DNA of 64,000 nt from Escherichia coli (lineage in GTDB: Bacteria > Pseudomonadota > Gammaproteobacteria > Enterobacterales > Enterobacteriaceae): assembly GCF_024700885.2 (NCBI RefSeq), contig NZ_CP117016.1. One strand, given 5' to 3'. Shown piece by piece: positions 1-64,000 of the stretch. Both the position numbers and the translations under genes were made by a program. The notes below the pieces were generated by a model that ran no database searches, had not been told where the DNA came from, and saw nothing but the letters and a program-made list of their open reading frames with translations. Within the stretch, counting starts at the first letter, position 1; each line of letters starts with the position of its first letter.

Positions 1-376
1 AACTTTACCGACAACTCTGCACATTTCTCGGTACAGTTCATCCTCTTTTGTCCGATTTCCCATTCTTTATACCTATTTATCATGCCAACTATCAGCATAT
101 ATCAATCTAACCAATTAGACAAAAATCAAACAAAATCAGACAAATAACGCGATAAATTATTTTAACTGTAGCAATTGAGCGATGATGTATTTATACACCG
201 GATGAACTTTCACTTATCTTCACAGTGACAACCCCGGCACCAGACGTTGCGCAAACAGCGAAGTTTTTGCGTAACCTTTTCCCTGGAACGTTAAATCTTT
301 GATAACAATTTATTGTCTAACAAGTTGTATATTTTTTGAAACGCTGTTTTTGTTTTCCTTTTGGATTAATTTCAGC

Positions 377-412
377 GTATAATGCGCGCCAATTGACTCT
401 TGAATGGTTTCA
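377..412 (+). promoter_or_regulatory. putative pykF promoter -10 (TATAAT 377-382) and Cra/FruR-like site TGAATGGTTTCA (401-412)
   Basis: TATAAT hexamer and a TGAA-N4-TTCA near-palindrome sit upstream of pykF; pykF is known to be Cra-repressed. Positions read from sequence, site assignment inferred. Confidence 0.3.
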
Positions 413-619
413 GCACTTTGGACTGTAGAACTCAACGACTCAAAAACAGGCACTCACGTTGGGCTGAGACACAAGCACACATTCCTCTGCACGCTTTTTC
501 GATGTCACCTATCCTTAGAGCGAGGCACCACCACTTTCGTAATACCGGATTCGCTTTCCGGCAGTGCGCCCAGAAAGCAAGTTTCTCCCATCCTTCTCAA
601 CTTAAAGACTAAGACTGTC

Positions 620-2032
620 ATGAAAAAGACCAAAATTGTTTGCACCATCGGACCGAAAACCGAATCTGAAGAGATGTTAGCTAAAATGCTGGACGCTGGC
701 ATGAACGTTATGCGTCTGAACTTCTCTCATGGTGACTATGCAGAACACGGTCAGCGCATTCAGAATCTGCGCAACGTGATGAGCAAAACTGGTAAAACCG
801 CCGCTATCCTGCTTGATACCAAAGGTCCGGAAATCCGCACCATGAAACTGGAAGGCGGTAACGACGTTTCTCTGAAAGCGGGTCAGACCTTTACTTTCAC
901 CACTGATAAATCTGTTATCGGCAACAGCGAAATGGTTGCGGTAACGTATGAAGGTTTCACTACTGACCTGTCTGTTGGCAACACCGTACTGGTTGACGAT
1001 GGTCTCATCGGTATGGAAGTTACCGCCATTGAAGGTAACAAAGTTATCTGTAAAGTACTGAACAACGGCGACCTGGGTGAAAACAAAGGTGTGAACCTGC
1101 CTGGCGTTTCCATTGCCCTGCCAGCACTGGCTGAAAAAGACAAACAGGACCTGATCTTTGGTTGCGAACAAGGCGTAGACTTTGTTGCTGCTTCCTTTAT
1201 TCGTAAGCGTTCTGACGTTATCGAAATCCGTGAGCACCTGAAAGCGCACGGCGGCGAAAACATCCACATCATCTCCAAAATCGAAAACCAGGAAGGCCTC
1301 AACAACTTCGACGAAATCCTCGAAGCCTCTGACGGCATCATGGTTGCGCGTGGCGACCTGGGTGTAGAAATCCCAGTAGAAGAAGTTATCTTCGCCCAGA
1401 AGATGATGATCGAAAAATGTATCCGTGCACGTAAAGTCGTTATCACTGCGACCCAGATGCTGGATTCCATGATCAAAAACCCACGCCCGACTCGCGCAGA
1501 AGCCGGTGACGTTGCAAACGCCATTCTCGACGGTACTGACGCAGTGATGCTGTCTGGTGAATCCGCAAAAGGTAAATACCCGCTGGAAGCGGTTTCTATC
1601 ATGGCGACCATCTGCGAACGTACCGACCGCGTGATGAACAGCCGTCTCGAGTTCAACAATGACAACCGTAAACTGCGCATTACCGAAGCGGTATGCCGTG
1701 GTGCCGTTGAAACTGCTGAAAAACTGGATGCTCCGCTGATCGTGGTTGCTACCCAGGGCGGTAAATCTGCTCGCGCAGTACGTAAATACTTCCCGGATGC
1801 CACCATCCTGGCACTGACCACCAACGAAAAAACGGCTCATCAGTTGGTACTGAGCAAAGGCGTTGTGCCGCAGCTGGTTAAAGAGATCACTTCTACTGAT
1901 GATTTCTACCGTCTGGGTAAAGAACTGGCTCTGCAGAGCGGTCTGGCACACAAAGGTGACGTCGTAGTTATGGTTTCTGGTGCACTGGTACCGAGCGGCA
2001 CTACTAACACCGCATCTGTTCACGTCCTGTAA
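620..2032 (+). CDS. pykF: pyruvate kinase I
   Basis: 470-aa ORF starting [38 protein letters not shown]; full-length match by recall to E. coli PykF. Start moved to the internal ATG at 620. Confidence 0.93.
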
Positions 2033-2063
2033 TATTGCTTTTGTGAATTAATTTGTATATCGA

Positions 2064-2088
2064 AGCGCCCTGATGGGCGCTTTTTTTA
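2064..2088 (+). terminator. rho-independent terminator after pykF
   Basis: GC hairpin AGCGCCC-TGAT-GGGCGCT followed by a T7 run. Confidence 0.6.
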
Positions 2089-2330
2089 TTTAATCGATAA
2101 CCAGAAGCAATAAAAAATCAAATCGGATTTCACTATATAATCTCACTTTATCTAAGATGAATCCGATGGAAGCATCCTGTTTTCTCTCAATTTTTTTATC
2201 TAAAACCCAGCGTTCGATGCTTCTTTGAGCGAACGATCAAAAATAAGTGCCTTCCCATCAAAAAAATATTCTCAACATAAAAAACTTTGTGTAATACTTG
2301 TAACGCTACATGGAGATTAACTCAATCTAG

Positions 2331-2579
<249 letters not shown>

Positions 2580-2597
2580 TAGTACCTGTGAAGTGAA

Positions 2598-2627
2598 AAA
2601 TGGCGCACATTGTGCGCCATTTTTTTT
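2598..2627 (+). terminator. rho-independent terminator after lpp
   Basis: Hairpin ATGGCGCACA/TTGTGCGCCAT followed by a T8 run. Confidence 0.7.
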
Positions 2628-2642
2628 GCCTGCCATTTACCG

Positions 2643-3647
2643 CTACTGAGTCGCGCGTAACATATTCCCTTGCACTGGTTCACCATTCTGCGCTGACTCT
2701 ACTGAAGGCGCATTGCTGGCTGCGGGAGTTGCTCCACTGCTCACCGAAACCGGATACCCTGCCCGACGATACAACGCTTTATCGACTAATTTCTGATCTA
2801 CACCCTTATTGTCTTTAAATTGCGTAAAGCCTGCTGGCAGTGTGTATGGCATTGTCTGAACGTTCTGCTGTTCTTCTGCCGATAGTGGTCGATGTACTTC
2901 AACATAACGCATCCCGTTCGGTTCCACGGAATATTTCACCGGTTCGTTGATCACTTTCACCGGCGTTCCCGTCCGCACGCTGGAGAACAAGGCTTTAATA
3001 TCCGGCGCATTCATGCGAATACAGCCCGAACTGACGCGCAAACCGACGCTGTCCGGCGCACTGGTGCCATGAATGAGGTATTCGCCATTACCATGCGCGA
3101 GGCGCAGTGCGTAACGTCCTAGTGGGTTATTTGGCCCGGCAGGAACGACTGGCGGTAATTTAATGCCACGCTCCAGCGAACGCTGACGAATGCCCGCCGT
3201 AGGCGTCCAGGTTGGGTTAGGGATTTTCTGCCCCACACGCGTTTCCATCACTGGCGTTTCCAGCCCCTGCAAACCAATACCTATCGGATAGACCTGCACG
3301 ATATTTTCTCCCGGCGGATAATAATAAAGGCGCAGCTCTGCAAGGTTAACGATAATCCCCTGACGCGGCGCATCAGGTAATAACAGTTGCGAAGGAATAG
3401 TTATCGTCGTACCAGGTTTTGGCACCGGGGCGATAGTGTTATTGGCTTCAAGGATCAACATTGCCGCAGTATCAAAACGACGGGCAATAGCCTGAAGGTT
3501 TTTATCCCCTTCTTGCACCGTATACGTTTGATTTTGCCCAACCAGTCGGCTTCCGGTTGGAGGTAGCGGATAATCAACCGCCCAGGCAGCCTGGATGGCG
3601 CTAAAAGCGCCGATAAGCGTGAGTGTAAGCAAAGACGCGCGTTTCAT
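2643..3647 (-). CDS. ldtE: L,D-transpeptidase (YkuD domain)
   Basis: 334-aa ORF with signal peptide and a C-terminal LD-transpeptidase catalytic region (HGT...SSGCIRM); K-12 synteny (ynhG/ldtE next to the suf operon). Confidence 0.88.
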
Positions 3648-3795
3648 TGTAAACCTCCTGTATTTGCCGGAGACTCACGCTGAAACGTCGGATGGTACTT
3701 ATGTTCACCTGAAACCAAAACACTCCTGTGCAGGTCAGTGTAAACATTGACCATCCGGCAATGTGAGCCAACCGGATGAAAGCTGTCCCTTTAGT

Positions 3796-4212
3796 TTAGC
3801 TAAGTGCAGCGGCTTTGGCGCGAATTGCGCGAATCATCGCTTCCAGACCTTGTGAACGAGATGGGGTGAGATGTTGGGTCAGCGCCATTTTTTCAAACCA
3901 CGGACGCACATCGAAATTGACAATATCCTGCGGCGTCATCTGATCGTAGAGAATAAAGACGACCGCAATAAGCCCTTTCACAATCGCCGCATCGCTGTCG
4001 CCCTGCAATTCAATAATTCCCTGCGCATTCTGGCGCATGACAATCCACACCTGACTCTGGCAGCCCTGAATGCTATTTTGTGAGCTTCTGTCTTCGGCGC
4101 GTAATTCTGGCAGACGCTGGCCCAGCTCAATAATGTAGAGATATTTCTCTTCCCAGTTGGCGCAGCGTAAAAAATTACGCAGCAATTTTTCTTTATCCGG
4201 CAATAAAGCCAT
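3796..4212 (-). CDS. sufE: cysteine desulfuration sulfur acceptor SufE
   Basis: 138-aa ORF; last gene of the suf operon; matches SufE by recall. Confidence 0.9.
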
Positions 4213-4224
4213 AGTGCCTCCCTG

Positions 4225-5445
4225 TTATCCCAGCAGACGGTGAATACGTTGCAGGCCGGTCACCAGACGATCCACTTCTTCATGGGTGTTATACATGGCC
4301 AGCGACGCCCGACACATCGCAGGAACGTTGTAATAGGCCATTAATGGCATAGCGCAGTGATGTCCGGTACGCACAGCAATGCCGTAATTATCGAGAAAAC
4401 TGCCAACATCATAGGCGTGGTGTTTACCAAGATTAAAAGCAATAACGCCAAGTCTGTTCTGGGGACCATAGAGTGTGAGATCCGGTACAGATTCCAGCTG
4501 TGATAGCGCGTAGTGCATCAGATTTTGTTCATACTCGGCTATATTATTAAGCCCCAGCGCCGACACATACTCCAGCGCCGCGCCAAGACCAATGATGCCC
4601 CCGGTATTGGGTGTACCGGCTTCAAACCGCCACGGTGCTTTGGTCCAGGTAGTGCCTTCACTCAGGCTGACGGTGGCGATCATAGAACCGCCCCCTTCCC
4701 ACGGCGGCATCTCCTGCAACAAGGCTTCTTTGACATAAAGAATGCCAATCCCAGTGGGGCCATACAGTTTATGCCCGGAGAACACGTAAAAATCGCAATC
4801 CAGCGCCTGAACGTCCACCGGATGATGCATCACCGCCTGAGCGCCATCCACCAGTACTTTTGCGCCATGCTGGTGCGCAAGCGTGATCATTTCCGCCAGC
4901 GGATTTTCCGTTCCCAGCACGTTGGAGACATGAGTAATTGCCAGCAGGCGAGTTTTCTCATCGAACAGATTAGGTAGCATCTCCAGTTGCAGCGTACCGT
5001 CGGGGTTGAGCGGGATCACACGCAGCTCTGCGCCAACGCGTGCGCAAAGCATCTGCCAGGGGACAATGTTAGCGTGGTGCTCCATCTGACTGATGATGAT
5101 GTTATCGCCCGCCCGCACATTGCTGTTACCCCAGCTATTGGCGACCAGATTGATCCCTTCCGTCGTGCCGCGGACGAACACCAGCTCTTCCGCCGAACGG
5201 GCATTAATAAACAGCGATGCCCGCTTGCGCACGTTCTCCATTTTCTCGGTCGCCTGGGCGCTTAAGGTATGAATACCGCGATGCACCGCGGCGTAGCCGT
5301 GACGATAAAACTCGGCCTCGGCGTCAATTACCTGGCTCGGTTTCTGCGCACTGGCGGCGCTGTCGAGATAAGCCAGCGGCAAACCGTTTACCTCACGAGA
5401 AAGCACCGGAAAGTCGGCCCGCACTTTGTCGACGGAAAAAGTCAT
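4225..5445 (-). CDS. sufS: cysteine desulfurase SufS (PLP-dependent)
   Basis: 406-aa ORF with a class-V aminotransferase signature ([10 protein letters not shown]) and the active-site Cys region (RTGHHCA). Confidence 0.92.
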
Positions 5446-6713
5446 CTTGCACCTCCTGGCAGTCGTTGACCGATTCGGGCCAGCACCTGCTGTTTAAGAC
5501 CCTCATCACGCAGTGCTTCCGTCAGTTCGGCAGCGAAGGCGTAAATGATCATCTGCTGGGCATCCTGCTGATTGATCCCGCGCGAGCGCAGATAGAACAT
5601 CTGTTCATCATCAATACGCCCCACCGTCGCGCCGTGGCTGCATTTCACATCATCTGCATAGATCTCCAGCTGCGGTTTCGTATCCACCTCCGCCAGTTTG
5701 CCCATCAGCAGATTATTGTTGGTCATCTGACCATCCGTTTTGATGGCGTGCTGCGCGACGTTGATCAGACCGTTAAACACCGCACGGCCTTTGTCGCTGA
5801 CGATAGTTTTGTGCAACTGTCGGCTGTTACAAAAACCTTTATTGTGTTCCAGCCATGTACGGGTATCACACACCTCGTTTTTCACCGGCATCGCCAGGCT
5901 ATTGATCCGCAGCGTGCTGTTTTCGCCATTGAGTTGCGTACTGGTGTTGTGTCGTAACACTGCGCCACCCAGCAGGAAACTGTGGCTAAATGCGGTGGCA
6001 TCGTCAGCCAGCAACAAATCGTTATGGGCAAAGTGGTGACTGAGCGGGTTTTCAAACGCCAGCTTGATATGCTGCAAGTGGGCGTTCGCTGCGATATTGA
6101 TAGTGAACCGTGCCCCGGTAAAATGACGAGCATCATTAAGGCTGACAAAATGTTCGATCACCGTTGCTTCGGCACCTTCCGCCAGATCCAGATGATGTCG
6201 GTAATGGGCAGTGTTGACCTCTTCACCTGCCACGCCCTGGGTAATATGCATTAACAGCAATGGCTTTGCCGGCCGTTGACCGCGCTTCACGGCGATATGC
6301 GTCACGCTTTGCGCCAGGCTTTCCGTCAAATGCAGAAACACTTCCGCCTGAATAGCGTCGGGTAACCCCTGGCGGTCATCGTTAATGCTCACTTCATACC
6401 CGCTGCCTTCAGTCGCATCGCTCAGTGCTGACACGTAACGTCCATCGACAAATACCAGCCGCACAGCGTCTAACGTTAACGCTAAGGCATCTCGCTGCTG
6501 TGGGGATATCTCTCCCGCAATGCAGACAAACTGGCTATTGGTCAGCCCTTCCAGCGGCGTATATTTCCAGTTTTCATGTTTACGTGTCGGCAGTCCGGTA
6601 CGCAGCAATTGTTGTAAATGCTGCTGTGCTTGCGGTGAGCGTTTTGTCCCTTCAGCTTCAAACAAGTGATGCCACTGTTGCAGCGCGTTACTGCTGTTCG
6701 GTAAGCCAGCCAT
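5442..6713 (-). CDS. sufD: Fe-S cluster assembly protein SufD
   Basis: 423-aa ORF overlapping sufS by 4 nt; suf operon synteny. Confidence 0.9.
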
Positions 6714-7434
6714 AACCCTGCTCCTCCAGTTGTTTGACCAACGTGAAATCGCCGGATTTCACAATTCGTCCCTGATATAGTACATGGACGTAATCAGGCT
6801 TGATGTAGTCGAGAATGCGTTGGTAGTGCGTAACAATGATGAATGAGCGCTTGCCGTCACGCAGCGAGTTCACGCCATCGGCAACCACTTTTAATGCGTC
6901 AATATCCAGCCCGGAGTCCGACTCATCAAGAATGCATAACTCCGGTTCCAGCACCGCCATTTGCAAAATATCGTTGCGCTTTTTCTCGCCGCCGGAAAAA
7001 CCAACGTTTACCGAACGGGTTAATAAATCCTCCGGCATCTTCAGGAGAGCGATTTTCTCTTCCATCAAATCCTGAAAATCAAAGCGGTCGAGCGTTTCCT
7101 GGCCGCGATAGCTGCGCACCGCATTAAGTGCCGTTTGCAGGAAAAACTGGTTACTGACGCCGGGAATTTCCACCGGATACTGGAAGGCCATAAAGATGCC
7201 TTCACCTGCACGATCTTCCGGCGACAGCGCAAGCAAATCTTTGCCTTTGAACTCAACCGTGCCGCCCGTCACCTCATAATCTTCTCGCCCGGCAAGCGTT
7301 GCCGATAAGGTACTTTTGCCAGAACCGTTTGGCCCCATAATGGCGTGAACTTCGCCGGGACGAACGTCGAGGCTTAATCCACGCAGGATAGCTTTATCTT
7401 CCACGCTGACGTGTAAATCTTTAATACTTAACAT
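6688..7434 (-). CDS. sufC: Fe-S cluster assembly ATPase SufC
   Basis: 248-aa ORF with Walker A GPNGSGKST and ABC signature FSGGEKKR. Confidence 0.92.
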   Translation of the reverse strand: MLSIKDLHVSVEDKAILRGLSLDVRPGEVHAIMGPNGSGKSTLSATLAGREDYEVTGGTVEFKGKDLLALSPEDRAGEGIFMAFQYPVEIPGVSNQFFLQTALNAVRSYRGQETLDRFDFQDLMEEKIALLKMPEDLLTRSVNVGFSGGEKKRNDILQMAVLEPELCILDESDSGLDIDALKVVADGVNSLRDGKRSFIIVTHYQRILDYIKPDYVHVLYQGRIVKSGDFTLVKQLEEQGYGWLTEQQ

Positions 7435-7443
7435 GTTTATTCC

Positions 7444-8931
7444 TTATCCGACGCTGTGTTCAAGACTGATGGCGAGGAGTTTTTGTGCTTCAACGGCAAA
7501 TTCCAGCGGCAGTTCTGAGAACACGTCTTTGCAGAAACCGTTAACAATCATCGAGATGGCGTCTTCTTCGCTGATCCCGCGTTGCAGGCAGTAAAACAGT
7601 TGATCTTCACCAATACGTGATGTCGTTGCCTCGTGCTCCAGTTGTGCGCTGTTATTGCGACATTCGACATACGGGAAGGTATGCGCCCCACAATTAGCGC
7701 CAATCAGCATTGAGTCGCACTGAGTGAAATTGCGCGCATTGGTTGCCGTCGGCATGATTTTCACTAAGCCGCGATAACTGTTCTGACTATGTCCGGCAGA
7801 GATCCCTTTCGAGATAATGGTCGATTTGGTGTTTTTACCGATGTGGATCATCTTGGTGCCGGTATCCGCTTGCTGATGACCGCTGGTCAGTGCCACTGAG
7901 TAAAACTCACCAATGGAGTTATCGCCGCGCAAAATGCAGCTGGGATATTTCCACGTAATCGCTGACCCGGTTTCTGATTGCGTCCATGACATTTTGCTGT
8001 TTTCGCCTTCGCACAAAGCACGCTTGGTGACGAAGTTGAGAATACCGCCGATGTTGTTATCGCCAGGGAACCAGTTTTGTACCGTGGAATATTTCACCTC
8101 GGCGTTTTTATGGATGATGACTTCCACCACCGCCGCGTGTAACTGATAGCTGTCACGCACCGGAGCGGAACAGCCTTCAATGTAGCTAACGTAGCTGTCT
8201 TCGTCGGCCACCAGAATGGTGCGCTCAAACTGCCCGGTTTTTTCCGCGTTAATACGAAAATAGGTGGAAAGTTCCATCGGGCAGCGCACGCCTTTAGGCA
8301 CATAAATAAACGTACCGTCAGAGGCTACCGCCGCATTAAGTGCGGCAAAGAAGTTGTCATTCCCCGGCACCACGGTGCCGAGATATTTACGCACCAGTTC
8401 CGGGTGATCGTGGATCGCCTCGCCAAAGGAACAGAAAATAATTCCCTGCTCCGCCAGTTTTTCGCGATAAGTGGTGGCAACCGAAACAGAGTCGAAAATG
8501 GCATCCACCGCCACCTCTTTGCCTTCCCGCACGGGAACGCCCAACTGCTCAAACGCCGCCTCCACCTCTTTACTTAAAAAGGCGTTCGCGCCAGTTTGCT
8601 GCACCGCGCCGGGTTCAGAGGCGCAGCTGTCGTCACAATTACCGCACGATGGTGCCGAATAGTAGCTGTAATCCTGATAATTCAGCTTGTCGTAGTGCGC
8701 TTTCAACCAGTGCGGTTCTTCCATCTCCAGCCATGCGCGATAGGCGTTGAGACGAAACTCCAGCATCCACTCCGGCTCATTACGCTTCGCCGAAATTGCG
8801 CGCACCACCTCTTCGTTTATCCCCTTTGCCAGCTCATCGGTGGCTAACTGGGTGAAGAATCCTTCTTTATAATTCAGCGGGCCGCCGGTCCAGGTTTTGA
8901 CATCGTCAGTTGCTTCAGTATTACGAGACAT
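7444..8931 (-). CDS. sufB: Fe-S cluster scaffold SufB
   Basis: 495-aa product when started at [10 protein letters not shown] (ORF-track start trimmed by 13 codons); suf operon synteny. Confidence 0.9.
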
Positions 8932-8939
8932 AGTACCGC

Positions 8940-9308
8940 CTATACCCCAAAGCTTTCGCCACAGCCACATTCATTCTGGGCTTTAGGGTTGTGAAATTTG
9001 AATATCTGATTAAGTCCTTCACGAACGAAATCGACTTCCGTGCCATCAATAAACGGCATCGCTTGCAGCGGGACAAACAGCTTCGCGCCATCGTGTTCAA
9101 ACAGCAGATCGTCTTTGTCCGGCTCGCTAACACTGTCGAGCACATAGCCAAAGCCCGCGCAGCCCGTTTGCTTCACGCCTAAGCGCACGCCGACCATACC
9201 CGGCTGCTTTGCCACCAGCTCGCGGATGTGGACAGCGGCTGCGGGTGTCAGCGTTAAGCCCTGCCAGGCGAAATCCTGTGGATTAAAGGTTCCTGAATGC
9301 ATGTCCAT
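8940..9308 (-). CDS. sufA: Fe-S cluster A-type carrier SufA
   Basis: 122-aa ORF with the C-terminal CGCGESF motif of A-type carriers. Confidence 0.9.
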
Positions 9309-9354
9309 CGATTTACCTCACTTTATCGCTTTCAGCGTATAACAGCATGTTAGT

Positions 9355-9367
9355 GATAATGATTATC
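9355..9367. promoter_or_regulatory. Fur-box-like site GATAATGATTATC in the suf promoter region
   Basis: Close to the Fur consensus GATAATGATAATCATTATC, directly upstream of sufA; the suf operon is known to be Fur-repressed. Confidence 0.5.
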
Positions 9368-9487
9368 AGTTCAACCCAGCAAACGCAGGGGCTTTACCGT
9401 AAAACATGCTTTTTTCCTGCTTTTAATAAGCATAGACCCTGATGTGTGGGTTAACAGGCACGCTAAGAATTAGGTATCTCATTGTTA

Positions 9488-9503
9488 GATAATGATTATT
9501 ATC
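9488..9503. promoter_or_regulatory. second Fur-box-like AT-rich palindrome GATAATGATTATTATC
   Basis: Sequence pattern only. Confidence 0.3.
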
Positions 9504-9842
9504 TAAGGAGCATTAAGGCTGTGATGAAAAAGAAAAAGTTGTATTGAAAATGACTATTTAAGAGATAGGTAAAAAAGTGCAGCGTTCAGAAATAAGAAAA
9601 CCCTAAGTCTGTGCGACACAGGCTTAAGGGTTTCTACCCCATCCGGCGCTTATCTCCGGCACTCTCAGTGGCTTAGCTCTTGAAGGGGCGATAAGAATAA
9701 TCTCATAAAGCTAACCCGCCGTTTTAACACAAACTGCGATTAGTATTATTTTTGAACAATATCAGGCGGGTAGATAAGCACATCGAACCTGGACGGAGGT
9801 TAATCCAGGTCGATTTGGCGAAATTACGGCATTAAGTCAGGA

Positions 9843-10031
9843 TCAATGCACGCCCAGACGCCAGGCAAAGTAGATTTCTTCTTTTAATTCAGCAGAAGAG
9901 AGAGTAAGCAGGTCAGCAAATTCAAGTTCTAGTTGTTTCAGACGTTTGAGATATTGGGCAGGTGAAAGATTGCTCTGGTCACGGCGTAAAAATTCAATGG
10001 CCAGCTGGGTGGGATCAAGTTGAGTAGACAT
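9843..10031 (-). CDS. ydiH: small conserved protein YdiH
   Basis: 62-aa product from the internal start MSTQLDPTQ; K-12 synteny. Confidence 0.7.
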   Translation of the reverse strand: MSTQLDPTQLAIEFLRRDQSNLSPAQYLKRLKQLELEFADLLTLSSAELKEEIYFAWRLGVH

Positions 10032-10130
10032 AGCATCCTCGCTTTTAGACAAGACCTGCACAGTATACCACCGTTTACTGTGCAGATAATGACCAAAAGC
10101 AATATGCGTCACACTTTTCTGGTGACAACG

Positions 10131-10541
10131 TCACAAAATGGCGGTCGTTAATCGTGACGAACAGCACAAACGCCCTTTCTCATCGAAGATTTCAATCTGC
10201 CAGACCTGGTGACGCGAACCGAGATGCAACGGTTTGCATACGCCGCGCACCCGCCCTTCTCGTGCCGAGCGGACGTGGTTAGCATTGATTTCCAGACCAA
10301 CCACCTTTTGCTCACCTTCGGTACATAAATAACCGGCAACGGAACCGATACTTTCGGCCAATACCACGGATGCCCCTCCATGCAGCAACCCGAAAGGCTG
10401 CTTTGTCCGCGAGTCTACTGGCATTGTCGCTTCAAGGGTGTCATCACCAATATGTTCAAAGCGAATATCCAGCAACCCCACCATGTTTCCTTCACCCATG
10501 GCATTCAGTGCTTCCAGGGTGATTTTTCGTTTCCATATCAT
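10131..10541 (-). CDS. menI: 1,4-dihydroxy-2-naphthoyl-CoA thioesterase (hotdog fold)
   Basis: 136-aa ORF; PaaI/YdiI hotdog-thioesterase-like; K-12 synteny (ydiI). Confidence 0.85.
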   Translation of the reverse strand: MIWKRKITLEALNAMGEGNMVGLLDIRFEHIGDDTLEATMPVDSRTKQPFGLLHGGASVVLAESIGSVAGYLCTEGEQKVVGLEINANHVRSAREGRVRGVCKPLHLGSRHQVWQIEIFDEKGRLCCSSRLTTAIL

Positions 10542-13500
10542 TTAATAATCTCCAGTAAAGCCTGCACAGGATGGCGTACCCCCGTGCCTTCGACCCGTTT
10601 TACCTGGCTACGGCAGGAATATCCGGTCGCCAGACAGCGATTACGCGGCAGTCGCTGCATCGCCTGATGCCAGGATAACTCATAGATCCCGAGCGAATTT
10701 TTATGGTTTTTCGCTTCATGTCCGTAAGTCCCTGCCATGCCGCAGCAACCCACGCTGACATTTTCCAGTTTCGCGCCAAAACGGGCAAATATCGCGGCCC
10801 ATTGTGCTGGCGCGCCCGGCAAAGCGGTAACTTCGGTACAGTGACCAAAGAAATACCATGGTTCACCGCTGACTGTAGCCACTGGCTGTGACTCAAGTGC
10901 GCTTGCCAGCCATTCATTCGCCAGTAAGACGTTAAACTCGCCGCGTTCCTCGCCCAGCGCCAGTTTATATTCATCGCGATAACAAAGTACCAGCGCCGGA
11001 TCGACGCCCACCATTGGCATCCCCAGCTTCGCCATACGGTTGAGGAAATCCGCCGTCTTTTTCGCCGTCTTCGCAAAACGATTAAGAAAGCCTTTGATAT
11101 GCTGGGCTTTGCCATTTGGCGAAAATGGCAGTAACACAGGCTGGAAACCTAATCTTTCGACCAGACGGACAAAATCCGCCACCACTTGCGCATCGTAATA
11201 GCTGGTAAAGGGGTCCTGCACCACCAACACCGTGCGCGCTTTCTGCTCTGCATTGAGAGCTTCAAGCTGTTCCAGCGTCATGTTTGCCGAGCGATGCCCC
11301 ACCATTTGTTGTTGCAGCGAGGGGACCGACAGCAGTGGCAAATCAACCATGCCGATATGTTTTTCCGAGAGTTTGCGCACCAGCGGCTGGTTAATGAAGA
11401 AGTTAAAGGTTTTCGGCGCGCGTGCCATCAGCGGCGCGTAGCTCTCGACCGTAGCGACGAGGTGGTCGCGCAGCGGGCGTAAATAACGGGTGTGATAGAG
11501 CTGCAGAAAACGAGAGCGAAACTCCGGCACATCAATTTTGATGGGGCACTGGGTCGAACACGCTTTACAGGCCAGACAGCCCGACATTGCCTCTTTGACT
11601 TCGTGTGAGAAGTCGTATTCGCCTTTATTCGCATGCCAGCTATTGCGCGTGCGAGCAATTAACGTCCGTAAACTGACGCCGGATTCAGGCAGTTCTTGTT
11701 CCAGTTTGAGTGGGTCAACGCCGCGATCCGCCAACAAGCGCAGCCATTCACGCACCAGCGTTGCGCGCCCTTTCGGTGAATGAATCCGGTTCTGGGTAAT
11801 CTTCATCGACGGACACATCGGACTACGGGCATCAAAGTTGAAGCATAAACCGTTGCCGTTACATTCCATCGCACCGCGCCACTGCTGGCGTACCGCAATG
11901 GGGATCTGCCGATCGAATGTACCGCGCTTCACCGCGTCCACTTTCATCATCGGCGCATCGAGACCTTCTGGCGGGCAAATCTTCCCTGGGTTGAGTCGGT
12001 TATGCGGGTCAAATGCCGCTTTCACTTTGCGCAGTTCTGCAAAAAGTTCCTCACCGAAAAACGCCGGGCTGTATTCAGCGCGAAAACCTTTGCCGTGCTC
12101 GCCCCACAACAAACCACCGTATTTCGCAGTCAGCGCCACCACGTCATCAGAGATTTGCTTCATCAAAATCTCTTGTTGCGGATCGCACATATCCAGCGCA
12201 GGACGGACGTGCAAGACACCTGCGTCGACGTGACCGAACATACCGTAGCTTAAGCCGTGGCTGTCGAGCAGCGCGCGAAATTCAGCAATATAATCCGCCA
12301 GGTGTTCCGGCGGTACGCAGGTATCCTCAGCAAACGGAATTGGCTTAGCGGCACCTTTGGCATTACCGAGCAGACCAACAGCTTTTTTGCGCATCGCATA
12401 AATACGCTCAACACCTGCCAGCTCACTGCATACCTGCCAGCCGATCACACCTGCTTGCTGACTGGCGATAAGTTCATCCAGCCGCGCACAGAGTGCATTT
12501 ACTCGCTCATCAATCAGCGTCTCATCATCACCAGCAAATTCCACAATGTTCAGCCCGAGCATCTCTTTGTCTGGCACATCGGTAATCAACTCGCTGACGG
12601 AATGCCAGACAATATCTTCCCGCGCCAGATTCAGCACTTTTGAGTCAACCGTCTCTACCGAAAGCGCTCGCGCCTCAACCATAAACGGCGCGTTACGCAG
12701 CGCAGAGTCAAAAGAGTCATATTTGACGTTCACCAGACGGCGCACTTTAGGCAAGGGCGTAATATCCAGCCGCGCTTCGGTAATAAAGGCCAGCGTCCCT
12801 TCTGAACCCGTCAGAATGCGCGTCAGGTCGAACTCGGTCATCTCATCGTTAAAGACATGACGCAGATCGTAACCGGTAAGAAAGCGGTTAAGTTTGGGGA
12901 AGTTGTCGATGATTAACTGGCGTTGCTGACGGCAACGTTGATAAACCGTGTTATAAATTCGCCCGATTGTGGTATTGGATTTACCCAGCGTTTCCGCCAG
13001 CTCGACGGGTAAAGGTTGCGTATCGAGAATATCGCCCCCCAACAACACCGCGCGTACGCCAAGTACGTGATCTGACGTTTTGCCATAGACCAGCGATCCC
13101 TGACCGGATGCATCGGTATTGATCATCCCACCGAGCGTTGCCCGGTTGCTGGTCGAAAGTTCCGGCGCAAAAAAGTAGCCGAACGGTTTCAGGTACTGAT
13201 TGAGTTGGTCTTTTATCACCCCGGCCTCAACGCGCACCCAGCCCTCTTCAGGGTTAATTTCGATGATGCGGTTCATATGGCGGGACATATCAACAATAAT
13301 TCCCTGGTTGAGCGCCTGACCGTTAGTGCCGGTGCCGCCGCCGCGGGGGGTAAAGATCAGCGATGAATAGCGTTCCTGCGCGGCAAGACGGGCGATCAGC
13401 GCCACATCTGCGGTTGAACGCGGAAATACCACCGCATCGGGGAGAAGTTGGTAAATACTGTTGTCGGTCGACATTGTCAGACGATCGGCATAACTTGTCG

Positions 13501-13594
13501 CCGTATCGCCGGTAAAACCTTGTTGCTCCAGCTCTTGCAAAAAATTAAGCACCAGTTGAACGACGCCGGGTGCCTGGGAAATCTGTGGAATCAT
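10538..13594 (-). CDS. ydiJ: FAD-linked oxidoreductase with Fe-S/Cys-rich C-terminal domain (YdiJ)
   Basis: 1018-aa ORF; N-terminal FAD-binding oxidase fold and CxxCxxC motifs; K-12 synteny. Confidence 0.85.
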   Translation of the reverse strand: MIPQISQAPGVVQLVLNFLQELEQQGFTGDTATSYADRLTMSTDNSIYQLLPDAVVFPRSTADVALIARLAAQERYSSLIFTPRGGGTGTNGQALNQGIIVDMSRHMNRIIEINPEEGWVRVEAGVIKDQLNQYLKPFGYFFAPELSTSNRATLGGMINTDASGQGSLVYGKTSDHVLGVRAVLLGGDILDTQPLPVELAETLGKSNTTIGRIYNTVYQRCRQQRQLIIDNFPKLNRFLTGYDLRHVFNDEMTEFDLTRILTGSEGTLAFITEARLDITPLPKVRRLVNVKYDSFDSALRNAPFMVEARALSVETVDSKVLNLAREDIVWHSVSELITDVPDKEMLGLNIVEFAGDDETLIDERVNALCARLDELIASQQAGVIGWQVCSELAGVERIYAMRKKAVGLLGNAKGAAKPIPFAEDTCVPPEHLADYIAEFRALLDSHGLSYGMFGHVDAGVLHVRPALDMCDPQQEILMKQISDDVVALTAKYGGLLWGEHGKGFRAEYSPAFFGEELFAELRKVKAAFDPHNRLNPGKICPPEGLDAPMMKVDAVKRGTFDRQIPIAVRQQWRGAMECNGNGLCFNFDARSPMCPSMKITQNRIHSPKGRATLVREWLRLLADRGVDPLKLEQELPESGVSLRTLIARTRNSWHANKGEYDFSHEVKEAMSGCLACKACSTQCPIKIDVPEFRSRFLQLYHTRYLRPLRDHLVATVESYAPLMARAPKTFNFFINQPLVRKLSEKHIGMVDLPLLSVPSLQQQMVGHRSANMTLEQLEALNAEQKARTVLVVQDPFTSYYDAQVVADFVRLVERLGFQPVLLPFSPNGKAQHIKGFLNRFAKTAKKTADFLNRMAKLGMPMVGVDPALVLCYRDEYKLALGEERGEFNVLLANEWLASALESQPVATVSGEPWYFFGHCTEVTALPGAPAQWAAIFARFGAKLENVSVGCCGMAGTYGHEAKNHKNSLGIYELSWHQAMQRLPRNRCLATGYSCRSQVKRVEGTGVRHPVQALLEIIK

Positions 13595-13982
13595 TATATT
13601 GACCCTTTCCTGCGGTCTGTGATGTAGGTCGATACACTATTCTTTCAGGCGGCTGCAATAGCGCACTGAAAGGTGATGTTTATTTACTCTATGGATTTCG
13701 TGTTGCAGGAAGGCGGCAAGCGAGTGAACTCCAGGAGCTTACAATAGTAAGTGACTGGGGTGAACGAACGTAGCCGCAGCACATGCAACTTGAAATACGA
13801 CGAGTAAATCGTTTGCGTGTTGCCTGAGTTGTTGTACCACATTTTTTTCTAACACGCCCATCAGAATTAAGGGCAGAATCGGCCTGTTAAAAACCGCTGA
13901 AATTGCTCATCATTATGCAGGTGAGTTTCGCGTGTTCACGTCGCGTCGACGATTTGACGCACAAAAAAGGTGAAAAGTAGTT

Positions 13983-15095
13983 ATGGTAAATGTTCGTCAG
14001 CCCAGGGATGTCGCACAAATTCTGCTTTCGGTGCTCTTTTTAGCCATCATGATTGTGGCATGTCTGTGGATTGTACAACCCTTTATTCTCGGCTTTGCAT
14101 GGGCTGGTACGGTGGTTATCGCCACCTGGCCGGTATTGTTACGTTTGCAAAAGATCATGTTTGGTCGCCGCTCTCTCGCCGTTCTGGTGATGACGCTGTT
14201 ATTAGTGATGGTGTTTATCATCCCTATTGCTTTGCTGGTTAACAGTATCGTCGACGGCAGCGGCCCGCTAATTAAAGCCATTTCCAGCGGTGACATGACG
14301 TTACCCGATCTGGCGTGGCTTAATACCATTCCGGTGATTGGCGCGAAGCTATATGCAGGCTGGCACAACTTGCTGGATATGGGGGGGACGGCGATCATGG
14401 CGAAAGTCCGCCCTTATATTGGCACCACCACCACCTGGTTCGTTGGGCAAGCGGCGCATATCGGGCGCTTTATGGTGCATTGTGCGCTGATGCTTCTCTT
14501 CAGTGCCCTGCTGTACTGGCGCGGTGAACAGGTGGCACAAGGCATTCGCCATTTTGCAACCCGTCTGGCAGGCGTTCGCGGTGATGCCGCCGTGCTGCTG
14601 GCGGCACAGGCTATCCGCGCGGTGGCGCTGGGTGTGGTGGTGACGGCGTTAGTACAGGCAGTGCTTGGCGGTATCGGCCTCGCCGTATCCGGCGTACCTT
14701 ATGCAACGTTGCTAACGGTGTTAATGATCCTCTCCTGCCTTGTCCAGCTTGGACCGTTGCCGGTACTGATTCCGGCGATTATCTGGCTCTACTGGACCGG
14801 CGATACCACCTGGGGAACGGTATTATTAGTGTGGAGCGGTGTGGTTGGCACGCTGGATAACGTCATCCGCCCAATGTTAATTCGCATGGGTGCCGATTTA
14901 CCGCTGATCCTGATCCTCTCTGGCGTTATTGGTGGTTTGATTGCTTTCGGGATGATCGGTCTGTTTATTGGTCCGGTTCTGTTAGCCGTTTCCTGGCGTC
15001 TTTTTGCCGCGTGGGTGGAAGAGGTCCCACCGCCGACTGACCAACCGGAAGAAGTTCTCGAAGAACTTGGCGAAATCGAGAAACCGAATAAGTAA
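13983..15095 (+). CDS. ydiK: AI-2E/PerM-family inner membrane transporter
   Basis: 370-aa multi-TM ORF; K-12 synteny. Confidence 0.85.
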   Translation: MVNVRQPRDVAQILLSVLFLAIMIVACLWIVQPFILGFAWAGTVVIATWPVLLRLQKIMFGRRSLAVLVMTLLLVMVFIIPIALLVNSIVDGSGPLIKAISSGDMTLPDLAWLNTIPVIGAKLYAGWHNLLDMGGTAIMAKVRPYIGTTTTWFVGQAAHIGRFMVHCALMLLFSALLYWRGEQVAQGIRHFATRLAGVRGDAAVLLAAQAIRAVALGVVVTALVQAVLGGIGLAVSGVPYATLLTVLMILSCLVQLGPLPVLIPAIIWLYWTGDTTWGTVLLVWSGVVGTLDNVIRPMLIRMGADLPLILILSGVIGGLIAFGMIGLFIGPVLLAVSWRLFAAWVEEVPPPTDQPEEVLEELGEIEKPNK

Positions 15096-15103
15096 TTTCT
15101 CTT

Positions 15104-15128
15104 CAGGCGGCTCTGCCGCCTGATTGTT
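15104..15128 (+). terminator. terminator hairpin after ydiK
   Basis: CAGGCGGC-TCT-GCCGCCTG hairpin followed by a U-rich tract. Confidence 0.5.
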
Positions 15129-15280
15129 AACCCCTGCTAATTGATATTTGCTTGCTCTTCCCCATATTTTCCTGCTTACCGCCATTCAGCTGGTAGTACC
15201 TGTCGCAAATTCTTTACAGTTTTTAAACTAATGAGACGAATCTGATCGACGCAAAAAGTCCGTATGCCTACTATTAGCTC

Positions 15281-15386
15281 ACGGTTATAAATCAACATAT
15301 TGATTTATAAGCATGGAAATCCCCTGAGTGAAACAACGAATTGCTGTGTGTAGTCTTTGCCCATCTCCCACGATGGGCTTTTTTTT
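15281..15386 (+). ncRNA. rprA: RprA small regulatory RNA (activator of rpoS translation)
   Basis: Matches the recalled RprA sequence ACGGUUAUAAAUCAACAUAUUGAUUUAUAAGCAUGGAAAUCCCCUGAGUGAAACAACGAAUUGCUGUGUGUAGUCUUUGCCCAUCUCCCACGAUGGGCUUUUUUU, including its terminator; lies between ydiK and ydiL as in K-12. Confidence 0.9.
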
Positions 15387-15523
15387 AACATTTTTCCGCT
15401 TCGCTACCTCGCCCCTCACGCTTTCCAATAATGTTGCACAAGATACTGTGACTCTCTTCAAGCCGTCAGCAGGCTGATAATGTTATTTATATTTTATTGT
15501 TTATTTCATGCAGCCATTACACG

Positions 15524-15880
15524 ATGAACGCTTATGAACTCCAGGCTCTTCGCCATATTTTTGCCATGACTATTGATGAATGCGCGACCTGGATTGCCCA
15601 GACCGATGACAGTGAAAGCTGGCGTCAATGGGAAAATGGCAAATGCGCCATTCCTGATTATGTAGTCGAGCAACTGTTGGCTATGCGTCAGCAACGAAAA
15701 AAACATCTTCATGCCATCATAGAGAAAATAAATAACCGCATCGGCAACAACACCATGCGTTTTTTCCCCGACTTAACCGCGTTTCAACAAGTCTACCCTG
15801 ATGGCAATTTTATTGACTGGAAGATCTATCAATCGGTAGCCGCTGAATTATATGCACACGATCTGGAGCGCCTTTGTTAA
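15524..15880 (+). CDS. ydiL: uncharacterised protein YdiL
   Basis: 118-aa product from MNAYELQALRH; K-12 synteny. Confidence 0.75.
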   Translation: MNAYELQALRHIFAMTIDECATWIAQTDDSESWRQWENGKCAIPDYVVEQLLAMRQQRKKHLHAIIEKINNRIGNNTMRFFPDLTAFQQVYPDGNFIDWKIYQSVAAELYAHDLERLC

Positions 15881-15978
15881 TTTTCCAAAGAAAGGAATTG
15901 TCGTTGTTACAACAATAATGAACGGATGCTGACACAACATCGCTTCACTTTTTAAAGCACCTTTGCTAAGTAGAACCT

Positions 15979-17193
15979 ATGAAAAATCCCTATTACCCTA
16001 CCGCACTGGGGTTGTATTTTAATTACCTGGTGCATGGTATGGGCGTCATTTTGATGAGCCTGAATATGGCCTCGCTGGAGACGCTTTGGCAGACTAATGC
16101 CGCGGGCGTCTCGATAGTTATCTCATCACTGGGCATTGGTCGATTAAGTGTCTTGCTTTTTGCAGGATTATTATCCGATCGCTTTGGTCGCCGCCCTTTT
16201 ATCATGCTCGGGATGTGCTGCTATATGGCCTTCTTTTTTGGCATCCTGCACACCAATAACATCATTATCGCTTATGTTTTTGGCTTTCTGGCGGGAATGG
16301 CAAACAGTTTTCTCGATGCAGGCACCTATCCCAGTTTGATGGAAGCTTTTCCACGCTCACCGGGTACAGCCAATATTTTAATTAAAGCATTTGTTTCCAG
16401 CGGGCAATTTTTATTACCGCTAATCATTAGCCTGTTAGTGTGGGCTGAACTGTGGTTCGGTTGGTCCTTTATGATTGCCGCAGGCATTATGTTTATTAAC
16501 GCTCTGTTTTTATACCGTTGTACGTTCCCACCCCATCCGGGTCGTCGCTTACCTGTCATAAAGAAAACCACCAGCTCTACGGAACATCGCTGTTCAATTA
16601 TCGATTTAGCCAGTTATACCTTATATGGCTATATCTCAATGGCAACGTTTTATCTGGTTAGCCAGTGGCTGGCACAGTACGGACAATTTGTTGCAGGCAT
16701 GTCATACACTATGTCGATCAAACTACTTAGTATCTACACCGTGGGTTCGCTGCTTTGTGTATTTATTACCGCTCCACTCATTCGTAATACCGTTCGCCCA
16801 ACAACATTACTGATGCTGTACACCTTTATCTCATTTATTGCTCTGTTTACCGTCTGCCTGCATCCCACATTTTATGTGGTGATAATATTTGCTTTTGTCA
16901 TTGGTTTTACCTCTGCTGGAGGTGTTGTGCAAATTGGCCTGACGTTAATGGCTGAACGTTTCCCCTATGCTAAAGGTAAAGCTACAGGGATCTATTACAG
17001 TGCGGGCAGTATTGCAACATTTACCATTCCGTTGATTACGGCTCATCTGTCCCAAAGAAGTATTGCCGATATTATGTGGTTCGATACCGCCATCGCTGCC
17101 ATCGGCTTTTTACTGGCACTGTTTATCGGCTTACGCAGCCGCAAAGAAACGCAGCATCACTCGCTAAAGGAAAATGTCGCTCCGGGTGGGTAA
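15979..17193 (+). CDS. ydiM: MFS transporter YdiM
   Basis: 404-aa 12-TM-type ORF with the GRLSDRFGRR MFS motif. Confidence 0.85.
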   Translation: MKNPYYPTALGLYFNYLVHGMGVILMSLNMASLETLWQTNAAGVSIVISSLGIGRLSVLLFAGLLSDRFGRRPFIMLGMCCYMAFFFGILHTNNIIIAYVFGFLAGMANSFLDAGTYPSLMEAFPRSPGTANILIKAFVSSGQFLLPLIISLLVWAELWFGWSFMIAAGIMFINALFLYRCTFPPHPGRRLPVIKKTTSSTEHRCSIIDLASYTLYGYISMATFYLVSQWLAQYGQFVAGMSYTMSIKLLSIYTVGSLLCVFITAPLIRNTVRPTTLLMLYTFISFIALFTVCLHPTFYVVIIFAFVIGFTSAGGVVQIGLTLMAERFPYAKGKATGIYYSAGSIATFTIPLITAHLSQRSIADIMWFDTAIAAIGFLLALFIGLRSRKETQHHSLKENVAPGG

Positions 17194-17419
17194 TGCAATA
17201 TTATTTTCAGGTCATGCAAGATCTTACGGATAAATAACTCTTTCTGCGCTAACTAAGGAAAATCGCGATCAAAAACAAACTATGACATGCAATATTCCTG
17301 GAAACATAAACTTTATGCCATGTACCCAGGGAAAATCATCTTCAGTATAGTAATTATGTAAACCGTCGGAGAACAATACGTACGGTAACGAAATTATCTT
17401 TCAGCAAGGAGCTGTGAAA

Positions 17420-18685
17420 ATGTCTCAAAATAAGGCTTTCAGCACGCCATTTATCCTGGCTGTTCTTTGTATTTACTTCAGCTATTTCCTGCACGGCATT
17501 AGTGTTATTACGCTTGCCCAAAATATGTCATCTCTGGCAGAAAAGTTTTCCACTGACAACGCGGGCATTGCCTATTTAATTTCCGGTATCGGTTTGGGGC
17601 GATTGATCAGTATTTTATTCTTCGGTGTGATCTCCGATAAGTTTGGTCGTCGGGCGGTAATATTAATGGCAGTAATAATGTATCTGCTATTCTTCTTTGG
17701 TATCCCTGCTTGCCCGAATTTAACTCTCGCCTACTGTCTGGCAGTGTGCGTAGGTATCGCTAACTCAGCGCTGGATACGGGTGGCTACCCCGCGCTCATG
17801 GAATGCTTTCCGAAAGCCTCTGGTTCGGCGGTCATACTGGTTAAAGCGATGGTGTCATTCGGGCAAATGTTCTACCCAATGCTGGTGAGCTATATGTTGC
17901 TCAATAACATCTGGTACGGCTATGGGCTGATTATTCCGGGTATTCTGTTTGTACTGATCACACTGATGCTGTTGAAAAGCAAATTCCCCAGCCAGTTGGT
18001 GGACGCCAGCGTAGCTCATGAATTACCACAAATGAACAGCAAACCATTAGTCTGGCTGGAGGGTGTTTCATCGGTAATGTTCGGTGTAGCTGCATTCTCG
18101 ACCTTTTATGTGATTGTGGTGTGGATGCCCAAATATGCGATGGCTTTTGCTGGTATGTCAGAAGCGGAGGCATTAAAAACCATCTCTTATTACAGTATGG
18201 GCTCATTAGTCTGTGTCTTTATTTTTGCCGCACTACTGAAAAAAATGGTCCGGCCCATCTGGGCTAATGTATTTAACTCTGCACTGGCAACAATAACAAC
18301 TGCCATTATCTACCTGTACCCTTCTCCACTGGTGTGCAATGCCGGAGCCTTTGTTATCGGTTTCTCAGCGGCTGGCGGCATTTTACAGCTCGGCGTTTCG
18401 GTCATGTCAGAGTTTTTTCCCAAAAGCAAAGCCAAAGTCACCAGTATTTATATGATGATGGGTGGACTGGCTAACTTTGTTATTCCGCTGATTACCGGTT
18501 ATCTGTCGAACATCGGCCTGCAATATATCATTGTTCTCGATTTTACTTTCGCGCTGCTGGCCCTGATTACCGCAATTATTGTCTTTATCCGCTATTACCG
18601 CGTTTTCATTATTCCTGAAAATGATGTGCGGTTTGGCGAGCGTAAATTTAGCACCCGGTTAAACACAATTAAGCATAGAGGTTAA
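17420..18685 (+). CDS. ydiN: MFS transporter YdiN
   Basis: About 421-aa ORF, paralogous to ydiM ([10 protein letters not shown]); start chosen at the ATG 9 nt after the AAGGA ribosome-binding site. Confidence 0.82.
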
Positions 18686-18696
18686 AGGAGTTAATT

Positions 18697-19563
18697 ATGG
18701 ATGTTACCGCAAAATACGAATTGATTGGGTTGATGGCCTATCCTATCCGCCACAGTTTATCGCCCGAAATGCAGAATAAAGCCTTAGAAAAAGCGGGATT
18801 GCCATTTACCTATATGGCCTTCGAAGTGGATAACGATAGCTTTCCCGGAGCAATTGAAGGATTAAAAGCCCTCAAAATGCGCGGAACTGGTGTATCGATG
18901 CCGAACAAACAACTGGCGTGTGAATATGTAGATGAATTAACACCAGCTGCCAAACTGGTGGGTGCCATCAACACCATCGTTAATGATGATGGCTATCTGC
19001 GTGGCTATAACACCGACGGCACGGGGCATATTCGCGCCATTAAAGAGAGCGGTTTTGATATCAAAGGCAAAACGATGGTGCTGTTAGGGGCCGGTGGTGC
19101 CTCAACGGCGATTGGCGCGCAGGGGGCAATTGAAGGTTTAAAAGAAATTAAACTCTTTAACCGTCGGGATGAGTTCTTCGATAAAGCCCTCGCCTTCGCG
19201 CAGCGGGTTAACGAAAACACCGATTGCGTCGTCACGGTCACCGATCTCGCCGATCAGCAAGCCTTTGCTGAAGCCCTGGCTTCCGCCGACATTTTAACCA
19301 ATGGCACAAAAGTGGGTATGAAACCCCTTGAGAATGAGTCATTGGTTAATGATATCAGTCTGTTACATCCTGGACTTCTGGTCACTGAATGCGTGTATAA
19401 CCCGCATATGACGAAGTTATTGCAGCAGGCGCAACAAGCTGGTTGCAAAACGATTGATGGATACGGCATGTTGTTGTGGCAAGGGGCTGAACAGTTCACG
19501 TTATGGACTGGCAAAGATTTCCCTCTGGTATATGTTAAACAGGTCATGGGGTTCGGTGCCTGA
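18697..19563 (+). CDS. ydiB: quinate/shikimate dehydrogenase
   Basis: 288-aa ORF; AroE-family fold with NAD-binding GAGGA motif. Confidence 0.88.
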
Positions 19564-19593
19564 CAGGCTGACCGCGTGCAGAAAGGGTAAAAA

Positions 19594-20352
19594 ATGAAAA
19601 CCGTAACTGTAAAAGATCTCGTCATTGGTACGGGCGCACCTAAAATCATCGTCTCGCTGATGGCAAAAGATATCGCCAGCGTAAAATCCGAAGCTCTCGC
19701 CTATCGTGAAGCGGACTTTGATATTCTGGAATGGCGTGTGGACCACTATGCCGACCTCTCCAATGTGGAGTCTGTCATGGCGGCGGCAAAAATTCTCCGT
19801 GAGACCATGCCAGAAAAACCGCTGCTGTTTACCTTCCGCAGTGCCAAAGAAGGCGGCGAGCAGGCGATTTCCACCGAGGCTTATATTGCACTCAATCGTG
19901 CAGCCATCGACAGCGGCCTGGTTGATATGATCGATCTGGAGTTATTTACCGGCGATGATCAGGTTAAAGAAACCGTCGCCTACGCCCACGCGCATGATGT
20001 GAAAGTTGTCATGTCCAACCATGACTTCCATAAAACGCCGGAAGCCGAAGAAATCATTGCCCGTCTGCGCAAAATGCAGTCCTTCGACGCCGATATTCCT
20101 AAGATTGCGCTGATGCCGCAAAGTACCAGCGATGTGCTGACGTTGCTTGCCGCGACCCTGGAGATGCAGGAGCAGTATGCCGATCGTCCAATTATCACGA
20201 TGTCGATGGCAAAAACTGGCGTAATTTCTCGTCTGGCTGGTGAAGTATTTGGCTCGGCGGCAACTTTTGGTGCGGTAAAAAAAGCGTCTGCGCCAGGGCA
20301 AATCTCGGTAAATGATTTGCGCACGGTATTAACTATTTTACACCAGGCATAA
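19594..20352 (+). CDS. aroD: 3-dehydroquinate dehydratase type I
   Basis: 252-aa ORF; matches AroD by recall. Confidence 0.9.
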
Positions 20353-20494
20353 GCAATAATATTTCGGCGGGAACACCCTCCCCGCCGAACTAAAAAATAT
20401 ATTCAACCGTATTTAATAAAAATATTTCGTGAGTCTCTGTGCGCTAATTCTCCATTTGGCGTAGGGAAAATTACATCTGAATCAGGAATTAACA

Positions 20495-22090
20495 ATGAAA
20501 CCTGTAAAACCACCTCGTATTAATGGACGAGTGCCGGTCCTGTCGGCACAGGAAGCGGTGAATTATATTCCCGACGAAGCAACACTTTGTGTGTTAGGCG
20601 CTGGCGGCGGTATTCTGGAAGCCACCACGTTAATTACTGCTCTTGCTGATAAATATAAACAGACTCAAACGCCACGTAATTTATCGATTATTAGTCCAAC
20701 AGGGCTTGGCGATCGCGCCGACCGCGGTATTAGTCCGCTGGCGCAAGAAGGTCTGGTGAAATGGGCATTATGCGGGCACTGGGGACAATCGCCGCGTATT
20801 TCTGATCTCGCAGAACAAAATAAAATTATTGCTTATAACTATCCACAAGGTGTACTTACACAAACCTTACGCGCCGCCGCAGCCCACCAGCCTGGTATTA
20901 TTAGTGATATTGGTATCGGAACATTTGTCGATCCACGCCAGCAAGGCGGCAAACTGAATGAAGTCACTAAAGAAGACCTGATTAAACTGGTCGAGTTTGA
21001 TAACAAAGAATATCTCTATTACAAAGCGATTGCGCCAGATATCGCCTTCATTCGCGCTACCACCTGCGACAGCGAAGGCTACGCCACTTTTGAAGATGAG
21101 GTGATGTATCTCGACGCATTGGTTATTGCCCAGGCGGTGCACAATAACGGCGGTATTGTGATGATGCAGGTGCAGAAAATGGTTAAGAAAGCCACGCTGC
21201 ATCCTAAATCTGTCCGTATTCCGGGTTATCTGGTGGATATTGTGGTAGTCGATCCGGATCAAACCCAACTGTACGGCGGTGCGCCGGTTAACCGCTTTAT
21301 TTCCGGCGACTTTACCCTTGATGACAGCACCAAACTTAGCCTGCCCCTAAACCAACGTAAATTAGTTGCGCGGCGCGCATTATTCGAAATGCGCAAAGGC
21401 GCGGTGGGGAATGTCGGTGTCGGTATTGCTGACGGCATTGGCCTGGTCGCCCGGGAAGAAGGTTGTGCTGATGACTTTATTCTGACGGTAGAAACAGGTC
21501 CGATTGGCGGTATTACTTCACAGGGGATCGCCTTTGGCGCGAACGTGAATACCCGCGCCATTCTGGATATGACGTCCCAGTTTGATTTTTATCACGGTGG
21601 TGGTCTGGATGTTTGTTATTTGAGTTTTGCTGAAGTCGACCAGCACGGTAACGTCGGCGTGCATAAATTCAATGGTAAAATCATGGGCACCGGTGGATTT
21701 ATTGATATCAGTGCCACTTCGAAGAAAATCATTTTCTGCGGCACATTAACCGCGGGCAGTTTAAAAACAGAAATTACCGACGGCAAATTAAATATCGTCC
21801 AGGAAGGACGGGTGAAGAAATTTATTCGGGAACTACCGGAAATAACTTTCAGCGGAAAAATCGCTCTCGAGCGAGGGCTGGATGTTCGTTATATCACTGA
21901 GCGCGCCGTATTCACGCTAAAAGAAGACGGCCTGCATTTAATCGAAATCGCTCCTGGCGTCGATTTACAAAAAGATATTCTCGACAAAATGGATTTCACC
22001 CCAGTGATTTCGCCAGAACTCAAACTGATGGACGAAAGATTATTTATCGATGCGGCGATGGGTTTTGTCCTGCCTGAAGCGGCTCATTAA
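20495..22090 (+). CDS. ydiF: acetate/short-chain acyl-CoA:CoA-transferase (fused alpha/beta)
   Basis: 531-aa ORF; K-12 synteny. Confidence 0.85.
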   Translation: MKPVKPPRINGRVPVLSAQEAVNYIPDEATLCVLGAGGGILEATTLITALADKYKQTQTPRNLSIISPTGLGDRADRGISPLAQEGLVKWALCGHWGQSPRISDLAEQNKIIAYNYPQGVLTQTLRAAAAHQPGIISDIGIGTFVDPRQQGGKLNEVTKEDLIKLVEFDNKEYLYYKAIAPDIAFIRATTCDSEGYATFEDEVMYLDALVIAQAVHNNGGIVMMQVQKMVKKATLHPKSVRIPGYLVDIVVVDPDQTQLYGGAPVNRFISGDFTLDDSTKLSLPLNQRKLVARRALFEMRKGAVGNVGVGIADGIGLVAREEGCADDFILTVETGPIGGITSQGIAFGANVNTRAILDMTSQFDFYHGGGLDVCYLSFAEVDQHGNVGVHKFNGKIMGTGGFIDISATSKKIIFCGTLTAGSLKTEITDGKLNIVQEGRVKKFIRELPEITFSGKIALERGLDVRYITERAVFTLKEDGLHLIEIAPGVDLQKDILDKMDFTPVISPELKLMDERLFIDAAMGFVLPEAAH

Positions 22091-22103
22091 CAGGAGTATA
22101 ATG

Positions 22104-23255
22104 ATGGATTTTTCTTTAACTGAAGAACAAGAACTGCTGCTGGCCAGTATTCGCGAGTTGATTACGACCAACTTCCCGGAAGAGTATTTCCGCACCTGCG
22201 ATCAAAACGGGACATACCCGCGTGAATTTATGCGGGCACTGGCGGATAACGGTATTTCCATGCTTGGCGTGCCGGAAGAATTTGGTGGTATCCCTGCGGA
22301 TTACGTCACCCAAATGCTGGCGCTGATGGAAGTGTCAAAATGCGGTGCCCCGGCATTTTTGATCACCAACGGTCAATGTATTCACAGTATGCGCCGTTTC
22401 GGTTCTGCAGAGCAGCTACGTAAAACGGCGGAAAGCACCCTGGAAACGGGTGATCCCGCCTATGCCCTGGCATTGACGGAACCAGGCGCAGGCTCAGATA
22501 ACAACAGCGCCACCACCACTTACACGCGTAAAAACGGCAAGGTTTACATCAACGGCCAGAAAACCTTTATTACCGGCGCGAAAGAGTACCCGTATATGCT
22601 GGTGCTGGCGCGCGATCCAGAACCGAAAGATCCCAAAAAAGCCTTCACCCTGTGGTGGGTCGACTCCAGTAAGCCCGGCATTAAGATTAACCCGCTGCAT
22701 AAAATCGGCTGGCATATGCTCAGCACCTGCGAAGTCTATCTCGACAACGTAGAGGTTGAAGAGAGCGACATGGTGGGCGAAGAAGGAATGGGTTTCCTCA
22801 ATGTGATGTACAACTTTGAGATGGAGCGCCTGATCAACGCCGCGCGCAGCACCGGCTTTGCCGAATGCGCATTCGAAGATGCCGCCCGCTATGCCAACCA
22901 ACGTATCGCTTTTGGTAAGCCCATTGGTCATAACCAGATGATCCAGGAAAAACTGGCGCTGATGGCGATTAAGATCGACAACATGCGCAACATGGTGTTG
23001 AAAGTGGCATGGCAAGCCGATCAGCATCAGTCACTGCGCACCAGCGCGGCGCTGGCAAAACTGTACTGCGCACGTACCGCAATGGAAGTTATTGATGATG
23101 CGATTCAAATCATGGGCGGTCTGGGCTATACCGATGAGGCGCGCGTCTCTCGCTTCTGGCGTGATGTCCGTTGTGAACGTATCGGCGGCGGTACAGACGA
23201 AATTATGATTTACGTAGCGGGTCGGCAGATCCTGAAAGATTATCAGAACAAATAA
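22104..23255 (+). CDS. ydiO: acyl-CoA dehydrogenase family protein
   Basis: 383-aa product from MDFSLTEEQ; ACAD fold (CaiA-like). Confidence 0.85.
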   Translation: MDFSLTEEQELLLASIRELITTNFPEEYFRTCDQNGTYPREFMRALADNGISMLGVPEEFGGIPADYVTQMLALMEVSKCGAPAFLITNGQCIHSMRRFGSAEQLRKTAESTLETGDPAYALALTEPGAGSDNNSATTTYTRKNGKVYINGQKTFITGAKEYPYMLVLARDPEPKDPKKAFTLWWVDSSKPGIKINPLHKIGWHMLSTCEVYLDNVEVEESDMVGEEGMGFLNVMYNFEMERLINAARSTGFAECAFEDAARYANQRIAFGKPIGHNQMIQEKLALMAIKIDNMRNMVLKVAWQADQHQSLRTSAALAKLYCARTAMEVIDDAIQIMGGLGYTDEARVSRFWRDVRCERIGGGTDEIMIYVAGRQILKDYQNK

Positions 23256-23261
23256 TCTGCA

Positions 23262-23293
23262 GGCGGCGCAGCTTCTTAACAAACTGCGCCGCC
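23262..23293. terminator. bidirectional terminator hairpin between ydiO and ydiP
   Basis: GGCGGCGCAG and CTGCGCCGCC inverted repeat between convergent genes. Confidence 0.5.
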
Positions 23294-23297
23294 AGAT

Positions 23298-24209
23298 TTA
23301 TCCGGCAAGACTTACCGGTTGAGGAAATTCAGATAAGATTTCTTGTTCCGCAAAACAGTTTTTAAATTGCCTGCGGTAATCGCTGGGCGAACAGCCGACA
23401 TGGCGCAAAAACAGTTTGGCAAAGTGATCGACATTTTCATAACCCACACGCCAGGAGATCTCTGCCTGTGATAATTCAGTATTGGTGAGTGACCATTTCG
23501 CTTCCGTCATACGCCGTTGAATAACATAGTTAATAGGGGAAATACGATACTCTTTGGTAAATTCATGGCAAATATAACTGACGCTGGCACGAAACTTTTT
23601 CGATAACTGCTCTAAAGTGATTTTTTCGCGATAGTTATTATTCAGATAGAAAAGAATATCTTTTATCAGAACATCTTTTTTAATATATCCCTGCTCCGAA
23701 CGATAAGCATTTTTAAAGTTTTCATAGTAAAGAATTGCTAACGTATAGGCAAATGCGTCCCATAACGAAGATGTTTGGCTATTTTTACTTTGCGGCAAAA
23801 TCACACTTAGCTCATTAAATAAGGTTTTAATGACTTCTTTTCCCTGCCCTGCGGCAATTACCGGGCAAGAATGCGGTTGCAGTAGCTGATTTTCCTCAGC
23901 CCCCTGAAACTGAAAGCCGTACAGCGCACAGGTACACGTCGTTGCCGGATCGTTAACGTCAGAGGCCACCGCATGCAGCCTGCCGCGTTCTATCACCACA
24001 ATGTCATCGGCATGCGCGACATATAACGAAGAATCGATGGTAAACCTTGCTACCCCTTTCTTGACGTAAATCAACTCGGTTTCATTGTCATGAACGTGAT
24101 GTCCGGACTCCCATTTTGGATCATCGCTAAATGCAAAACGTGAAAGCCGTGGCGTTTTACCAGCGACAAACAGCGTTTCGCTGGCGTTATCAAAACAGCG
24201 TTGATACAT
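23298..24209 (-). CDS. ydiP: AraC-family transcriptional regulator
   Basis: 303-aa ORF with a C-terminal AraC-type HTH region. Confidence 0.85.
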   Translation of the reverse strand: MYQRCFDNASETLFVAGKTPRLSRFAFSDDPKWESGHHVHDNETELIYVKKGVARFTIDSSLYVAHADDIVVIERGRLHAVASDVNDPATTCTCALYGFQFQGAEENQLLQPHSCPVIAAGQGKEVIKTLFNELSVILPQSKNSQTSSLWDAFAYTLAILYYENFKNAYRSEQGYIKKDVLIKDILFYLNNNYREKITLEQLSKKFRASVSYICHEFTKEYRISPINYVIQRRMTEAKWSLTNTELSQAEISWRVGYENVDHFAKLFLRHVGCSPSDYRRQFKNCFAEQEILSEFPQPVSLAG

Positions 24210-24524
24210 GACAACCTCCCTATTCCATGAGCAAGCAAAAACAATATATGCCGGATAAAATACGGCGTGTATTGCGGTTATACAACCGCGTTTAGCGAGA
24301 GCTAAACAAGATTATTTACACTGAATGCAAGATTGTACGGTCATGGAATAACAACATTCCCGCAAATTGCACTTTTGTTTTAGCGATCGCATTTTTTTTG
24401 CAAGATTGTTGGCAAGGAAAACAGCTTGCTCCGTCGAAAACCCCGCACCGCTATCGCACACTATTTTCAGGCCATTTTTACCTTCCATCGGAGATGGTTC
24501 CGTATGCGACTCACAGGAGAAATC

Positions 24525-25289
24525 ATGAAAATAATAACCTGCTTTAAGCTGGTGCCTGAAGAACAGGACATTGTTGTCACTCCAGAATATACCCTGAATT
24601 TCGACAATGCCGACGCCAAAATCAGCCAGTTCGATCTCAATGCCATTGAAGCTGCAAGCCAGATTGCAACAGATGACGATGAGATAGCCGCGCTGACCAT
24701 TGGCGGCTCATTGTTGCAGAACTCGAAAGTGCGTAAAGACGTGCTATCCCGCGGGCCGCATAGCCTGTATTTGGTGCAGGATGCGCAACTTGAACATGCA
24801 CTGCCTCTCGATACCGCAAAGGCGCTGGCGGCAGCAGTTGAAAAGATCGGCTTCGATTTACTGATCTTTGGTGAAGGTTCCGGCGACCTTTATGCCCAGC
24901 AGGTTGGCTTGCTGGTCGGAGAAATTCTGCAACTTCCGGTGATTAATGCAGTGAGTGCTATTCAGCGTCAGGGCAATACACTGGTGATTGAACGCACGCT
25001 TGAAGATGATGTTGAAGTTATTGAGCTCTCTGTTCCAGCCGTGCTCTGCGTCACCTCCGATATTAATATGCCACGCATTCCTTCGATGAAAGCCATTCTC
25101 GGCGCGGGTAAAAAACCGGTAAATCAGTGGCAGGCAAGTGACATTGGCTGGAGCCAGAGCGCGCCGCTTGCTGAACTGACCGGCATTCGCGTACCGCCGC
25201 AAACAGAACGTAAGCACATCATTCTCGATAACGATTCGCCGGAGGCCATTGCCGAGCTGGCGGAACATCTGAAGAAAGCCCTGAACTGA
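24525..25289 (+). CDS. ydiQ: electron transfer flavoprotein beta-subunit-like
   Basis: 254-aa product from MKIITCFKLVPEEQD (FixA-like); ORF-track start trimmed. Confidence 0.85.
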   Translation: MKIITCFKLVPEEQDIVVTPEYTLNFDNADAKISQFDLNAIEAASQIATDDDEIAALTIGGSLLQNSKVRKDVLSRGPHSLYLVQDAQLEHALPLDTAKALAAAVEKIGFDLLIFGEGSGDLYAQQVGLLVGEILQLPVINAVSAIQRQGNTLVIERTLEDDVEVIELSVPAVLCVTSDINMPRIPSMKAILGAGKKPVNQWQASDIGWSQSAPLAELTGIRVPPQTERKHIILDNDSPEAIAELAEHLKKALN

Positions 25290-25308
25290 AGCCTACGGAG
25301 AAGAAACG

Positions 25309-26247
25309 ATGAGTCAATTAAACAGCGTCTGGGTCTTTAGCGATAATCCTGAACGTTATGCTGAACTGTTTGGCGGCGCGCAGCAATGGGGCCAACAGGT
25401 GTATGCCATTGTACAAAATACCGACCAGGCGCAGGCAGTTATGCCTTATGGTCCAAAATGTATTTATGTTCTTGAGCAAAACGACGCGCTGCAACGCACT
25501 GAAAATTACGCCGAAAGCATTGCTGCCCTGCTGAAAGATAAGAACCCCGCTATGTTGCTACTGGCCGCGACGAAACGTGGTAAAGCTCTGGCAGCACGGT
25601 TAAGTGTGCAACTGAATGCGGCGCTGGTGAACGATGCCACGGCGGTGGATATTGTCGATGGTCACATTTGCGCCGAACACCGGATGTATGGCGGGTTAGC
25701 GTTCGCACAGGAAAAGATCAACAGCCCGCTGGCGATCATTACCCTTGCACCCGGTGTTCAGGAACCGTGCACCAGTGATACCGCTCATCAGTGCCCGACA
25801 GAAACGGTACCTTATGTTGCCCCGCGTCATGAAATTCTCTGTCGCGAACGCCGTGCGAAAGCGGCAAGCAGCGTGGACCTGAGCAAAGCAAAACGTGTGG
25901 TTGGCGTCGGTCGTGGTCTGGCAGCGCAGGATGACCTGAAAATGGTCCACGAACTGGCGGCGGTGCTGAATGCTGAAGTCGGCTGTTCACGTCCAATTGC
26001 CGAAGGCGAGAACTGGATGGAGCGTGAACGTTATATCGGTGTCTCCGGCGTGTTGCTGAAATCCGATCTCTACCTGACGCTGGGGATCTCCGGGCAGATC
26101 CAGCATATGGTTGGCGGCAACGGCGCAAAAGTGATTGTCGCCATCAATAAAGATAAAAATGCGCCAATCTTCAACTATGCCGACTACGGTCTGGTGGGCG
26201 ATATCTACAAAGTCGTCCCTGCCCTGATTAGCCAGTTGAGCCGCTAA
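25309..26247 (+). CDS. ydiR: electron transfer flavoprotein alpha-subunit-like
   Basis: 312-aa FixB-like ORF. Confidence 0.85.
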   Translation: MSQLNSVWVFSDNPERYAELFGGAQQWGQQVYAIVQNTDQAQAVMPYGPKCIYVLEQNDALQRTENYAESIAALLKDKNPAMLLLAATKRGKALAARLSVQLNAALVNDATAVDIVDGHICAEHRMYGGLAFAQEKINSPLAIITLAPGVQEPCTSDTAHQCPTETVPYVAPRHEILCRERRAKAASSVDLSKAKRVVGVGRGLAAQDDLKMVHELAAVLNAEVGCSRPIAEGENWMERERYIGVSGVLLKSDLYLTLGISGQIQHMVGGNGAKVIVAINKDKNAPIFNYADYGLVGDIYKVVPALISQLSR

Positions 26248-26302
26248 TTCCCCTTTCAACCACATCTCCCGCTGTAAACGCAGCGGGAAGGGAGCATAAC
26301 GC

Positions 26303-27592
26303 ATGTCGGATGACAAATTTGATGCCATTGTGGTCGGTGCGGGCGTTGCCGGTAGCGTTGCCGCACTGGTCATGGCGCGAGCCGGGCTGGATGTCCTGGT
26401 GATAGAACGCGGCGACAGTGCCGGATGTAAAAACATGACCGGCGGGCGTCTTTATGCCCACACACTTGAAGCGATTATTCCAGGCTTTGCAGCATCAGCG
26501 CCGGTAGAACGCAAGGTCACACGCGAGAAAATCTCCTTCTTAACCGAAGAAAGCGCCGTTACCCTCGACTTTCACCGCGAGCAACCAGATGTTCCGCAAC
26601 ACGCGTCTTATACCGTATTGCGTAATCGTCTGGACCCGTGGTTGATGGAACAAGCCGAGCAGGCGGGCGCGCAGTTTATCCCGGGCGTACGCGTCGATGC
26701 GCTGGTTCGTGAAGGAAACAAGGTCACTGGCGTGCAGGCCGGGGATGATGTTCTTGAAGCGAATGTGGTGATTCTGGCTGATGGCGTTAACTCGATGCTT
26801 GGCCGCTCGCTGGGAATGGTTCCCGCTTCCGATCCGCATCATTACGCTGTTGGTGTTAAAGAGGTTATTGGCCTCACACCAGAACAGATCAACGATCGCT
26901 TTAATATTACGGGCGAGGAAGGTGCCGCCTGGCTGTTTGCCGGTTCCCCTTCTGACGGCCTGATGGGTGGCGGATTCCTCTATACCAACAAGGATTCCGT
27001 ATCGTTGGGGCTGGTTTGTGGATTGGGTGATATCGCCCATGCGCAAAAAAGCGTGCCGCAAATGCTGGAAGATTTTAAACAACACCCCGCCATTCGCCCG
27101 CTGATCAGCGGCGGCAAACTGCTTGAATATTCCGCGCATATGGTGCCGGAAGGCGGTCTGGCAATGGTGCCGCAACTGGTTAACGAGGGCGTGATGATCG
27201 TTGGTGACGCCGCAGGCTTCTGCCTGAATTTGGGTTTTACAGTCCGCGGCATGGATTTAGCCATTGCATCGGCTCAGGCTGCCGCCACAACGGTGATCGC
27301 CGCCAAAGAACGCGCGGATTTCTCCGCCAGCAGTCTGGCGCAATACAAACGTGAGCTGGAACAAAGTTGTGTTATGCGCGATATGCAGCATTTCCGCAAG
27401 ATCCCGGCGCTGATGGAAAACCCGCGTCTGTTTAGCCAATACCCACGAATGGTCGCCGACATCATGAACGAGATGTTCACCATCGACGGCAAACCTAACC
27501 AACCGGTACGCAAAATGATCATGGGACACGCGAAGAAAATTGGACTGATCAACTTGCTGAAAGATGGCATTAAGGGAGCAACCGCGCTATGA
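26303..27592 (+). CDS. ydiS: FAD-dependent oxidoreductase (FixC/ETF-QO-like)
   Basis: 429-aa ORF with N-terminal dinucleotide-binding motif VVGAGVAGS. Confidence 0.85.
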   Translation: MSDDKFDAIVVGAGVAGSVAALVMARAGLDVLVIERGDSAGCKNMTGGRLYAHTLEAIIPGFAASAPVERKVTREKISFLTEESAVTLDFHREQPDVPQHASYTVLRNRLDPWLMEQAEQAGAQFIPGVRVDALVREGNKVTGVQAGDDVLEANVVILADGVNSMLGRSLGMVPASDPHHYAVGVKEVIGLTPEQINDRFNITGEEGAAWLFAGSPSDGLMGGGFLYTNKDSVSLGLVCGLGDIAHAQKSVPQMLEDFKQHPAIRPLISGGKLLEYSAHMVPEGGLAMVPQLVNEGVMIVGDAAGFCLNLGFTVRGMDLAIASAQAAATTVIAAKERADFSASSLAQYKRELEQSCVMRDMQHFRKIPALMENPRLFSQYPRMVADIMNEMFTIDGKPNQPVRKMIMGHAKKIGLINLLKDGIKGATAL

Positions 27593-27882
27593 GCCAGAAC
27601 GCTACGGTTAACGTCGACATCAAATTAGGCGTCAATAAATTCCATGTTGATGAGGGCCACCCGCATATCATTTTGGCGGCAAATCCCGATATCAATGAAT
27701 TCCGTAAATTAATGAAAGCTTGCCCTGCCGGACTTTATAAGCAGGATGACGCAGGAAACATTCATTTCGATTCCGCCGGTTGTCTGGAGTGCGGCACCTG
27801 TCGGGTGCTGTGCGGCAACACTATTCTCGAACAGTGGCAATATCCCGCAGGCACCTTCGGTATTGATTTTCGCTACGGCTAA
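27589..27882 (+). CDS. ydiT: ferredoxin-like protein (FixX-like)
   Basis: 97-aa ORF with Cys cluster CLECGTCRVLC; overlaps ydiS by 4 nt. Confidence 0.85.
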   Translation: MSQNATVNVDIKLGVNKFHVDEGHPHIILAANPDINEFRKLMKACPAGLYKQDDAGNIHFDSAGCLECGTCRVLCGNTILEQWQYPAGTFGIDFRYG

Positions 27883-27938
27883 TCATGCATCCCACAGGCC
27901 CGCATCTCGGGCCTGATGTTCTGTCTCGAGAGTCCAAA

Positions 27939-29585
27939 ATGAAAGTGACATTAACGTTTAACGAACAACGTCGTGCGGCGTATCGTCAGCAAGGGCTATG
28001 GGGCGATGCTTCGCTGGCCGATTACTGGCAGCAGACCGCTCGTGCGATGCCAGACAAAATTGCCGTGGTCGATAATCATGGTGCATCGTACACCTATAGC
28101 GCGCTCGATCACGCCGCGAGCTGTCTGGCAAACTGGATGTTAGCGAAGGGTATTGAATCAGGCGATCGTATCGCATTTCAACTGCCTGGCTGGTGTGAAT
28201 TTACCGTTATCTATCTTGCCTGCCTGAAAATCGGTGCGGTTTCCGTACCGCTGTTGCCTTCCTGGCGGGAAGCAGAACTGGTATGGGTACTCAATAAGTG
28301 TCAGGCAAAAATGTTCTTTGCACCGACGTTGTTTAAACAAACGCGTCCGGTAGATTTAATCCTGCCGCTGCAAAATCAGCTTCTACAACTACAACAAATT
28401 GTCGGCGTGGACAAACTGGCTCCCGCCACCTCTTCCCTCTCATTAAGTCAGATTATCGCCTACAATACTCCTCTGACCACGGCGATAACGGTCCACGGCG
28501 ATGAATTAGCCGCGGTGCTGTTTACCTCCGGAACCGAGGGTCTGCCAAAGGGCGTGATGCTAACGCATAACAATATTCTCGCCAGTGAGCGGGCTTATTG
28601 CGCGCGGTTGAATCTGACCTGGCAGGATGTCTTTATGATGCCTGCGCCACTTGGTCATGCAACGGGCTTTCTGCATGGCGTAACGGCACCATTCTTAATT
28701 GGCGCTCGCAGCGTGTTGTTAGATATTTTCACTCCTGATGCGTGTCTCGCGTTGCTTGAGCAGCAGCGTTGCACCTGTATGCTCGGCGCAACGCCGTTTG
28801 TCTATGATCTTTTGAATTTACTGGAGAAACAACCCGCTGACCTTTCAGCGCTGCGCTTCTTTCTTTGCGGCGGGACCACAATCCCCAAAAAAGTGGCGCG
28901 TGAATGCCAACAGCGCGGCATTAAATTATTAAGTGTTTATGGTTCCACAGAAAGTTCGCCGCACGCAGTGGTGAATCTCGACGATCCTTTGTCGCGCTTT
29001 ATGCACACCGATGGTTACGCTGCCGCAGGAGTTGAGATTAAAGTGGTCGATGACGCACGCAAGACCTTACCGCCAGGTTGCGAAGGTGAAGAAGCCTCGC
29101 GTGGCCCCAATGTGTTTATGGGGTATTTTGATGAACCTGAATTAACCGCCCGTGCGCTGGATGAAGAAGGCTGGTATTACAGCGGCGATCTCTGCCGCAT
29201 GGATGAGGCTGGCTATATAAAAATAACCGGGCGCAAGAAAGATATTATTGTCCGCGGCGGCGAAAATATTAGCAGCCGTGAAGTGGAAGATATTTTATTA
29301 CAGCATCCTAAAATTCACGATGCCTGTGTGATTGCAATGCCCGATGAACGCTTAGGTGAACGATCATGCGCTTATGTCGTGCTGAAAGCGCCGCATCATT
29401 CATTATCGCTGGAAGATGTAGTGGCATTTTTTAGCCGTAAACGGGTCGCGAAATATAAATATCCTGAACATATCGTGGTAATCAAAAAACTACCGCGCAC
29501 AGCCTCAGGTAAAATACAAAAGTTTTTGTTAAGGAAAGATATTATGCGGCGATTAACTCAGGATGTCTGTGAAGAGATTGAATAA
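27939..29585 (+). CDS. fadK: short-chain acyl-CoA synthetase (AMP-forming)
   Basis: 548-aa product from MKVTLTFNEQRR; AMP-binding motif TSGTEGLPKG. Confidence 0.88.
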   Translation: MKVTLTFNEQRRAAYRQQGLWGDASLADYWQQTARAMPDKIAVVDNHGASYTYSALDHAASCLANWMLAKGIESGDRIAFQLPGWCEFTVIYLACLKIGAVSVPLLPSWREAELVWVLNKCQAKMFFAPTLFKQTRPVDLILPLQNQLLQLQQIVGVDKLAPATSSLSLSQIIAYNTPLTTAITVHGDELAAVLFTSGTEGLPKGVMLTHNNILASERAYCARLNLTWQDVFMMPAPLGHATGFLHGVTAPFLIGARSVLLDIFTPDACLALLEQQRCTCMLGATPFVYDLLNLLEKQPADLSALRFFLCGGTTIPKKVARECQQRGIKLLSVYGSTESSPHAVVNLDDPLSRFMHTDGYAAAGVEIKVVDDARKTLPPGCEGEEASRGPNVFMGYFDEPELTARALDEEGWYYSGDLCRMDEAGYIKITGRKKDIIVRGGENISSREVEDILLQHPKIHDACVIAMPDERLGERSCAYVVLKAPHHSLSLEDVVAFFSRKRVAKYKYPEHIVVIKKLPRTASGKIQKFLLRKDIMRRLTQDVCEEIE

Positions 29586-29609
29586 GTTTCATCTTCGGGG
29601 ATCACATAA

Positions 29610-29645
29610 ACCCGGCGACAAAACGCCGCCGGGGATTTATTTTAT
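29610..29645. terminator. bidirectional terminator between fadK and ppsA
   Basis: GC-rich inverted repeat (CCCGGCG...CGCCGGG) followed by a T-rich run, between convergent genes. Confidence 0.5.
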
Positions 29646-32020
29646 TTCTTCAGTTCAGCCAGGCTTAACCAGGTTTGCACCACGGTGTCCGGGTTCAGAG
29701 ACAGGCTATCGATCCCCTCTTCCATCAACCATGCGGCAAAGTCTTCGTGGTCGGACGGACCCTGACCGCAAATCCCGACATATTTGCCCTGTTTCTTCGC
29801 GGCACGAATCGCCATCGACAGCAGTGCTTTCACCGCATCGTTGCGCTCATCGAACAGTTCAGACACCACGCCGGAGTCACGATCCAGACCGAGCGCCAGC
29901 TGTGTCATGTCGTTTGAGCCAATTGAGAAGCCGTCGAAATATTCGAGGAACTGCTCTGCCAGCAAGGCGTTGGACGGAATTTCACACATCATGATGATTT
30001 TCAGCCCGTTCTCACCACGTTTCAGCCCCTGACGCGCCAGTTCGTCAACCACCGCTTTCGCCTGATCTACGGTACGCACGAACGGGATCATGATCTCAAC
30101 GTTGGTCAGCCCCATATCGTTGCGCACACGTTTCACTGCTTCACACTCCAGCGCGAAGCAGTCGCGGAAGCTGTCGGAAACATAGCGGCCCGCGCCACGG
30201 AAGCCGAGCATCGGGTTCTCTTCATCTGGCTCGTAACGCTCACCACCGACCAGGTTGGCATATTCGTTCGATTTAAAATCAGAGAGACGGACAATGACGC
30301 GCTTCGGATAAAACGCGGCACCCAGCGTCGCGATCCCTTCAGTCAAACGCCCAACGTAAAATTCACGCGGAGAATCAAAACCTTTCATCATCTCGCGGAT
30401 TTCGTTTTGCAACTGCGGTTCCTGATCGTCAAACTCAAGCAGTGCGCGTGGGTGGACGCCAATCATACGGTTGATGATAAATTCCAGACGCGCAAGGCCC
30501 ACGCCTTCGTTCGGCAGGCAGGCGAAGTCGAAAGCACGGTCCGGGTTACCGACGTTCATCATCACCTTCAACGGCAGATCCGGCATCGTTTCTACGCTGG
30601 AGCTTTTCACGCTAAATTCCAGCAACTCCGCATAGACATAACCGGTATCACCTTCGGCACAAGAAACAGTGACGTTCTCACCGTCTTTCATCCGTTCTGT
30701 TGCATCACCACAGCCCACTACCGCCGGAATGCCGAGTTCACGAGCGATGATCGCCGCGTGACAGGTACGCCCCCCACGGTTGGTGACGATGGCAGATGCT
30801 TTCTTCATGATCGGTTCCCAGTCCGGGTCGGTCATGTCAGTAACCAGCACGTCGCCAGGTTCGATGCGGTTCATTTCGCTGATGTCATGGATGACTTTCA
30901 CCGGACCCGCGCCGATGCGATGACCGATAGCACGGCCTTCGGCGATAATCTTACCCTGTGAATGCAGCGTATAACGCTCCATGACCTGACCGCGTGAGCG
31001 CACGGTTTCCGGACGCGCCTGCACAATGAACAGTTTGCCGGTGTGGCCATCTTTCGCCCACTCAATATCCATTGGGCGACCGTAGTGTTTCTCAATTTGT
31101 ACGGCCTGTTTTGCCAGTTCCTGCACTTCTTCGTTGGTCAGCGAGAAGATGTCACGCTGTTCCTGCGGTACGTCTTCGATTTTAACCTGCTTGCCGTGCT
31201 CCTGGGTCGGCGCGTAAACCATGCGGATTTTTTTCGACCCCATGGTGCGGCGCACGATAGCCGGGCGATTCGCCGCCAGTGTCGGTTTGTGCACGTAAAA
31301 CTCATCCGGGTTAACCGCACCCTGCACGACCATTTCACCAAGGCCCCATGCGGAAGTGATAAACACCACCTGGTCAAAGCCGGATTCGGTATCAATGGAG
31401 AACATCACGCCAGAAGATGCGAGGTCGGAGCGCACCATCCGCTGAACACCGGCGGAGAGCGCCACGCCACGGTGATCGTAACCCTGGTGCACACGATAAG
31501 AGATGGCGCGATCGTTAAACAGAGAAGCAAATACATGTTTCACTGCCACGAGAACGGCGTCAAAACCCTGAACGTTGAGGAAAGTTTCCTGCTGACCGGC
31601 AAAAGAAGCGTCCGGCATATCTTCTGCAGTAGCGGAGGAACGCACCGCAAACGAGGCGTTTTCGTCATCGGCGGAAAGCTGTGCATAGGCTTCGCGGATG
31701 GCGTTTTCCAGCTCAGGCTGGAAGGGAGTGTCGATAATCCACTGGCGGATTTGCGCGCCCGCTTTCGCAAGCTGGGTAACATCGTCAATATCCGTTTTAT
31801 CCAGCAGTTCATAAATGCGCTGGTTTACGCCGCTTTGGTCCAGAAACTGGTTAAACGCGTCGGCGGTTGTGGCGAAACCATTCGGAACGGAAACACCCAT
31901 TCCGGAAAGGTTAGTAATCATTTCACCCAGGGAGGCATTTTTGCCCCCAACCCTGTCTACATCATTCATGCCGAGTTGGTTATACCAAAGCACCAGCGGT
32001 GACGAGCCATTGTTGGACAT
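29642..32020 (-). CDS. ppsA: phosphoenolpyruvate synthase
   Basis: 792-aa ORF; PEP-utilising enzyme with the phospho-His region ([13 protein letters not shown]). Confidence 0.93.
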
Positions 32021-32352
32021 CGAACAATCCTTTTGTGATAAATGAACGGTTTGAGAAACACATTTCTGCGCATTTATCTTTGCATATTTAACCGGATGAA
32101 AAAAACGGTGAATCGTTCAAGCAAATATATTTTTTTACTTTTTAAGACTGATCCCAGTGTTGCGCAAATCTGCTCTCTTCGACAATTTCCACATAAACCA
32201 TCGGTATAAACGAAACCGTAAAAATGAAATGCTGTTTTCATAAAAAATAAAATTGAAGGTTCATTTTATAAACCAGACATAACGTTCTACGCTTCTGTGC
32301 GTTTTTAATTTATGCTTTCATAGAATTATGTCTGCATCACGGGAAGAACAAA

Positions 32353-33186
32353 ATGGATAATGCTGTTGATCGCCACGTTTTTTATATTTCTGATGGTACG
32401 GCAATAACTGCGGAGGTATTAGGACACGCAGTAATGTCACAATTTCCCGTCACTATCAGCAGCATTACGCTGCCGTTTGTCGAAAATGAGAGCCGTGCAC
32501 GGGCAGTGAAGGATCAGATTGACGCAATTTATCACCAGACAGGTGTGCGCCCGCTGGTCTTCTACTCCATCGTGTTGCCGGAGATTCGCGCCATCATCTT
32601 GCAAAGTGAGGGCTTTTGCCAGGATATCGTTCAGGCGCTGGTTGCCCCGCTACAACAAGAGATGAAACTGGATCCCACGCCGATTGCTCATCGTACCCAT
32701 GGCCTTAACCCTAATAATCTCAATAAATATGATGCGCGCATTGCTGCGATTGATTACACCCTCGCCCACGATGATGGCATTTCGTTACGCAATCTGGACC
32801 AGGCTCAGGTGATCCTGCTCGGCGTTTCTCGCTGTGGTAAAACCCCCACCAGTCTGTATCTGGCAATGCAATTTGGTATCCGCGCGGCAAACTACCCCTT
32901 TATTGCCGACGATATGGATAATCTTGTGCTACCCGCGTCGCTCAAACCGCTTCAGCATAAATTGTTCGGCCTGACTATCGACCCGGAACGTCTGGCGGCG
33001 ATTCGCGAGGAACGTCGGGAGAACAGTCGCTATGCCTCGCTTCGTCAGTGCAGGATGGAAGTCGCGGAAGTGGAAGCGTTGTACCGTAAAAATCAGATCC
33101 CGTGGATTAACAGTACCAATTATTCGGTAGAAGAGATTGCCACCAAGATCCTCGATATCATGGGCCTTAGCCGCCGAATGTACTAG
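32353..33186 (+). CDS. ppsR: PEP synthase regulatory protein (bifunctional kinase/phosphotransferase)
   Basis: 277-aa ORF with P-loop GVSRCGKT; divergent from ppsA as in K-12. Confidence 0.9.
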
Positions 33187-33342
33187 AGAACTAGTGCATT
33201 AGCTTATTTTTTTGTTATCATGCTAACCACCCGGCGAGGTGTGACACACCTCGCACTTGAAATCAGCTGCGATTGGTTTATCGTGATGCGCATCACTTCC
33301 CGGTAGTCCTGCCGTAGAAGCAACAAATTTCTGAGACTTGTA

Positions 33343-34389
33343 ATGAACAGAACTGACGAACTCCGTACTGCGCGTATTGAGAGCCTGGTAACGCCCGCCG
33401 AACTCGCGCTACGGTATCCCGTAACGCCTGGCGTCGCCACCCATGTCACCGACTCCCGCCGCAGAATTGAAAAAATACTGAATGGTGAAGATAAGCGACT
33501 GTTGGTCATTATTGGCCCCTGCTCGATCCACGATCTCACCGCTGCAATGGAGTACGCCACCCGTCTGCAGTCGCTGCGCAACCAGTACCAGTCACGGCTG
33601 GAAATCGTAATGCGCACCTATTTTGAAAAACCACGAACTGTTGTCGGCTGGAAAGGGCTAATCTCCGATCCGGATTTAAACGGCAGCTATCGGGTAAATC
33701 ACGGTCTGGAGCTGGCGCGCAAATTACTTTTACAGGTAAATGAGCTGGGCGTCCCCACCGCGACTGAGTTCCTCGATATGGTGACCGGTCAGTTTATTGC
33801 TGATTTAATCAGTTGGGGCGCGATTGGCGCACGTACTACCGAAAGTCAGATCCACCGTGAAATGGCTTCGGCACTCTCCTGTCCGGTAGGTTTTAAAAAT
33901 GGTACCGATGGCAACACGCGGATTGCTGTGGATGCTATCCGCGCAGCCCGCGCCAGCCATATGTTCCTCTCGCCAGACAAAAATGGTCAGATGACCATCT
34001 ATCAGACCAGCGGCAACCCGTATGGCCACATTATTATGCGTGGCGGCAAAAAACCGAATTATCATGCCGATGATATCGCCGCAGCCTGCGATACGCTGCA
34101 CGAGTTTGATTTACCTGAACATCTGGTGGTGGATTTCAGCCACGGTAACTGCCAGAAGCAGCACCGTCGCCAGTTAGAAGTTTGTGAGGATATTTGTCAG
34201 CAAATCCGCAATGGCTCTACGGCGATTGCTGGAATTATGGCGGAAAGTTTCCTGCGCGAAGGAACGCAAAAAATCGTCGGCGGTCAGCCGCTCACTTACG
34301 GTCAATCGATTACCGACCCGTGTCTGGGCTGGGAAGATACCGAACGCCTGGTCGAAAAACTCGCCTCTGCGGTTGATACCCGCTTCTGA
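33343..34389 (+). CDS. aroH: DAHP synthase, Trp-sensitive
   Basis: 348-aa class-I DAHP synthase; K-12 synteny. Confidence 0.9.
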   Translation: MNRTDELRTARIESLVTPAELALRYPVTPGVATHVTDSRRRIEKILNGEDKRLLVIIGPCSIHDLTAAMEYATRLQSLRNQYQSRLEIVMRTYFEKPRTVVGWKGLISDPDLNGSYRVNHGLELARKLLLQVNELGVPTATEFLDMVTGQFIADLISWGAIGARTTESQIHREMASALSCPVGFKNGTDGNTRIAVDAIRAARASHMFLSPDKNGQMTIYQTSGNPYGHIIMRGGKKPNYHADDIAAACDTLHEFDLPEHLVVDFSHGNCQKQHRRQLEVCEDICQQIRNGSTAIAGIMAESFLREGTQKIVGGQPLTYGQSITDPCLGWEDTERLVEKLASAVDTRF

Positions 34390-34394
34390 ATGCG

Positions 34395-34424
34395 TGCCCA
34401 TTCCTGACGGAATGGGCATTTCTG
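34395..34424 (+). terminator. terminator hairpin after aroH
   Basis: TGCCCATTCC-TGAC-GGAATGGGCA hairpin followed by a T-rich run. Confidence 0.55.
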
Positions 34425-34519
34425 CGCAACTTGTTGTCTTCTCAACAAATTACTGCTTGCTCTGGCCGCCATAATATTGATAATAAGAATCATTGTTATA
34501 TCAATTATTATTAATTTTT

Positions 34520-34711
34520 ATGCGTTATACGGATAGCAGAAAACTCACGCCTGAAACGGATGCCAATCACAAGACCGCTTCCCCGCAGCCCATCCGGCGA
34601 ATTACCAGCCAGACACTGTTAGGTCCGGATGGCAAACTGATTATCGATCATGACGGGCAAGAATATCTGCTCCGTAAAACTCAGGCTGGCAAGCTGCTGT
34701 TGACCAAGTAG
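34520..34711 (+). CDS. ydiE: HemP/HmuP-like small protein YdiE
   Basis: 63-aa product from [12 protein letters not shown]; K-12 synteny. Confidence 0.7.
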
Positions 34712-34714
34712 CCT

Positions 34715-36190
<1,476 letters not shown>

Positions 36191-36213
36191 TTAAACACCA
36201 GCAAACAGGAGGG

Positions 36214-36927
36214 TTATCGCTGAACCAACGTCGTTATCTGATTTACAGGAACGGCAGGCCACAGACATCCCTGGAGAGCATGGAAATCAAAGGGGGTAAT
36301 CTGTGCCATTATTTCTGGCGTATCAATGCCCCCCGCGATGATGCAATTGCAACATGGGGAAATTTGCGCCTGGATCGCACGAATAAACGGTTCGAAGGAG
36401 CGATGCGTAATTTGTTGCTGAATAAAACTTTTATCCAGCATGACGCGGGTGAAAAGACCATCAAAAACCGCTTTCATTGTGCTATTGCCTGCGCCCAAAT
36501 TACCTAACACAAGGGGATACATTTGCGATAAGGACAAAAGATCGCGATTATCTTTTCCTTCATCGAGATGCGGGTAATTCTCATTAATCAACAGTTCAAT
36601 AAACGGATATTTTAATAGTTCGCCTGCGTAATTATCCCTGTCTAATAATAATGTAGCCACTTGTGGGGTTAAATTAAGCCAGGCAAAGAGTTTATGTTGA
36701 ATAAAAAAGTGTTGGCATGATTTTAGTAATTCCAACTGCTCTGAAAATAATTGCCAATGTTGCTCCTCGGTAAGTTGCGCTATAACCCGACTCGTCGGGA
36801 TACGAACCGTACCATCTTCACTGGAGAAATGGGTAATTAACTCAACGCCGACAAGGTCTTGCTGGTTATCTCTTATCGGCAGGAAATAGCAATCAGAATG
36901 ATAAAGATTCTCCAAAAAAATCTTCAT
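36214..36927 (-). CDS. ydiV: anti-FlhD4C2 factor YdiV (degenerate EAL domain)
   Basis: 237-aa ORF; K-12 synteny; AT-rich gene as in K-12. Confidence 0.85.
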   Translation of the reverse strand: MKIFLENLYHSDCYFLPIRDNQQDLVGVELITHFSSEDGTVRIPTSRVIAQLTEEQHWQLFSEQLELLKSCQHFFIQHKLFAWLNLTPQVATLLLDRDNYAGELLKYPFIELLINENYPHLDEGKDNRDLLSLSQMYPLVLGNLGAGNSTMKAVFDGLFTRVMLDKSFIQQQITHRSFEPFIRAIQAQISPCCNCIIAGGIDTPEIMAQITPFDFHALQGCLWPAVPVNQITTLVQR

Positions 36928-37173
36928 GGTAACCGTCCCTCTCGAAGGATGTTTTTCAGTATCCGGCTAAAAGGGATGAGGCCATAAGACATAACAATTA
37001 CAGAAGGAGTAACTTTCATTTGTTCCATGTTAACCACTTTTTCAGGGGTCCTTTTATTAGATTATCCTGATTATAAACGAATAATCCATTTACGGAATTT
37101 TTGTCTGTAAAATACTACTGTATTCAGGAGTAAATGGACGGAGATGTATCATCGCCGTCAATTTTTCGACATA

Positions 37174-37638
37174 CTAGATTCGTCTCGCCTGCCAGAAATT
37201 TTTCTGCCAATAGACATTATCAAGTGAGGAACGCATCACTCCCTTGCTGGTAGAGGCGTGGATAAATTGGTTGTTGGTATCGTAAATACCTACATGCAAA
37301 CCATTTTGTCCGGAGCCCGTTTTGAAAAAGACCAGGTCACCAGGCAGCAACTCGTCTTTATCAATTTGCGTGCCGATAGAGGCTTGTTGTTTGGTTTCAC
37401 GGGGCAGCTGCAAATCGAAACGATCGCGCATCGTCACAACCACAAACCCCGAACAGTCCACACCGCGCCGCGTCATGCCACCATAACGATACGGCGTGCC
37501 ATGCCAGCTCTGTAGCTGGTCGTTCAAACCGGCAATAACGGTAATCGAATCAGAAAGTCTGGCATTTGGCGGCGGTGCTTTATGGTGGCTACACCCGGCC
37601 AGAAACAGTGCTGTGATCAAAATAAGGCAGAAACGCAT
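37174..37638 (-). CDS. nlpC: NlpC/P60-family lipoprotein
   Basis: 154-aa ORF with lipobox LAGC and NlpC/P60 Cys...His catalytic region (DCSGFV...H). Confidence 0.88.
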   Translation of the reverse strand: MRFCLILITALFLAGCSHHKAPPPNARLSDSITVIAGLNDQLQSWHGTPYRYGGMTRRGVDCSGFVVVTMRDRFDLQLPRETKQQASIGTQIDKDELLPGDLVFFKTGSGQNGLHVGIYDTNNQFIHASTSKGVMRSSLDNVYWQKNFWQARRI

Positions 37639-37715
37639 TCCGTACGGTTCCTCTGTTTTTTATTCTTGCATTAATTTAGCGTCGTAATTACCCGATTTTC
37701 AAGATACTAATGAAA

Positions 37716-38465
37716 TCAGATGGTCGAAATCAGCATTCTGTGACCTTCGATATCCAGACGGCGAAAATTCATCCCATAGGCCTGCGCCAGATTTGGCGGC
37801 GTGAGCACCTCTTCCCTGCGTCCACTGGCCAGCATTTTTCCACCTTTTAGCAACCACGCCCGATGCGCATGACGCAATGTATGGTTGAGATCGTGACTGC
37901 TCATCACAATCGCCAGTCCTTGCTGACACAGCGCGCTCAGAATTTTGTCTAATGCACTTTGTTGCGCAACATCAAGACTGTTCATCGGCTCATCAAGAAG
38001 CAGCAATTGGCCTGCGGGATTGGCTTGTGGTGTGATTTGCAGCACCACCGCAGCAAGACGTACGCGTTGCCATTCGCCGCCGGAAAGTTGATTGGTGCTA
38101 CGTCCGAGTTTGTCATCAAGAGCCAGCGCCCCTGCGACATCATTCAGTAGTTCGGTACGCGTTTTATCGTGCTGATGCAGTGTCAGGTAGTGCCAGACCA
38201 GCATTGCAAACGGCGGCGTCTGCTGTTGTGAAAGATAGGCGCGATGCAGCGCGAGTTTTGTTGCGGACCATGCTTCCAGTGGTTGCCCCGCGAACTGAAT
38301 GCTTCCCTTACCGCTGGTCATTCCGGCCATTCGCGCCAGTAAGGTACTCTTACCCGCGCCATTCGGCCCCACCAGATGCAGGATCTCCCCAGCCCGAACC
38401 TCGCCAGAAAGCGGCCCAAGGCGGGTAGATTCCGCAACATCCTGTAACTGCATCACAATAGACAT
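37716..38465 (-). CDS. btuD: vitamin B12 ABC transporter ATP-binding protein
   Basis: 249-aa ORF with Walker [10 protein letters not shown] and signature LSGGEWQR. Confidence 0.9.
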
Positions 38466-39016
38466 TATTTCGCCAACGCCAGTTTAATGCTTTCCATCAC
38501 AATGGGATCTTCCGGCGTCATATCCGGGGAAAAACGCTGGATGACCAATCCGTCCCTGCCAACTAAAAATTTCTCAAAATTCCATAAAATATCATCAGGG
38601 TACAGCGGTGCACGACCTTTGCTGACCATACGGGCATAGAATCCGCTCTCTTCCGGCGCGACTGCGGTCGGCGCTGCGGCAATCAATTTTTGATACAGCG
38701 GATGGCGTCCTTCGCCATTAACTTCAATCTTACTGAACATCGGGAACGTCACCCCCCATGTAGTGGTGCAGTAAGTTTTAATCTCTTCATCGCTGCCCGG
38801 TTCTTGCTCCAGAAACTGGTTGCACGGGAATCCCAGCACCACAAAACCTCGATCGGCCCAGGCTTTCTGAATATTCTCCAACTGCTCATATTGCGGCGTT
38901 AAGCCACACTTTGAGGCGACATTGACAATCAACAGCACATTACCGGCGTACTTCTCCAGCGTGGTCACTTCACCGTCGATATCTTTCACTACGGTCGTCA
39001 GAATGGAATCTTGCAT
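38465..39016 (-). CDS. btuE: glutathione peroxidase-family protein
   Basis: 183-aa ORF; GPx-family motifs; overlaps btuD by 1 nt. Confidence 0.9.
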
Positions 39017-39078
39017 CGTTTCTCCTGGGTGTGGTCAGTAAAAATCTTAGCTTTTAATCATAGACCGTCTTTTTGCGG

Positions 39079-40059
39079 CTAACGTCCTGCTTTTAACAAT
39101 AACCAGATAAACACCGGCGCACCCAACGTTGCGGTGACCACGCCAATAGGCAGCTCTGCGGCAGCTAATGCCAGGCGCGCTACAACATCAGCCAGCAGCA
39201 ATGCGCTCGCCCCTGCCAGCGCGCAGCCGGGAAGTAATACGCGATGATCGGTTAAACCACATAACCGGAGAATATGGGGGATCACCAGACCAATAAAGCC
39301 GATAGCACCCGCCAGCGCCACACTGACGCCAACCATCCAGCCGGTCGCTGCCACCAGCACATTGCGCCAGAACCACAGGGGTAAACCCAGTTGCCGCGCC
39401 GAGATCTCGCCAAGTGCTAACATATTCATCGATCTGGACTGACAACAGATCCACAACAACACGGGGATCAATGCCAGCATCAGCCAGCTTTGCCGCCAGT
39501 CTACGCCGCCAAAACCGCCCATCATCCAGTACATCAGCTGACGTAAATCAACAGAGGTGGAAAAGTAGATAGCCCACGTCATTAGTGCGCTACAGATAAT
39601 CCCTAATGCAACGCCAGCCAGCAATAACCGACTGGTCGAAAGATGACGACGGGCGAAACGTAAGAGTATTAAAGTGATGATAAGCGCGCCAGCAATCGCA
39701 CACAGCCCCAGCGCCCAGTTGGGGAGTTGCCCTTGCCCAAGCAATACCGCGGCGATAAGCCCCACGCCTGCGCCATTAGAGACGCCAAGTAGTCCAGGTT
39801 CTGCCAGAGGATTTTCAAATAACGCCTGCATTACAGCGCCGGATATAGCCAACGCCGCACCAACCAGCAATACAGCCAGCGTACGTGGCAGGCGAATTTG
39901 CCAGACGAACAGTTCGCCACGAGGAGTAAACCAGTCACCTGGCGAGATCCATTGTTCACCGGCGCAAAGGCTTAAGAGAAGCGCCAGCAGCATCAAAACT
40001 GACAGACATAATAACCAGCGAATATTTTGTCGCTGTTGTTGGCGGGCAAGTGTCAGCAT
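39079..40059 (-). CDS. btuC: vitamin B12 ABC transporter permease
   Basis: 326-aa multi-TM ORF, FecCD-family permease. Confidence 0.9.
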
Positions 40060-40116
40060 GGTATCCGTTCTGCTGAAGTGTCATGGCGTTGATTTTACGG
40101 TGACTCTTCGACAGTG

Positions 40117-40142
40117 AAAAGAAAAAAGGCCGCAGAGCGGCC
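40117..40142 (-). terminator. rho-independent terminator on minus strand, upstream of btuC
   Basis: Minus strand reads GGCCGC-TCT-GCGGCC then a T6CT4 run. It would stop leftward transcription from the prophage int operon, or is the relic ihfA terminator. Confidence 0.55.
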
Positions 40143-40267
40143 ATAAACACAAGTAAAAATCAATAAGTTAGATAATTATCAAAGACTTACAGACACACAA
40201 AAACACAGCCAACCACAACAAATAACAGGGATGTGGTCACTTTGTGGATCATATCGCCGCCATAAAT

Positions 40268-40708
40268 TTACTTAATAACAGTAACCACAGCCACAAGCAC
40301 GGCCATCGCAGACAGGACAATACCTGTGAGTAACCAAGTCTGATTTGCAAATGATTTCTGAAGTTCAGTACGATGCTCAGCCATCTCAACTTTCAGAGAC
40401 TGGCGTAAATCAGCCATCTCAGACTTCAGGGATTGGCGAGATTCTGCCATCTCAAGCCTCAACCCTTCGCGAATCTCCAGTACATCAGATTTGGTAGCAA
40501 AGGATTCGCTTCTTGTGGTGAGAGTAATCAGGTTGTTTTTGATTTCAGTCACATCACTTTCCAGGCAACTGACCCGCCGTTCAAGGTCGTCATTCATGCC
40601 ATCACCTCCATCATTACCACTTCCTGTTACTTGGTTGTTGGATACATTATAGGCATTCTCTTTCTTTTTTCTGAACCGCGAAATATGTGCAACATTCTCT
40701 GCCATCAC
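40268..40708 (-). CDS. hypothetical tail-anchored coiled-coil membrane protein (prophage cargo)
   Basis: 146 aa; three 11-residue repeats (EMAESRQSLKS / EMADLRQSLKV / EMAEHRTELQK) and a single C-terminal TM helix (WLLTGIVLSAMAVLVAVVTVIK); start overlaps the stop of the upstream gene (ATGA). No family recognised. Confidence 0.55.
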   Translation of the reverse strand: MMAENVAHISRFRKKKENAYNVSNNQVTGSGNDGGDGMNDDLERRVSCLESDVTEIKNNLITLTTRSESFATKSDVLEIREGLRLEMAESRQSLKSEMADLRQSLKVEMAEHRTELQKSFANQTWLLTGIVLSAMAVLVAVVTVIK

Positions 40709-41067
40709 TTCTCATCACCCTGCTTGCCTACCCAGTTCATAAAGGCCCGGGCCGAGTAACGATGAACAAACCCACATCTGTTACAGGTAAGTCGGAATTC
40801 ATAGTTATGGATATTTTCCCGATCATGTCCCTCATATCCCGGATACCCAGTAAATGGACCGATGTAATCAAGCATAACAAAAGTGCCTAAATCACACTCC
40901 TCAGCAGTTTTCGGCTCAGGCCCCACCTCAACAATATTCGTCAAATACATGTACATATCCGTATCGCCACACGACAAACATTTTTCATTCGTAGACGACT
41001 CATTGAGAAAACGCGCAAAATTATCGAGCGTTGCCATTCTTTTAAGCTCATCTAAATGAAACTTCAC
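40705..41067 (-). CDS. hypothetical Cys-motif protein (possible zinc ribbon), prophage cargo
   Basis: 120 aa with CLSC and CNRC pairs; begins 3 nt after the integrase stop. No family recognised. Confidence 0.55.
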   Translation of the reverse strand: MKFHLDELKRMATLDNFARFLNESSTNEKCLSCGDTDMYMYLTNIVEVGPEPKTAEECDLGTFVMLDYIGPFTGYPGYEGHDRENIHNYEFRLTCNRCGFVHRYSARAFMNWVGKQGDEK

Positions 41068-41069
41068 TC

Positions 41070-42047
41070 TTAAGCACCTCCTAGTGGATTAAACCTCACC
41101 GCATCCTGCAGGTAATCCGGCGCAAGATGGGCATAAATCATCGTTGTCTGAATCTTTGCGTGCCCCAGAATTTTCTGGAGCGTGAGAATATTGCCACCGT
41201 TCATCATGAAATGACTGGCGAAGGTGTGGCGCAGCGCATGAACAGCCTGGCCGTCAGGAACATCAGGTGCGACCGTTTTGATGACATCGCGAACCAATGA
41301 ATAATCCAGCGTCGGAAACACCAGTTTCCCGCCCCGTTTTTTGATCTTTTCAAACAGGCTTTCAGAAATAGGAACGGTACGGTTTTTGCTGTTCTTCGTT
41401 TTTGAAAAAGTGATTCGACAATGAAGAACACGGCGCTGCTCCAGTACCGCTACCTCGCCCCATCGCGCCCCGGTCGACAGAAGGATTTCGACAGCCAGCC
41501 GTTCATCGGGATTTTCAGCCAGTGCATCCAGCAACTGAACACATTCAGACTTACTCAGATATCCCATTTCGCGCTCGTTAACCTTCATTCCTTTAAGGCC
41601 TTGAACGGGGTTATCGTTAAGAAAATGGCCGGATGAGATGAGTGCGGTAAACATCGCGCTTAACGCCCCAATCTCTCGATTTATGGTGCTGGGCTGTATC
41701 CCCTGCTCTATCCTGGACACACGTAGCTCGGTGAGCATCGTTGTATTAAGTCTATGCACGCACGGGTCATCCATTGCCTCACTCAAGCGCAGCAATTTAA
41801 GGCGCGTGTTATGCCCTGACTTCATTAGCTGGCCGTGGTATTTCCACCACAAGTCAATAAGCACTGACAGAGGACGGCGATCAATAGAGTTTCCTTTCCA
41901 CTCATTGTTATGCTGTTGCGCCAGCACCCACCGCTCATATAAAACTGCATCCGATTTCGTTTTAAATTTTTTGCGAATGCGTTTGCCTTTACGCCCCTCA
42001 GGGCGCATGTCAAGAAGATACCCTCCCGGAATTGATTTTATGCTCAT
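41070..42047 (-). CDS. int: P2-type tyrosine integrase
   Basis: From MSIKSIPGGY, about 45-50% identical by eye to recalled P2 Int (RPTGRNGKRIRRKF..., LSTGARWGEA, HALRH.F, LGH...TM.YAH). ORF-track start trimmed by 50 codons. Confidence 0.85.
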   Translation of the reverse strand: MSIKSIPGGYLLDMRPEGRKGKRIRKKFKTKSDAVLYERWVLAQQHNNEWKGNSIDRRPLSVLIDLWWKYHGQLMKSGHNTRLKLLRLSEAMDDPCVHRLNTTMLTELRVSRIEQGIQPSTINREIGALSAMFTALISSGHFLNDNPVQGLKGMKVNEREMGYLSKSECVQLLDALAENPDERLAVEILLSTGARWGEVAVLEQRRVLHCRITFSKTKNSKNRTVPISESLFEKIKKRGGKLVFPTLDYSLVRDVIKTVAPDVPDGQAVHALRHTFASHFMMNGGNILTLQKILGHAKIQTTMIYAHLAPDYLQDAVRFNPLGGA

Positions 42048-42096
42048 TCGTGAAACCCCAGCGTTACAAGACCACCATGCCCCCAGCGTTCCATGA

Positions 42097-42405
42097 TTAG
42101 CCGGGCTGTGTACCAGTCTTGCGGGGCTTTTGAGAAGACGATGTGTTTTCTGGCCCATCAGGGGAGAGAGAGGGACTGATCTGCCCAGCAGCCTCATTCG
42201 TTTTTCCTGTCATAAGCCAATTCATGTACTTAAAAAAGCGAGGGTGATTAACAATCTTGATAAGCACTTCGCCCCCTATGTTTTCAATCCGCCCCGTTTC
42301 ATAACGACGCAAAGTGCCGATAGGCACATCAATCAGGCCGCAAAATTCTTCGCGCGTTAAATCCTCTGATTCACGAATCACTCTAATTTTTTCACCGATA
42401 AGCAT
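42097..42405 (-). CDS. P2 C-type immunity repressor
   Basis: 102 aa from MLIGEKIRVIRESEDLTREEF; resembles recalled P2 C (…SEKIVLMRKSEYLSRQQL…QTPQFTKYTLWFMT…) in sequence and position upstream of int. Confidence 0.75.
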   Translation of the reverse strand: MLIGEKIRVIRESEDLTREEFCGLIDVPIGTLRRYETGRIENIGGEVLIKIVNHPRFFKYMNWLMTGKTNEAAGQISPSLSPDGPENTSSSQKPRKTGTQPG

Positions 42406-42444
42406 TGACAGTGTTCCTATAAGTACACTAAGCTTGCGCACAAG

Positions 42445-42462
42445 GTGTACTTATAAGTACAC
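42445..42462. promoter_or_regulatory. operator-like perfect palindrome GTGTACTTATAAGTACAC in the C/cox switch region
   Basis: 18-bp perfect palindrome between divergent repressor and early operon; TATAAGTACAC recurs as a direct repeat at 42418-42428. Confidence 0.55.
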
Positions 42463-42501
42463 CAAGTCACAAACAACCACAGATAGCGCAGGTTATCACA
42501 C

Positions 42502-42780
42502 ATGGCAAAAGTCCTGAACACACACGAACAGGCAGACTTTGAGCGTTTAGCAGCGTTCTATCCCTACCGCGATGAGCATGGGTTACCAGTACTTGAAGAA
42601 AGCCTGAAAGATTACGCAAAGCGTACCAACCAAGCTGTTAACACAGTGAAAAGACAGGCTGACAGAGGTTCAATTCCCATCAACCAAGATGAAAAGAACT
42701 CAAGACGCACAGTAAATCTTTTCGCTCTTTTCCTGAAAACAATCAGGAGCGCAGAGAAATACGTGCAGATGACAAAATAA
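42502..42780 (+). CDS. first early-operon gene (Cox/Apl position; putative excisionase/regulator)
   Basis: 92 aa in the position of P2 cox; sequence similarity to P2 Cox not evident, so function is by position only. Confidence 0.45.
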   Translation: MAKVLNTHEQADFERLAAFYPYRDEHGLPVLEESLKDYAKRTNQAVNTVKRQADRGSIPINQDEKNSRRTVNLFALFLKTIRSAEKYVQMTK

Positions 42781-42794
42781 CGAGGTGTCATTTT

Positions 42795-43133
42795 ATGCTG
42801 AAGCAACGCCGTAATTTTCGTACCGGAACAGAACGCCACGCTAACCATTTCGCTACCAACGCATCACGCAGCAACATCCGCTACAGCCTGAGCGAGACGC
42901 ACGCAACACCTGATGGCCACACAGTAAAACAAATTGGCGAACACACCTGGCTAATTGAAAAAGCTGGAATCGTGGTTCACAGATGCCCACGCAATCCGTT
43001 TACCGGAAACCGCATTTTTGCACTAAGCAGCGGCGACAATCAGTTCGGACAGGATTTCACATTGTACGAAGCACTTCGCACGGTTGATCGTCTGCTTCGC
43101 GGGCAAAGTTTTATTAAACAGACTGATTTATAA
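42795..43133 (+). CDS. hypothetical phage early protein
   Basis: 112-aa ORF in the early operon. Confidence 0.5.
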   Translation: MLKQRRNFRTGTERHANHFATNASRSNIRYSLSETHATPDGHTVKQIGEHTWLIEKAGIVVHRCPRNPFTGNRIFALSSGDNQFGQDFTLYEALRTVDRLLRGQSFIKQTDL

Positions 43134-43143
43134 CAGGTGCGTT

Positions 43144-43422
43144 ATGACCAAAGAGCATGCACAAGGTGTATTTATCCGTTTTATTGATTTTCGCGGTGAA
43201 CTGTTATTGCGCGCATCAGCTATTGATGGAGTTGTCCCATCAGAAAAAAATGCAGCTACTTACGTTTATCTGAACGGCACGCGCCTGACCGTAGAACTTC
43301 CGTACCAGACTGTACACGGAATCATTAGCGAAGCTGAAAAAGCGCGCCAGGCTAATGGCAATGAACCCTATATCGAAATTATTTGCATGGATTCAGAAGC
43401 TGAAATCCAGAAAGCAGATTAA
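43144..43422 (+). CDS. hypothetical phage early protein
   Basis: 92-aa ORF from MTKEHAQGVF, tightly spaced in the operon. Confidence 0.5.
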   Translation: MTKEHAQGVFIRFIDFRGELLLRASAIDGVVPSEKNAATYVYLNGTRLTVELPYQTVHGIISEAEKARQANGNEPYIEIICMDSEAEIQKAD

Positions 43423-43433
43423 AGGGTGTTGCA

Positions 43434-43676
43434 ATGGACAAAGAATATAAAACACTCATCAACAAAGCACTTGAGCGTTTTTATTTTCGCTTAAGTGCAT
43501 CAGGCGCTCATGCTGAACGTGCAGCCCGTGACTCATTGACTAGGGCAATCCGGAGTCTGTATGACGTGGCTTTTTACGCTGATGATCTGGATGCACTTAA
43601 CGAACTTTCCGAGCTGATCTGTGCCGCAGAATGCGGGGAGCATATTGAACCGTATAAGCTGGGGAATATTGCATGA
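43434..43676 (+). CDS. hypothetical phage early protein
   Basis: 80-aa ORF. Confidence 0.5.
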   Translation: MDKEYKTLINKALERFYFRLSASGAHAERAARDSLTRAIRSLYDVAFYADDLDALNELSELICAAECGEHIEPYKLGNIA

Positions 43677-43786
43677 GTATATTTATCTCATGGCTTGTCC
43701 TGATTATTTCGGTGGTCTGCGCCATTGGGATTATGCAAATTATTCATTCAGTAAAAAAGATTGAACGCATTTTCACTGGCGAATAA
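43673..43786 (+). CDS. small hydrophobic peptide (37 aa), translationally coupled
   Basis: MSIFISWLVLIISVVCAIGIMQIIHSVKKIERIFTGE; ATGA overlap with the upstream stop; single TM helix. Below the ORF-track size cut-off. Confidence 0.35.
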   Translation: MSIFISWLVLIISVVCAIGIMQIIHSVKKIERIFTGE

Positions 43787-43873
43787 CAGCGCAAATAAAA
43801 ACCCTAGGTTAAATAAGAAAATGTAAAAACAATCCGCATTCGCGGAGGTATTCGCACACGCCCAGGAGGCGTA

Positions 43874-44077
43874 ATGGCAATTAAGCATTTTCCTGTCGTT
43901 CGTTTCACTTCCAGAGGACGTGAATACGAAGTCGACGAACGCCTGATTACCACAATCGACAAACACCGCTCAGAAAAGGATGCACACCACATCTATCTCA
44001 CTGACGGTACTTACTTCTGCGCCACTAATGTGGCGCGGGTGAATCTTATCCGACAGGTACAGGATCCACGCAAATGA
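43874..44077 (+). CDS. hypothetical phage early protein
   Basis: 67-aa ORF. Confidence 0.45.
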   Translation: MAIKHFPVVRFTSRGREYEVDERLITTIDKHRSEKDAHHIYLTDGTYFCATNVARVNLIRQVQDPRK

Positions 44078-44292
44078 GCAGGAGAAGAATCACTCGCAGA
44101 CATCACCGCACACACCTGAATTCCTCAGCAACGCTAAAGGCACTTATTCAAAGCGAGATCGGTGATTTCTTCGCGGGAGTTGGCTCACCAGGTGAACCAG
44201 AAACACCAGAAGCGATGCAGCGTGAGCTCATGATACGCATAGATAACACTTTTGATTTCTTCTACAGCATGCACGGAATTAAACAGAAATGA
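44074..44292 (+). CDS. hypothetical phage early protein
   Basis: 72-aa ORF overlapping the previous stop by 4 nt. Confidence 0.45.
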   Translation: MSRRRITRRHHRTHLNSSATLKALIQSEIGDFFAGVGSPGEPETPEAMQRELMIRIDNTFDFFYSMHGIKQK

Positions 44293-44400
44293 ACCTCAAG
44301 CCAGCAATAACTATTCGTAGAACGCCAATTTCTGTAACCGACCGCTTCTGAGTTTTTTGGCAGGAAGCCTTCGCACATCCTTAGTAGAGAGAATTGCAGC

Positions 44401-44790
44401 ATGATTGACGCTCATGACTTCACAAGATGGGTGCGCACACAGGACACCCGTCTGGCTCCCATTCTTCGGGGATTATTTGATCTCTACATTCGTGGTCGTG
44501 ACAACAGAGCACGCACCACAAAACCGGAGAATGTGGATACCCTTTATTTCACAGTAGACGACTGCTACCGCGTGGACTTCACACCACACGGACTGGCGTT
44601 GCACTGCCTGACACCGCACGGCGAATCACTGCTGGCGTATTACGACTCCCCGGCCTCCGTATTTGCGGCAATGCTGGCGCATCGCACTGCTGGCGGGTGT
44701 GCCTCGCTGAGTGAATACACCGCTGAGTTTAACCGCCTTTCCGCCCTCTTCTCGCAGGAGTGGCAGCGCGTGACGGGATACCAGCCATGA
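44401..44790 (+). CDS. hypothetical phage early protein (P2 B-gene position)
   Basis: 129-aa ORF immediately upstream of and overlapping the A gene start. Confidence 0.5.
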   Translation: MIDAHDFTRWVRTQDTRLAPILRGLFDLYIRGRDNRARTTKPENVDTLYFTVDDCYRVDFTPHGLALHCLTPHGESLLAYYDSPASVFAAMLAHRTAGGCASLSEYTAEFNRLSALFSQEWQRVTGYQP

Positions 44791-47627
44791 GTGAGTTTGC
44801 ATGGAGCTGGAATGAACCACGGCCAGCCATTGATCCGGCCAGATTTACGGAGCGCAGGCAGGAAACTGAAACCGACCTGCAACGCGCCATCCGTTACTAC
44901 CTTGAGGCAGACAAAAAGGCCCAAGAAGAACAGGAAGCGAAAGAGGAAGCCTTTTTCGCACAATCCGCCATGGGTAAAAAACTCATGGCATCCCTTGAGG
45001 AAGCCGGACAGCGTGAAAAGCTGGCACAAAGCATCATCAGTAAGCGCCGGGCAACAGAACAAGACCCGGTGGCCCGTGCCTTTGCCACACTGAAGGTGCT
45101 TCCCGTTTATCTGCGAGAACCCCTGAGCCGCCACCTCTCTTTCCTGCGCAAAAAACAGGAAGCCGATCGCCGGAAAGGCAAAAAGAGCTGGCAGGCGGAA
45201 CGCTATGCACGCGGAACCCTGCGCAAAATATTCGAACGTCTGGATCGCACTGACGGACGCTGGCTGACACAGGGTTATCGCTCCATTGCCGGACGCGAAC
45301 GCCTGGACGATTTGCTTTACCTGCCGCAGCTCAACAAACACCAGGTACAGACACTGGCCACCATGACGGCAGCAATGTTCAGTAGCACATTCGAAAAACT
45401 CTGCGATGGCTTTGGCGCGACCGATGGTGAGCTGACCATGGATGTAACGCTGAAGGCGTATCAGATGCTGGCCCGCATGGCGTTACATCTGCACGCCATG
45501 CCTCCACATTATGACGCACTGACAACAGATAGAGATCGGAGGAACGAACCGGACACAGAGCTGCTGCCAGGCGCAATCCTTCGCCTGACCTGTGCTGAAT
45601 GGTGGAAACGCAAACTGTGGCTATTACGTTGCGAGTGGAGAGAAGAACAACTCCGCGCCGCCTGTCTGGTTTCCAGAAAAACATCGCCCTATCTGAGCCA
45701 GGACGCGTTAAGCGAGTTTCGCGCACAGCGCGAGAAAACACGCGATTTCCTGAAAGGTTTCATGCTGGAAAACGAAGACGGGTTCACGATTGATCTCGAG
45801 ACAGTGTATTACGCGGGAGTAAGTAACCCGGTTCACCGTAAGGCAGAAATGATGGCCACCATGAAGGGGCTGGAACTTCTGGCCGAGGCCCGTGGTGACA
45901 AAGCGGTGTTTCTGACTGTCACCTGCCCGTCAAAATACCACGCCACAACAGAGAACGGTCATCCGAATCCCAAATGGAACGGGGCCACCATGCGCGACTC
46001 CAGCGATTACCTGGTTAACACGTTTTTTGCGGCGGTCCGCAAAAAACTGAACCGCGACGGTCTGCGCTGGTATGGCATCCGCACGGTGGAGCCTCACCAT
46101 GACGGCACCGTGCACTGGCATATGATGGTCTTTGCTCATCCGGAAGAAATCGACAGCATCGTGGCCATCACCCGCGATATTGCCATTCAGGAAGACCGCC
46201 ACGAGCTGGGCAATGATATTACTCCGCGCTTTAAGGTGGAGTATGTCGACGGCTCAAAAGGCACACCAACCAGCTATATCGCGACCTACATCGGAAAAAA
46301 CCTGGACAGCCGCGCCGTGGATGGCATCGACCCGAAAACGGGCAAACCACGCGTTGACCACGAAACAGGTAAATCAATGGCCGAGAGCGTGGAGCGCGCC
46401 ATCGGCTGGGCGCGCCTTCACCGGGTCCGCCAGTTCCAGTTCTTTGGCATCCCCTCCCGTCAGGTGTGGCGTGAACTGCGCCGCCTTGCCAGCCAGATGG
46501 CACGCAACCCGGAAGGCCCGCAACGGCTGAAGGATGACGCAATGGATGCGGTACTCGCTGCCGCTGATGCCGGGTGTTTTGCCTCCTACATTGAAAAACA
46601 GGGTGGCGTACTTGTTCCACGCAAGGACTACCTGATTCGCACCGCCTACGACCTCGCAGATGAGCTGAACGATTACGGCGAACAGAGCGTACAGATTTAC
46701 GGGATCTGGTCACCACTCATCGGGGAATCCTCCCGTGTGTGCACGCACCCGGATAACTGGAAGCTGGTAAGACGTAAACCGGAAGCGGAAGACAGCACCC
46801 GCGAAAATGATTTTGACCTTCAGGGCGGCCCTGCCGCCCCTTGGACTCGTGGCAATAACTGTCCCCGTGTACAGGAAACAGACAACAACGGGACAGAACA
46901 GCCGGAAGAACGGCCAGCACCGTGGCCGCAGCTCCCTGACGGCGTTGAAGTGAACGAATGGATGCATTCACTGAAACGGCACGAACGCCGGGCGCTGATG
47001 CGTTCGCTTCGTGACAAACAGGCAAAAAACAGCAGCGATGAAATGCAGAACTGGACACAGAGCCGCAAACAGCCACAGCCTTTACCTGATAACCACGAGT
47101 TACTCGCTAAAGAATGGCGGGAGTCTGCTGAATCTCTCGGCCTGCATATTGGTGAACAGCAGATGCAGCACCTGTTACGGGGCGGCAGTCTGTACGTTGA
47201 CGGCAGCATCATTGCACCGCAGGGATTTGAAATTGTACGCAAACCGGATACCCGCCCGGACAGCCGAATCACGCAGCTCTGGCAACGCCTGAGCCGTAAT
47301 CACGGCGTAAGCAGCACGGAGATCCGCCATAACCCGGTCGCCAGCTATCTGGAACAGCTGGGGGCATCAGACCCTGAAGCCGCCGCACGCCTGGCATCCA
47401 CACTTCAGCAAGACCAGAACACCATGAAAACCCCCGTTACCGTGCTTTCTGACATGCTGCGCGCCATCCGTGACGCAGAGCACGCACAGAGAATCAGTGA
47501 AACCACTGAACGCGCCCACCGCAAAGCAGACCTGCTGCGGGGTAGCCTGACCAGTGGAAACAAAAAACAGACAGAAACGGGACTCACAAATCCCGTAAAT
47601 GAGCAAAAAACGTGCCGCGATATATGA
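44787..47627 (+). CDS. P2 gpA-type rolling-circle replication initiator with long C-terminal extension
   Basis: 946 aa from MSEFAWSWNEP; HUH-type motif VHWHMMVFAH and downstream Tyr-containing region (YIATYIGKN) typical of P2/186 A proteins; last 200 aa or so is low-complexity. Confidence 0.8.
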   Translation: MSEFAWSWNEPRPAIDPARFTERRQETETDLQRAIRYYLEADKKAQEEQEAKEEAFFAQSAMGKKLMASLEEAGQREKLAQSIISKRRATEQDPVARAFATLKVLPVYLREPLSRHLSFLRKKQEADRRKGKKSWQAERYARGTLRKIFERLDRTDGRWLTQGYRSIAGRERLDDLLYLPQLNKHQVQTLATMTAAMFSSTFEKLCDGFGATDGELTMDVTLKAYQMLARMALHLHAMPPHYDALTTDRDRRNEPDTELLPGAILRLTCAEWWKRKLWLLRCEWREEQLRAACLVSRKTSPYLSQDALSEFRAQREKTRDFLKGFMLENEDGFTIDLETVYYAGVSNPVHRKAEMMATMKGLELLAEARGDKAVFLTVTCPSKYHATTENGHPNPKWNGATMRDSSDYLVNTFFAAVRKKLNRDGLRWYGIRTVEPHHDGTVHWHMMVFAHPEEIDSIVAITRDIAIQEDRHELGNDITPRFKVEYVDGSKGTPTSYIATYIGKNLDSRAVDGIDPKTGKPRVDHETGKSMAESVERAIGWARLHRVRQFQFFGIPSRQVWRELRRLASQMARNPEGPQRLKDDAMDAVLAAADAGCFASYIEKQGGVLVPRKDYLIRTAYDLADELNDYGEQSVQIYGIWSPLIGESSRVCTHPDNWKLVRRKPEAEDSTRENDFDLQGGPAAPWTRGNNCPRVQETDNNGTEQPEERPAPWPQLPDGVEVNEWMHSLKRHERRALMRSLRDKQAKNSSDEMQNWTQSRKQPQPLPDNHELLAKEWRESAESLGLHIGEQQMQHLLRGGSLYVDGSIIAPQGFEIVRKPDTRPDSRITQLWQRLSRNHGVSSTEIRHNPVASYLEQLGASDPEAAARLASTLQQDQNTMKTPVTVLSDMLRAIRDAEHAQRISETTERAHRKADLLRGSLTSGNKKQTETGLTNPVNEQKTCRDI

Positions 47628-47703
47628 AGCACGCACAAAACAGGCAAAAGAGGGATTTCAGAATCCCGTAAACGGTTAATTAATCAACATAAGGAAAATC
47701 GAC

Positions 47704-48663
47704 ATGAAAATTTGTATCGACGACGGCTCCACCAACATCAAGCTGGCATGGACTGAGAACGGCGAACGCCGCAACGCCATCAGCCCGAACAGCTTCAAGT
47801 CGGAATGGTCTGCGCCGTTCGGTGGCACGCAGCCCGCGAACTACATGCTTGATGGCGTGCGCTATGGTTTTGATCCGGTCAGCGATCGCTTTATCCAGAC
47901 GACCGACACACAATACCAGTACAGCGATGTGAATGTCATTGCCATTCATCACGCGCTGGTCAAATCAGGCATCACGCCACAGGAGGTGGATGTGGTTGTC
48001 ACCCTGCCACTGAGCGAGTATTTCGACACAAACGCACAGCCGGACATGGCCAACATCAACCGCAAAAAAGCAAACGTTATGCGCCCGGTGGAATACCAGA
48101 ACGGCGAAGCATTCACTATCCGTAATGTACGGGTTATGCCTGAATCCATTCCGGCTGGCTTTAAAGCACTGGCTGACATGAGTCCGTTTGAATCCCTGCT
48201 GATTGTGGATTTAGGTGGAACCACGCTGGATGTGGCAAAGGTTCAGGGACAACTGGCAGGTATCAGCCAGGTGTTTTGCGATCCACACGTAGGCGTTTCC
48301 CTGATGGCCGATGCAGTACTGTCGGTGATGGCCACTAACGGTATGCGTACCAGTCACCACATCGCCAATACCATTATCGAACATCGCCATGATGAAGCCT
48401 GGCTGCGCCAGCACATCCACAATGACGCGCATTACGCCAGCCTGATGGCGGTTATTCGTGAAAAGGAAGAAACACTGAAACAACGCGTGATCCGCGCGCT
48501 GGCGGGTTTTTCGGGTTACGGGCGGGTGATGGTTGTCGGTGGCGGGGCGGAGATTGTGGCACCCGCTATCCGCGAAGCCTGCGGAGTTAATGCGACTTTC
48601 ATCGCGGACGGGGTGCCACAGTTTGCTCTGGTTAATGGGCTGTACGCAATGGACAAGGAGTAA
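47704..48663 (+). CDS. ParM/StbA-like actin-type ATPase
   Basis: 319 aa; actin-fold motifs IDDGSTNIKL (phosphate 1), DLGGTTLDV (phosphate 2), VVGGGAE (adenosine); collinear over full length with recalled plasmid R1 ParM (MLVFIDDGSTNIKLQW…YSDVNVVAVHHALL…VMPESIPAGY…DLGGTTLD…GGGAEL). Confidence 0.8.
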   Translation: MKICIDDGSTNIKLAWTENGERRNAISPNSFKSEWSAPFGGTQPANYMLDGVRYGFDPVSDRFIQTTDTQYQYSDVNVIAIHHALVKSGITPQEVDVVVTLPLSEYFDTNAQPDMANINRKKANVMRPVEYQNGEAFTIRNVRVMPESIPAGFKALADMSPFESLLIVDLGGTTLDVAKVQGQLAGISQVFCDPHVGVSLMADAVLSVMATNGMRTSHHIANTIIEHRHDEAWLRQHIHNDAHYASLMAVIREKEETLKQRVIRALAGFSGYGRVMVVGGGAEIVAPAIREACGVNATFIADGVPQFALVNGLYAMDKE

Positions 48664-48667
48664 ACCA

Positions 48668-48979
48668 ATGACGACACCAACCAGGCGGATAAGTTTCTAT
48701 CTGAAGCCTGCGGCCGTCAAGAACGAAAGCGAAGCATGCGCCTGGCTGGACAGCCTTACACCGGAAGCCCGCAAAAGCGGCCAACGCGTGGCTTTTCTGG
48801 CCGGGCTGGCACTTCTGAAAATGAATCCGGCAGAGGCTTACCGACTGGCTGCATGGGCTGACGATGAGGCGTTATCAGTGACACAAACCAGGACAGAACG
48901 CCCCCTGTCACAGCCAGTACCAACCGCACAGATAACCAGTCAGATGGCCGGAAATATCAGGGCGTTATTTCCTGAATAA
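48668..48979 (+). CDS. ParR-like DNA-binding adaptor
   Basis: 103 aa from MTTPTRRISFYLKPAA...; N-terminus resembles recalled R1 ParR (RRTIAFKLNPDV…LDSIP.GERS…AALTAGLALY); starts 5 nt after the parM-like stop. Confidence 0.65.
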   Translation: MTTPTRRISFYLKPAAVKNESEACAWLDSLTPEARKSGQRVAFLAGLALLKMNPAEAYRLAAWADDEALSVTQTRTERPLSQPVPTAQITSQMAGNIRALFPE

Positions 48980-48986
48980 CACAACG

Positions 48987-49006
48987 TCAGGGCGAGTTCG
49001 CCCTGA
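48987..49006 (+). terminator. hairpin TCAGGGCGA-GT-TCGCCCTGA after the parR-like gene
   Basis: Perfect 9-bp inverted repeat; no strong T-run, so terminator function is tentative. Confidence 0.35.
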
Positions 49007-49042
49007 TCTCCATCTCAGAACATAAACAAGAAGAGCGACTTA

Positions 49043-49426
49043 ATGAGCAAAATCAACTATCAGGCATTACGTGAACGTTATTCACCTGCACCAGTACCAA
49101 AATGCCCTATTTGCTGCGAAGAAATGTCAATTCAGCGAATATCTGGAGCACAGGTTGTTTATGGCTGCTCCGGTTATGGTGATGATGGAGATTTCAAAAT
49201 TGGTCGAACTCTTGCCGACGAACATTATGAAAAATCACGCGTAACAGTGTTGGATGTCGGGGATCCTGAAGTATTGGCGCTACTTGATTGGCTGGAAACC
49301 AAAGACAACCGAATCGCTGAACTGGAAAAAATCGCCACTGACTATGCACTTAAATTCCAGAAAGCACAGGACGCATTAAAGTACGCCGCTTTGCTGCATA
49401 GCAGGTCAGCGCAGCTACAAGACTAA
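49043..49426 (+). CDS. hypothetical protein with N-terminal Cys motif (CPICC...GCSGYG) and C-terminal coiled coil
   Basis: 127-aa ORF; lower GC than the phage backbone by eye; no family recognised. Confidence 0.5.
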   Translation: MSKINYQALRERYSPAPVPKCPICCEEMSIQRISGAQVVYGCSGYGDDGDFKIGRTLADEHYEKSRVTVLDVGDPEVLALLDWLETKDNRIAELEKIATDYALKFQKAQDALKYAALLHSRSAQLQD

Positions 49427-49454
49427 CTTAAAGCGGAAGATTAATACATGGTGA

Positions 49455-49481
49455 GTCGGGGTAATTTGTTTTTATCCCGAC
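49455..49481. terminator. bidirectional terminator hairpin between convergent island genes
   Basis: GTCGGG...CCCGAC stem with a T-rich loop and flank, between the plus-strand 127-aa gene and the minus-strand membrane gene. Confidence 0.45.
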
Positions 49482-49516
49482 AAATAAACAAAAAAGTGGA
49501 CTATCTCTGTAGTATC

Positions 49517-50047
49517 TTATTCAGCATCGTCTCGTGCAGTCTGTGCATACGTCACAACAACGCCCAATGCATTAGTTTTCTTTTCAACATAGATAATATT
49601 GTCATATTCATAGTTACCATACGGATAGCAAATAAGAATATTTTTATGCAGATCGGGATCATCAACAAACGCTCCGGAACAGCTTCTTGAACTACCGGAT
49701 GTATACTCATACGGTGCAACATATGATGATGTTACTCCTGGTAAAAAATAAGTCACCATCATAAGAGGGATAATCAGGAATATCCCTGTAAGAATGCAAG
49801 AGCCAGCATAAACCTTCAGGTATTCCGACAGTCCTTTCCAGCCACTTTGCTTCACTACCCCCCTCTTCACCAGAAACAAGGAGAAGAAAAAGGACATACC
49901 CATACTACATAAGATGTAATAATTGGATATACGCGAATTAAGATATGTAATCCTGTAGATATCTGCCCTCCACCAGTAAAAGAGGAAAATAATCCCTAGC
50001 ACTGAAACAGTCATGCAAATCAAATAAGGATATGAATCTTTCTTCAT
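49517..50047 (-). CDS. hypothetical low-GC integral membrane protein (moron-like)
   Basis: 176 aa; three predicted TM segments (YLICMTVSVLGIIFLFYWW, YYILCSMGMSFFFSLFLV, CILTGIFLIIPLMMVTYFL) then a roughly 70-aa soluble C-terminal domain; markedly AT-rich compared with flanking phage DNA (by eye). Confidence 0.6.
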   Translation of the reverse strand: MKKDSYPYLICMTVSVLGIIFLFYWWRADIYRITYLNSRISNYYILCSMGMSFFFSLFLVKRGVVKQSGWKGLSEYLKVYAGSCILTGIFLIIPLMMVTYFLPGVTSSYVAPYEYTSGSSRSCSGAFVDDPDLHKNILICYPYGNYEYDNIIYVEKKTNALGVVVTYAQTARDDAE

Positions 50048-50095
50048 GTCTTGCGCTCATTAAAATTTCCCTGCTACGAACAAATTTACCATCCG

Positions 50096-50250
50096 TTTTT
50101 TGCGCAGAAAACAGCACGATGCACACTGCACGATAGTGCACAAATTTGCACAATTTTTTTGAACGACTTTTTACCCTTCCGGCCCGCATGGCGGCTGGAT
50201 CCGTCAAGGATCCGTGCGTGCACAAAAAAACGCGTTTTTTCTGCGCGCAG
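50096..50250. repeat. structured non-coding region: inverted repeats GCGCAGAAAA/TTTTCTGCGC, TGCACA iterons, GGATCCGT x2 at 11-bp spacing
   Basis: Seen directly; lies where the cos/packaging site of P2-like phages maps (between the accessory island and the portal gene). Confidence 0.5.
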
Positions 50251-50526
50251 GTGACGGGGGAACAGCCCGCGTTTCAGGGGGTAAATAGTATTCCCTGAGC
50301 GATGTCGCAGCGACATAACAGAATGGCCATATTTCTCACGCTGAGCGTGAAAAAGATGTGAGGGCTTTTGATTTGATGGGGTGAAAGGTAAGGCCGTCAA
50401 AATCGAACTGAGGCGGTGAGAACATGCAGTCAGCGCGGTGGGATTGCGTAAGAGTCTGACCGTCGATGATGGTAATAAACAGGAAAGCGTCGTGAAATTA
50501 TCTGATTGATACAGGAGCTGGAGAGT

Positions 50527-50551
50527 CGGGGCATAAATTTTTTATGCCCCG
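50527..50551. terminator. strong hairpin CGGGGCATAAA-TTT-TTTATGCCCCG downstream of the portal gene
   Basis: Perfect 11-bp inverted repeat immediately past the minus-strand Q stop; probable terminator of the Q-P transcript. Confidence 0.55.
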
Positions 50552-50577
50552 GCGAAGCAGCGGACAAGCGAAGCGCG

Positions 50578-51624
50578 TCAGGATGTGGGCTGGGTGTCTA
50601 ACAGTGCGTAAGGGTTAAAGCGAATCACCTCTTCGCCAAGCCAGTCATTGATGTGCTTCATGGCCTCCATGACGGGCATCAGCTCGTTAATTGCGTAAAC
50701 CCGCGCGGCCTTCTCCACATCACCAAACGCACTTTTTTCGCCTGGCATCGCCCCCATCAGTTGCGGCGGAACGCGGTGCGCAGCCAGCACATCATCACGG
50801 GATGCCACCTTAACATTCATGAACTCATCCTTTGCGGTGATCTGCTGGAACGGCAAAATTTGCACCCCCTCTTTGCCACCGTTGGGCGCATGAATGAGCA
50901 CGTTTTTAAACGCACCACCACCACGTGCACCCTGTAGCGTTTCTTTCAGGGAGTCCATGCTTTCGCGGTTTACCTGCGCTGCACCGATGTAGATGATGCA
51001 CCCGGCGTGGGATCCGTTGTCGTAATACAGTTTTCTGAACATGTCCGCCGAATGAGACAGGCTGGCCGAGAGTAATGCGCCGAGATATTCCGGCATGCCG
51101 TAGATTTCCTGGTTAATGTCAGGATTCATCAGGTGGCACACTTTGCCAGGGCGAAACTGAAACGCGTCCTTGCCATCCTGCACATACCACCATGATTCAA
51201 GATCGCTTCCGCGTCGCATGTATTTCGCCAGGGCGTGCCGTAATTTAAGCGGTTCGCCGAGCATATTGCTTCGAAGCTCAAGGAATGCGTTACCGAACAC
51301 AAACCAGTCCAGCGCCAGCGCCGAGAAATCCTGCCGGGAAAGCAACGGGTGCGGGATGTAGCAACCGAGTAATACATTGCGCTTAAAGTAAAGCGCAGAC
51401 TGATGCCAGGACGTTTGCCGGGCAGCTCTTGCCAGACCGTACCAGTCCACCGGGGTTTCATACCACCGCCCGTTATCAGCACAGTACATATTGTCCAGCA
51501 GGTCATGCCCGGTCAGGCGATAAGGACCATCAAATGTGAATGCACTGAGCGATGATTCTTTCCTGAGCGCATCAGCGAGATCAATGCGTGAACTCATGCG
51601 CACTTTTTTATTTTTTCTACTCAT
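50578..51624 (-). CDS. portal protein (P2 gpQ-like)
   Basis: 348 aa; position and orientation as P2 Q; stop overlaps the terminase start. Confidence 0.8.
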   Translation of the reverse strand: MSRKNKKVRMSSRIDLADALRKESSLSAFTFDGPYRLTGHDLLDNMYCADNGRWYETPVDWYGLARAARQTSWHQSALYFKRNVLLGCYIPHPLLSRQDFSALALDWFVFGNAFLELRSNMLGEPLKLRHALAKYMRRGSDLESWWYVQDGKDAFQFRPGKVCHLMNPDINQEIYGMPEYLGALLSASLSHSADMFRKLYYDNGSHAGCIIYIGAAQVNRESMDSLKETLQGARGGGAFKNVLIHAPNGGKEGVQILPFQQITAKDEFMNVKVASRDDVLAAHRVPPQLMGAMPGEKSAFGDVEKAARVYAINELMPVMEAMKHINDWLGEEVIRFNPYALLDTQPTS

Positions 51625-53375
51625 CAGAACTCCATAACCGTGAAACGCTCGTTTTCTCCTTCGCCGCCAATTGGTTCGTTAATGACAGCAAGCATGGTTG
51701 CCCACGCAAGGTCGCCGTGGCTGATCCCCCTCGCGCGGTCCGTTTCGTAAGTGATAAAGCCGCCCGGTGTTTTCACCTTACGCACGGCGTTAAAGGCCGC
51801 GACCAGCTCGCGTTCGGCGCGATCGTATTCCCACCGCCCGGCACGCATTATTTGCAGCATTTTCAGTACCAGCGACCGTTTTGATGACAGCGTGAAGGTG
51901 TACGGAATAGCGGCAGGGAAAAACCGTTTCACTATCTGATAAACAGCCTCCCCGTTCCCGCCCGTCACATCAATGCCGATGTGTTCCACGTTGTAGCGAC
52001 ACGTGAACTCTTCAATGACTCTGGCCTGTTCTTCAAACTCCAGCCCCTGAACGCGTCGCGTCTCCACCGTTCGAAAACGGCCACCAGGAACAGACGGAGG
52101 AACCACCACGGACACAGCGCCGCTGTCGCCGTTGCCACTGCTGCCGTTTGCGTCATACCCAATCCATACCGGACGATTCCCCATCGGGCGGGGAGCAAAA
52201 GGTTTCCAGTCTTTCCAGTCGTCGTATCCGTCAACACCGCAGCCAATCAGGATATTCAGGTTAAATGCCGATTCCCCTTCGCGGACAAACTCACACATAT
52301 AGAGATTGAGGAACTCGTCTTCGGTGTTTTCATCACGAATTTCGTCGATATCGGTGTGTTCCCAGCCGTGATTAACCACATCTTCCAGCGTGACAATTTG
52401 CCGCCACGTCCGGTCAGGGCAGATAAGCCCGTTATGCAGCGTTTTCCAGTCCACAGAAAAACGCTGGCGTTTATGCGTGGCCTTTTTCTCGTTCCAGCGG
52501 TCGCCGTTCCAGTAGGCGTATGCCTCGTGCGTTTCGGTGGATGGCGTGGAGAAGTAGGTGCGCCGCAGTCCGCTGAGGGTTGCCATAGCGCCAGCCACCT
52601 TGCGCAGTTCAGCAAAGCGACTGACCCAGAAAAATTCATCAAAATAAAAATTGCCCGTATAGGACTGTGCCGACGCAGCAGAAGTGCCGAGAAAATGCAG
52701 CTCTGCGCCGTTGGAGAGGATGATTTTATCGCCCCCTTTCAGCTCCACATCAACTTCAGCCGCGGCCTTCTGAATAATGCTTTTAAACTGGAACGCCTGA
52801 CGACGCGACGCAGACAAAAAAATCTGGTTACGCTGGTAAGGTTGCGCCACATCGTCACGCAGCGCCATCAGCAGCGCTTCCTGTGCAAAATACCAGGTCG
52901 CCCCAATCTGTCGGGATTTCAGGATCATCCTGTTACGTATCCCTGCTTCCCTGCAAAGGGTCAGGGAGTCAAACCAGCCCCGCTGATGCCACTCCAGCCT
53001 GCTGATGATTTTTTCCCGCAGTGCGGCAATCTGTTCCGGCGTGAAATGATTTTTAAGCTTTTTCGCCCGGCCTTTCTTTCCTGTGGCCGTCGCATCCGGC
53101 TGGCCATCATGCAGTTTTTTAAGCTGCCGGGTCAGCAGGTCTATTTCCTTGAAGTCACCACCTGTTTTATTCTGTTTTTCAGTGAGCTGGATGAGGCGCG
53201 CATCGATGGACTGCGTGACACGCTGCACGGGTGGCGTTTCATCCCACTGGTCGCGTTTTTTCCACGCATAAATCGTGTTCGGGTTTATTCCCATCAGACG
53301 TGATATTTCTGCGGGCGGATAACCCTGCCAGTAAAGTTGCCGCGCACGCTGGCGCACAAAAGCGTCCTGAATCAT
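51624..53375 (-). CDS. terminase large (ATPase) subunit (P2 gpP-like)
   Basis: 583 aa; P2 late-operon synteny, divergent from O-N-M-L. Confidence 0.8.
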   Translation of the reverse strand: MIQDAFVRQRARQLYWQGYPPAEISRLMGINPNTIYAWKKRDQWDETPPVQRVTQSIDARLIQLTEKQNKTGGDFKEIDLLTRQLKKLHDGQPDATATGKKGRAKKLKNHFTPEQIAALREKIISRLEWHQRGWFDSLTLCREAGIRNRMILKSRQIGATWYFAQEALLMALRDDVAQPYQRNQIFLSASRRQAFQFKSIIQKAAAEVDVELKGGDKIILSNGAELHFLGTSAASAQSYTGNFYFDEFFWVSRFAELRKVAGAMATLSGLRRTYFSTPSTETHEAYAYWNGDRWNEKKATHKRQRFSVDWKTLHNGLICPDRTWRQIVTLEDVVNHGWEHTDIDEIRDENTEDEFLNLYMCEFVREGESAFNLNILIGCGVDGYDDWKDWKPFAPRPMGNRPVWIGYDANGSSGNGDSGAVSVVVPPSVPGGRFRTVETRRVQGLEFEEQARVIEEFTCRYNVEHIGIDVTGGNGEAVYQIVKRFFPAAIPYTFTLSSKRSLVLKMLQIMRAGRWEYDRAERELVAAFNAVRKVKTPGGFITYETDRARGISHGDLAWATMLAVINEPIGGEGENERFTVMEF

Positions 53376-53529
53376 TGCTCCCCCTGAGTAATTACAGGAA
53401 GATTACCCGCGCGCGAAACTGTTCTCCTTAACCCCCTGTTCTGGCCGTTTTCTTACAACAAAAGCCCTTTGTATCAGCCTGTTACGCTTTGCCATCATGA
53501 CTGAAGAACCAGTCAGAGGGGCAAAAACT

Positions 53530-54366
53530 ATGGCTAATGAAAAAAAGACATCCCGCAAAAAGTTTCGCGTGGCTGTCTCCGGTGTAACGGCAGACGGGCG
53601 CGAAATCAACGGCGACATGCTGAAAGCTGCCGCCACCAGTTATAACCCGTCCGTTTATGGTGCACGTGTGAATATTGAGCACATCCTGTCACCACTCCCC
53701 GGTAGCGAGTTTTCCGCTATGGGCGATGTTGTGGGGTTGAGCACCGAAGACATAACCGATGGCCCGCTGGCAGGCCGCACGGCACTGTATGCCGAAATTG
53801 AGCCGACCGCTCGCATGATGTCCCTGCTTAACGATGGTAAAAAAATTTACTCCAGTATTGAGCTGGAACCACAGTCAACCATCACGGGAGGCCCTTACCT
53901 GCGCGGGCTGGCAATGACCGACACCCCTGCCAGCCTGGGCACGGAACGTCTGGCCTTTGCGGCACAACAACGTATGCAACTGATGACATTCAACTGTCAG
54001 CAGGGAGACGTGGCGATGTTTACCGCCGCTATGGAGTCAGAACTTATCGAACTCACCGAACAACGTCAGGAAGAAGGCACCCAGTGGTTTAACCGCGTTA
54101 TGGGGATTATTGGCCGTGGCCGCAAAGCGGATGACGCCAGTTTCTCCCGTATTCAGGAAGCGGTGGAAGGTGTCGCAACGTCACAGGCCGACATTATCGA
54201 CCGTTTTAATGCGCTGGAAACCCGCCATCAGCAGGACAGCCAGAAAATCACTTTACTGACCACAGAGCTGACAGCACTGAAGGAAAAACTGCGCACGCAG
54301 GACGGCGATCCGCAGAACCGGTTCACCGCAACGGGCGCAGCCTCCGATCAACTGGCTGACTTCTGA
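53530..54366 (+). CDS. capsid scaffolding protein (P2 gpO-like)
   Basis: From MANEKKTSRKKFRVAVSGVTADGREI; resembles recalled P2 gpO (FRIGVEGDTCDGRVI…LAVTDDPASLGTE…). Confidence 0.8.
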   Translation: MANEKKTSRKKFRVAVSGVTADGREINGDMLKAAATSYNPSVYGARVNIEHILSPLPGSEFSAMGDVVGLSTEDITDGPLAGRTALYAEIEPTARMMSLLNDGKKIYSSIELEPQSTITGGPYLRGLAMTDTPASLGTERLAFAAQQRMQLMTFNCQQGDVAMFTAAMESELIELTEQRQEEGTQWFNRVMGIIGRGRKADDASFSRIQEAVEGVATSQADIIDRFNALETRHQQDSQKITLLTTELTALKEKLRTQDGDPQNRFTATGAASDQLADF

Positions 54367-54389
54367 TAAGACAAAGGAGCAAATTTTTT

Positions 54390-55442
54390 ATGAATCTGGT
54401 GATGTCAGATATTACCCGCAACAAGCTGGGTTGCTATATGGCGCAGCAGGCGTCGCTTAACAACATCCCGGTATCTGCACTGGTATCGCGATTTACCGTG
54501 GAACCCTCGGTGCAGCAGCGTTTTGAAAACGCAGTAAAGGAGAGCACTGAATTTACAAAAAAAATTAACGTGTTCGGTGTGACCGACCAGAAAGGCGAAA
54601 AAATCCTCCTGGACACCACCGGGCCGATTGCGCGCACGAATACCAGTTATGACGGCACAAAACGCCGTAACCCGAATAACGTGGTTGATCTGAAAAACCG
54701 CAAATATCAGTGCGAACAGGTGAACTACGACACGTTTATTTCGTATCCGCAGCTTGATGCCTGGGCGGCACACCCTGATTTTCAGTCACGCGTCAGCACA
54801 CAGATTGCCCGGCAGGTGGCGCTTGACCGCATCATGATCGGTTTCAACGGCACGTCTCACGCAGATGAGTCCAACTTCAGCACCAACAAGCTGCTTCAGG
54901 ACGTTAACGTGGGATGGCTGGAGCACATCAGAACCGACGCCAGCGAGCGCGTAATGAATGACGTGACGCTGACCTCCCGCAACATGGACAACACCGTGGC
55001 GCACGCGGGTAAGTATGCGAACGCTGATGCACTGGTACAGGACGCGCGCTCATCCCTGCTGGATGAATGGCACAAGGAAGCTGACGACCTCGTGGTGATT
55101 ATGGGGCGCAACCTGTTTAACTCGCTGCGTCTGCCCGTGCTGAACAGCATCAGCGGCCAGAATCCCAATGCGGAATTACTTGCCGGACAGCTCATCCTGT
55201 CATCGCGCGCCATTGGCGGACTGGATGTATTCCTTGCGCCGTTCTTCCCGGATTCAACGATGCTGATCACCTCGTTCAACAACCTGTCGATTTACTGGCA
55301 GAAAGGAACAATGCGTCGCCTGATGAAAGACGAGCCGGAATACAACCGCATCGCCACCTACCAGTCCATCAATGACGCTTATGTCGTTGAAGACTATGGC
55401 AAGTGCGCGATGGTCACTGGCCTGAAGTTCGCCGACAGCTAA
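54390..55442 (+). CDS. major capsid protein (P2 gpN-like)
   Basis: 350 aa; collinear motifs with recalled P2 gpN (FTVEPSV, MIGFNG, GWL, YVVEDY). Confidence 0.85.
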   Translation: MNLVMSDITRNKLGCYMAQQASLNNIPVSALVSRFTVEPSVQQRFENAVKESTEFTKKINVFGVTDQKGEKILLDTTGPIARTNTSYDGTKRRNPNNVVDLKNRKYQCEQVNYDTFISYPQLDAWAAHPDFQSRVSTQIARQVALDRIMIGFNGTSHADESNFSTNKLLQDVNVGWLEHIRTDASERVMNDVTLTSRNMDNTVAHAGKYANADALVQDARSSLLDEWHKEADDLVVIMGRNLFNSLRLPVLNSISGQNPNAELLAGQLILSSRAIGGLDVFLAPFFPDSTMLITSFNNLSIYWQKGTMRRLMKDEPEYNRIATYQSINDAYVVEDYGKCAMVTGLKFADS

Positions 55443-55487
55443 TCAACTCACGGCGGGCATCATGCCCGCCTGTAACGGAGAGAAAAA

Positions 55488-56288
55488 ATGATTACTCCTG
55501 CACAGCAACACTGGCAGAACGTGATGGCACAGCGCGCAGGCCGGGCGAATGAAGGCGTGGACCACGCCGCGCGTACCGCGCATGAAGAGGTGCTGTATCG
55601 TCTGCGTCTGGCACAGGCCCGACTTAAGGGCGTACAGGCCAGAAGCGCGAAAGCCGCCATCAAAAAAGAGTTGTTGCCGGACTTTTCCGGCTGGATTGAG
55701 GGAACGCTGGAGGCTGACGGCGGGCAGCAGGATGAAGTGATTGCCACGCTGATGGTGTGGGCAATTGACTGCGGCGATCTTCCGCTGGCGCTGCGTATTG
55801 GTGCGTATGTGGTCCGTCACAACCTCATCATGCCGGATAACTTTGGCCGTACTGCTGCCACGGTACTGACCGAAGAAATCTGCAACCCGGTACTGACGCA
55901 GGCCGGGACGGATGCCGACGCGGATTTGTCCGCCTTTATCGAACCACTGGACACACTTTGGGAAATTGTCGCCAACCAGGATATGCCGGACGAAGTGCGC
56001 GCCAAATTATGCAAGGCGTGCGCCTTTGCCCGCCGTAGCCTGAGCGATGCGGACAGCATGGCCTCATCACTGAAGCTGCTGCGCGAAGCGATGCACCTGA
56101 ACCCGAACGCAGGTGTGAAACGCGAGATTGCAACCCTTTCCCGCGCTCTGAAAAAAGCCGATTCCGCAGCCGCACCAGAAGATGCCAGCACACCGCAGGC
56201 GCAGAACGAAAGCAGCAAAAGTAAAAAGACAACGCGGAAGCCTGCAACACGAAAAACCACCGCGACGCAGAAGGCGAAGCGCGGTTAA
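55488..56288 (+). CDS. terminase small subunit (P2 gpM-like)
   Basis: 266 aa; shares KKELLP and MPDEVRAKL with recalled P2 gpM; basic C-terminal tail. Confidence 0.8.
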   Translation: MITPAQQHWQNVMAQRAGRANEGVDHAARTAHEEVLYRLRLAQARLKGVQARSAKAAIKKELLPDFSGWIEGTLEADGGQQDEVIATLMVWAIDCGDLPLALRIGAYVVRHNLIMPDNFGRTAATVLTEEICNPVLTQAGTDADADLSAFIEPLDTLWEIVANQDMPDEVRAKLCKACAFARRSLSDADSMASSLKLLREAMHLNPNAGVKREIATLSRALKKADSAAAPEDASTPQAQNESSKSKKTTRKPATRKTTATQKAKRG

Positions 56289-56380
56289 CGACTGACCCCG
56301 TCAGCGGGCGGCGTGCGCGGTGTTCCGGTTTGACTCCGTGACCGTTTACACCGCGCACCCACCGCCCGATTTTTTCAGGA

Positions 56381-56884
56381 GTGAACCCCATGAGTATGGT
56401 TGCCAGAACCAACCCCGGCCCCGCAGAGGACGACATCACCGATACCGATGATGGTGATACCCGTATTTCAGCGGGTGCATTCTGGCCGGATATTGTGCTG
56501 CGTGAGCTGCGTCTGGCGGTACGACTGCCGGGGCGCGTGACCACCTCCCGCCTGCTGCATACCGCCACCGGGGCCGTGGCACACGTTACCCGCGAGCTGG
56601 AAGCGTGGCAGCAGGAACAGCAGGCGGCTGGCCATCAGACGCTGGCCGATGTTCCGGCACCCGTAATTAACGGAGAAAGCGTCAATCTCTGGCGCTGGCG
56701 CAATGCTGTTTATACCGCCACACGCGCCCTGATTCTGGAGCGTTACCGCGATGCGGACACAACGGACAAGGGCGACCGCCGGGCGGACGCACTGGATATA
56801 CAGACATCGGATTTGTGGCGCGATGTGAGCTGGGCCATCTCTGACATTCTGTGCCGCCCGCGAATCTTTGCGGAGTTGTGCTGA
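56381..56884 (+). CDS. head completion/stabilisation protein (P2 gpL-like)
   Basis: About 165 aa; resembles recalled P2 gpL (LADVPA...GES...LWRDMRWA). Confidence 0.75.
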   Translation: MNPMSMVARTNPGPAEDDITDTDDGDTRISAGAFWPDIVLRELRLAVRLPGRVTTSRLLHTATGAVAHVTRELEAWQQEQQAAGHQTLADVPAPVINGESVNLWRWRNAVYTATRALILERYRDADTTDKGDRRADALDIQTSDLWRDVSWAISDILCRPRIFAELC

Positions 56885-57084
56885 TGAAAGTGAAGGCACT
56901 GGAAGGCGACACCGTGGATTCGCTCTGTTTCCGGTACTACGGCACGACGCAGGGCGTCACCGAAAAGGTGCTGGATGCCAACCCCGGACTCTGTCAGCAG
57001 GTATTTCTGGACGCCGGGCAGGAAGTGGAGATGCCGGAGCCGGAGAAGAAGAAACGAGAAATGATTCAGTTGTGGGGGGAGTAG
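56884..57084 (+). CDS. tail protein X (P2 gpX-like, LysM-like)
   Basis: 66 aa from MKVKALEGDTVDSLCFRYYGTTQGVTEKVLDANPGL; resembles recalled P2 gpX (MKTFALQGDTLDAICVRYYGRTEGVVETVLAANPGL). Confidence 0.8.
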   Translation: MKVKALEGDTVDSLCFRYYGTTQGVTEKVLDANPGLCQQVFLDAGQEVEMPEPEKKKREMIQLWGE

Positions 57085-57086
57085 CA

Positions 57087-57410
57087 GTGAGCACCATTCA
57101 AACAGGGATCACAGAGCAGGTTATTGCATGGCTCTTTGACCACCTGCCAACGGTGTATGCAGTAGGCGCGGCGGTCAGCATTTCCGCGCTGATGAGTCTT
57201 TATGACGGACGAACACTGGTTCAGACCGTAACGGGATCGCTGGCGTGCGGCGTTCTTGCCATGGCCGTGGCCGGGTCGTTGCGCTTCTTCGGTTTTCCTG
57301 AAGATGCCGTGACGTTTATCGGCGCATCAATCGGTTTTATGGGGGCAGAGAAAGCACGCGACAAGGTTATTGCGGCCTTTAATCGCAGGGTGAAGGAGAA
57401 GGACGAATGA
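57087..57410 (+). CDS. putative holin
   Basis: About 107 aa from a GTG start; two hydrophobic helices and a charged C-terminus (RRVKEKDE); sits immediately upstream of the endolysin. Confidence 0.5.
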   Translation: MSTIQTGITEQVIAWLFDHLPTVYAVGAAVSISALMSLYDGRTLVQTVTGSLACGVLAMAVAGSLRFFGFPEDAVTFIGASIGFMGAEKARDKVIAAFNRRVKEKDE

Positions 57411-57799
57411 GCAACACATTTAAATTCAGCAGCCGGAGCGAAAAGAATTTGCAGGGCGTAAATCCTGATCTGGTGAAAGTGACCCGACGGGCACTGGAAA
57501 TTTCGGAAGTGGATTTTGGTATCACCGAAGGGTTGCGCAGCCGTTACCGCCAGAAGCAACTTGTGGCCACAGGTAAGAGCCAGACCATGAACAGCCGCCA
57601 CCTTACGGGACATGCCGTGGATGTTGTGGCTTATATCGGCAGCCAGGTGTCATGGGAATGGCCGCTGTACGAAAAAATCGCAGCCGCATTCAGACAGGCC
57701 AGCCGGGAACTGAATATTCCGGTGGAATGGGGCGGCGACTGGAAGACCCTGAAAGACGGACCGCATTTTCAGTTACCACACGGAGCCTATCCGGCATGA
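57407..57799 (+). CDS. endolysin, peptidase-M15-like zinc peptidase
   Basis: 130 aa; His/Asp zinc-site pattern (HLTGHAVD...DGPHFQ) typical of L-Ala-D-Glu peptidase endolysins; P2 K is a lysozyme, so this is a module replacement. Confidence 0.7.
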   Translation: MSNTFKFSSRSEKNLQGVNPDLVKVTRRALEISEVDFGITEGLRSRYRQKQLVATGKSQTMNSRHLTGHAVDVVAYIGSQVSWEWPLYEKIAAAFRQASRELNIPVEWGGDWKTLKDGPHFQLPHGAYPA

Positions 57800-58203
57800 A
57801 GCTCTGGCCAACGCTTGGCGTCGCTTTCCTTCTGATTGTCGGATGGGGAACATCCATGCGTCTGTCATGGTCGCTGGGCCGGGAGAACGCCAGAAACGAA
57901 GCGCAGGCCAGCACCCTGAAACGTACCGCCGACACCCTGAATATCATCAGCGCCGGGGTACAGGATATGCAGCAGGTGCTGGCGCAACTCCGCGTGGAAA
58001 ATCAGCAACGCAATCAGGACGGAGAGGCAAGACGTGAACAGCTACGCAACGATATTGCAAAAGATGAATGCGCCCACGCTTTGCCTGACGCTCGTTTTAC
58101 TGACAGGCTGCGCAGGCACGCAGAACGCGCTACGGCCAGCGCCGTCAGTCCGGCTTATACCGCAGACGCTGACCATACCGGTAACGCCTCCCCCCTTCCC
58201 TGA
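57796..58203 (+). CDS. i-spanin (Rz/LysB-like)
   Basis: From MKLWPTLGVAFLLIVGW; N-terminal TM then coiled coil; ATGA-coupled to the endolysin. Confidence 0.65.
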   Translation: MKLWPTLGVAFLLIVGWGTSMRLSWSLGRENARNEAQASTLKRTADTLNIISAGVQDMQQVLAQLRVENQQRNQDGEARREQLRNDIAKDECAHALPDARFTDRLRRHAERATASAVSPAYTADADHTGNASPLP

Positions 58204-58354
58204 CACTCCCACATGGGGAAATCTCGGTATATGGGGCGACCGCCTTCTGGATGCACTGGAAACCTGTAACGCGGATAAACGGGCCATTGAATTACTGGAA
58301 CAGCGCAGGCTGCAACGACTGAACAACGAGGACAACAACCATGCTGAAAACTGA
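58064..58354 (+). CDS. o-spanin lipoprotein (Rz1/LysC-like), overlapping the i-spanin in the +1 frame
   Basis: From MNAPTLCLTLVLLTGC (lipobox LTGC), Pro-rich; overlapping architecture like P2 lysB/lysC. Confidence 0.6.
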   Translation: MNAPTLCLTLVLLTGCAGTQNALRPAPSVRLIPQTLTIPVTPPPFPDTPTWGNLGIWGDRLLDALETCNADKRAIELLEQRRLQRLNNEDNNHAEN

Positions 58355-58808
58355 TTCCCTGCGTGAAGCCATGACCCGTTCATGCCGATGGTGTCAGGCC
58401 AACCCGGAAAAATTCACCATTTTCGTGGAGAGCGGCAACATTGAAACGACCGGAGAAACGCCCTCGTTTGTTTACCGCTATCAGATGGTGATGTTTGTCA
58501 TGGATTACGCCGGGGAGCTGGACGACCTCACGTTGCCGCTACTGGCGTGGTTATCCGAAAATCAGCCACAGTTGTTGCTCAATCCGGAGCGTAATCAGGA
58601 CATCAAATTTTCCGCCGTTATCAATGACGATGACAGCGCCGATCTCCTGTTTACGCTCCCCCTGCGGGAACGCGTTCGCATTACGCGCAACAGTCAGGGC
58701 ACACCGCAGGCAGAACACCTGCCGGAGCCAAAACCCCGTCTGCCCTCTTCCGAAGGCGACTGGTCACATGTATTCCAGGATGTGACGTGGGGTGAAAGCG
58801 ATGGATAA
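58341..58808 (+). CDS. tail completion protein (P2 gpR-like)
   Basis: 155 aa; position after the lysis genes as in P2. Confidence 0.7.
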   Translation: MLKTDSLREAMTRSCRWCQANPEKFTIFVESGNIETTGETPSFVYRYQMVMFVMDYAGELDDLTLPLLAWLSENQPQLLLNPERNQDIKFSAVINDDDSADLLFTLPLRERVRITRNSQGTPQAEHLPEPKPRLPSSEGDWSHVFQDVTWGESDG

Positions 58809-59436
58809 GGCATTCACCCGTGTGGATGAAACCTTTGAGGCCATCCGCGACAGCCTGAATCAGCAGGCCATCAATAACATCGCCAGAAAGCTGGCACAGG
58901 ATTTACGCCGCGCCCAGCAGGCACGTATCCGGTCACAGAAAGCGCCGGACGGGACCGCGTGGACACCTCGCAGACGCCGCGTAACCCGGATACAGGAGCG
59001 CATTCGCTTTATCTGGAATAACGAAGCACGCACGCTGAAAAACTGGCATCACGACACGGGGAAATACGGGCGAACCATTACCGGGTGGGATGAGGATAAA
59101 AACAATATCCGCACGTTTTACCGGGATGACATCGACCGTTTTCTGGAAATACGCACCCGGCGCATCAACCAGGACAGCACAAAGCGCGTCCCCATGTTCG
59201 TAAAACTGCGCACCGCCCGCTACCTGAAAGCCCGTGCAGATGCTTCCGGTGTGACGGTGGGTTACAGCGGCGTGGCCGCACGTATTGCACGCGTTCATCA
59301 GTTCGGTGAGCGCGATCAGGTTGCGCCGGGCATTTTCACCGATTACTCGGTACGTGAGCTGCTGGGTATCAGCCTGGCAGATGAACGCCTGATTTATAAC
59401 ACGGTGCTGGGCCGGATTGCGGAGGCTGTACGGTGA
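58801..59436 (+). CDS. tail completion protein (P2 gpS position)
   Basis: About 211 aa; late-operon synteny. Confidence 0.6.
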   Translation: MDKAFTRVDETFEAIRDSLNQQAINNIARKLAQDLRRAQQARIRSQKAPDGTAWTPRRRRVTRIQERIRFIWNNEARTLKNWHHDTGKYGRTITGWDEDKNNIRTFYRDDIDRFLEIRTRRINQDSTKRVPMFVKLRTARYLKARADASGVTVGYSGVAARIARVHQFGERDQVAPGIFTDYSVRELLGISLADERLIYNTVLGRIAEAVR

Positions 59437-60014
59437 GCGCAGAACTCATGCGACTGCTGAGCAACATCATCCGCACCGGGATCATCTCTGAAGTTGATGA
59501 GGAATCCTGGTGCGTGCGCGTTCGCAGCGGCGAACTGGAAACAGGCTGGTTGCGCTGGAACACCACGCGCGCGGGAGCCTTCAATGTGTGGCTGCCGCCA
59601 TCACCAGGCGAACAGGTGGTAATTGCCTGCATTGGCGGCAACCCGGAAACCGCCATGATAATTGGCAGCCTGTGGAGTGATGCCATTCCGGCCCCCGGCA
59701 AAAGCCTGAAAGAAATCGTGGTCAGCGCGCCGGATGGCGCGGTGTTCCGCTACGACGCGGCCGCAGGCGCACTGAGCGCCAGCGGCATGAAAACAGCCAC
59801 CCTGCAGGCATCCGTCAGCGTGACACTGGATACGCCCGTCGTGGAATGCACAGACCTTCTGAGAACGGCGACGCTTGACGTCACAAAAGGGGGAAAGATG
59901 AGCGGCAATATCACGCACAGCGGCGGCAATTTCACCTCAAACGGCATCACAGTGCATACGCATAAACACGGTGGCGTTAAAGGTGGCAGCGATTCGACAG
60001 GAGGCCCGCAGTGA
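59433..60014 (+). CDS. baseplate spike/assembly protein (P2 gpV-like)
   Basis: 193 aa; synteny V-W-J-I. Confidence 0.7.
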   Translation: MSAELMRLLSNIIRTGIISEVDEESWCVRVRSGELETGWLRWNTTRAGAFNVWLPPSPGEQVVIACIGGNPETAMIIGSLWSDAIPAPGKSLKEIVVSAPDGAVFRYDAAAGALSASGMKTATLQASVSVTLDTPVVECTDLLRTATLDVTKGGKMSGNITHSGGNFTSNGITVHTHKHGGVKGGSDSTGGPQ

Positions 60015-60361
60015 CAACCCGCTATACAGGAATGAACCCGGACGGAACGGGAAACCTGAACGATATGGAGCACCTGAAACAGTCAGTCAAGGACATCCTG
60101 ACCACCCCGCTGGCAAGCCGGGTTATGCGACGGGAATATGGCAGCCTTGTGCCTGATTTGATAGACGAACCCATGAATAACACCACGCGTCTGCAATGCA
60201 TGAGTGCTGCCGTGATTGCGCTGACACGATGGGAACCCCGCATTGCCCTGGATGCCATCGACGTTGTCTGGAAGGCAGGAGGCCGCGCCGGGGTGACGCT
60301 GTCGGGCACTGTCATGCAGACCATGCAGAATGTTGAATTAACCATCACGCTGAGGGAGTAA
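60011..60361 (+). CDS. baseplate wedge protein (P2 gpW-like)
   Basis: 116 aa, same size class as P2 W; synteny. Confidence 0.75.
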   Translation: MTTRYTGMNPDGTGNLNDMEHLKQSVKDILTTPLASRVMRREYGSLVPDLIDEPMNNTTRLQCMSAAVIALTRWEPRIALDAIDVVWKAGGRAGVTLSGTVMQTMQNVELTITLRE

Positions 60362-60364
60362 ATC

Positions 60365-61261
60365 ATGCCTGCCGTTGACCTTTCACAGTTACCGGAACCC
60401 GCCATCATCGCGGAGCCTGACTTTGAGGCAATTCTGGCTGACACAAAGGCCATGATGATTGCGTCCTATCCCGCCGAACAGCGTGAAGCCGTTTCCGCCG
60501 CGCTGGAGCTGGAATCGGAACCCCTTAACGTTATCGCTCAAACCATGTCGTTTCGTGAAATGCTGTTACGCCAGCGGGTCAATGAGGGTGCACGCGCCTG
60601 CATGCTAAGCCACAGCGCCGGGACAGACCTGGACAACCTCGCGGGCAATATGAACACAAAGCGCCTGGTTATCACTCCGGCAACGGATACCACCGACGCA
60701 GTGATGGAAAGTGACACCTCGCTGAGACTACGGGCGCAACGGGCATATGACGGTCTGAGTGTTGCTGGCCCGTCAGGTGCATACGAGTATTTTGCACGCA
60801 GCGCCAGCGGTCTGGTACGCGATGCGCGGGCCATCAGCCCGTCTCCGGCCAACGTGACGGTTTCCATCCTGTCCACTGAGGGCGACGGCACAGCAACGGA
60901 GGCGTTGCTTAATACCGTTCGCGCCGTTCTGAATGCAGAGCATACCCGCCCGGTGGCCGACCGCCTGACCGTACAGAGTGCCAGAATCGTGACATGGCGG
61001 CTGAATGCAAAACTGTACTTTTACCCCGGCCCGGAATCCGAACCTATTCTGGCCGCGGCGGAATCGTCATTCAGGAAGTGGCTGGCTGAACAGGGGCTTA
61101 TCGGTCAGGACGTGGCGTTGTCCGCCATTGCTGCCGCACTTCATGTACACGGCGTGCAACGCGTGGAGATAATCGAACCCACACAGAATATGGCCATCAG
61201 CGACATACAGGCGGCGCGCTGTGAGTCATTCACCATCAGCGAAGGTGGGCGTAATGAGTAA
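60365..61261 (+). CDS. baseplate protein (P2 gpJ-like)
   Basis: 298 aa; synteny. Confidence 0.75.
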   Translation: MPAVDLSQLPEPAIIAEPDFEAILADTKAMMIASYPAEQREAVSAALELESEPLNVIAQTMSFREMLLRQRVNEGARACMLSHSAGTDLDNLAGNMNTKRLVITPATDTTDAVMESDTSLRLRAQRAYDGLSVAGPSGAYEYFARSASGLVRDARAISPSPANVTVSILSTEGDGTATEALLNTVRAVLNAEHTRPVADRLTVQSARIVTWRLNAKLYFYPGPESEPILAAAESSFRKWLAEQGLIGQDVALSAIAAALHVHGVQRVEIIEPTQNMAISDIQAARCESFTISEGGRNE

Positions 61262-61784
61262 TTCACTGTTACCGCCATCAGCCAGCAGTTTCATGCGTCG
61301 TGCCGAAGCTGTCGGAACGCGCATTACAGACATCCCGGTAGACCTCAACACGCTGTGGTCGCCGGACACCTGCCCGGTGCACCTGCTGCCTTATCTCGCC
61401 TGGGCATTTTCCGTTGACCGCTGGGATCGCAACTGGCCGGAAGAGACAAAGCGACAGGTGATTCGTGATGCATGGCTGATACACCGACACAAGGGAACCA
61501 TCAGCGCACTGCGCCGGGCCATTGAGCCGCTGGGATACCTCATTCGTGTGTCTGAGTGGTGGGAGTTCGGCGGAGAACCGGGAACATTTACCGTTGAAGT
61601 GGGCACGCTGGACAGTGGCGTGACGGAGGAAATGTATCTGGAAATGGAGCGGTTGATTGCTGATGCCCGCCCGGTCAGCCGCCACATGACAGGGCTGAAT
61701 ATCATTCAGGAGATCCCGGGAGATATTTTCGCGGCGGCAGCAACTTACGACGGTGAAGTCATTACCATTTATCCGGACGATTAA
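61254..61784 (+). CDS. baseplate/tail protein (P2 gpI-like)
   Basis: 176 aa from [13 protein letters not shown]; overlaps the J stop. Confidence 0.75.
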
Positions 61785-61786
61785 GC

Positions 61787-63976
61787 ATGAGTACCACAAC
61801 ACGTAAATTTAAAACCGTTATCACCGATACGGGTGCCAAAAAATTAGCTCAGGCAGCCGCGCCAGATGGTAAGCTTGTCCGCCTGACTCATATGGCCGTG
61901 GGCGACGGTGGCGGTACATTGCCCACACCAGACAGTAAGCAGACCCGTCTGGTGCATGAGGTGTGGCGACATACTGTTAATCGCGTCTTCCTGGACGCAA
62001 CACATCAGAACCGCATTATTGCGGAGCTGGTTATTCCTCCTGAAACGGGCGGATTCTGGATCCGGGAAATTGGTGTATTTGATGAGCACGGCGATTTGAT
62101 CGCGGTTGGCAATACAGCCGAAAGTTACAAGCCAACCGTTGCCGAAGGGTCAGGACGTGCACAAACATTTCGCACCATTCTGACCGTCTCCAGCACTGCC
62201 ACTGTGGCGCTTACCGTGGATAACACCATGGTTATGGCCACAGTGGATTACGTGAATGACAAACTGAAAGAACATGAACAGTCACGACGTCACCCGGACG
62301 CCTCGCTGACCGCAAAAGGCTTTGTTCAACTCAGTAGCGCCACCAACAGCACGTCTGAAGCACTGGCCGCAACGCCGAAAGCGGTCAAGGCAGCCTATGA
62401 CCTTGCTAACGGGAAATATACCGCACAGGACGCCACTATAGCGCGAAAAGGCCTTGTTCAGCTCAGTAGCGCCACCAACAGCGATTCTGAAACGCTGGCG
62501 GCAACACCAAAGGCGGTAAAGGCAGCATATGACCTTGCTAACGGGAAATATACCGCACAGGACGCTACCACAGCGCGAAAAGGTCTTGTCCAGCTCAGTA
62601 GTGCGACCAACAGCACATCCGAAATGCTGGCGGCAACACCAAAGGCGGTAAAGGCAGCATATGACCTTGCTAACGGGAAATATACCGCACAGGACGCTAC
62701 GACAGCACAAAAAGGAATTGTCCAGCTCAGTAGTGCAACCAACAGCGCATCTGAAACGCTTGCTGCGACATCGAAAGCAGTGAAAGCAGCTAATGACAAT
62801 GCGAATGGTCGGGTACCTTCTGCCCGTAAGGTGAATGGTAAGGCGCTTTCAGCGGATATAACACTGACACCGAAAGATATTGGTACGCTTAACTCAACAA
62901 CTATGTCATTCAGCGGTGGTGCTGGTTGGTTCAAATTAGCAACGGTAACCATGCCGCAGGCGAGTTCTGTTGTTTCAATTACGTTGATTGGTGGGGCTGG
63001 ATATAACGTCGGTTCACCTCAACAGGCAGGTATATCTGAACTTGTTTTGCGTGCAGGTAATGGTAATCCGAAGGGGATTACTGGTGCTTTATGGCAGCGC
63101 ACATCGGCAGGGTTTACAAATTTTGCCTGGGTCAATACATCTGGTGATACTTACGATATTTACGTTGCAATCGGAAATTATGCGACTGGTGTAAATATTC
63201 AATGGGATTATACCAGTAATGCCAGCGTAACGATTCATACGTCACCTGCATATTCTGCTAATAAGCCGGAAGGGTTAACGGACGGTACAGTTTATTCACT
63301 CTATACGCCATCAGAGCAGTTTTATCCGCCTGGCGCACCAATCCCGTGGCCATCGGATACCGTTCCGTCTGGTTATGCCCTGATGCAGGGGCAGACTTTT
63401 GACAAATCTGCCTACCCGAAACTTGCAGTCGCTTATCCGTCAGGCGTGATCCCTGATATGCGTGGCTGGACGATTAAGGGCAAGCCCGCCAGTGGTCGTG
63501 CCGTATTGTCTCAGGAACAGGACGGCATTAAATCGCACACCCACAGCGCCAGCGCATCCAGTACGGATTTGGGTACGAAAACCACATCTTCGTTTGATTA
63601 CGGCACTAAATCAACGAATAACACGGGTGCACATACCCACAATGTATCTGGTACTGCAAATAGTGCTGGCGCACATACTCATACCGTTCCATTAAGGAGA
63701 CCAAACAGTGGAGGTATGAATTTCGACTGGCTTGATGGTGCATCAAGTGGCACGGTGGTGGGGAATGGAACTGTGCCTTCTTCTGGCGCACATACCCACT
63801 CAGTATCAGGTACCGCTACAAGTGCTGGGGCACATGCACACACTGTTGGTATTGGCGCTCATACGCACTCTGTTGCGATTGGTTCACATGGACACACCAT
63901 CACCGTTAACGCTGCTGGTAACGCGGAAAACACCGTTAAAAACATCGCATTTAATTATATTGTGAGGCTTGCATAA
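61787..63976 (+). CDS. tail fibre protein (P2 gpH-like) with internal tandem repeats and C-terminal His-x-His repeats
   Basis: 729 aa; conserved N-terminal baseplate-attachment region, four 44-aa repeats, and a C-terminal array of GAHTH/HTHSV motifs. Confidence 0.8.
62313..62840 (+). repeat. 4 x 132-bp in-frame tandem repeat inside the tail-fibre gene
   Basis: Repeat unit encodes KG(F/L)[37 protein letters not shown].; the fourth copy is degenerate. This is coding repeat, not CRISPR. Confidence 0.8.
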
Positions 63977-64000
63977 TGGCATTCAGAATGAGTGAACAAT
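63976..64000 (+). CDS. start of next tail gene (tail-fibre assembly position), truncated by window end
   Basis: ATG overlapping the H stop (MAFRMSEQ...); only 8 codons visible. Confidence 0.3.

Follow-up and report, generated by a model that had tools for sequence, protein, structure and literature searches.

Positions 42502–44790 of the 64,000-nt stretch of Escherichia coli DNA analysed here (the window) carry eight small open reading frames in front of a phage replication gene, and the locus raises the question of whether these are real genes and what their products might do. The eight ORFs, referred to as O1 to O8, lie on the + strand, span 2289 bp, are ~90% coding and lead into gene A. 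All were found where the original prediction had put them, with one correction: the mechanically called O3 opens at TTG 43084, and its conserved, RefSeq-annotated start is ATG 43144. The eight ORFs hold their frame across 83 related loci, with dN/dS ratios of 0.03–0.31 and variation falling mostly on the third position of codons. The prediction had named loss of frame in related prophages as the result that would speak against it; because the frames are kept across the 83 loci at these dN/dS ratios, that result is absent and the genes are real.

The early region of a P88-like prophage

The window is 100% identical to NZ_CP025573.1 (E. coli E-1246), and the region is very probably the early (Pe-type) lytic operon of a P88-like prophage (Xuanwuvirus, Peduoviridae) located beside btuC in this strain. 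RefSeq calls in the region include an integrase, an HTH repressor, all eight ORFs, a replication endonuclease and ParM, and the phages Chuche, PhiR44_2 and P88 have the same gene order at nucleotide identities of 88–94%. The operon is already known and annotated, and is ordinary for a P2-family early region. As is typical of such regions, the integrase (41070–42047, RefSeq) and the repressor (42097–42405, HTH_3/HTH_31) are encoded on the opposite (−) strand immediately upstream, next to a switch region with operator-like sites, and a GpA-type replication gene stands at the end of the block. The assignment to a P2-family prophage therefore stands, but the phage nearest to it is P88 and not P2. 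A block comprising a DUF4761 protein, a phrog_3800 protein, a DUF4754 protein, a 37-aa membrane peptide and a phrog_3459 protein, characteristic of Xuanwuvirus, is present here and in nearly all of the 83 loci. Of 5426 complete E. coli genomes, 1407 (about a quarter) contain the whole operon or its O2–O6 core, so the products constitute a sizeable pool of conserved phage proteins without assigned function; each operon protein is present on at least 894 contigs.

The 96-bp gap between the repressor gene and O1 harbors a candidate early promoter, Pe (42405–42434, + strand), composed of TTGACA (42405–42410), an 18-nt spacer and TAAGCT (42429–42434). This is the sole sigma-70-like match of at least 8/12 on either strand between 42380 and 42560, and its position agrees with those of Pe in P2 and pR in 186 in the GenBank records. 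The same gap contains two operator-like sites (42411–42428 and 42445–42462), near-palindromic sequences of 18–22 bp (GTGTWCYTATAAGTACAC) that form a direct repeat with 86% identity and 34-bp spacing, the second copy being a perfect 20-bp palindrome. The first site occupies the promoter spacer and the second lies just downstream of the promoter. In a lysogen, the divergently encoded HTH repressor could bind both sites and hold the operon off; derepression would then yield one transcript running from O1 through gene A.

A single transcript and translational coupling are suggested by the layout of the genes. The tight coupling claimed earlier for the operon applies to three of the eight junctions, which are ATGA overlaps: O4/O5, retained in 83 of 83 relatives, O6 with whichever gene comes next (O7 here; 81 of 82), and O8/A (34 of 34). 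It does not extend to the others, which are gapped by 10–108 nt; the gaps are short at O1/O2 (14 nt), O2/O3 (10 nt) and O3/O4 (11 nt), and wide at O5/O6 (87 nt) and O7/O8 (108 nt).

O1 (42502–42780, 92 aa), named 'DNA-binding protein' at NCBI, resembles the small DNA-binding proteins of the Cox/Apl type. Its profile matches are phrog_11533 (E 1.3e-54) and phrog_575, 'Cox-like excisionase and repressor' (E 1.1e-7). The HTH stretch aligns with P2 Cox by BLASTP (E 0.001), the hhalign comparison with Cox is weak (E 0.0056, probability 6.6%), and there is no match to Pfam Phage_Cox. O1 is under purifying constraint (dN/dS 0.14) and was found in only 31 of the 83 relatives, which indicates that it varies with immunity type. 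We consider O1 a weakly Cox-like protein and a probable excisionase and repressor of the lysogenic promoter, in line with the earlier claim that the first gene has a plausible P2 counterpart. Judging from this weak homology and from its position, O1 would shut off the lysogenic promoter and direct excision.

The O2–O6 core and its possible roles

O2 to O6 appear to constitute a lineage-specific conserved core. O2 (42795–43133, 112 aa), the DUF4761 protein, is unusually conserved among relatives and combines a disordered, basic N-terminal tail (residues 1–27) with a compact beta-sheet-plus-helix domain (35–101). A fold search with O2 gave no significant match, and sequence searches of O1, O2 and O8 against PDB chains returned nothing meaningful. 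A similarity between O2 residues 5–37 and a cytochrome P450 reductase linker (E 2e-4) is spurious, given that the tail is disordered and compositionally biased.

O3 (43144–43422, 92 aa) belongs to phrog_3800 (E 1.2e-56; dN/dS 0.22), a family of 108 clusters restricted to Enterobacteriaceae. It is missing from 4 of the 83 loci, and two distant relatives, L087 and L091, also lack it. Paralogy of O3 and O6, suggested by a shared 'F..RG.E...YL.DGT' pattern, is unsupported (BLASTP E 0.27). Within the 3' third of O3, nearly all relatives have an open +1 frame of 51–58 codons, and some alleles are frameshifted (101–104 aa); dual coding is nevertheless unsupported, with a dN/dS of 0.20 in frame 0 versus 0.68 in the +1 frame.

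O4 (43434–43676, 80 aa) is a predicted helical protein of the DUF4754 family (Pfam PF15946, E 2e-54). Its length is invariably 80 aa, and its dN/dS is biased low because the loci were selected by identity to O4. Its stop always overlaps the start of O5, including in divergent homologues missed by tblastn (L087, L091 and L093–L102); the ATGA overlap occurs in all 13 distant loci, or in 96 loci when the 83 relatives are included. O5 (43673–43786, 37 aa) begins with ATG in 83 of 83 loci and has 37 aa in 74 of these, the other loci encoding 45 aa (7) or 30 aa (2). The forms in the 13 distant loci have 41 aa and are 54–65% identical. Residues 2–24 form a hydrophobic stretch (Kyte-Doolittle mean of up to 2.8 over 19 residues), which is followed by a basic tail with the conserved sequence SVKKIERxFTGE, and O5 is predicted to be a single-pass membrane peptide. 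On the sequence evidence, O4 and O5 are an invariably coupled pair, and the DUF4754 protein and the inner-membrane peptide would be made together. A search of 1.84 billion proteins for homologues of O5 found only 7 representative clusters. The peptide had been described as easily missed, but RefSeq annotates it as WP_000021664.1, and the P88 homologue, gp07, is named 'membrane protein'.

Our best guess is that O2–O7 contribute to early lytic growth as non-structural accessory factors, either in the takeover of the host or as helpers of replication. A more specific reading, raised in the original prediction and in our view less likely than not, is that at least one of them is an anti-defence or host-takeover factor, most plausibly O4–O5 at the inner membrane; it might, for example, inhibit cell division, a membrane protease or a host immune system. 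The genes are early, small, non-structural and lineage-restricted, and the coupled O4–O5 pair is maintained across divergent relatives. In the early operon of phage 186 the corresponding position is taken by fil and dhr, known host-takeover genes, and the unusual conservation of O2 would be expected if it binds a conserved host target. On the other hand, a search of all ORFs against PADLOC-DB yielded nothing beyond a negligible match (E 0.012, 11.5 bits) of O4 with the model for a type IIG enzyme, none of the proteins resembles Fil or Dhr in sequence, O2 lacks a significant fold match, and no functional or otherwise supporting work was found in the literature on DUF4754, DUF4761, Xuanwuvirus and the operon proteins. 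NCBIfam and Rfam scans were likewise uninformative. Fil of 186, SidA of Caulobacter and CIII of lambda, which acts on FtsH, are short proteins from stress or early-phage operons that bind host membrane or division proteins and are non-catalytic. O5 is like these modulators in size and in its predicted single-pass layout (N-out, C-in), but it shares no sequence similarity with them, and its only known partner candidate is the co-translated O4.

It is doubtful that O2–O6 are instead helpers of replication or lysogeny control that replace B of P2 (helicase loading) and CII of 186 (lysogeny establishment). The operon is without a B or cII homologue and yet such phages are viable, Chuche and P88 having been isolated; moreover, the basic disordered tail and compact domain of O2 form a layout common in nucleic-acid-binding proteins. 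There is also a faint resemblance between O4 and the C-terminal part of P2 B, but at BLASTP E values of 0.003–0.007 in a tiny database (~20 sequences) this is at chance level, and no other ORF of the operon matches B. Furthermore, O3 is dispensable in distant relatives, and a membrane peptide would be unexpected in replication or regulation.

The 87-nt spacer between O5 and O6 contains a stem-loop with a 5-bp stem (43833–43846, + strand; TCCGC-ATTC-GCGGA), with an A-rich tract before it and GG after it. One copy is present in each of 92 related loci. Across the alignment 99.2% of cells are paired, and two of the five pairs show compensatory double changes (CG to UA); none of 500 shuffles attains the covariation score. 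The stem survives in distant relatives with different loops. Taken as a whole, the 87-nt spacer does not fold better than shuffled sequence (z −0.78). Where only one side of the stem has changed, the pair becomes G.U when read on the + strand and A.C when read on the − strand, which points to RNA of the + strand as the likely folded form. A terminator scan had pointed to an intrinsic terminator on the − strand, where there is a T-run; this was rejected as the principal reading, as the single-sided changes favour the + strand, the sequence to the right differs among relatives, and there is no room for a conserved − strand promoter. The hairpin would divide the operon into a proximal part (O1–O5) and a distal part (O6–A), and is probably a signal for pausing, attenuation or processing.

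Taken further, O4 and the 37–41-aa O5 could be an unrecognised two-component early-phage module directed at a host inner-membrane target, with the hairpin as a new cis-acting RNA signal that sets the ratio of proximal to distal expression. We regard this combined reading as unlikely; if true, possible targets would include cell division, a membrane protease and the exclusion of other phages. That O5 is real and conserved in frame, as the original prediction held, is evident from the 83 loci and their invariant start codons. The notion that O5 is untranslated, its conservation reflecting constraint on DNA or RNA, is highly improbable: the ORF is very short and has no PHROG, Pfam or NCBIfam family, but its variable sites pile up at third codon positions (9/6/19 by codon position; dN/dS 0.23), substitutions inside the hydrophobic segment are conservative, the 54–65% identical homologues keep the frame, length class, hydrophobic segment and IExxFTG motif, and the ATG and ATGA overlap are invariant in 96 loci. 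A type I toxin similar to Hok, Ldr or TisB was also considered for O5 and rejected, as the gene lies inside the operon, starts on the O4 stop and would have no transcription unit of its own; the wobble pattern assigns the nearby hairpin to the + strand, and no Rfam family matches within 41000–49000.

From O6 to gene A

By-products of the analysis concern the distal genes: O7 is probably a genuine gene, P2 Orf83 is the probable counterpart of O8, and the name 'inositol monophosphatase' in the O8 family is wrong. O6 (43874–44077, 67 aa), a predicted small beta-rich protein of phrog_3459 (E 2.9e-45; dN/dS 0.13), has the strongest Shine-Dalgarno sequence in the operon (AGGAGG). The distant loci L087 and L091 have divergent 71-aa homologues of O6 at the same position.

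O7 (44074–44292, 72 aa) matches phrog_4144 (E 1.9e-22) over profile positions 34–97 of 99, and corresponds to the C-terminal module of P88 gp10-type proteins in a short, stand-alone version. Its identity with the C-terminal part of P88 gp10 is 51%, in a region outside the weak Ead_Ea22 match of that protein (residues 25–48), which is itself below threshold (20.5 bits versus a cutoff of 27) and covers residues absent from O7. Searches of O7 against Pfam and NCBIfam gave no match, so it could not be placed in Ead_Ea22 (PF13935). Downstream of O7 is a non-coding 108-nt spacer (44293–44400, + strand), located at a variable cargo slot in which relatives hold 1.2–2.3 kb of extra genes. The O6 stop and the O8 start lie 323 nt apart in this prophage and in 12 relatives, and 1163–2250 nt apart in 22 others. 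Only the last ~44 nt of the spacer match the region upstream of O8 in one of the relatives (L011).

RefSeq treats 44155–44292 as a pseudogene fragment ('incomplete; missing N-terminus', PGAP), and this label raises the alternative that O7 is a dead remnant. On that account a winged-helix gene was lost by deletion together with the 5' portion of a gene of the Ead/Ea22-like kind, leaving the 108-nt spacer as its scar and seven functional small genes. Most relatives do have a longer gp10-type gene (98–104 aa) together with 1.2–2.3 kb of cargo, and O7 has the highest dN/dS of the eight ORFs (0.31). However, this value is well under 1, and the part shared with gp10 lies outside the Ead_Ea22 match. 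The short form (70–72 aa, overlapping the O6 stop) is also present in L052-type loci (81% identity), where it has its own ATG on the O6 stop and is followed by cargo genes, and in the distant L087 and L091 (47–62%), the latter having both short and long forms. A dead remnant is therefore improbable in our view, and O7, whose exact sequence occurs on at least 1000 contigs, is probably a conserved short gene and not a pseudogene. As such it would be a small accessory gene bordering the cargo slot.

O8 (44401–44790, 129 aa), the 'pre-A' protein, belongs to phrog_3237 (E 2.9e-59). Its predicted fold comprises two N-terminal helices, a four-strand sheet and two further helices (AF2 pLDDT 82–92 for residues 50–125). 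O8 is present only where A is at least ~83% identical to A here; elsewhere it is replaced by a 121-aa gp15-type gene that is remotely homologous to it (hhalign E 1.5e-5, probability 79%). Comparison with DUF5405 gave an hhalign E of 2.1e-4 over 76 columns, nearly all of P2 Orf83, against 0.14 and 0.7 for controls, and the top BFVD fold match is a DUF5405 protein with a target TM-score of 0.68, although both tests fall short of conventional significance (hhalign probability 46%, Foldseek E 0.044). O8 shows no BLAST similarity to P2 Orf83 and no Pfam family at E ≤0.01. Like P2 Orf83, it is positioned immediately upstream of A. From these profile and predicted-fold comparisons, O8 is probably a remote counterpart of the DUF5405 proteins (P2 Orf83 and 186 CP83), in agreement with the expectation that the gene before A has a P2 relative. 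The name 'inositol monophosphatase', given at NCBI to many O8 homologues, is a propagated misannotation: O8 has 129 aa versus ~260 aa for such enzymes, and has no Pfam or NCBIfam match.

Gene A (44787–47627, + strand, 946 aa), the last gene of the early block, encodes a GpA-type rolling-circle replication endonuclease, named 'replication endonuclease' in RefSeq. It is 31% identical to A of P2 (E 1e-79) and 35% identical to A of 186 (E 1.5e-95). Translation of O8 would bring ribosomes to A, an arrangement also noted for orf84 and A in the 186 GenBank record.

Comparison with P88, P2 and 186

The closest known systems are P88 (Xuanwuvirus P88, NC_026014; early region gp03–gp16), Chuche and PhiR44_2, which share the order int, C, cox-type gene, DUF4761, hypothetical protein, DUF4754, 37-aa membrane protein, 67-aa protein, pre-A gene and endonuclease. 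Proteins O2–O6 are 79–99% identical to those of P88-type phages, and the gene overlaps are alike. Chuche has an identical eight-gene layout, including O7 and O8. P88 differs in its cox-type gene (142 aa), O1 having no tblastn match at that locus, and in a gp15-type pre-A gene in place of O8. It also carries ~2 kb of cargo between O6 and A, encoding a MarR-type wHTH protein, the Ead-like gp10, a membrane protein, a lipoprotein and a derepression protein.

The early operon of P2 (cox, orf78, B, orf80–83, A) resembles the one described here in its convergent or divergent switch of a repressor and Cox (the weakly Cox-like O1 here), in its small genes with overlapping stops and starts up to the A nickase, and in a hairpin after the first block. 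Orf83, the probable remote homologue of O8, overlaps A as O8 does. In contrast, O2–O7 have no detectable P2 homologue; when the full sets of P2 and 186 early proteins were searched by BLASTP and phmmer, the only matches were to Cox, and that weakly, and to A. Gene B is a mark of Peduovirus in the strict sense and not of the whole family. The P2 hairpin, located after gene B, is a canonical terminator with a U-tract; the stem-loop after O5 occupies a position similar to that of this terminator and of tR1 in 186, but lacks the U-tract.

The early lytic operon of 186 (apl, cII, fil, dhr, CP79–CP84, A) has the same architecture, with the host-directed fil and dhr after the regulators, followed by the terminator tR1. 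Similarity to the operon studied here is limited to A; in 186 it is orf84 (334 aa) that overlaps A, and the DUF5405 gene lies one gene further upstream. According to the GenBank note for 186, A seems to be translated only if translation proceeds to the end of orf84. Nothing about the locus is at odds with an early operon of the P2 family, and roles for the DUF4761 protein and for the pair of DUF4754 protein and membrane peptide would explain how these very common P2-like phages begin lytic growth without B of P2 or cII, fil and dhr of 186.

Layout and prevalence of the early operon

The eight small ORFs of the early region lie on the + strand at 42502-44790, and the ORF listing and the raw sequence agree with the number and coordinates originally given for them, apart from the start of O3. 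They comprise O1 (42502-42780, 92 aa), O2 (42795-43133, 112 aa, DUF4761 family in RefSeq), O3 (43144-43422, 92 aa), O4 (43434-43676, 80 aa, DUF4754 family in RefSeq), the hydrophobic membrane peptide O5 (43673-43786, 37 aa), O6 (43874-44077, 67 aa), O7 (44074-44292, 72 aa) and O8 (44401-44790, 129 aa), which is followed by the replication endonuclease gene A (start 44787). The mechanical O3 ORF opens at TTG 43084, and its start is to be amended to the conserved, annotated ATG at 43144. Upstream of O1, on the opposite strand, are genes for an integrase (41070-42047) and a helix-turn-helix (HTH) repressor (42097-42405). The tight translational coupling described in the original prediction holds at three of the eight junctions, where ATGA overlaps occur (O4/O5, O6/O7 and O8/A), is plausible at three more with gaps of 14 nt (O1/O2), 10 nt (O2/O3) and 11 nt (O3/O4), and fails at the two long gaps (O5/O6, 87 nt; O7/O8, 108 nt). 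Of 82 loci, 81 retain the overlap where O6 ends, regardless of the next gene, and the O8/A overlap persists in 34 of 34.

The region, part of a prophage that adjoins btuCED, matches the E. coli E-1246 chromosome (NZ_CP025573.1) at 100%, and RefSeq has already annotated all eight ORFs there. Among phages, Chuche, PhiR44_2 and P88 (Xuanwuvirus, Peduoviridae) are nearest, with 88-94% nucleotide identity. P88 rather than P2 is the appropriate relative, and Chuche has the identical eight-gene layout. The 37-aa peptide had been considered easily missed, yet it is in RefSeq as WP_000021664.1, and its P88 homologue, gp07, is annotated as a membrane protein. Of 5426 complete E. coli genomes, 1407 carry parts of the region and 175 carry at least 80% of it; the exact sequence of each of the eight proteins is found on 894 to more than 1000 contigs. 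All the ORFs except O5 have a PHROG match; apart from a weak Cox-like match of O1, the seven families are of unknown function. In both sequence and annotation the operon was known beforehand, and it is unremarkable within its phage family.

In-frame conservation of the small genes

All eight ORFs were extracted from 80 IMG/VR loci retrieved through O4 and from three phage records. ATG starts are used throughout, and lengths hardly vary: O4 has 80 aa and O8 129 aa without exception, and 81 of 82 loci encode an O6 of 67 aa. Changes at third positions are in excess in each ORF, and Nei-Gojobori dN/dS values are 0.14 for O1, 0.18 for O2, 0.22 for O3, 0.23 for O5, 0.13 for O6, 0.31 for O7 and 0.22 for O8; the value for O4, 0.03, is biased low because the loci were chosen by identity to O4. 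The small ORFs therefore keep their frames in related loci (dN/dS 0.03-0.31), and the loss of frame that would have refuted the original prediction is not seen. The general view that a P2-family prophage has its early operon here, and that the small ORFs are real genes, is supported. In almost every relative, the +1 frame across the last third of O3 (43320-43450) runs for 51-58 codons without a stop. Some O3 alleles, 101-104 aa long, are frameshifted (in one locus, L012, through a 1-nt deletion), enter this frame and terminate 17 nt inside O4, and they form several protein clusters with 13-29 members. Dual coding in this third is not supported, with dN/dS of 0.20 in frame 0 and 0.68 in the +1 frame.

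The conserved core consists of O2-O6, with O3 absent from the most distant relatives. The most conserved protein is O2, which remains 75-80% identical where O5 is only 46-54% identical and O4 is undetected by tblastn. Searches of PDB sequences, PADLOC and NCBIfam returned nothing usable for the core ORFs, and a literature search found no mention of DUF4754, DUF4761 or the protein accessions. The host-takeover or anti-defence roles originally proposed and roles as replication or regulatory helpers are both tentative possibilities for O2-O7, the former slightly the more likely.

O7 is probably a gene rather than a remnant. It aligns at 51% identity with the last 59 residues of P88 gp10, a protein that RefSeq names Ead/Ea22-like; the Ead_Ea22 match of gp10 is sub-threshold (20.5 bits, cutoff 27) and falls at residues 25-48, the portion missing from O7. 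RefSeq labels the 3' two-thirds of O7 (CY655_RS28835, 44155-44292) as a pseudogene fragment 'missing N-terminus', but decay of O7 is unlikely given its dN/dS and the recurrence of the same short form. This form has 70-72 aa and starts at its own ATG, which overlaps the O6 stop; it precedes cargo genes in close relatives of one type (L052) and is found in two distant relatives, L087 and L091, the latter with both short and long forms. We read O7 as probably a conserved module that stands alone here and that gp10-type proteins carry fused to an N-terminal extension.

The O5 peptide family is narrow: only seven related clusters emerged when 1.84 billion representatives were searched exhaustively with HMMER. 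Among the loci, 33 distinct DNA sequences encode 26 variants of the peptide, with conservative substitutions (V/A/I/L) in the hydrophobic segment and a conserved tail, SVKKIERFFTGE. Relatives of 41 aa (54-65% identical) retain the hydrophobic segment and an IExxFTG motif, and in 13 further loci the ATG of such a homologue overlaps, at the same place, the stop codon of a DUF4754-type gene whose product has 80 aa. In one divergent clade (L095-L102), a second small hydrophobic ORF (31 aa, MKNVKAIHTIATVWVIFQVSALIWLALKIWE; about 3730-3825 in L095) directly follows the 41-aa homologue.

Putative control elements and cargo slots

A candidate early promoter, the only sigma-70-like match in the area, lies in the 96 bp that separate the repressor gene from O1, with TTGACA at 42405-42410 overlapping the repressor start codon, an 18-nt spacer, and TAAGCT at 42429-42434. 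Two near-palindromic repeats of 18-22 bp, GTGTWCYTATAAGTACAC, lie 34 bp apart at 42411-42428 and 42445-42462; the first takes up exactly the 18 nt of the promoter spacer, the second is just downstream, and the pair brackets the -10 region. These repeats are operator-like, in a layout expected of repressor operators at an early promoter.

A 5-bp stem-loop, TCCGC-ATTC-GCGGA, follows O5 at 43833-43846, preceded by an A-rich tract and followed by GGAGG, which overlaps its 3' arm. Each of 92 related loci has it exactly once; no match to its pattern was found in L095-L102. Over 26 distinct contexts, pairing holds in 99.2% of cells, against only 37-62% in slid controls; compensatory changes (CG to UA) are present at two of the five pairs, and the covariation score was reached by none of 500 shuffles. 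Two single-sided stem changes give G.U on the + strand and would give A.C on the - strand, which points to the operon's own mRNA as most likely the folded species. The stem survives in distant relatives with a different loop and flanks, and inserted genes never separate it from O5. The whole spacer after O5 is not unusually stable (z -0.78). By position, the stem-loop is the equivalent of 186 tR1 and of the terminator that follows P2 gene B, but it lacks a U-tract, and we read it as a probable pause, attenuation or processing signal.

Two slots accept cargo in relatives, and both are empty in this prophage. After O5 there is either a spacer of 86-87 nt or one extra gene (136 aa or 105 aa), and between O6 and the pre-A gene (the gene directly before A) there are 323 nt in the window, compared with 1.2-2.3 kb in other loci. 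The latter slot can hold a MarR-type winged-helix gene, a gp10-type gene, a membrane protein, a 276-aa lipoprotein, a - strand ORF and a P4-epsilon-like 'derepression protein' (PF25738). Examples of filled slots are L011 3412-3822, L015 2808-3125 and L002 3331-5512, which correspond to window positions 43787-43873 and 44293-44400. Directly after A, on the + strand, are genes for a ParM-type actin-like segregation protein (47704-48663) and a 'plasmid partitioning/stability family' protein (48668-48979), which is unusual cargo for a phage of the P2 family that integrates; next comes an Ead/Ea22-like pseudogene, at about 49043. At the att-proximal end, between btuC and the integrase gene, two overlapping hypothetical genes (40268-40705 and 40705-41067, - strand) lack significant Pfam or NCBIfam matches. 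One product has 145 aa and weak sub-threshold family matches, the other 120 aa and two CxxC motifs, and the pair may be lysogenic-conversion or defence cargo.

Counterparts in P2 and 186

P2 counterparts had been proposed for the first and last small genes. BLASTP and phmmer searches against every P2 and 186 early protein recovered only A (31% identical to P2 A and 35% to 186 A) and a weak Cox match of O1. O1 does not match Pfam Phage_Cox; it matches phrog_575, 'Cox-like excisionase and repressor' (E 1.1e-7), and its stretch SLKDYAKRTNQAVNTVKRQADRGSIPI aligns with the HTH of P2 Cox. It is found in only 31 of 83 loci and varies with immunity type, which is the behaviour expected of a Cox-type gene. 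The first counterpart is weakly Cox-like. The last, O8, shows no BLAST or Pfam similarity to P2 Orf83, but three other results suggest a distant relationship.

Before more divergent A alleles, the place of O8 is taken by a 121-aa gene of the P88 gp15 type, and sequence profiles indicate that the two are remote homologues (hhalign E 1.5e-5, probability 79%, 104 columns). The combined pre-A profile aligns near full length with P2 Orf83/186 CP83 (DUF5405; E 2.1e-4, probability 46%, 76 columns), whereas the O1 and O2 families, as controls, gave E 0.14 and 0.7 against the DUF5405 profile. An AlphaFold2 model of O8 (mean pLDDT 75.8; 82-92 for residues 50-125), with four strands and then two helices, was compared with predicted structures of viral proteins, and the top match was a DUF5405 protein (E 0.044, TM-score 0.68 on target). 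Each line is weak, but they are independent and consistent with gene position, and on balance we lean towards homology of O8 with Orf83/DUF5405. Many O8 homologues (P0106-P0120) are named 'inositol monophosphatase', a name unsupported for 129-aa proteins without such a domain and which looks like a propagated misannotation. O8 co-varies with the A allele. According to the GenBank record of 186, A seems to be translated only if ribosomes read through to the end of the preceding gene, and by analogy the O8/A overlap would make translation of A dependent on translation through O8.

Follow-up and report, generated by a model that had tools for sequence, protein, structure and literature searches.

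Gene A of the prophage in the window (the whole 64-kb stretch of DNA that was analysed) is very probably a standard, intact initiator gene of a P88-like prophage (Xuanwuvirus, Peduoviridae), and its 946-aa product is an ordinary, correctly annotated protein. The enclosing open reading frame (ORF) lies at 44760..47627 (+ strand), translation from its ATG at 44787 yields a product of 946 aa, and the PGAP/RefSeq annotation of E. coli E-1246 contains exactly this CDS as a 'replication endonuclease' (WP_113828064.1, 100% match). The protein is truly longer than its counterparts in phages P2 and 186, whose annotated lengths of 761 and 694 aa agree with those given in a preliminary description of this DNA. 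The extra length has two sources: an N-terminal helical hairpin, which exceeds that of P2 and 186 by about 50 aa and exists as two deeply diverged alleles, and a long tail encoded by the part of the gene after the replication origin. The features up to and including the origin are:

44401..44790, + strand: 129-aa ORF, the stop of which overlaps the start of gene A (ATGA)
44787..47627, + strand: gene A, P2-family rolling-circle replication initiator (HUH nickase), 946 aa
44787..45107, + strand: N-terminal allelic segment, aa 1–107
45339..46313, + strand: catalytic core, aa 185–509, match to the Pfam profile Phage_GPA
46113–46121, + strand: HUH motif H443-W444-H445, inside EPHHDGTVHWHMM
46275–46277 and 46287–46289, + strand: tyrosines Y497 and Y501 (YxxxY), inside SYIATYIGKN
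46785..46922, + strand: disordered linker predicted by the models, aa 667–712, holding the origin DNA
46812..46871, + strand: replication origin within gene A, aligned to the annotated P2 nick site and the 186 ori

Although the preliminary description treated the length as unusual, it is shared by close relatives. The A genes of the Xuanwuvirus phages P88 (YP_009113059.1, 940 aa) and PhiR44_2 (XSB42701.1, 946 aa) are the same gene in the same order and of the same length, and lengths across the family form a continuum (694, 761–765, 802, 812–841, 870–879, and 910–946 aa). The A proteins of P88, P884B11, and PhiR44_2 are 92–97% identical to that of the window (97% for PhiR44_2 and 92–94% for the P88 type, over the aligned part). 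The P88 group also has the same origin block, the same tail, and the same parM and parR genes downstream, and its neighbouring genes match those of the window (DUF4761, DUF4754, A, parM, parR, Ead/Ea22, portal, and terminase). At the level of sequence, this near-identity, together with the genes of the early region and their order, places the prophage in Xuanwuvirus (P88-like). It is extremely unlikely that the long ORF arose artificially or by a recent accident, in which a frameshift, a sequencing error, or a fusion joined a P2-sized A to a downstream gene: although gene A of phage 503458 is split into pieces, the 946-aa form belongs to a cluster of 16,881 sequences, and the gene is present in 1,319 of 5,426 complete E. 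coli genomes (about a quarter).

The excess over P2 consists of 52 aa before the Pfam core, 14 aa within it, and 119 aa after the origin-encoded NNC motif; the corresponding values for the excess over 186 are 46, 29, and 177 aa (186 has 77 residues after this motif, compared to 254 here). The earlier assignment of the extra part to the C-terminus thus holds for the segment after the NNC motif but overlooks the N-terminal and core contributions.

The protein is a P2/186-type HUH replication initiator, as the preliminary description had recognized. Specifically, the Pfam family Phage_GPA (PF05840) matches aa 185–509 over its full profile (positions 1–321; E-value 4.5e-130; score of 433.8 bits, cut-off 31.4), and phrog_91 ('nicking at origin of replication') matches the protein with an E-value of 9.8e-276. 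The HUH motif residues H443-W444-H445 and the tyrosines Y497 and Y501 are invariant columns in an alignment of 28 sequences, P2 and 186 among them, and SYIATYIGKN aligns to GYIAKYISKN of P2. We take the catalytic role of Y497 and Y501 to be that of the P2 tyrosines. The core has a dN/dS of 0.06–0.14 and a pLDDT of mostly 85–95 in the full-length AF2 model (the alignments behind our structure models were shallow, with 17 and 28 sequences). Foldseek searches with this model returned weak matches of HUH type (AAV Rep OBD, IS608 TnpA, and Helitron; E-values 0.1–0.3). By homology, a core of residues from about 100 to 665 carries the HUH metal site and the Y497/Y501 pair, and the origin is located within the gene itself. 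The P2 A protein (NP_046795.1, 761 aa) has the Phage_GPA core, the HUH motif, and the two-tyrosine motif in common with the window protein at 33% identity; the 186 A protein (NP_052289.1, 694 aa) is a member of the same family, likewise with the origin in its gene, at 35% identity; and the 802-aa A proteins of Klebsiella (Dagavirus) and Yersinia (Elveevirus) phages are 42–44% identical.

The N-terminal segment is predicted by the AF2 model to contain a helical hairpin (helices 30–59 and 61–92, pLDDT of about 70), most of which is missing from P2 and 186 in the alignment. Compared to P88, only these first 107 aa differ: the segment and the P88-type allele share 23% identity, whereas the remainder of the protein is 95% identical. 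The window carries the rarer allele (window/PhiR44_2 type) and not that of P88, and most E. coli matches to gene A start at nt 322. The 129-aa ORF upstream also exists as two alleles of about 23% identity, which co-vary with the A N-terminus. This ORF occupies the position of P2 orf83 and 186 CP83 (DUF5405), and its Hafnia counterpart has a weak match to DUF5405. According to the 186 record, A is translated only when translation of the preceding ORF runs to completion; here, stop and start overlap in ATGA, and the two ORFs are probably translationally coupled.

The predicted nick lies at about 46843/46844 in GGACTCGTGGCAATAACTGT, which encodes AAPWTRGNNC (aa 683–692), a position transferred by alignment from the P2 annotation. 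The P2 origin is located at the homologous codons of its A gene (AAPRSPVNNC), with the origin core CCTCGGAGTCCTGTCAATAACTGT in P2 compared to CCTTGGACTCGTGGCAATAACTGT here. The nick-site sequence matches only once in the window, and a 32-nt origin block is conserved without change in P88 and in relatives from Klebsiella, Yersinia, Hafnia, and Salmonella. In comparisons of gene A with Hafnia, Klebsiella, and Yersinia, the origin is the highest peak of nucleotide identity (and the sole peak with Hafnia; the other identity windows flagged with Klebsiella and Yersinia all fall within the core), and one diverged E. coli A gene matches the window gene only at nt 2035–2083. Over aa 677–695, six of the seven comparisons give a dS of 0, and that with Hafnia gives 0.07. 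The linker encoded by this DNA (aa 667–712) has a pLDDT of 31–33 in the full-length model and a low one in the C-terminal model too. Because the origin DNA is read as a predicted disordered linker, the constraint on the DNA would cost the protein little. By analogy with P2 A, gpA would nick its own origin, remain tyrosine-linked to the DNA, and prime rolling-circle synthesis, so that the initiator would act in cis on the DNA encoding itself. For P2 A, site-specific nicking and action in cis are established, as is its covalent attachment to its own template (PMC11719329).

In related A proteins, 76–254 residues follow the origin, with nested motifs in common. Up to the par cassette, the tail of the window protein comprises:

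46932..47021, + strand: tail module 1, aa 716–745, helices with 'EW..SL.R.ERRAL.RSLR'
47082..47261, + strand: tail module 2, aa 766–825, a small alpha/beta unit with '..SLG....E...HLLRGGS'
47262..47384, + strand: tail module 3, aa 826–866, 'R.T..W.RLSRNHG...EIR.NP'
47385..47561, + strand: tail module 4, aa 867–925, helical, with a long helix at about 883–922

Module 1 is common to the 186, Klebsiella, and Yersinia A proteins and is followed by a predicted disordered spacer (about aa 743–765). The motif of module 2 is found in P2, Klebsiella, and protein P0025. The Klebsiella and Yersinia A proteins have modules 1 and 2, end about 25 residues past 'LLRGGS', and lack modules 3–5, whereas P2 has the tail motifs up to the 'L.RG...DG' module and lacks most of the N-terminal hairpin as well as modules 3–5 (the 52 and 119 aa given above). 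Module 3 is common to the 870–879-aa variants and a distant 841-aa A protein, and module 4 is limited to P88-type A proteins and one Hafnia relative. These motifs are nested extensions of those in P2, 186, and Klebsiella, and dN/dS is below 1 over aa 696–925, which both argue against an accidental fusion.

Selection is unevenly distributed along the tail. From about aa 770 to 866, there are many synonymous and almost no non-synonymous changes. The dN/dS of module 2 is 0–0.11 in five of seven comparisons, 0.61 with P0041 (three changes), and 0.33 with Hafnia; that of module 3 is 0.06–0.15. Judging from these substitutions, aa 766–866, which are partly shared with P2, Klebsiella, and Yersinia phages, are under strong purifying selection as protein. 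In module 4, the dN/dS of 0.28–0.54 indicates relaxed constraint. The pLDDT of module 2 is 82–88 in the C-terminal model and 65–87 in the full-length model, and that of the module 4 helix reaches 91 in the C-terminal model. The composition agrees with the earlier description of the tail as hydrophilic, but not as low-complexity: its 40-residue entropy (3.5–4.0 bits) is the same as in the rest of the protein, and the lowest values (3.1–3.3 bits) are found at the N-terminus, in aa 21–80. Disorder is predicted for only three stretches of the hydrophilic tail (aa 667–712, 743–763, and 920–946), and the rest is predicted to form helices and the small alpha/beta unit. A Pfam search of the tail found no domain, and Pfam coverage of the whole protein is limited to aa 185–509. 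Of the two findings that the preliminary description would have taken together as a refutation, relatives with A proteins of the same length exist, whereas an annotated C-terminal domain does not.

With its low dN/dS, predicted fold, and partial sharing among phages, the part of the tail at aa 770–866 behaves like a real protein module, and a regulatory or host-interaction role, as suggested in the preliminary description, is therefore possible. The inner modules (aa 766–866) would most likely have an adaptor function, with either DNA or another protein as the partner, and the outer helix (aa 867–925) is lineage-specific and weakly constrained. A profile search of PDB sequences with the tail yielded nothing, the best Foldseek match of the C-terminal model had an E-value of 0.7, and a word-based search with aa 760–946 retrieved only fragments of the same protein. 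An exhaustive phmmer search of 1.84 billion representatives with aa 810–946 gave 13 matches, all but two of which are A proteins or their fragments. Two giant proteins (P0020 and P0028) were dismissed as spurious tail homologs, as they match through many weak repeats and are adhesins of cadherin, Ig, and RTX type according to Pfam. A separate C-terminal product from an internal in-frame start, comparable to A* of phiX174, was also rejected, since the starts in aa 600–946 have no Shine–Dalgarno sequence. In the literature consulted, nothing relevant to a C-terminal domain of the P2 or P88 A protein was found.

The tail would consist of nested modules exchanged by recombination, with a break at or just after the origin in two clear cases. 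In the relative L008, homology to the window ends at nt 2079 and the A protein is a different, 830-aa form; L009 is near-identical up to aa 695 (dS of about 0.02) and diverged beyond it (dS of 0.11–0.42). The tail might instead be kept mainly for embedded DNA elements, such as origin accessory or lagging-strand initiation sites, with the protein largely a by-product. The zero dS over the origin, the predicted disorder of the peptide encoded there, and the par repeats that cover the last 21 codons (see below) are in line with this explanation. We nonetheless regard it as very unlikely, given that the Hafnia, Klebsiella, and Yersinia comparisons have no nucleotide-identity peak in the tail, that aa 770–866 show selection at the protein level, and that alternative tails of unrelated sequence are viable.

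The 3' end of gene A runs into a partition cassette, in which the following features were located:

47562..47627, + strand: last 21 codons and stop of gene A, KKQTETGLTNPVNEQKTCRDI, a read-through into the left edge of the parM/parR cassette
47561–47599 and 47634–47672 (span 47561..47672), no strand assigned: two copies of a 39-nt direct repeat
47579–47594 and 47652–47667: palindrome GGGAYT-N4-AATCCC, one in each 39-nt repeat
47704–48663, + strand: parM (StbA_N, E-value 2.4e-82; ParM_N, E-value 1.1e-68; RefSeq agrees)
48668–48979, + strand: parR/StbB-like gene (Plasmid_stab_B, E-value 1.7e-24; RefSeq agrees)

The actin-like ATPase ParM and the adaptor ParR of a type II ParMRC system are thus both present. 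As in the ParM/ParR/parC system of plasmid R1, homologs of ParM (StbA) and ParR (StbB) are accompanied by repeated sites immediately upstream of parM. The parC site of R1 consists of ten 11-bp iterons, whereas the candidate sites here are the two 39-nt repeats with 16-bp palindromes, the first of which sits within the end of gene A. The palindrome arms are invariant and the centres variable among the window, P88, Salmonella, and Hafnia, and the repeats are a candidate ParR operator or centromere-like site. When classical plasmids were searched for these upstream repeats, the six records that matched were all P88-like elements.

Sequence comparison indicates that the last 21 residues are supplied by this neighbouring cassette and not by A itself. 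An unrelated 155-aa ORF located before parM in the relative L016 has the same 21-aa tail at its end, with DNA homology beginning at 47563; in Hafnia, the same conserved DNA is read in a different frame; and A genes without parM directly downstream have other ends. The last 21 codons have a dN/dS of 0.8–1.6 (based on very few substitutions and sites), and the residues they encode are predicted to be disordered (pLDDT below 50 in both models). They would represent an incidental read-through into operator- or centromere-like repeats of the parMR cassette.

The shared 21-residue end, which belongs to the par cassette, agrees with an origin of the long ORF by fusion, as do the separate small ORFs located between A and parM in some relatives (with A proteins of 876 and 830 aa). 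Yet the extra ORFs of L016 (155 aa) and L008 (143 and 100 aa) have no similarity to aa 696–925, and they were rejected as the source of the tail, since only the last 21 residues are shared. A frameshift and a whole-gene fusion, which the preliminary description had proposed to check against relatives, are excluded; the comparative data argue against an artefact or fusion for aa 1–925, and for the last 21 aa a contribution from the neighbouring cassette is essentially the explanation that we accept.

The adjacency of parMR raises a further interpretation, in which the tail is a dedicated functional domain of P88-like phages that either recruits a host helicase in place of P2 gpB or couples replication to ParMR in a plasmid-like state. 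P2 has gene B, whereas the window has no detectable homolog: tblastn searches of the window with P2 gpB and other P2/186 early proteins returned nothing convincing (best E-values 0.01–0.05 over 22–26 residues). The position of parMR directly downstream, the strong purifying selection on aa 770–866, and a database entry in which a complete P88-like genome, encoding the same 946-aa A, is classed as a circular plasmid of 34,461 bp also fit this interpretation, as does the possible episomal state suggested for P88 (Pfeifer et al. 2021; PMC7969092). We consider it unlikely, however. Long-tailed A genes occur without parMR downstream (L009, L013, and L015) and short-tailed ones occur with it (L016, and a remnant in L008), the lineage-specific aa 867–925 are relaxed (dN/dS of 0.3–0.5), and no structural or sequence similarity to a helicase loader or a ParR partner was found. 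Speculatively, and with a probability that we put quite low, the post-origin tail may be a swappable adaptor that is made recombinogenic by the initiator's own nick site, in which aa 826–925 would supply a function that P2 obtains from separate proteins (helicase recruitment or segregation coupling) and thereby enable episomal persistence.

As the gene of an ordinary P88-like initiator, the long A gene needs no special explanation. For the annotation of P2-like prophages, carried by about a quarter of E. coli genomes, the origin can be located with a precision of a few bases, in a stretch that encodes a predicted disordered linker. The post-origin part of gene A is a mosaic zone, and length differences there should not be mistaken for frameshifts. 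A neighbouring cassette can contribute the end of an ORF, as illustrated by the 21-residue tail common to two unrelated proteins encoded upstream of parM. If it were true that the tail couples replication to partition, this would bear on the plasmid state of these prophages.

Gene A occupies a plus-strand open frame (44760..47627 in a six-frame ORF list) that encodes 946 aa from its ATG. The following features of the window are referred to below:

44401..44790, plus strand: upstream ORF, 129 aa, overlapping the start of gene A (ATGA)
44787..47627, plus strand: gene A, P2-family HUH replication initiator
46843-46862: GGACTCGTGGCAATAACTGT, the putative origin, encoding AAPWTRGNNC (aa 683-692)
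47561-47599 and 47634-47672: two copies of a 39-nt direct repeat, either side of the A stop codon, the first inside the end of A
47704: start of parM, followed by a ParR/StbB-like gene

The protein is already known and already annotated: E. coli E-1246 (NZ_CP025573.1) matches the window at 100 per cent, and PGAP calls its identical CDS a 'replication endonuclease' (WP_113828064.1). Pfam Phage_GPA (PF05840) matches aa 185-509 (E = 4.5e-130), and the alignment to PHROG 91 ('nicking at origin of replication') and PHROG 6857 reaches the C-terminal end. A shows every testable feature that defines the P2 gpA family, and likewise those that define the P88 group (Xuanwuvirus, Peduoviridae); placement in this group comes from tblastn against phage genomes, in which PhiR44_2 matched A over its full length (97 per cent identity) and P88, P884B11 and others matched aa 62-946 (92-94 per cent).

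The preliminary description had put the A proteins of P2 and 186 at roughly 700-760 aa, which is correct (761 and 694 aa in the annotated reference records); the idea that 946 aa is anomalous is not borne out. The annotated A proteins of P88 and PhiR44_2 have 940 and 946 aa, respectively, with neighbours as in the window. A 946-aa cluster in a large protein collection holds 16,881 member sequences, and the 940-945-aa clusters are large too. At least 80 per cent of the gene's length is found at high identity in 1,319 of 5,426 complete E. coli genomes, O157:H7 and ST131 strains among them; a core segment is found in 1,363 genomes, and the post-origin tail by itself (aa 695-925) in 1,356. Judged from these sequence counts, the long form is therefore the normal form of A in E. 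coli. A frameshift or assembly error as the source of the length is ruled out by the same-length relatives and the high prevalence. The length is typical of the P88 group, and lengths across the family form a continuum. In the record of phage 503458 (NC_049341.1, deposited as Xuanwuvirus), gene A is annotated in three or four pieces; decay, or errors that introduced frameshifts into the record, are the probable cause.

To locate the extra residues, A was aligned with its counterparts from P2, 186, P88, and 24 further relatives. Of the 185 residues that A has in addition to P2, 52 precede the Pfam core, 14 fall within it, and 119 follow the conserved NNC motif encoded by the origin; relative to 186, the corresponding numbers are 46, 29, and 177. 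The proposal that the extra length is C-terminal thus holds for the 119 residues after NNC, but not for those before and within the core. At the N-terminus, the additional residues are predicted to form a helical hairpin (helices 30-59 and 61-92; pLDDT of about 70). Likewise, the tail is hydrophilic as described, but its low complexity was overstated, the entropy being 3.5-4.0 bits per 40 residues as elsewhere in the protein; complexity is lowest near the N-terminus (aa 21-80).

In the P2 record the nick site is annotated within gene A, and in the 186 record ori is at the homologous position. By alignment, their counterpart is the motif at 46843-46862, which occurs once in the window. A 32-nt block, GCGCCCCTTGGACTCGTGGCAATAACTGTCCC, is identical in the window, P88, Klebsiella, Yersinia, Hafnia, Salmonella, and RMDEC332, in genes whose A proteins are down to 42-59 per cent identical to that of the window. 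In sliding windows, 46812-46871 is the gene's strongest peak of nucleotide identity to Klebsiella and Yersinia and the sole peak to Hafnia, and in one diverged E. coli A gene the match is confined to nt 2035-2083. Codons 677-695 carry no synonymous change in six of seven pairwise comparisons and one in Hafnia (dS 0.07), with flanking dS of up to 0.4-1.7. Since pLDDT is 31-33 at aa 667-712 in the AlphaFold model, the origin DNA is predicted to coincide with a flexible linker of the protein.

Beyond NNC, 76 residues follow in Salmonella 761-765-aa forms, 77 in 186, 121 in Klebsiella, 135 in P2, 138-146 and 181-200 in others, and 229-254 in the P88 type. The motifs of the tail are nested across these relatives.

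Motifs, predicted structure (both structure models unless stated), and dN/dS (Nei-Gojobori estimates) along the A protein
Motif, aa 716-745: 'EW..SL.R.ERRAL.RSLR', common even to 186 and Klebsiella
Motif, aa 766-825: '..SLG....E...HLLRGGS...DG', common to P2, Klebsiella, and P0025, a distant protein of 841 aa
Motif, aa 826-866: 'R.T..W.RLSRNHG...EIR.NP', common to 870-879-aa variants and P0025
Outer segment, aa 867-925: P88 type and one Hafnia relative only
Structure, aa 722-758: helices
Structure, aa 743-765: disordered
Structure, aa 766-825: compact unit of two helices and three strands (pLDDT 82-88, C-terminal model)
Structure, aa 826-880: helices
Structure, aa 883-922: single long helix
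Structure, aa 920-946: disordered
dN/dS, core: 0.05-0.14
dN/dS, aa 696-769: 0.06-0.58
dN/dS, aa 770-825: five comparisons out of seven within 0-0.11; the other two 0.61 (protein P0041, three changes) and 0.33 (Hafnia)
dN/dS, aa 826-866: 0.06-0.15
dN/dS, aa 867-925: 0.28-0.54
dN/dS, aa 926-946: 0.8-1.6, from a small number of sites at which dS is very low

By these regional ratios, the inner tail is under selection as protein, constraint on the outer helix is weak, and the final 21 codons behave like constrained DNA. An exhaustive phmmer search with aa 810-946 against 1.84 billion representatives gave no match outside A proteins except two giant adhesins, dismissed as spurious, and fold searches with the structure models gave no significant match.

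Each 39-nt repeat copy contains a 16-bp palindrome, GGGAYT-N4-AATCCC. The DNA from the repeats to parM is conserved in P88, Salmonella, and even Hafnia, with invariant palindrome arms and variable centres, and 47561-47672 is a candidate ParR operator or centromere-like site. A 1-nt difference shifts the Hafnia A gene into another reading frame across the element, so that it terminates within the first palindrome. At locus L016 (E. coli GCA_024713385.1), A has 876 aa, and A is separated from parM by an unrelated 155-aa ORF (6128-6595) whose N-terminus has a CxxC...CxxC pattern. The last residues of this ORF, KQTKTGFTNPVNEQKTRRDI, are identical to the tail of the window's A, and DNA homology to the window begins at 47563. 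Whichever ORF abuts the par cassette gains the 21-residue tail. The A genes of loci L009, L013, and L015, with other cargo downstream instead of parM, have different ends. Together with the shared tail at L016, this indicates that A proper comprises 925 residues and that the remaining 21 are read-through. A cargo hot spot lies directly downstream of A (L009 4995-6720, L013 6779-9306, L015 6932-10302), and its content varies with the strain: parMR in some, a set of three unnamed genes on the minus strand in others, or an AAA ATPase plus S8 peptidase pair.

The gene is also mosaic. The A gene of RMDEC332 (L008) is homologous to that of the window as far as nt 2079, just beyond the origin core, and a different tail completes an 830-aa protein; that of FDAARGOS_1252 (L009) is near-identical up to aa 695 (dS 0.01-0.02) and divergent thereafter (dS 0.11-0.42). 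The two breakpoints (4579 in L008) are independent and fall immediately after the origin core, at about window 46865; from them, the nick site of the initiator may be a recombination hot spot. The first 107 aa form a second block that can be exchanged: in most E. coli copies the match begins only at nt 322, and the two alleles are 23 per cent identical. The upstream ORF has two equally diverged alleles (about 23 per cent identical; 129 aa in the window, 118-121 aa elsewhere), which co-vary with those of A in every locus examined (window 44401-45107; L001, L011, L012, L013). This co-variation suggests either one exchange block or physical interaction of the two products.

Homology shows that the protein carries the HUH and YxxxY motifs and that the gene itself contains an origin. 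By analogy with P2 A, the protein would nick the origin, bond covalently to DNA via a tyrosine, and initiate rolling-circle synthesis, thereby acting on its own coding DNA, a property of P2 A used in covalent antibody display (PMC11719329). The ATGA overlap suggests that A would be translationally coupled to the upstream ORF; the 186 record notes such dependence. A regulatory or host-interaction domain, as previously proposed for the tail, is possible at aa 766-866, which may act as an adaptor; aa 926-946 would have no function. In P2, gene B is required for lagging-strand synthesis. Using tblastn, we found no homologue of gene B, or of P2 orf80, orf81, orf82, and orf91, in the 64,000-nt window; the tail is only one candidate among many for recruiting the lagging-strand helicase in this lineage. 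In their place, the early region has DUF4761, DUF4754, and a number of small ORFs with no name.

A complete P88-like genome has been deposited as a 34,461-bp circular E. coli 'plasmid' (NZ_CP148288.1, pZ1323PEC0009-2); it encodes an integrase, an A protein of 946 aa, ParM and ParR, and the head and tail proteins. This record fits the possible episomal state suggested for P88-like elements (PMC7969092), and it could also represent excised or replicating phage DNA.

Elsewhere in the prophage, RefSeq annotation of the same sequence has the Ead/Ea22-like gene after parR as truncated and the next minus-strand ORF as frameshifted; this part (49043-50047) is therefore decaying. The prophage adjoins btuC, which two unnamed minus-strand genes separate from the integrase (about 39270-42441, annotation of locus L007). 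The integrase ORF has 375 aa from the first ATG in the window versus 325 aa in the PGAP annotation.

The anatomical details of A, namely an origin in a predicted linker, a nested and recombining tail, and a terminus donated by the adjoining cassette, are an aid to annotation and are unsurprising.

Follow-up and report, generated by a model that had tools for sequence, protein, structure and literature searches.

The textbook example of actin-like segregation in plasmids is ParMRC, with centromeres described as arrays of many iterons in which the par promoter is embedded. The Escherichia coli DNA analysed here (the window, a stretch of 64 kb) carries a parM-parR pair within a P88-like, P2-type prophage, and two short hairpins are present where the replication gene A of the phage adjoins parM, raising the question of what these hairpins do and whether they serve the partition genes beside them. 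The first-pass annotation had proposed two answers, tandem terminators of the early operon or ParR-binding centromere-like sites. A literature search returned no paper on the parMR genes of P88-like or P2-like phages.

Anatomy of the repeat units

Two copies of the 11-mer AATCCCGTAAA, 73 bp apart and each contained in a hairpin (GGGACTCACAAATCCC and GGGATTTCAGAATCCC), are present as the first-pass annotation had described them, one in the last codons of gene A and the other in the gene A-parM spacer of 76 nt. The search for further copies that it had proposed detected the exact 11-mer only twice within the window. An exact 11-mer pair alone is unremarkable, six pairs within 100 bp being observed in the window compared with 1.3 in shuffles. 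Each copy is, in addition, the right arm of a 20-bp dyad located within a 39-nt imperfect direct repeat (29 of 39 positions matching, 74% identity, spacing 73), which is the sole such case in the window and was observed in none of 50 shuffles. Similarity between the units is limited to 39 nt of the 73-nt period, the other 34 nt being at the random level. Coordinates are collected in Table 1.

Table 1. Features of the gene A-parM junction, in window positions.
Feature	Position	Strand	Description
gene A	44760..47627	+	P2-type replication endonuclease; Pfam Phage_GPA 4.7e-130; stop codon 47625-47627
repeat unit 1	47561-47599 (39 nt)		A-rich 16-nt 5' flank, 20-bp dyad and AAA; within last codons of gene A
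dyad 1	47577..47596		ACGGGACT-CACA-AATCCCGT; family consensus ACGGGATT-CACA-AATCCCGT
hairpin of dyad 1	47579-47594		GGGACTCACAAATCCC
invariant cores of dyad 1	47579-81 (GGG), 47592-94 (CCC)		five-lineage alignment A3
11-mer AATCCCGTAAA, copy 1	47589-47599	+	right arm of dyad 1 plus AAA
inter-unit spacer	47600..47633 (34 bp)		contains gene A stop codon
repeat unit 2	47634-47672 (39 nt)		gene A-parM intergenic region
dyad 2	47650..47669		GAGGGATT-TCAG-AATCCCGT; family consensus ACGGGATT-TCAG-AATCCCGT
hairpin of dyad 2	47652-47667		GGGATTTCAGAATCCC
invariant cores of dyad 2	47652-54 (GGG), 47665-67 (CCC)		five-lineage alignment A3
11-mer AATCCCGTAAA, copy 2	47662-47672	+	
TTAATTAA box	47676..47683	+	between unit 2 and parM ribosome-binding site; invariant columns of A3, 5/5 lineages
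parM ribosome-binding site	47691-47695		AAGGA
parM	47704..48663	+	actin-like partition ATPase, 319 aa; Pfam StbA_N 2.4e-82, ParM C-terminal domain 1.1e-68
parR	48668..48979	+	ribbon-helix-helix (RHH) adaptor, 103 aa; presumed binder of the units

Dyad 1 consists of two inverted AATCCCG cores with a centre-to-centre distance of 11 bp, and the GGG-N10-CCC cores of the two dyads begin, measured from the first G, 125 and 52 nt ahead of the start codon of parM. Across about 100 E. coli relatives, both units share as their consensus a perfect ACGGGATT-N4-AATCCCGT dyad with 8-bp arms. Thus, the window dyads are slightly degenerate, differing from the family consensus at T47583C in dyad 1 and at A47650G and C47651A in dyad 2. 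No further dyad copies were detected elsewhere in the 64-kb window, nor were extra half-sites when up to two mismatches were allowed, and tandem 10-11-bp periodicity was absent, self-comparison giving a peak only at offset 73. No promoter was detected in the inter-unit spacer, the sequence of which is not conserved between lineages, and a consensus scan of the + strand from 47000 to 49600, which may miss a weak or non-sigma-70 promoter, returned no sigma-70-like promoter.

The genes downstream are those of a type II partition system, an actin-like ATPase, ParM, followed directly by a small RHH adaptor, ParR. Window ParM matches R1 ParM (PDB 1mwk) over residues 2-316 with an E-value of 1.2e-92, and the best match to a structural model of ParR is pB171 ParR. 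A search for anti-phage defence genes with PADLOC returned no match for ParM, ParR or two neighbouring ORFs.

Conservation and linkage to the parMR cassette

Prophages bearing this junction are present in 1370 of 5426 complete E. coli genomes, approximately one quarter, and in IMG/VR the dyad pattern is essentially confined to the gene A-parMR junction. In one relative (L001), a 96%-identical A gene is followed by genes for an AAA-ATPase and an S8 peptidase; homology to the window stops at 47515 and the dyad is absent. In two others (L038 and L135), a different gene of 145-155 aa lies upstream and homology begins just before unit 1. The par cassette supplies the last ∼25-35 codons of gene A. 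These comparisons link the units to the parMR cassette and not to gene A. The L002 chromosome carries parMR without the units, in a 4.5-kb deletion remnant that also lacks gene A, the deletion endpoint being the 3' edge of dyad 2.

Nucleotide diversity decreases from the loops (0.17) to the arms (0.056) and the GGG/CCC cores (0.029); within E. coli, arm diversity is equivalent to that of parM synonymous sites (0.055) and only the cores are lower. ParR variants with as little as 52% overall identity retain the N-terminal DNA-binding part together with the same dyads, and the N-terminal strand TRRISFYL, the DNA-binding end, is invariant in the P88-like prophage lineage. Homologues of the ParR N-terminus were not detected on plasmids, matches being restricted to integrated, degraded or whole P88-like genomes. 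A double-dyad scan of 100,044 species genomes identified, besides E. albertii, unrelated taxa, mainly Desulfobacterales MAGs and Rufibacter; many of these matches occur as several regularly spaced copies per contig, and we read them as probable CRISPR-like repeat arrays.

Diverged P2-like prophages retain the arrangement. Exactly two GGG-N10-CCC units each are observed in Hafnia L211, Plesiomonas L263 and Hafnia L264, spaced 72-73 bp apart and located 124-131 and 51-59 nt upstream of the parM start codon, and ParM of L263 and L264 is 62-63% identical to window ParM. GGG-N10-CCC occurs at a background of 7 per 64 kb, and none of these loci contains another pair 70-75 bp apart. The ParR strand TRR[IV]SFYL is common to the four lineages with the pair; in Serratia and Enterobacter prophages, in which the strand reads NRKISFYL, a different repeat architecture is observed. 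Where ParM identity is 62-63%, neither the stability of the hairpins nor the T-tails nor the reading frame is conserved. T-tails on the - strand are confined to the E. coli lineages and L211, and in L263 and L264 only a GGG/CCC stem of 3-4 bp with a 10-nt loop is left, the fold z values being 0.04, -0.59, -1.75 and -2.47, so that three of the four units are no better than shuffles at the usual threshold.

A 26-codon ORF on the + strand (47599-47679; MSKKRAAIYEARTKQAKEGFQNPVNG), which extends over the spacer and unit 2, was rejected both as a gene and as a frameshift extension of gene A. Comparison with P88 (two genomes) first hinted at synonymous-only change. In 57 unique sequences, variable sites are distributed 11/11/13 by codon position, a stop is present in L008 and A-run indels in other relatives, and the ORF is absent from L263 and L264. 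The protein-level repeat TG[FL]xNPVN, found in both frames, was likewise rejected as the selected feature because dyad 1 is read in a different frame in L135.

A putative ParR binding site

The centromere-like reading of the first-pass annotation gained comparative support from the linkage of the units to the cassette and from the retention of their number, spacing and position at a ParM identity of 62-63%, from which we infer that ParR would bind the units. Its caveat that a plasmid parC would normally have more iterons was justified, as only two units, equal to four half-sites, are present compared with the ten iterons of R1. Repeats upstream of parM, a feature of parC, are observed as two 39-nt units in four lineages, with far fewer half-sites (four) than known parC sites have. 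A par promoter serving as ParR operator, the other part of the parC definition, has no detected counterpart here, because the scan found no promoter between the two units and the sequence of the spacer varies among lineages. Overall, we consider it probable, with appreciable room for doubt, that the units constitute a reduced, split parC-like ParR binding site composed of four half-sites and lacking a detectable internal promoter.

Stoichiometry, looping, expression timing and biological role of a ParR-unit complex can be proposed on this basis. Each unit contains a 20-bp dyad whose two AATCCCG-type half-sites are inverted and separated by one helical turn (GGG-N10-CCC), and the two dyads lie on the same DNA face because 73 bp corresponds to about seven helical turns. 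With one ParR dimer per half-site, about four dimers would be bound and the 34-bp spacer would be looped or bent from one unit to the other, and the resulting small ParR-DNA complex may cap ParM filaments, thereby coupling an extrachromosomal phage genome to the filaments. Transcription of parMR would occur by read-through of the early lytic operon, as is probable given that no inter-unit promoter was detected and that the last codons of gene A cover unit 1. Read-through expression would in turn imply action on free phage DNA, during infection, induction or replication, and not in the repressed lysogen.

Alternative explanations

Tandem terminators of the early operon, the other proposal of the first-pass annotation, gained no support: the + strand tails of the hairpins, AAATGAGC and AAACGGTT, lack a U-tract, the scan detected no + strand terminator and parM-parR follows directly. 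Intrinsic termination in either form, at the end of the early operon on the + strand or as an antisense block on the - strand, is highly improbable. The stem-loops are stable and GC-rich in the E. coli lineages (-7 to -10.7 kcal/mol), T-rich tails follow both hairpins on the - strand and the scan flags 47596..47577 and 47667..47652. The units do not, however, stand at the end of a transcription unit, parM-parR being located on the same strand and parM beginning 31-35 nt past dyad 2 with no promoter detected. Neither is a - strand gene end found nearby, the nearest - strand ORF ending at 49517, and the scan yields 12 matches compared with 3.6 expected, mostly weak. In L263 and L264, GGG-N10-CCC is kept although T-tails and stable stems are missing. 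That the units act as RNA hairpins in the A-parM read-through transcript, either in processing or stability or by tuning translational coupling between gene A, the short ORF and parM, is unlikely. Folding on the + strand is consistent with such a role: the 6-bp window stems fold at -9.0 (ACGGGA/TCCCGT) and -7.0 kcal/mol (GGGATT/AATCCC) and the consensus dyads at -10.7 kcal/mol, with a z of about -3.2; a 151-nt region also folds at z -3.2 via long-range pairing between the two units; some arm variants are G-U compatible on this strand; and the ATG of the short ORF directly adjoins the upstream stop codon in Hafnia L211 and L135. Against it stand the weakened stems of L263 and L264 described above and the pattern of change on A3, where the six G-C pairs show no variation, 24% of cells are unpaired and changes on both sides of a pair are not above shuffles (97/500), giving no covariation support. 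Furthermore, the arm variants of unit 1 permit wobble pairing solely on the opposite strand, and a search of Rfam detected no known RNA family at E <= 1.

A 20-bp dyad is typical for many dimeric regulators, and the conserved A-rich flanks and seven-turn phasing would suit a bending or looping factor; the units may thus bind a protein other than ParR, whether from the host, such as a nucleoid or regulatory protein, or a different regulator of the phage, with the adjacency of parMR reflecting linkage only. We regard this as quite unlikely. The dyad occurs nowhere else in the prophage, making a phage-wide regulator unlikely, it disappears together with parMR when the cargo differs, and repeat architecture changes with ParR type. 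An origin recognised by the A protein was rejected because A alleles without the units exist, among them the 96%-identical allele. It is also rather improbable that the repeat is a non-functional scar, resulting from an old local duplication or a recombination joint at the left-hand end of a mobile cargo cassette. The units do lie exactly at the cassette boundary, the arms are roughly as diverse as parM synonymous sites, the L002 deletion stops at the 3' edge of dyad 2 and a similar TG[FL]xNPVN peptide is encoded by both copies in their respective frames. A scar does not readily account for the retention of two GGG-N10-CCC units, with a spacing of 72-73 bp and an unchanged distance from parM, where the surrounding DNA is barely alignable, for the confinement of similarity to 39 nt of the 73-nt period or for the lack of a conserved reading frame across dyad 1.

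Comparison with known partition and repeat systems

Known parC sites lie upstream of parM, are sometimes split into two blocks and, in R1, bind one ParR dimer per 11-bp iteron (PMC2241845, PMC5016525). R1 parC resembles the window units in its location directly upstream of parM-parR, in its homologous partners (R1 ParM being about 50% identical to prophage ParM and ParR belonging to the same Pfam family) and in its division into two blocks by a spacer, of 39 bp in R1 and 34 bp in the prophage (PMC2241845). An A-tract plus CCC is shared between the R1 iteron AAACCCAAAAA and the window 11-mer AATCCCGTAAA; the iteron is matched at 8/11 positions by the window 11-mer, at 10/11 in L211 and at 11/11 by the right arm of L264 unit 1. 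With an R1-iteron PWM, the window copies score only 5.7 and 3.6 bits, ranking 293 and 990 among ∼128,000 positions. R1 parC differs in other respects: R1 has 2 x 5 tandem direct 11-bp iterons whereas the prophage has 2 x 1 dyads, that is four inverted half-sites; the R1 spacer holds the par promoter whereas the prophage spacer holds the gene A stop and no detectable promoter; prophage unit 1, unlike R1 parC, lies inside a coding region; and the host replicon is an integrating P2-like phage rather than a plasmid. For parC of pSK41 and pB171 par1, ParR has the same RHH fold as prophage ParR, and ParR dimers of this type bind short repeats one helical turn apart (PMC5016525). Unlike the two prophage dyads, the 10-bp repeats of pSK41 parC form a continuous array (PMC5016525).

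Among integrating phages, a ParMRC-like system has its best functional precedent in the alpS/AlpA/AlpC system of Corynebacterium prophage CGP3. This system, which pairs an actin-like filament protein with an adaptor that binds DNA repeats beside the operon, is required for efficient phage DNA replication after induction (PMC4446434). Its alpS site contains 24 short TTAAnnG repeats compared with two dyads in the prophage (PMC4446434), and AlpC and AlpA differ from the prophage proteins in being unrelated in sequence to the StbA and StbB families. The partition system of SXT/R391 elements is of type II (srpMRC). In omega of pSM19035, RHH dimers recognise short subsites that are direct or inverted. 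Short direct or inverted subsites are similarly recognised by the small RHH dimers of ParG at parH of TP228 (PMC3130281). Omega and ParG/parH belong to type Ib (ParA) systems and have many more subsites than the prophage; nevertheless, a pair of inverted half-sites is plausible for an RHH ParR because RHH subsites may be direct or inverted. For SXT/R391 integrative conjugative elements, an active partition system that serves the transient circular form is described (PMC4489591); in this they resemble the prophage, being normally integrated elements with a partition system, and differ from it in not being phages.

Discussion

On its left side, the mobile parMR cassette found in the A-Q cargo hotspot of P2-like phages is delimited by the units. 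Should ParR not bind them, they would represent a conserved dyad pair of modest interest. A more far-reaching proposal, which we advance tentatively and consider doubtful, is that P88-like and other temperate P2-like Enterobacterales phages possess a working actin-type segregation machine with an unusually small, two-dyad, promoter-less centromere overlapping the end of gene A, expressed only from the lytic early operon and moving or spacing free genomes during infection, induction or the period before integration. If true, this would be a function so far undescribed for P2-like phages. The binding-site reading itself, if correct, would show a ParR/ParM pair to be served by a far smaller site, with two dyads and no promoter. 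The four GGG/CCC cores would then provide a defined and easily mutated handle on the role of partition in an integrating P2-like phage, one that is very common in E. coli, O157:H7 strains included.

Results

Two copies of the 11-mer AATCCCGTAAA, each within a short hairpin, had been put forward in the first-pass annotation as possible tandem terminators of the early operon or possible ParR-binding, centromere-like sites. The 11-mer has exact matches in the window at 47589 and 47662 only, and direct reading confirmed the hairpin sequences and their placement relative to the gene A stop codon. The pair by itself is not unusual, as six exact 11-mer pairs within 100 bp occur in the window, compared with 1.3 in shuffles. 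A second pair with 73-bp spacing, TGCAAGATTGT at 24326 and 24399 (24326-24409), lies outside the prophage early region. The true repeat is 39 nt long, with 74% identity and a period of 73 bp, approximately seven helical turns, and is the sole such case in the window, with none observed in 50 shuffles. Within each unit, a 16-nt A-rich flank precedes a 20-bp dyad. For both dyads the consensus, derived from 57 unique upstream sequences of IMG/VR relatives, is a perfect ACGGGATT-N4-AATCCCGT, from which the arms in the window differ by one substitution in dyad 1 and two in dyad 2. One dyad corresponds to a pair of AATCCCG half-sites in inverted orientation, their centres 11 bp apart. No further dyad copies were found across the window, nor was 10-11-bp tandem periodicity detected at the site. 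The two A6 runs vary from 5 to 7 A among IMG/VR relatives, which puts roughly the final 10-20 codons of gene A into another frame; this reflects either errors in sequencing or a genuine tolerance for variation in the A tail.

Features of the parMR junction and neighbouring elements (window positions)
Feature	Coordinates	Strand	Remark
Repeat-containing region	42405-42465		between repressor-like and cox-like genes
Replication gene A	44760-47627	+	Phage_GPA 4.7e-130; stop codon 47625-47627
Unit 1	47561-47599		
A6 run	47562-47567		
A6 run	47605-47610		
Unit 2	47634-47672		
parM	47704-48663	+	after gene A
parR	48668-48979	+	after parM
Palindrome	48987-49006		just 3' of parR
Ead/Ea22-like gene			after parR
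Portal and terminase genes		opposite	beyond Ead/Ea22-like gene
A-to-portal stretch	47628-50577		cargo hotspot

A P2-like prophage of the P88/Xuanwuvirus type lies in the window. The segment 47350-47800 is 96-100% identical in Escherichia phages 520873, P88 and relatives, and is present in 1370 of 5426 complete E. coli genomes, nearly always chromosomally. One circular "plasmid" deposit is a single complete P88-like genome of 34.5 kb, which is compatible with an extrachromosomal phase without proving one. Cargo in the A-to-portal hotspot differs between prophages: the window has parMR and the Ead-like gene, the related locus L001 an AAA-ATPase and an S8 peptidase, Serratia L265 parMR followed by HicAB, and Enterobacter L266 a KAP NTPase. 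Elsewhere in the prophage, TTGACA...TATAAGTACAC...GTGTACTTATAAGTACAC at 42405-42465 contains an 11-mer repeated in both direct and inverted orientation, probably forming the immunity-repressor operators over the early promoter.

Natural rearrangements separate the units from gene A. In the related locus L001, gene A is 96% identical as far as window position 47515 and then has a different tail, followed by AAA-ATPase and S8-peptidase cargo, and the dyad is absent. Loci L038 and L135 encode a shorter A and an additional 145-155-aa zinc-ribbon gene upstream of parM, with homology to the window beginning only about 5-20 nt 5' of dyad 1, which in L135 is crossed by the upstream ORF in another frame. 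A defective P88-like remnant, L002 (NZ_CP085183.1), has lost window 43145-47668 including gene A, and retains parMR without the units. Matches to the dyad pattern in IMG/VR were essentially confined to this junction, the exceptions being three unrelated terminator-like ones. Combined, these comparisons assign the units to the parMR cassette, as its left end, rather than to gene A. A gene A replication origin as the identity of the units is ruled out, the 96%-identical A of L001 having no dyad.

The L002 junction lies exactly at the dyad 2 3' edge and joins a DUF4761 gene to the parM leader; HTH and PIN-domain genes follow the remnant. The perfect palindrome 3' of parR, TCAGGGCGAGTTCGCCCTGA, has 8-bp arms and a terminator-like flag on the - strand, and may be the right end of the cassette. 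The double pattern GGGATT-N4-AATCCC also matches regularly spaced arrays in Desulfobacterales, Desulfococcaceae and Rufibacter genomes (L219, L232, L233 and others), presumed to be unrelated CRISPR-like repeats.

ParR and ParM searches with contig look-ups showed that diverged P2-like prophages from Hafnia, Plesiomonas, Serratia and Enterobacter also carry parMR at this position, with A on one side and the portal gene on the other. The comparison took in four lineages, namely the window, Hafnia L211 (ParR 75% identical), Plesiomonas L263 (ParM 63%) and Hafnia L264 (ParM 62%). All four contain exactly two GGG-N10-CCC units, 72-73 bp apart, one lying 124-131 nt and the other 51-59 nt upstream of the parM ATG. 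GGG-N10-CCC occurs seven times in the 64-kb window, and in each compared locus this is the sole pair at 70-75 bp spacing. A five-way alignment shows no change in any GGG or CCC triplet of the two units, whereas the spacer and most of the arm sequence have diverged. The four two-unit lineages have in common the ParR N-terminal strand TRR[IV]SFYL; in the Serratia and Enterobacter prophages the strand is NRKISFYL and the architecture differs, the inverted arms being 14-20 nt long and separated by 26-28 nt. In P88-like prophages of E. coli, ParM identity is 98-99% while ParR ranges from 52% to 96%, divergence being limited to the middle linker (residues about 60-90). The N-terminal stretch of about 55 residues and the C-terminal NIRALFPE are both retained, and the dyads are unchanged despite overall ParR identity as low as 52%.

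Discussion

The terminator interpretation draws on T-rich tails on the - strand, which give the E. coli hairpins a terminator-like look. It was not sustained, as the + strand has no U-tract at the hairpins, and in L263 and L264 the tails are missing and arm pairing is limited to GGG/CCC. Judged by the usual threshold, three of the four units in these two loci are no more stably folded than shuffles (z 0.04, -0.59 and -1.75), the fourth scoring -2.47. In the alignment of lineages, the six G-C pairs are constant, unpaired cells make up 24% and compensatory stem changes are no more frequent than in shuffles; an Rfam search gave no match. Conservation is seen in two short sequence blocks kept at a fixed geometry, a signature of protein recognition and not of a hairpin. 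Within E. coli, diversity is 0.17 in loops, 0.056 in arms and 0.029 in GGG/CCC cores; arm diversity is no lower than that of parM synonymous sites (0.055), which makes for a weak signal at the population level.

A ParR-binding, centromere-like site is the best supported interpretation and appears reasonably probable, favoured by cassette linkage and by unit number, spacing and position kept across lineages. Type II centromeres are generally repeats upstream of the operon, continuous or split (PMC5016525). R1 parC spans 159 bp and has its 11-bp iterons in two sets of five; the 39 bp between the sets hold the par promoter, and about one ParR dimer binds per iteron (PMC2241845). The prophage site shares its location, split layout (39 + 34 + 39 bp) and A-tract-CCC motif. 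R1-type iterons, AAACCCAAAAA, were recovered from a plasmid encoding a ParM with 99% identity to the R1 structure sequence, and the other plasmid parCs examined are likewise 10-11-bp arrays in two clusters. Identity to the R1 iteron is 8/11 for the window 11-mer, 10/11 for L211 and 11/11 for L264 unit 1; however, an R1-iteron PWM scan of the window did not single out the 11-mer copies (ranks 293 and 990). Half-site spacing equals R1 iteron spacing, but the orientation is inverted. Two features of a textbook parC are missing from the site, namely many iterons and an embedded promoter, a sigma-70-like promoter scan there finding none.

Precedents for partition-type systems in integrated elements are CGP3 AlpAC/alpS, required for efficient phage DNA replication (PMC4446434), and SXT/R391 ICEs, whose circular form is described as actively partitioned (PMC4489591). 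At the prophage site, ParR dimers would occupy four half-sites, forming a small complex on one DNA face that could capture ParM filament ends. Read-through from the early operon appears to drive parMR expression, because no promoter was detected in the spacer, unit 1 extends over the 3' end of gene A and parM is not preceded by a terminator. With such expression, parMR would constitute a partition machine that acts on phage DNA in its free form and not in the lysogen.

Follow-up and report, generated by a model that had tools for sequence, protein, structure and literature searches.

A partition operon, a truncated Ead/Ea22-like gene and an AT-rich membrane-protein cassette at the cos-proximal end of a P88-like Escherichia coli prophage

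Layout of the cos-proximal accessory end

The locus lies in a 64,000-nucleotide stretch of Escherichia coli DNA (the window, from whose first letter all positions are counted), within an apparently intact P88-like prophage of the P2 family (Xuanwuvirus, Peduoviridae) integrated beside btuC. The prophage sequence is a 100% match to E. coli E-1246, where integrase through tail genes are annotated, and phage P88 and its relatives are 96-97% identical to it. Four open reading frames had been predicted at the cos-proximal accessory end, in the interval from gene A (replication) to the portal gene, and all four were found at the given coordinates (Table 1). Pfam assigned their products to ParM, ParR and Ead_Ea22, with no family for the fourth.

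Table 1. Features of the stretch between gene A and the portal gene, in window coordinates.
Feature	Position	Strand	Basis
Candidate parC centromere/operator	47561-47672	+	Two 39-nt direct repeats
parM, actin-like segregation ATPase, 319 aa	47704-48663	+	Pfam, R1 ParM match
parR (stbB-type adaptor), 103 aa	48668-48979	+	Pfam, PHROG
GC-rich hairpin between parR and Ead-like gene	48986-49006	+	-16.4 kcal/mol, z -4.4
Truncated Ead/Ea22-like gene, 127 aa	49043-49426	+	Pfam, comparison with cassette-free sibling
AT-rich moron cassette, 712 bp	49414-50125		Breakpoints by blastn against L006
Hairpin between convergent Ead-like and membrane-protein genes	49455-49481		-15.4 kcal/mol (+ strand), z -3.0
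Cargo gene, 176-aa membrane protein	49517-50047	-	AF2 model, homologue alignment, dN/dS
Extended -10-like motif TGGTAAATT	50083-50091	-	36 nt 5' of the membrane-protein gene ATG
Conserved cos-proximal non-coding backbone region, 452 bp	50126-50577		96% identity to cassette-free sibling
Perfect 11-bp hairpin ending the cos-proximal region	50527-50551		-22.4 kcal/mol, z -5.0

The genes are separated by hairpins, as had been described: one stem follows parR, one lies between the two convergent genes, and one is found directly downstream of the portal gene. For the first of these, no shuffled sequence folds equally well; it is not a canonical terminator, since no T-run follows it on the + strand. 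The stem between the convergent genes also forms on the minus strand (fold of 49440-49520: -14.9 kcal/mol for the whole segment, z -2.3). No Rfam family was found in 47300-50800.

The cos-adjacent segment that runs from the replication endonuclease gene to the portal gene is the gpA-gpQ (tin/old) interval, a documented defence hotspot of P2-like phages (Rousset et al. 2022, PMC9122126), and sibling phages carry AbiL-like (AbiLi/AbiLii-like) and IetA defence genes at exactly the same slot. The original prediction had placed the stretch in the P2 accessory slot and anti-phage hotspot, which these data bear out, and had found no P2 gene of that slot in it; indeed, there is no homologue of Old (ABC ATPase-Toprim) or Tin among the four proteins. 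Defence-system annotation, which had been suggested as a check, was run with PADLOC (PADLOC-DB v2), and 0/4 proteins matched at E ≤ 1. The P88 paper does not discuss these genes, and no mention of accession WP_000711110 was found in the literature searched.

The whole of 47628-50577 had been taken for a variable island. Comparison of the slot across related prophages upheld this only for the part after parR. In 80/80 IMG/VR loci, and likewise in P88, PhiR44_2, Shae_phiSM, 520873 and Chuche, the sequence from the end of A through parM and parR is 95-99% conserved. The last 452 bp are also conserved; many E. coli genomes have them alone (about 95% identical), without a parR match. The true variable slot begins 3' of parR. 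In sibling phages it takes more than 20 arrangements, those with the defence genes included, and comparison with the nearest relative that lacks the cassette leaves only 49414-50125 as specific to the arrangement found here. The locus differs from the hotspot as published (Rousset et al. 2022) in that ParMR behaves as backbone and the variable slot lies after parR. Most of the supposed island is lineage backbone that is already in the literature.

The ParMR pair and its candidate centromere

The first two genes had been read as a ParM/ParR-like pair, and the sequence-family matches agree. ParM carries Pfam StbA_N (3e-82) and the ParM C-terminal domain (2e-68) and aligns over its full length with the R1 ParM structure 1mwk (E=1e-92, 46% identity). 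ParR, encoded after a 4-bp gap from the parM stop, matches Pfam Plasmid_stab_B (2e-24, residues 6-76) and phrog_2515, annotated as 'partition protein' (4e-58); a PDB sequence search with ParR gave no match. Divergent ParR alleles keep the N-terminal strand MTTPTRRISFYLKP and a C-terminal NIxAxFPE tail. These families, the parM-to-parR order and the repeats immediately upstream are shared with R1 ParMRC (NR1 stbA/stbB), and parM-parR (47704-48979) is classed by its sequence as an R1-type (type II) partition pair. Unlike R1 ParMRC, however, the pair is carried by an integrating P2-family phage and lies almost always in a chromosome, not on an extrachromosomal replicon. The ParR type also sets it apart from R1-type plasmid systems, as no homologue was detectable by tblastn on genuine PLSDB plasmids; no similarity to pOXA-48 ParR was seen.

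parM is preceded by a pair of 39-nt direct repeats with a 73-bp spacing, at 47561-47599 and 47634-47672. Each ends in GGGAYT-N4-AATCCCGTAAA; the first lies within the 3' end of gene A and the second in the 76-bp gap between A and parM. The 21-nt repeat motif occurs only twice in the 64 kb, versus 0.11 occurrences expected, and the pOXA-48 parMR locus has iteron clusters around its promoter with the same 73-bp spacing. The repeat region is about 90% conserved among 61 distinct upstream sequences, although the conservation of the first repeat may reflect gene A coding, since it is within coding sequence. R1 parC consists of about 10 short iterons, whereas here two long repeats overlap the end of gene A. 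With two copies, one of them inside gene A, the repeats are a candidate parC only. A search for covariation of ParR alleles with the upstream repeats gave no information, as the alleles do not differ in the N-terminal strand that reads the DNA. A sigma-70 scan found no + strand promoter upstream of parM, the 76-bp gap after A included.

Of 5426 complete E. coli genomes, 1302 carry parM; of its 1442 places in them, 1440 are chromosomal and 2 are on plasmids. Among the parM copies from IMG/VR, 79/80 are intact (pN/pS 0.044), and the gene is under strong purifying selection. Together with its upstream region and the end of A, it is found at 96-99% in 80/80 IMG/VR loci. ParMR is thus lineage core, not variable cargo.

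What such a pair does in an integrating phage was weighed against a published suggestion. A partition system has been reported at the gpA-gpQ hotspot in about a quarter of P2-like phages, and a low-copy plasmid-prophage lifestyle was suggested by the same authors (Rousset et al. 2022, PMC9122126), in which case the island would be a maintenance module in the plasmid sense. In its favour, the pair consists of genuine R1-type partition proteins, and one complete P88-like genome forms a 34,461-bp (34.5-kb) circular record in PLSDB (NZ_CP148288.1), which indicates that an episomal form of a P88-like phage can exist. However, this single record could be an induced replicative form, the phages retain an integrase, and the replicon-type counts given above do not support the idea. 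In addition, P2-type replication needs the nickase A, and in a lysogen that enzyme is repressed. We therefore consider a plasmid-prophage lifestyle unlikely; the published guess fits the chromosome-versus-plasmid counts poorly.

From the almost constant integration of these phages and the lack of a sigma-70 promoter in the 76-bp gap, we infer instead that ParMR acts on a transient circular genome, be it before integration, after excision or during replication, and not in the upkeep of a plasmid prophage. On the model of R1 ParMRC, the repeats would serve as the ParR-binding site, and phage circles carrying ParR would be driven apart by filaments of ParM.

The truncated Ead-like gene and the AT-rich cassette

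The third gene was expected to encode a 127-aa protein with a Cys motif and a coiled coil, and its product indeed has a CxxC...C N-terminus followed by a coiled coil, with the family now identified as Ead_Ea22 (Pfam PF13935, 1e-27, residues 2-117); a PDB sequence search with it returned no match. The N-terminal segment and coiled coil with the Ead_Ea22 signature are those of the lambda Ea22/Ead family, known from the lambdoid exo-xis region, a mosaic family with exchangeable C-terminal domains (PMC10834534). The copy here differs in lacking any C-terminal domain and in residing in a P2-family, not a lambdoid, phage. The cassette-free sibling L006 encodes a 196-aa Ead-like protein that is collinear up to window position 49413, whereas the 127-aa frame stops 13 nt past the cassette breakpoint, about 70 residues short of the L006 protein. 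RefSeq labels the gene 'incomplete, missing C-terminus' (pseudogene). Only the N-terminus and coiled coil are left, and the C-terminal domain was lost through replacement by the cassette.

The cassette takes the place of 258 bp of the cassette-free P88-like backbone, the Ead C-terminal domain included, and the backbones with and without it are 96% identical on both sides. Its GC content is 0.38-0.42, compared with 0.51-0.58 in the flanks. Both marks of a moron, presence or absence between near-identical phages and deviant base composition, are thus found. At 49453/49513-50161 it shows 78% nucleotide identity to phage 434 and to a torI-adjacent prophage remnant. Copies at least 99% identical occur in 76 E. 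coli genomes, versus 1302 with parM. In some ETEC strains the cassette itself is cut by a larger deletion.

Upstream of the membrane-protein gene, the motif TG-N-TAA(A/T/G)TT (TGnTAAAT-type), a match to consensus only, is kept in the E. coli, phage 434, Salmonella and Enterobacter copies. A sigma-70 scan in which a -35 element was required found no minus-strand promoter there. By its consensus the motif is promoter-like, and it is a candidate for the cassette's own promoter. On the downstream side, the membrane-protein gene is followed by the hairpin at 49455-49481.

The membrane protein and the three-module reading

The cassette gene fits the earlier description of a convergent, AT-rich gene for a three-TM membrane protein: it is on the minus strand, has a GC content of 0.38-0.42, and its AF2 model (pLDDT 75) shows three long helices (5-30, 38-61 and 73-101) followed by five strands. 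The protein is therefore predicted to cross the membrane with three helices and to end in a beta-rich domain of about 75 aa. Among 28 homologues there is no variation at C123, C140 or G162, and the charge distribution and the invariant Cys pair suggest that the beta domain is periplasmic and disulfide-bonded.

The profile and structure searches that yielded families for ParM, ParR and the Ead-like protein yielded none for this one. Pfam and NCBIfam gave nothing significant; at E ≤ 0.001, neither the protein nor a single one of the 28 aligned members matched a Pfam family, S_2TMBeta included. PADLOC had no match for it or for ten distant family members, the PDB none for the single sequence or the 28-member profile, and BFVD no meaningful one, while its PHROG match is a family of unknown function. 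Foldseek against AFDB50 returned uncharacterised relatives and one annotated neighbour, a weak match to an S-2TMbeta effector (E 8e-8, TM 0.57, rank 45). The S-2TMbeta CBASS effector likewise has N-terminal transmembrane helices and then a beta-rich domain, but it has two helices instead of three and is 17% identical. Considering the weak Foldseek match, the lack of a Pfam S_2TMBeta score and the lack of a cyclase or other CBASS gene nearby, membership of this family was rejected.

The right part of the island could also be recombination junk in which the Ead-like and membrane-protein genes are decaying pseudogenes. RefSeq flags the two as 'incomplete' and 'frameshifted', the Ead C-terminal domain is lost, and the ETEC deletion removes part of the cassette. 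The membrane-protein frame, however, is full length compared with homologues that have the same start Met, which is conserved even in divergent ones; its dN/dS is 0.10-0.14, its invariant residues are kept, and the upstream 'ATG' underlying the frameshift call coincides with the conserved promoter-like motif. The gene is thus intact and the 'frameshifted' flag looks wrong. Decay is plausible for the Ead fragment alone, and as an account of both genes it is quite unlikely. Because of the pseudogene call, the membrane-protein cargo is presumably absent from the listings of protein-based surveys, and the family may be overlooked by them.

The four genes had been put forward as the window's best candidate for an undescribed defence, exclusion or maintenance system. 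One could imagine a single system for defence or exclusion in which ParM/ParR would be the sensor or the scaffold and the effector would be the membrane protein, as the genes are adjacent within a known defence hotspot and other cytoskeletal or ATPase-plus-effector defence systems exist. The distribution largely refutes it. ParMR occurs without the membrane-protein gene in about 95% of its carriers, and homologues of that gene occur without ParMR in the lambdoid phages 434, mEp332 and 2B8, in the torI-adjacent prophage remnant, and also in Salmonella and Enterobacter, where P2-like prophages have them at the gpA-portal slot. The gene also came as a separate cassette of different GC content on the opposite strand, and PADLOC knows none of the four proteins. 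With ParMR of a known kind, co-occurrence poor and the Ead-like gene a truncated remnant, a four-gene system is very improbable, and the membrane-protein gene is the sole candidate remaining for exclusion or defence of an undescribed kind. Homology of the Ead-like gene to the zinc-finger gene that adjoins the membrane-protein gene in phage 434 would have pointed to a conserved gene pair, but the two are not homologous.

We instead read the stretch as three independent modules, an explanation to which, as a whole, we assign a probability of about 0.7. The first is a lineage-core type II partition operon directly after gene A, whose candidate centromere spans the end of A; the second, an Ead/Ea22-like gene cut down to its N-terminus and coiled coil; and the third, the product of the truncating event itself, in which 258 bp were swapped for a 712-bp moron that has an extended -10-like motif of its own and a single gene, which runs on the opposite strand. 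Where the modules begin and end, how conserved they are and how they are selected is observed, whereas what ParMR and the membrane protein do is deduced.

For the membrane protein, the most likely role, though at somewhat less than even odds, is that of a superinfection-exclusion or other anti-phage membrane protein expressed by the lysogen. P22 SieA, HK97 gp15 and T4 Imm are single-gene membrane superinfection-exclusion proteins. Like them, it is a small predicted inner-membrane protein encoded by an accessory gene that is present or absent between near-identical phages, but no sequence or fold similarity to them was found. A lysogenic-conversion factor outside phage defence, for instance one that acts in the envelope or in stress, or one that confers immunity to a pore-forming bacteriocin or contact-dependent toxin, would equally be a small predicted inner-membrane protein that sits in a prophage accessory slot, has a promoter-like motif of its own and lacks a defence-family match. 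Membrane proteins in such slots can have other roles, for example envelope modification or bacteriocin immunity, and the immunity proteins of pore-forming colicins are inner-membrane proteins of similar size with 3-4 TM segments. However, the gene recurs specifically in phage hotspots enriched for anti-phage genes, a distant homologue adjoins large DUF4062/AAA/TPR genes, which we take to be STAND/NLR-like defence genes, and no toxin or bacteriocin gene lies beside it in the contexts examined. A conversion factor of this kind is conceivable but rather doubtful.

In summary, about a quarter of E. coli genomes have integrated prophages in which a textbook machine for plasmid partition is conserved (pN/pS 0.04), next to a slot that exchanges its cargo. 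It is possible, if tentative, that ParMR acts in transient circular phases and that the three-TM/beta-domain protein represents a new single-gene exclusion family. If so, ParMR would be a phage cytoskeleton of a temperate coliphage, which in the circular phase could separate or position the monomeric circles that P2-type rolling-circle replication yields, or could ensure that a genome not yet integrated, or excised, is inherited. The membrane-protein cassette, which moves between P2-like and lambdoid phages, is a compact and easily cloned candidate exclusion or defence determinant, and knowing what ParMR segregates would expose an unstudied step of the P2-family life cycle.

Gene content of the A-to-portal interval

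The gene layout, the AT-rich gene and the hairpins between replication gene A and the portal gene had been described from the nucleotide sequence; the ORF listing, the drop in GC content (0.38-0.42 over 49400-50200 versus 0.51-0.58 in both flanks) and the stable hairpins between the genes of the stretch agree, and this anatomical description is therefore correct. The membrane gene is separated from the portal gene by ~530 bp of non-coding DNA.

Features of the A-to-portal stretch and of accessory sites in the prophage
Feature	Coordinates	Strand	Product or content	Basis
Replication endonuclease A, P2-type	44760-47627		955 aa	ORF listing
parM	47704-48663	+	319 aa	ORF listing
parR	48668-48979	+	103 aa	ORF listing
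Ead-like ORF	49043-49426	+	127 aa	ORF listing
Membrane-protein ORF, convergent	49517-50047	-	176 aa	ORF listing
Portal gene	50578-51624	-		ORF listing
Cassette	49414-50125		AT-rich segment
GTGCA array	50110-50160	-	five GTGCA copies
int-att gene pair	40268-41067	-	145 and 120 aa

E. coli E-1246 (NZ_CP025573) has the 2950-bp stretch at 100% identity, inside a complete P2-family prophage that runs from integrase through tail genes and is inserted adjoining btuC. Over its left 61%, the stretch shares 96-97% identity with Escherichia phage P88 (Xuanwuvirus, Peduoviridae) and with the related PhiR44_2, Shae_phiSM, 520873, Chuche and P884B11. The minor int-att accessory site of P2-like phages, flanked by the integrase and by btuC at the prophage end, contains in the window prophage two co-oriented function-unknown genes (phrog_9415 and phrog_4293) of lower GC content (0.42-0.46), for which PADLOC gave nothing beyond a marginal LmuB match (E 0.0075).

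The stretch consists of three modules of differing history. About 95% of ParMR carriers lack the other two genes, and several lineages have the membrane gene but no ParMR, so the original prediction of one system formed by four genes does not hold.

A conserved ParMR pair and a hotspot that starts after parR

Judged by its sequence, parM-parR is a genuine R1-type ParMR pair. In ParM, Pfam recognises StbA_N (3e-82) and the ParM C-terminal domain (2e-68), and the protein aligns over its whole length with R1 ParM of known crystal structure (E 1e-92, 46% identity); ParR matches Plasmid_stab_B (2e-24). ParMR is not variable cargo: all 80 IMG/VR loci, a set recovered using ParM as the query, contain parM, the gap of 76 bp before it and the end of gene A at 96-99% nucleotide identity, with parM intact in 79 of them and a pN/pS of 0.044 over 67 alleles. 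Of 5426 complete E. coli genomes, 1302 carry parM. The ParR N-terminal strand (MTTPTRRISFYLKP) and C-terminal tail are kept across otherwise divergent alleles, the common tail being a C-terminal FPE/FPK. At least two further parR alleles, only 75-78% identical in nucleotide sequence, lie ~960-1280 nt past the parM start, beside parM genes of 97-99% identity (L013, L018, L027, L030, L043, L049-L057, L060, L061, L072, L082 and L083; L-numbers denote single loci of related phages or prophages).

Variation begins beyond this pair. From parR to the conserved cos-proximal segment, the 80 loci span 535 bp to >4 kb in >20 gene arrangements, and among their cargo are an Ead/Ea22 protein of full length (196 aa), a zinc-finger protein of the ClpX type together with small partners, and, downstream of parR, an AbiLi/AbiLii-like pair (PADLOC 1e-27; L064, L091, L016 and L058) and a 360-aa IetA homologue (4e-89; L071, L073 and L080). 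Doc/Phd, DUF3800 and DUF4760 were found as cargo in complete genomes and phage records. The AbiL-like pair comprises a 399-aa AbiLi-like ATPase and a 172-aa AbiLii/Toprim-like partner. This varied cargo includes defence genes, and the prediction of a hotspot is therefore right, with the amendment that the hotspot starts only after parR. Six loci (L018, L030, L050, L052, L054 and L083) have a different head module in place of the usual cos region and portal, with a 506-aa terminase-like protein, a 344-aa portal-like protein and two small genes between the module and parR, which points to mosaicism at the ParMR/head junction.

ParMR was reported as an occupant of the P2-like hotspot by Rousset et al. 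(2022; PMC9122126), who suggested plasmid maintenance. This role is not favoured by the replicon counts, as the ParM-bearing places in complete E. coli genomes are chromosomal in 1440 cases and on plasmids in 2. One circular PLSDB record of 34,461 bp is, however, a whole P88-like phage. The phage ParR, searched by tblastn against PLSDB (72,556 plasmids), has no homologue except in seven records with the same ParMR locus, and none on a genuine plasmid. ParM, unlike ParR, has relatives at 65-69% nucleotide identity on >1600 plasmids, such as the IncL/M plasmid pOXA-48.

Two 39-nt direct repeats, 73 bp apart and each ending in GGGAYT-N4-AATCCCGTAAA, occur nowhere else in the 64-kb window and form a candidate centromere (parC) of ParMR. 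The iteron clusters of pOXA-48 parMR have the same 73-bp spacing; the phage has only two repeat copies, one of which lies within gene A. The gene A product has an extra C-terminal part matching phrog_6857 (P2 gpA is ~760 aa long), and the gene ends in codons that overlap the first repeat of the candidate parC. A consensus scan of the + strand upstream of parM found no sigma-70 promoter, which is compatible with, though not proof of, read-through from the early operon.

The explanation we favour for ParMR is a functional type II segregation system, which would act on the circular phage genome during transient extrachromosomal phases, because ParMR is under strong selection, is nearly absent from plasmids and directly follows A, the gap between them showing no promoter in the scan.

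Cassette replacement and truncation of the Ead-like gene

The Ead-like protein has a Pfam match to Ead_Ea22 (1e-27). In L006 (NZ_CP196259), a cassette-free sibling prophage, the order is A-ParM-ParR-Ead(196 aa)-cos-portal, and two blocks are collinear with the window at 96% identity (window 48980-49413 with L006 1813-2246, and 50126-50577 with 2505-2956). Between them, the window has 712 bp in place of 258 bp. This replacement costs the Ead protein ~70 C-terminal residues, the ORF stopping 13 nt inside the new DNA; the window protein lacks the C-terminal domain and is labelled incomplete in RefSeq. Ea22 proteins are mosaic, having the N-terminus and the coiled coil in common and C-terminal domains that can be swapped, and lambda Ea22 favours lysogeny (PMC7093339, PMC10834534).

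At the nucleotide level, the cassette shares 78% identity with part of the int-xis-exo region in lambdoid phage 434, where the membrane gene lies on the strand opposite int, xis and exo, and equally with a prophage remnant adjoining torI in 83 E. coli genomes. Copies at >=99% identity were found in 76 genomes, 61 of which have the whole island. The truncated copies listed in ETEC strains likewise adjoin an Ead-like gene. In several porcine ETEC strains (L007, NZ_CP122938.1; ETEC4070, ETEC4079 and ETEC6334), a deletion leaves the first 283 bp of the cassette, now joined to tail-fibre genes, and these prophages are remnants. At the right-hand cassette junction, GTGCA occurs five times at 7-10-bp intervals (TTGTGCAAATTTGTGCACTATCGTGCAGTGTGCATCGTGC); ~35 bp of this array is common to the P88-like backbone and phage 434, and it may be a recombination joint or a binding-site array.

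An intact membrane gene annotated as a pseudogene

The membrane-protein family is small, with 55 clusters among 1.84 billion representatives, all of ~170 aa and without a name. Homologues from Salmonella and Enterobacter (66%, 56% and 57% identity) occupy the gpA-portal slot of other P2-like prophages without ParMR, oriented as in the window relative to the portal gene, and another homologue, of 43% identity, has large DUF4062/AAA/TPR genes as neighbours. With a dN/dS of 0.10-0.14, the gene is under purifying selection. RefSeq annotates it as a "frameshifted" pseudogene stretching to 50092 (49517-50092, minus strand). This annotation appears wrong, as the ORF is intact, with a conserved start Met and a dN/dS of ~0.1; the start Met is kept in divergent homologues, which have good Shine-Dalgarno sequences. 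The start chosen by RefSeq and the 434 annotators, "ATG GTA AAT TTG", coincides with a TGnTAAAT motif that all five aligned copies share and that precedes the real ATG by 36 nt; we read this motif as a putative extended -10 promoter element. As the gene has no RefSeq protein record, hotspot surveys that rely on proteins would probably overlook it.

In the AlphaFold model (pLDDT 75), three long helices (5-30, 38-61 and 73-101) are followed by a five-stranded C-terminal domain. Loop 61-79 is K/R-rich, the C-terminal domain is acidic, and C123, C140 and G162 are invariant across 28 homologues. From this charge distribution and the Cys pair, we infer, by our own reading of the sequence and not from a computed prediction, a topology with the N-terminus inside, the C-terminus outside and a periplasmic domain that contains a disulfide bond. 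No relative was found in Pfam, NCBIfam, PADLOC, PDB or BFVD, and Foldseek against AFDB50 returned uncharacterised relatives plus an S-2TMbeta effector match (E 8e-8, TM 0.57), too weak for membership in that group to be accepted.

The membrane protein is most plausibly the product of a moron and would be expressed from the prophage. Its architecture and the company it keeps in the slot suggest superinfection exclusion or another anti-phage role, to which we give somewhat better than one chance in three; we rate a non-phage role in lysogenic conversion or immunity as less likely.

Earlier work already describes the hotspot, ParMR as its occupant and the Ead/Ea22 family. The interest of the stretch lies in the puzzle of why prophages that are always integrated keep a plasmid partition machine, and in an uncharacterised, mobile, single-gene membrane cargo that is now annotated as a pseudogene.
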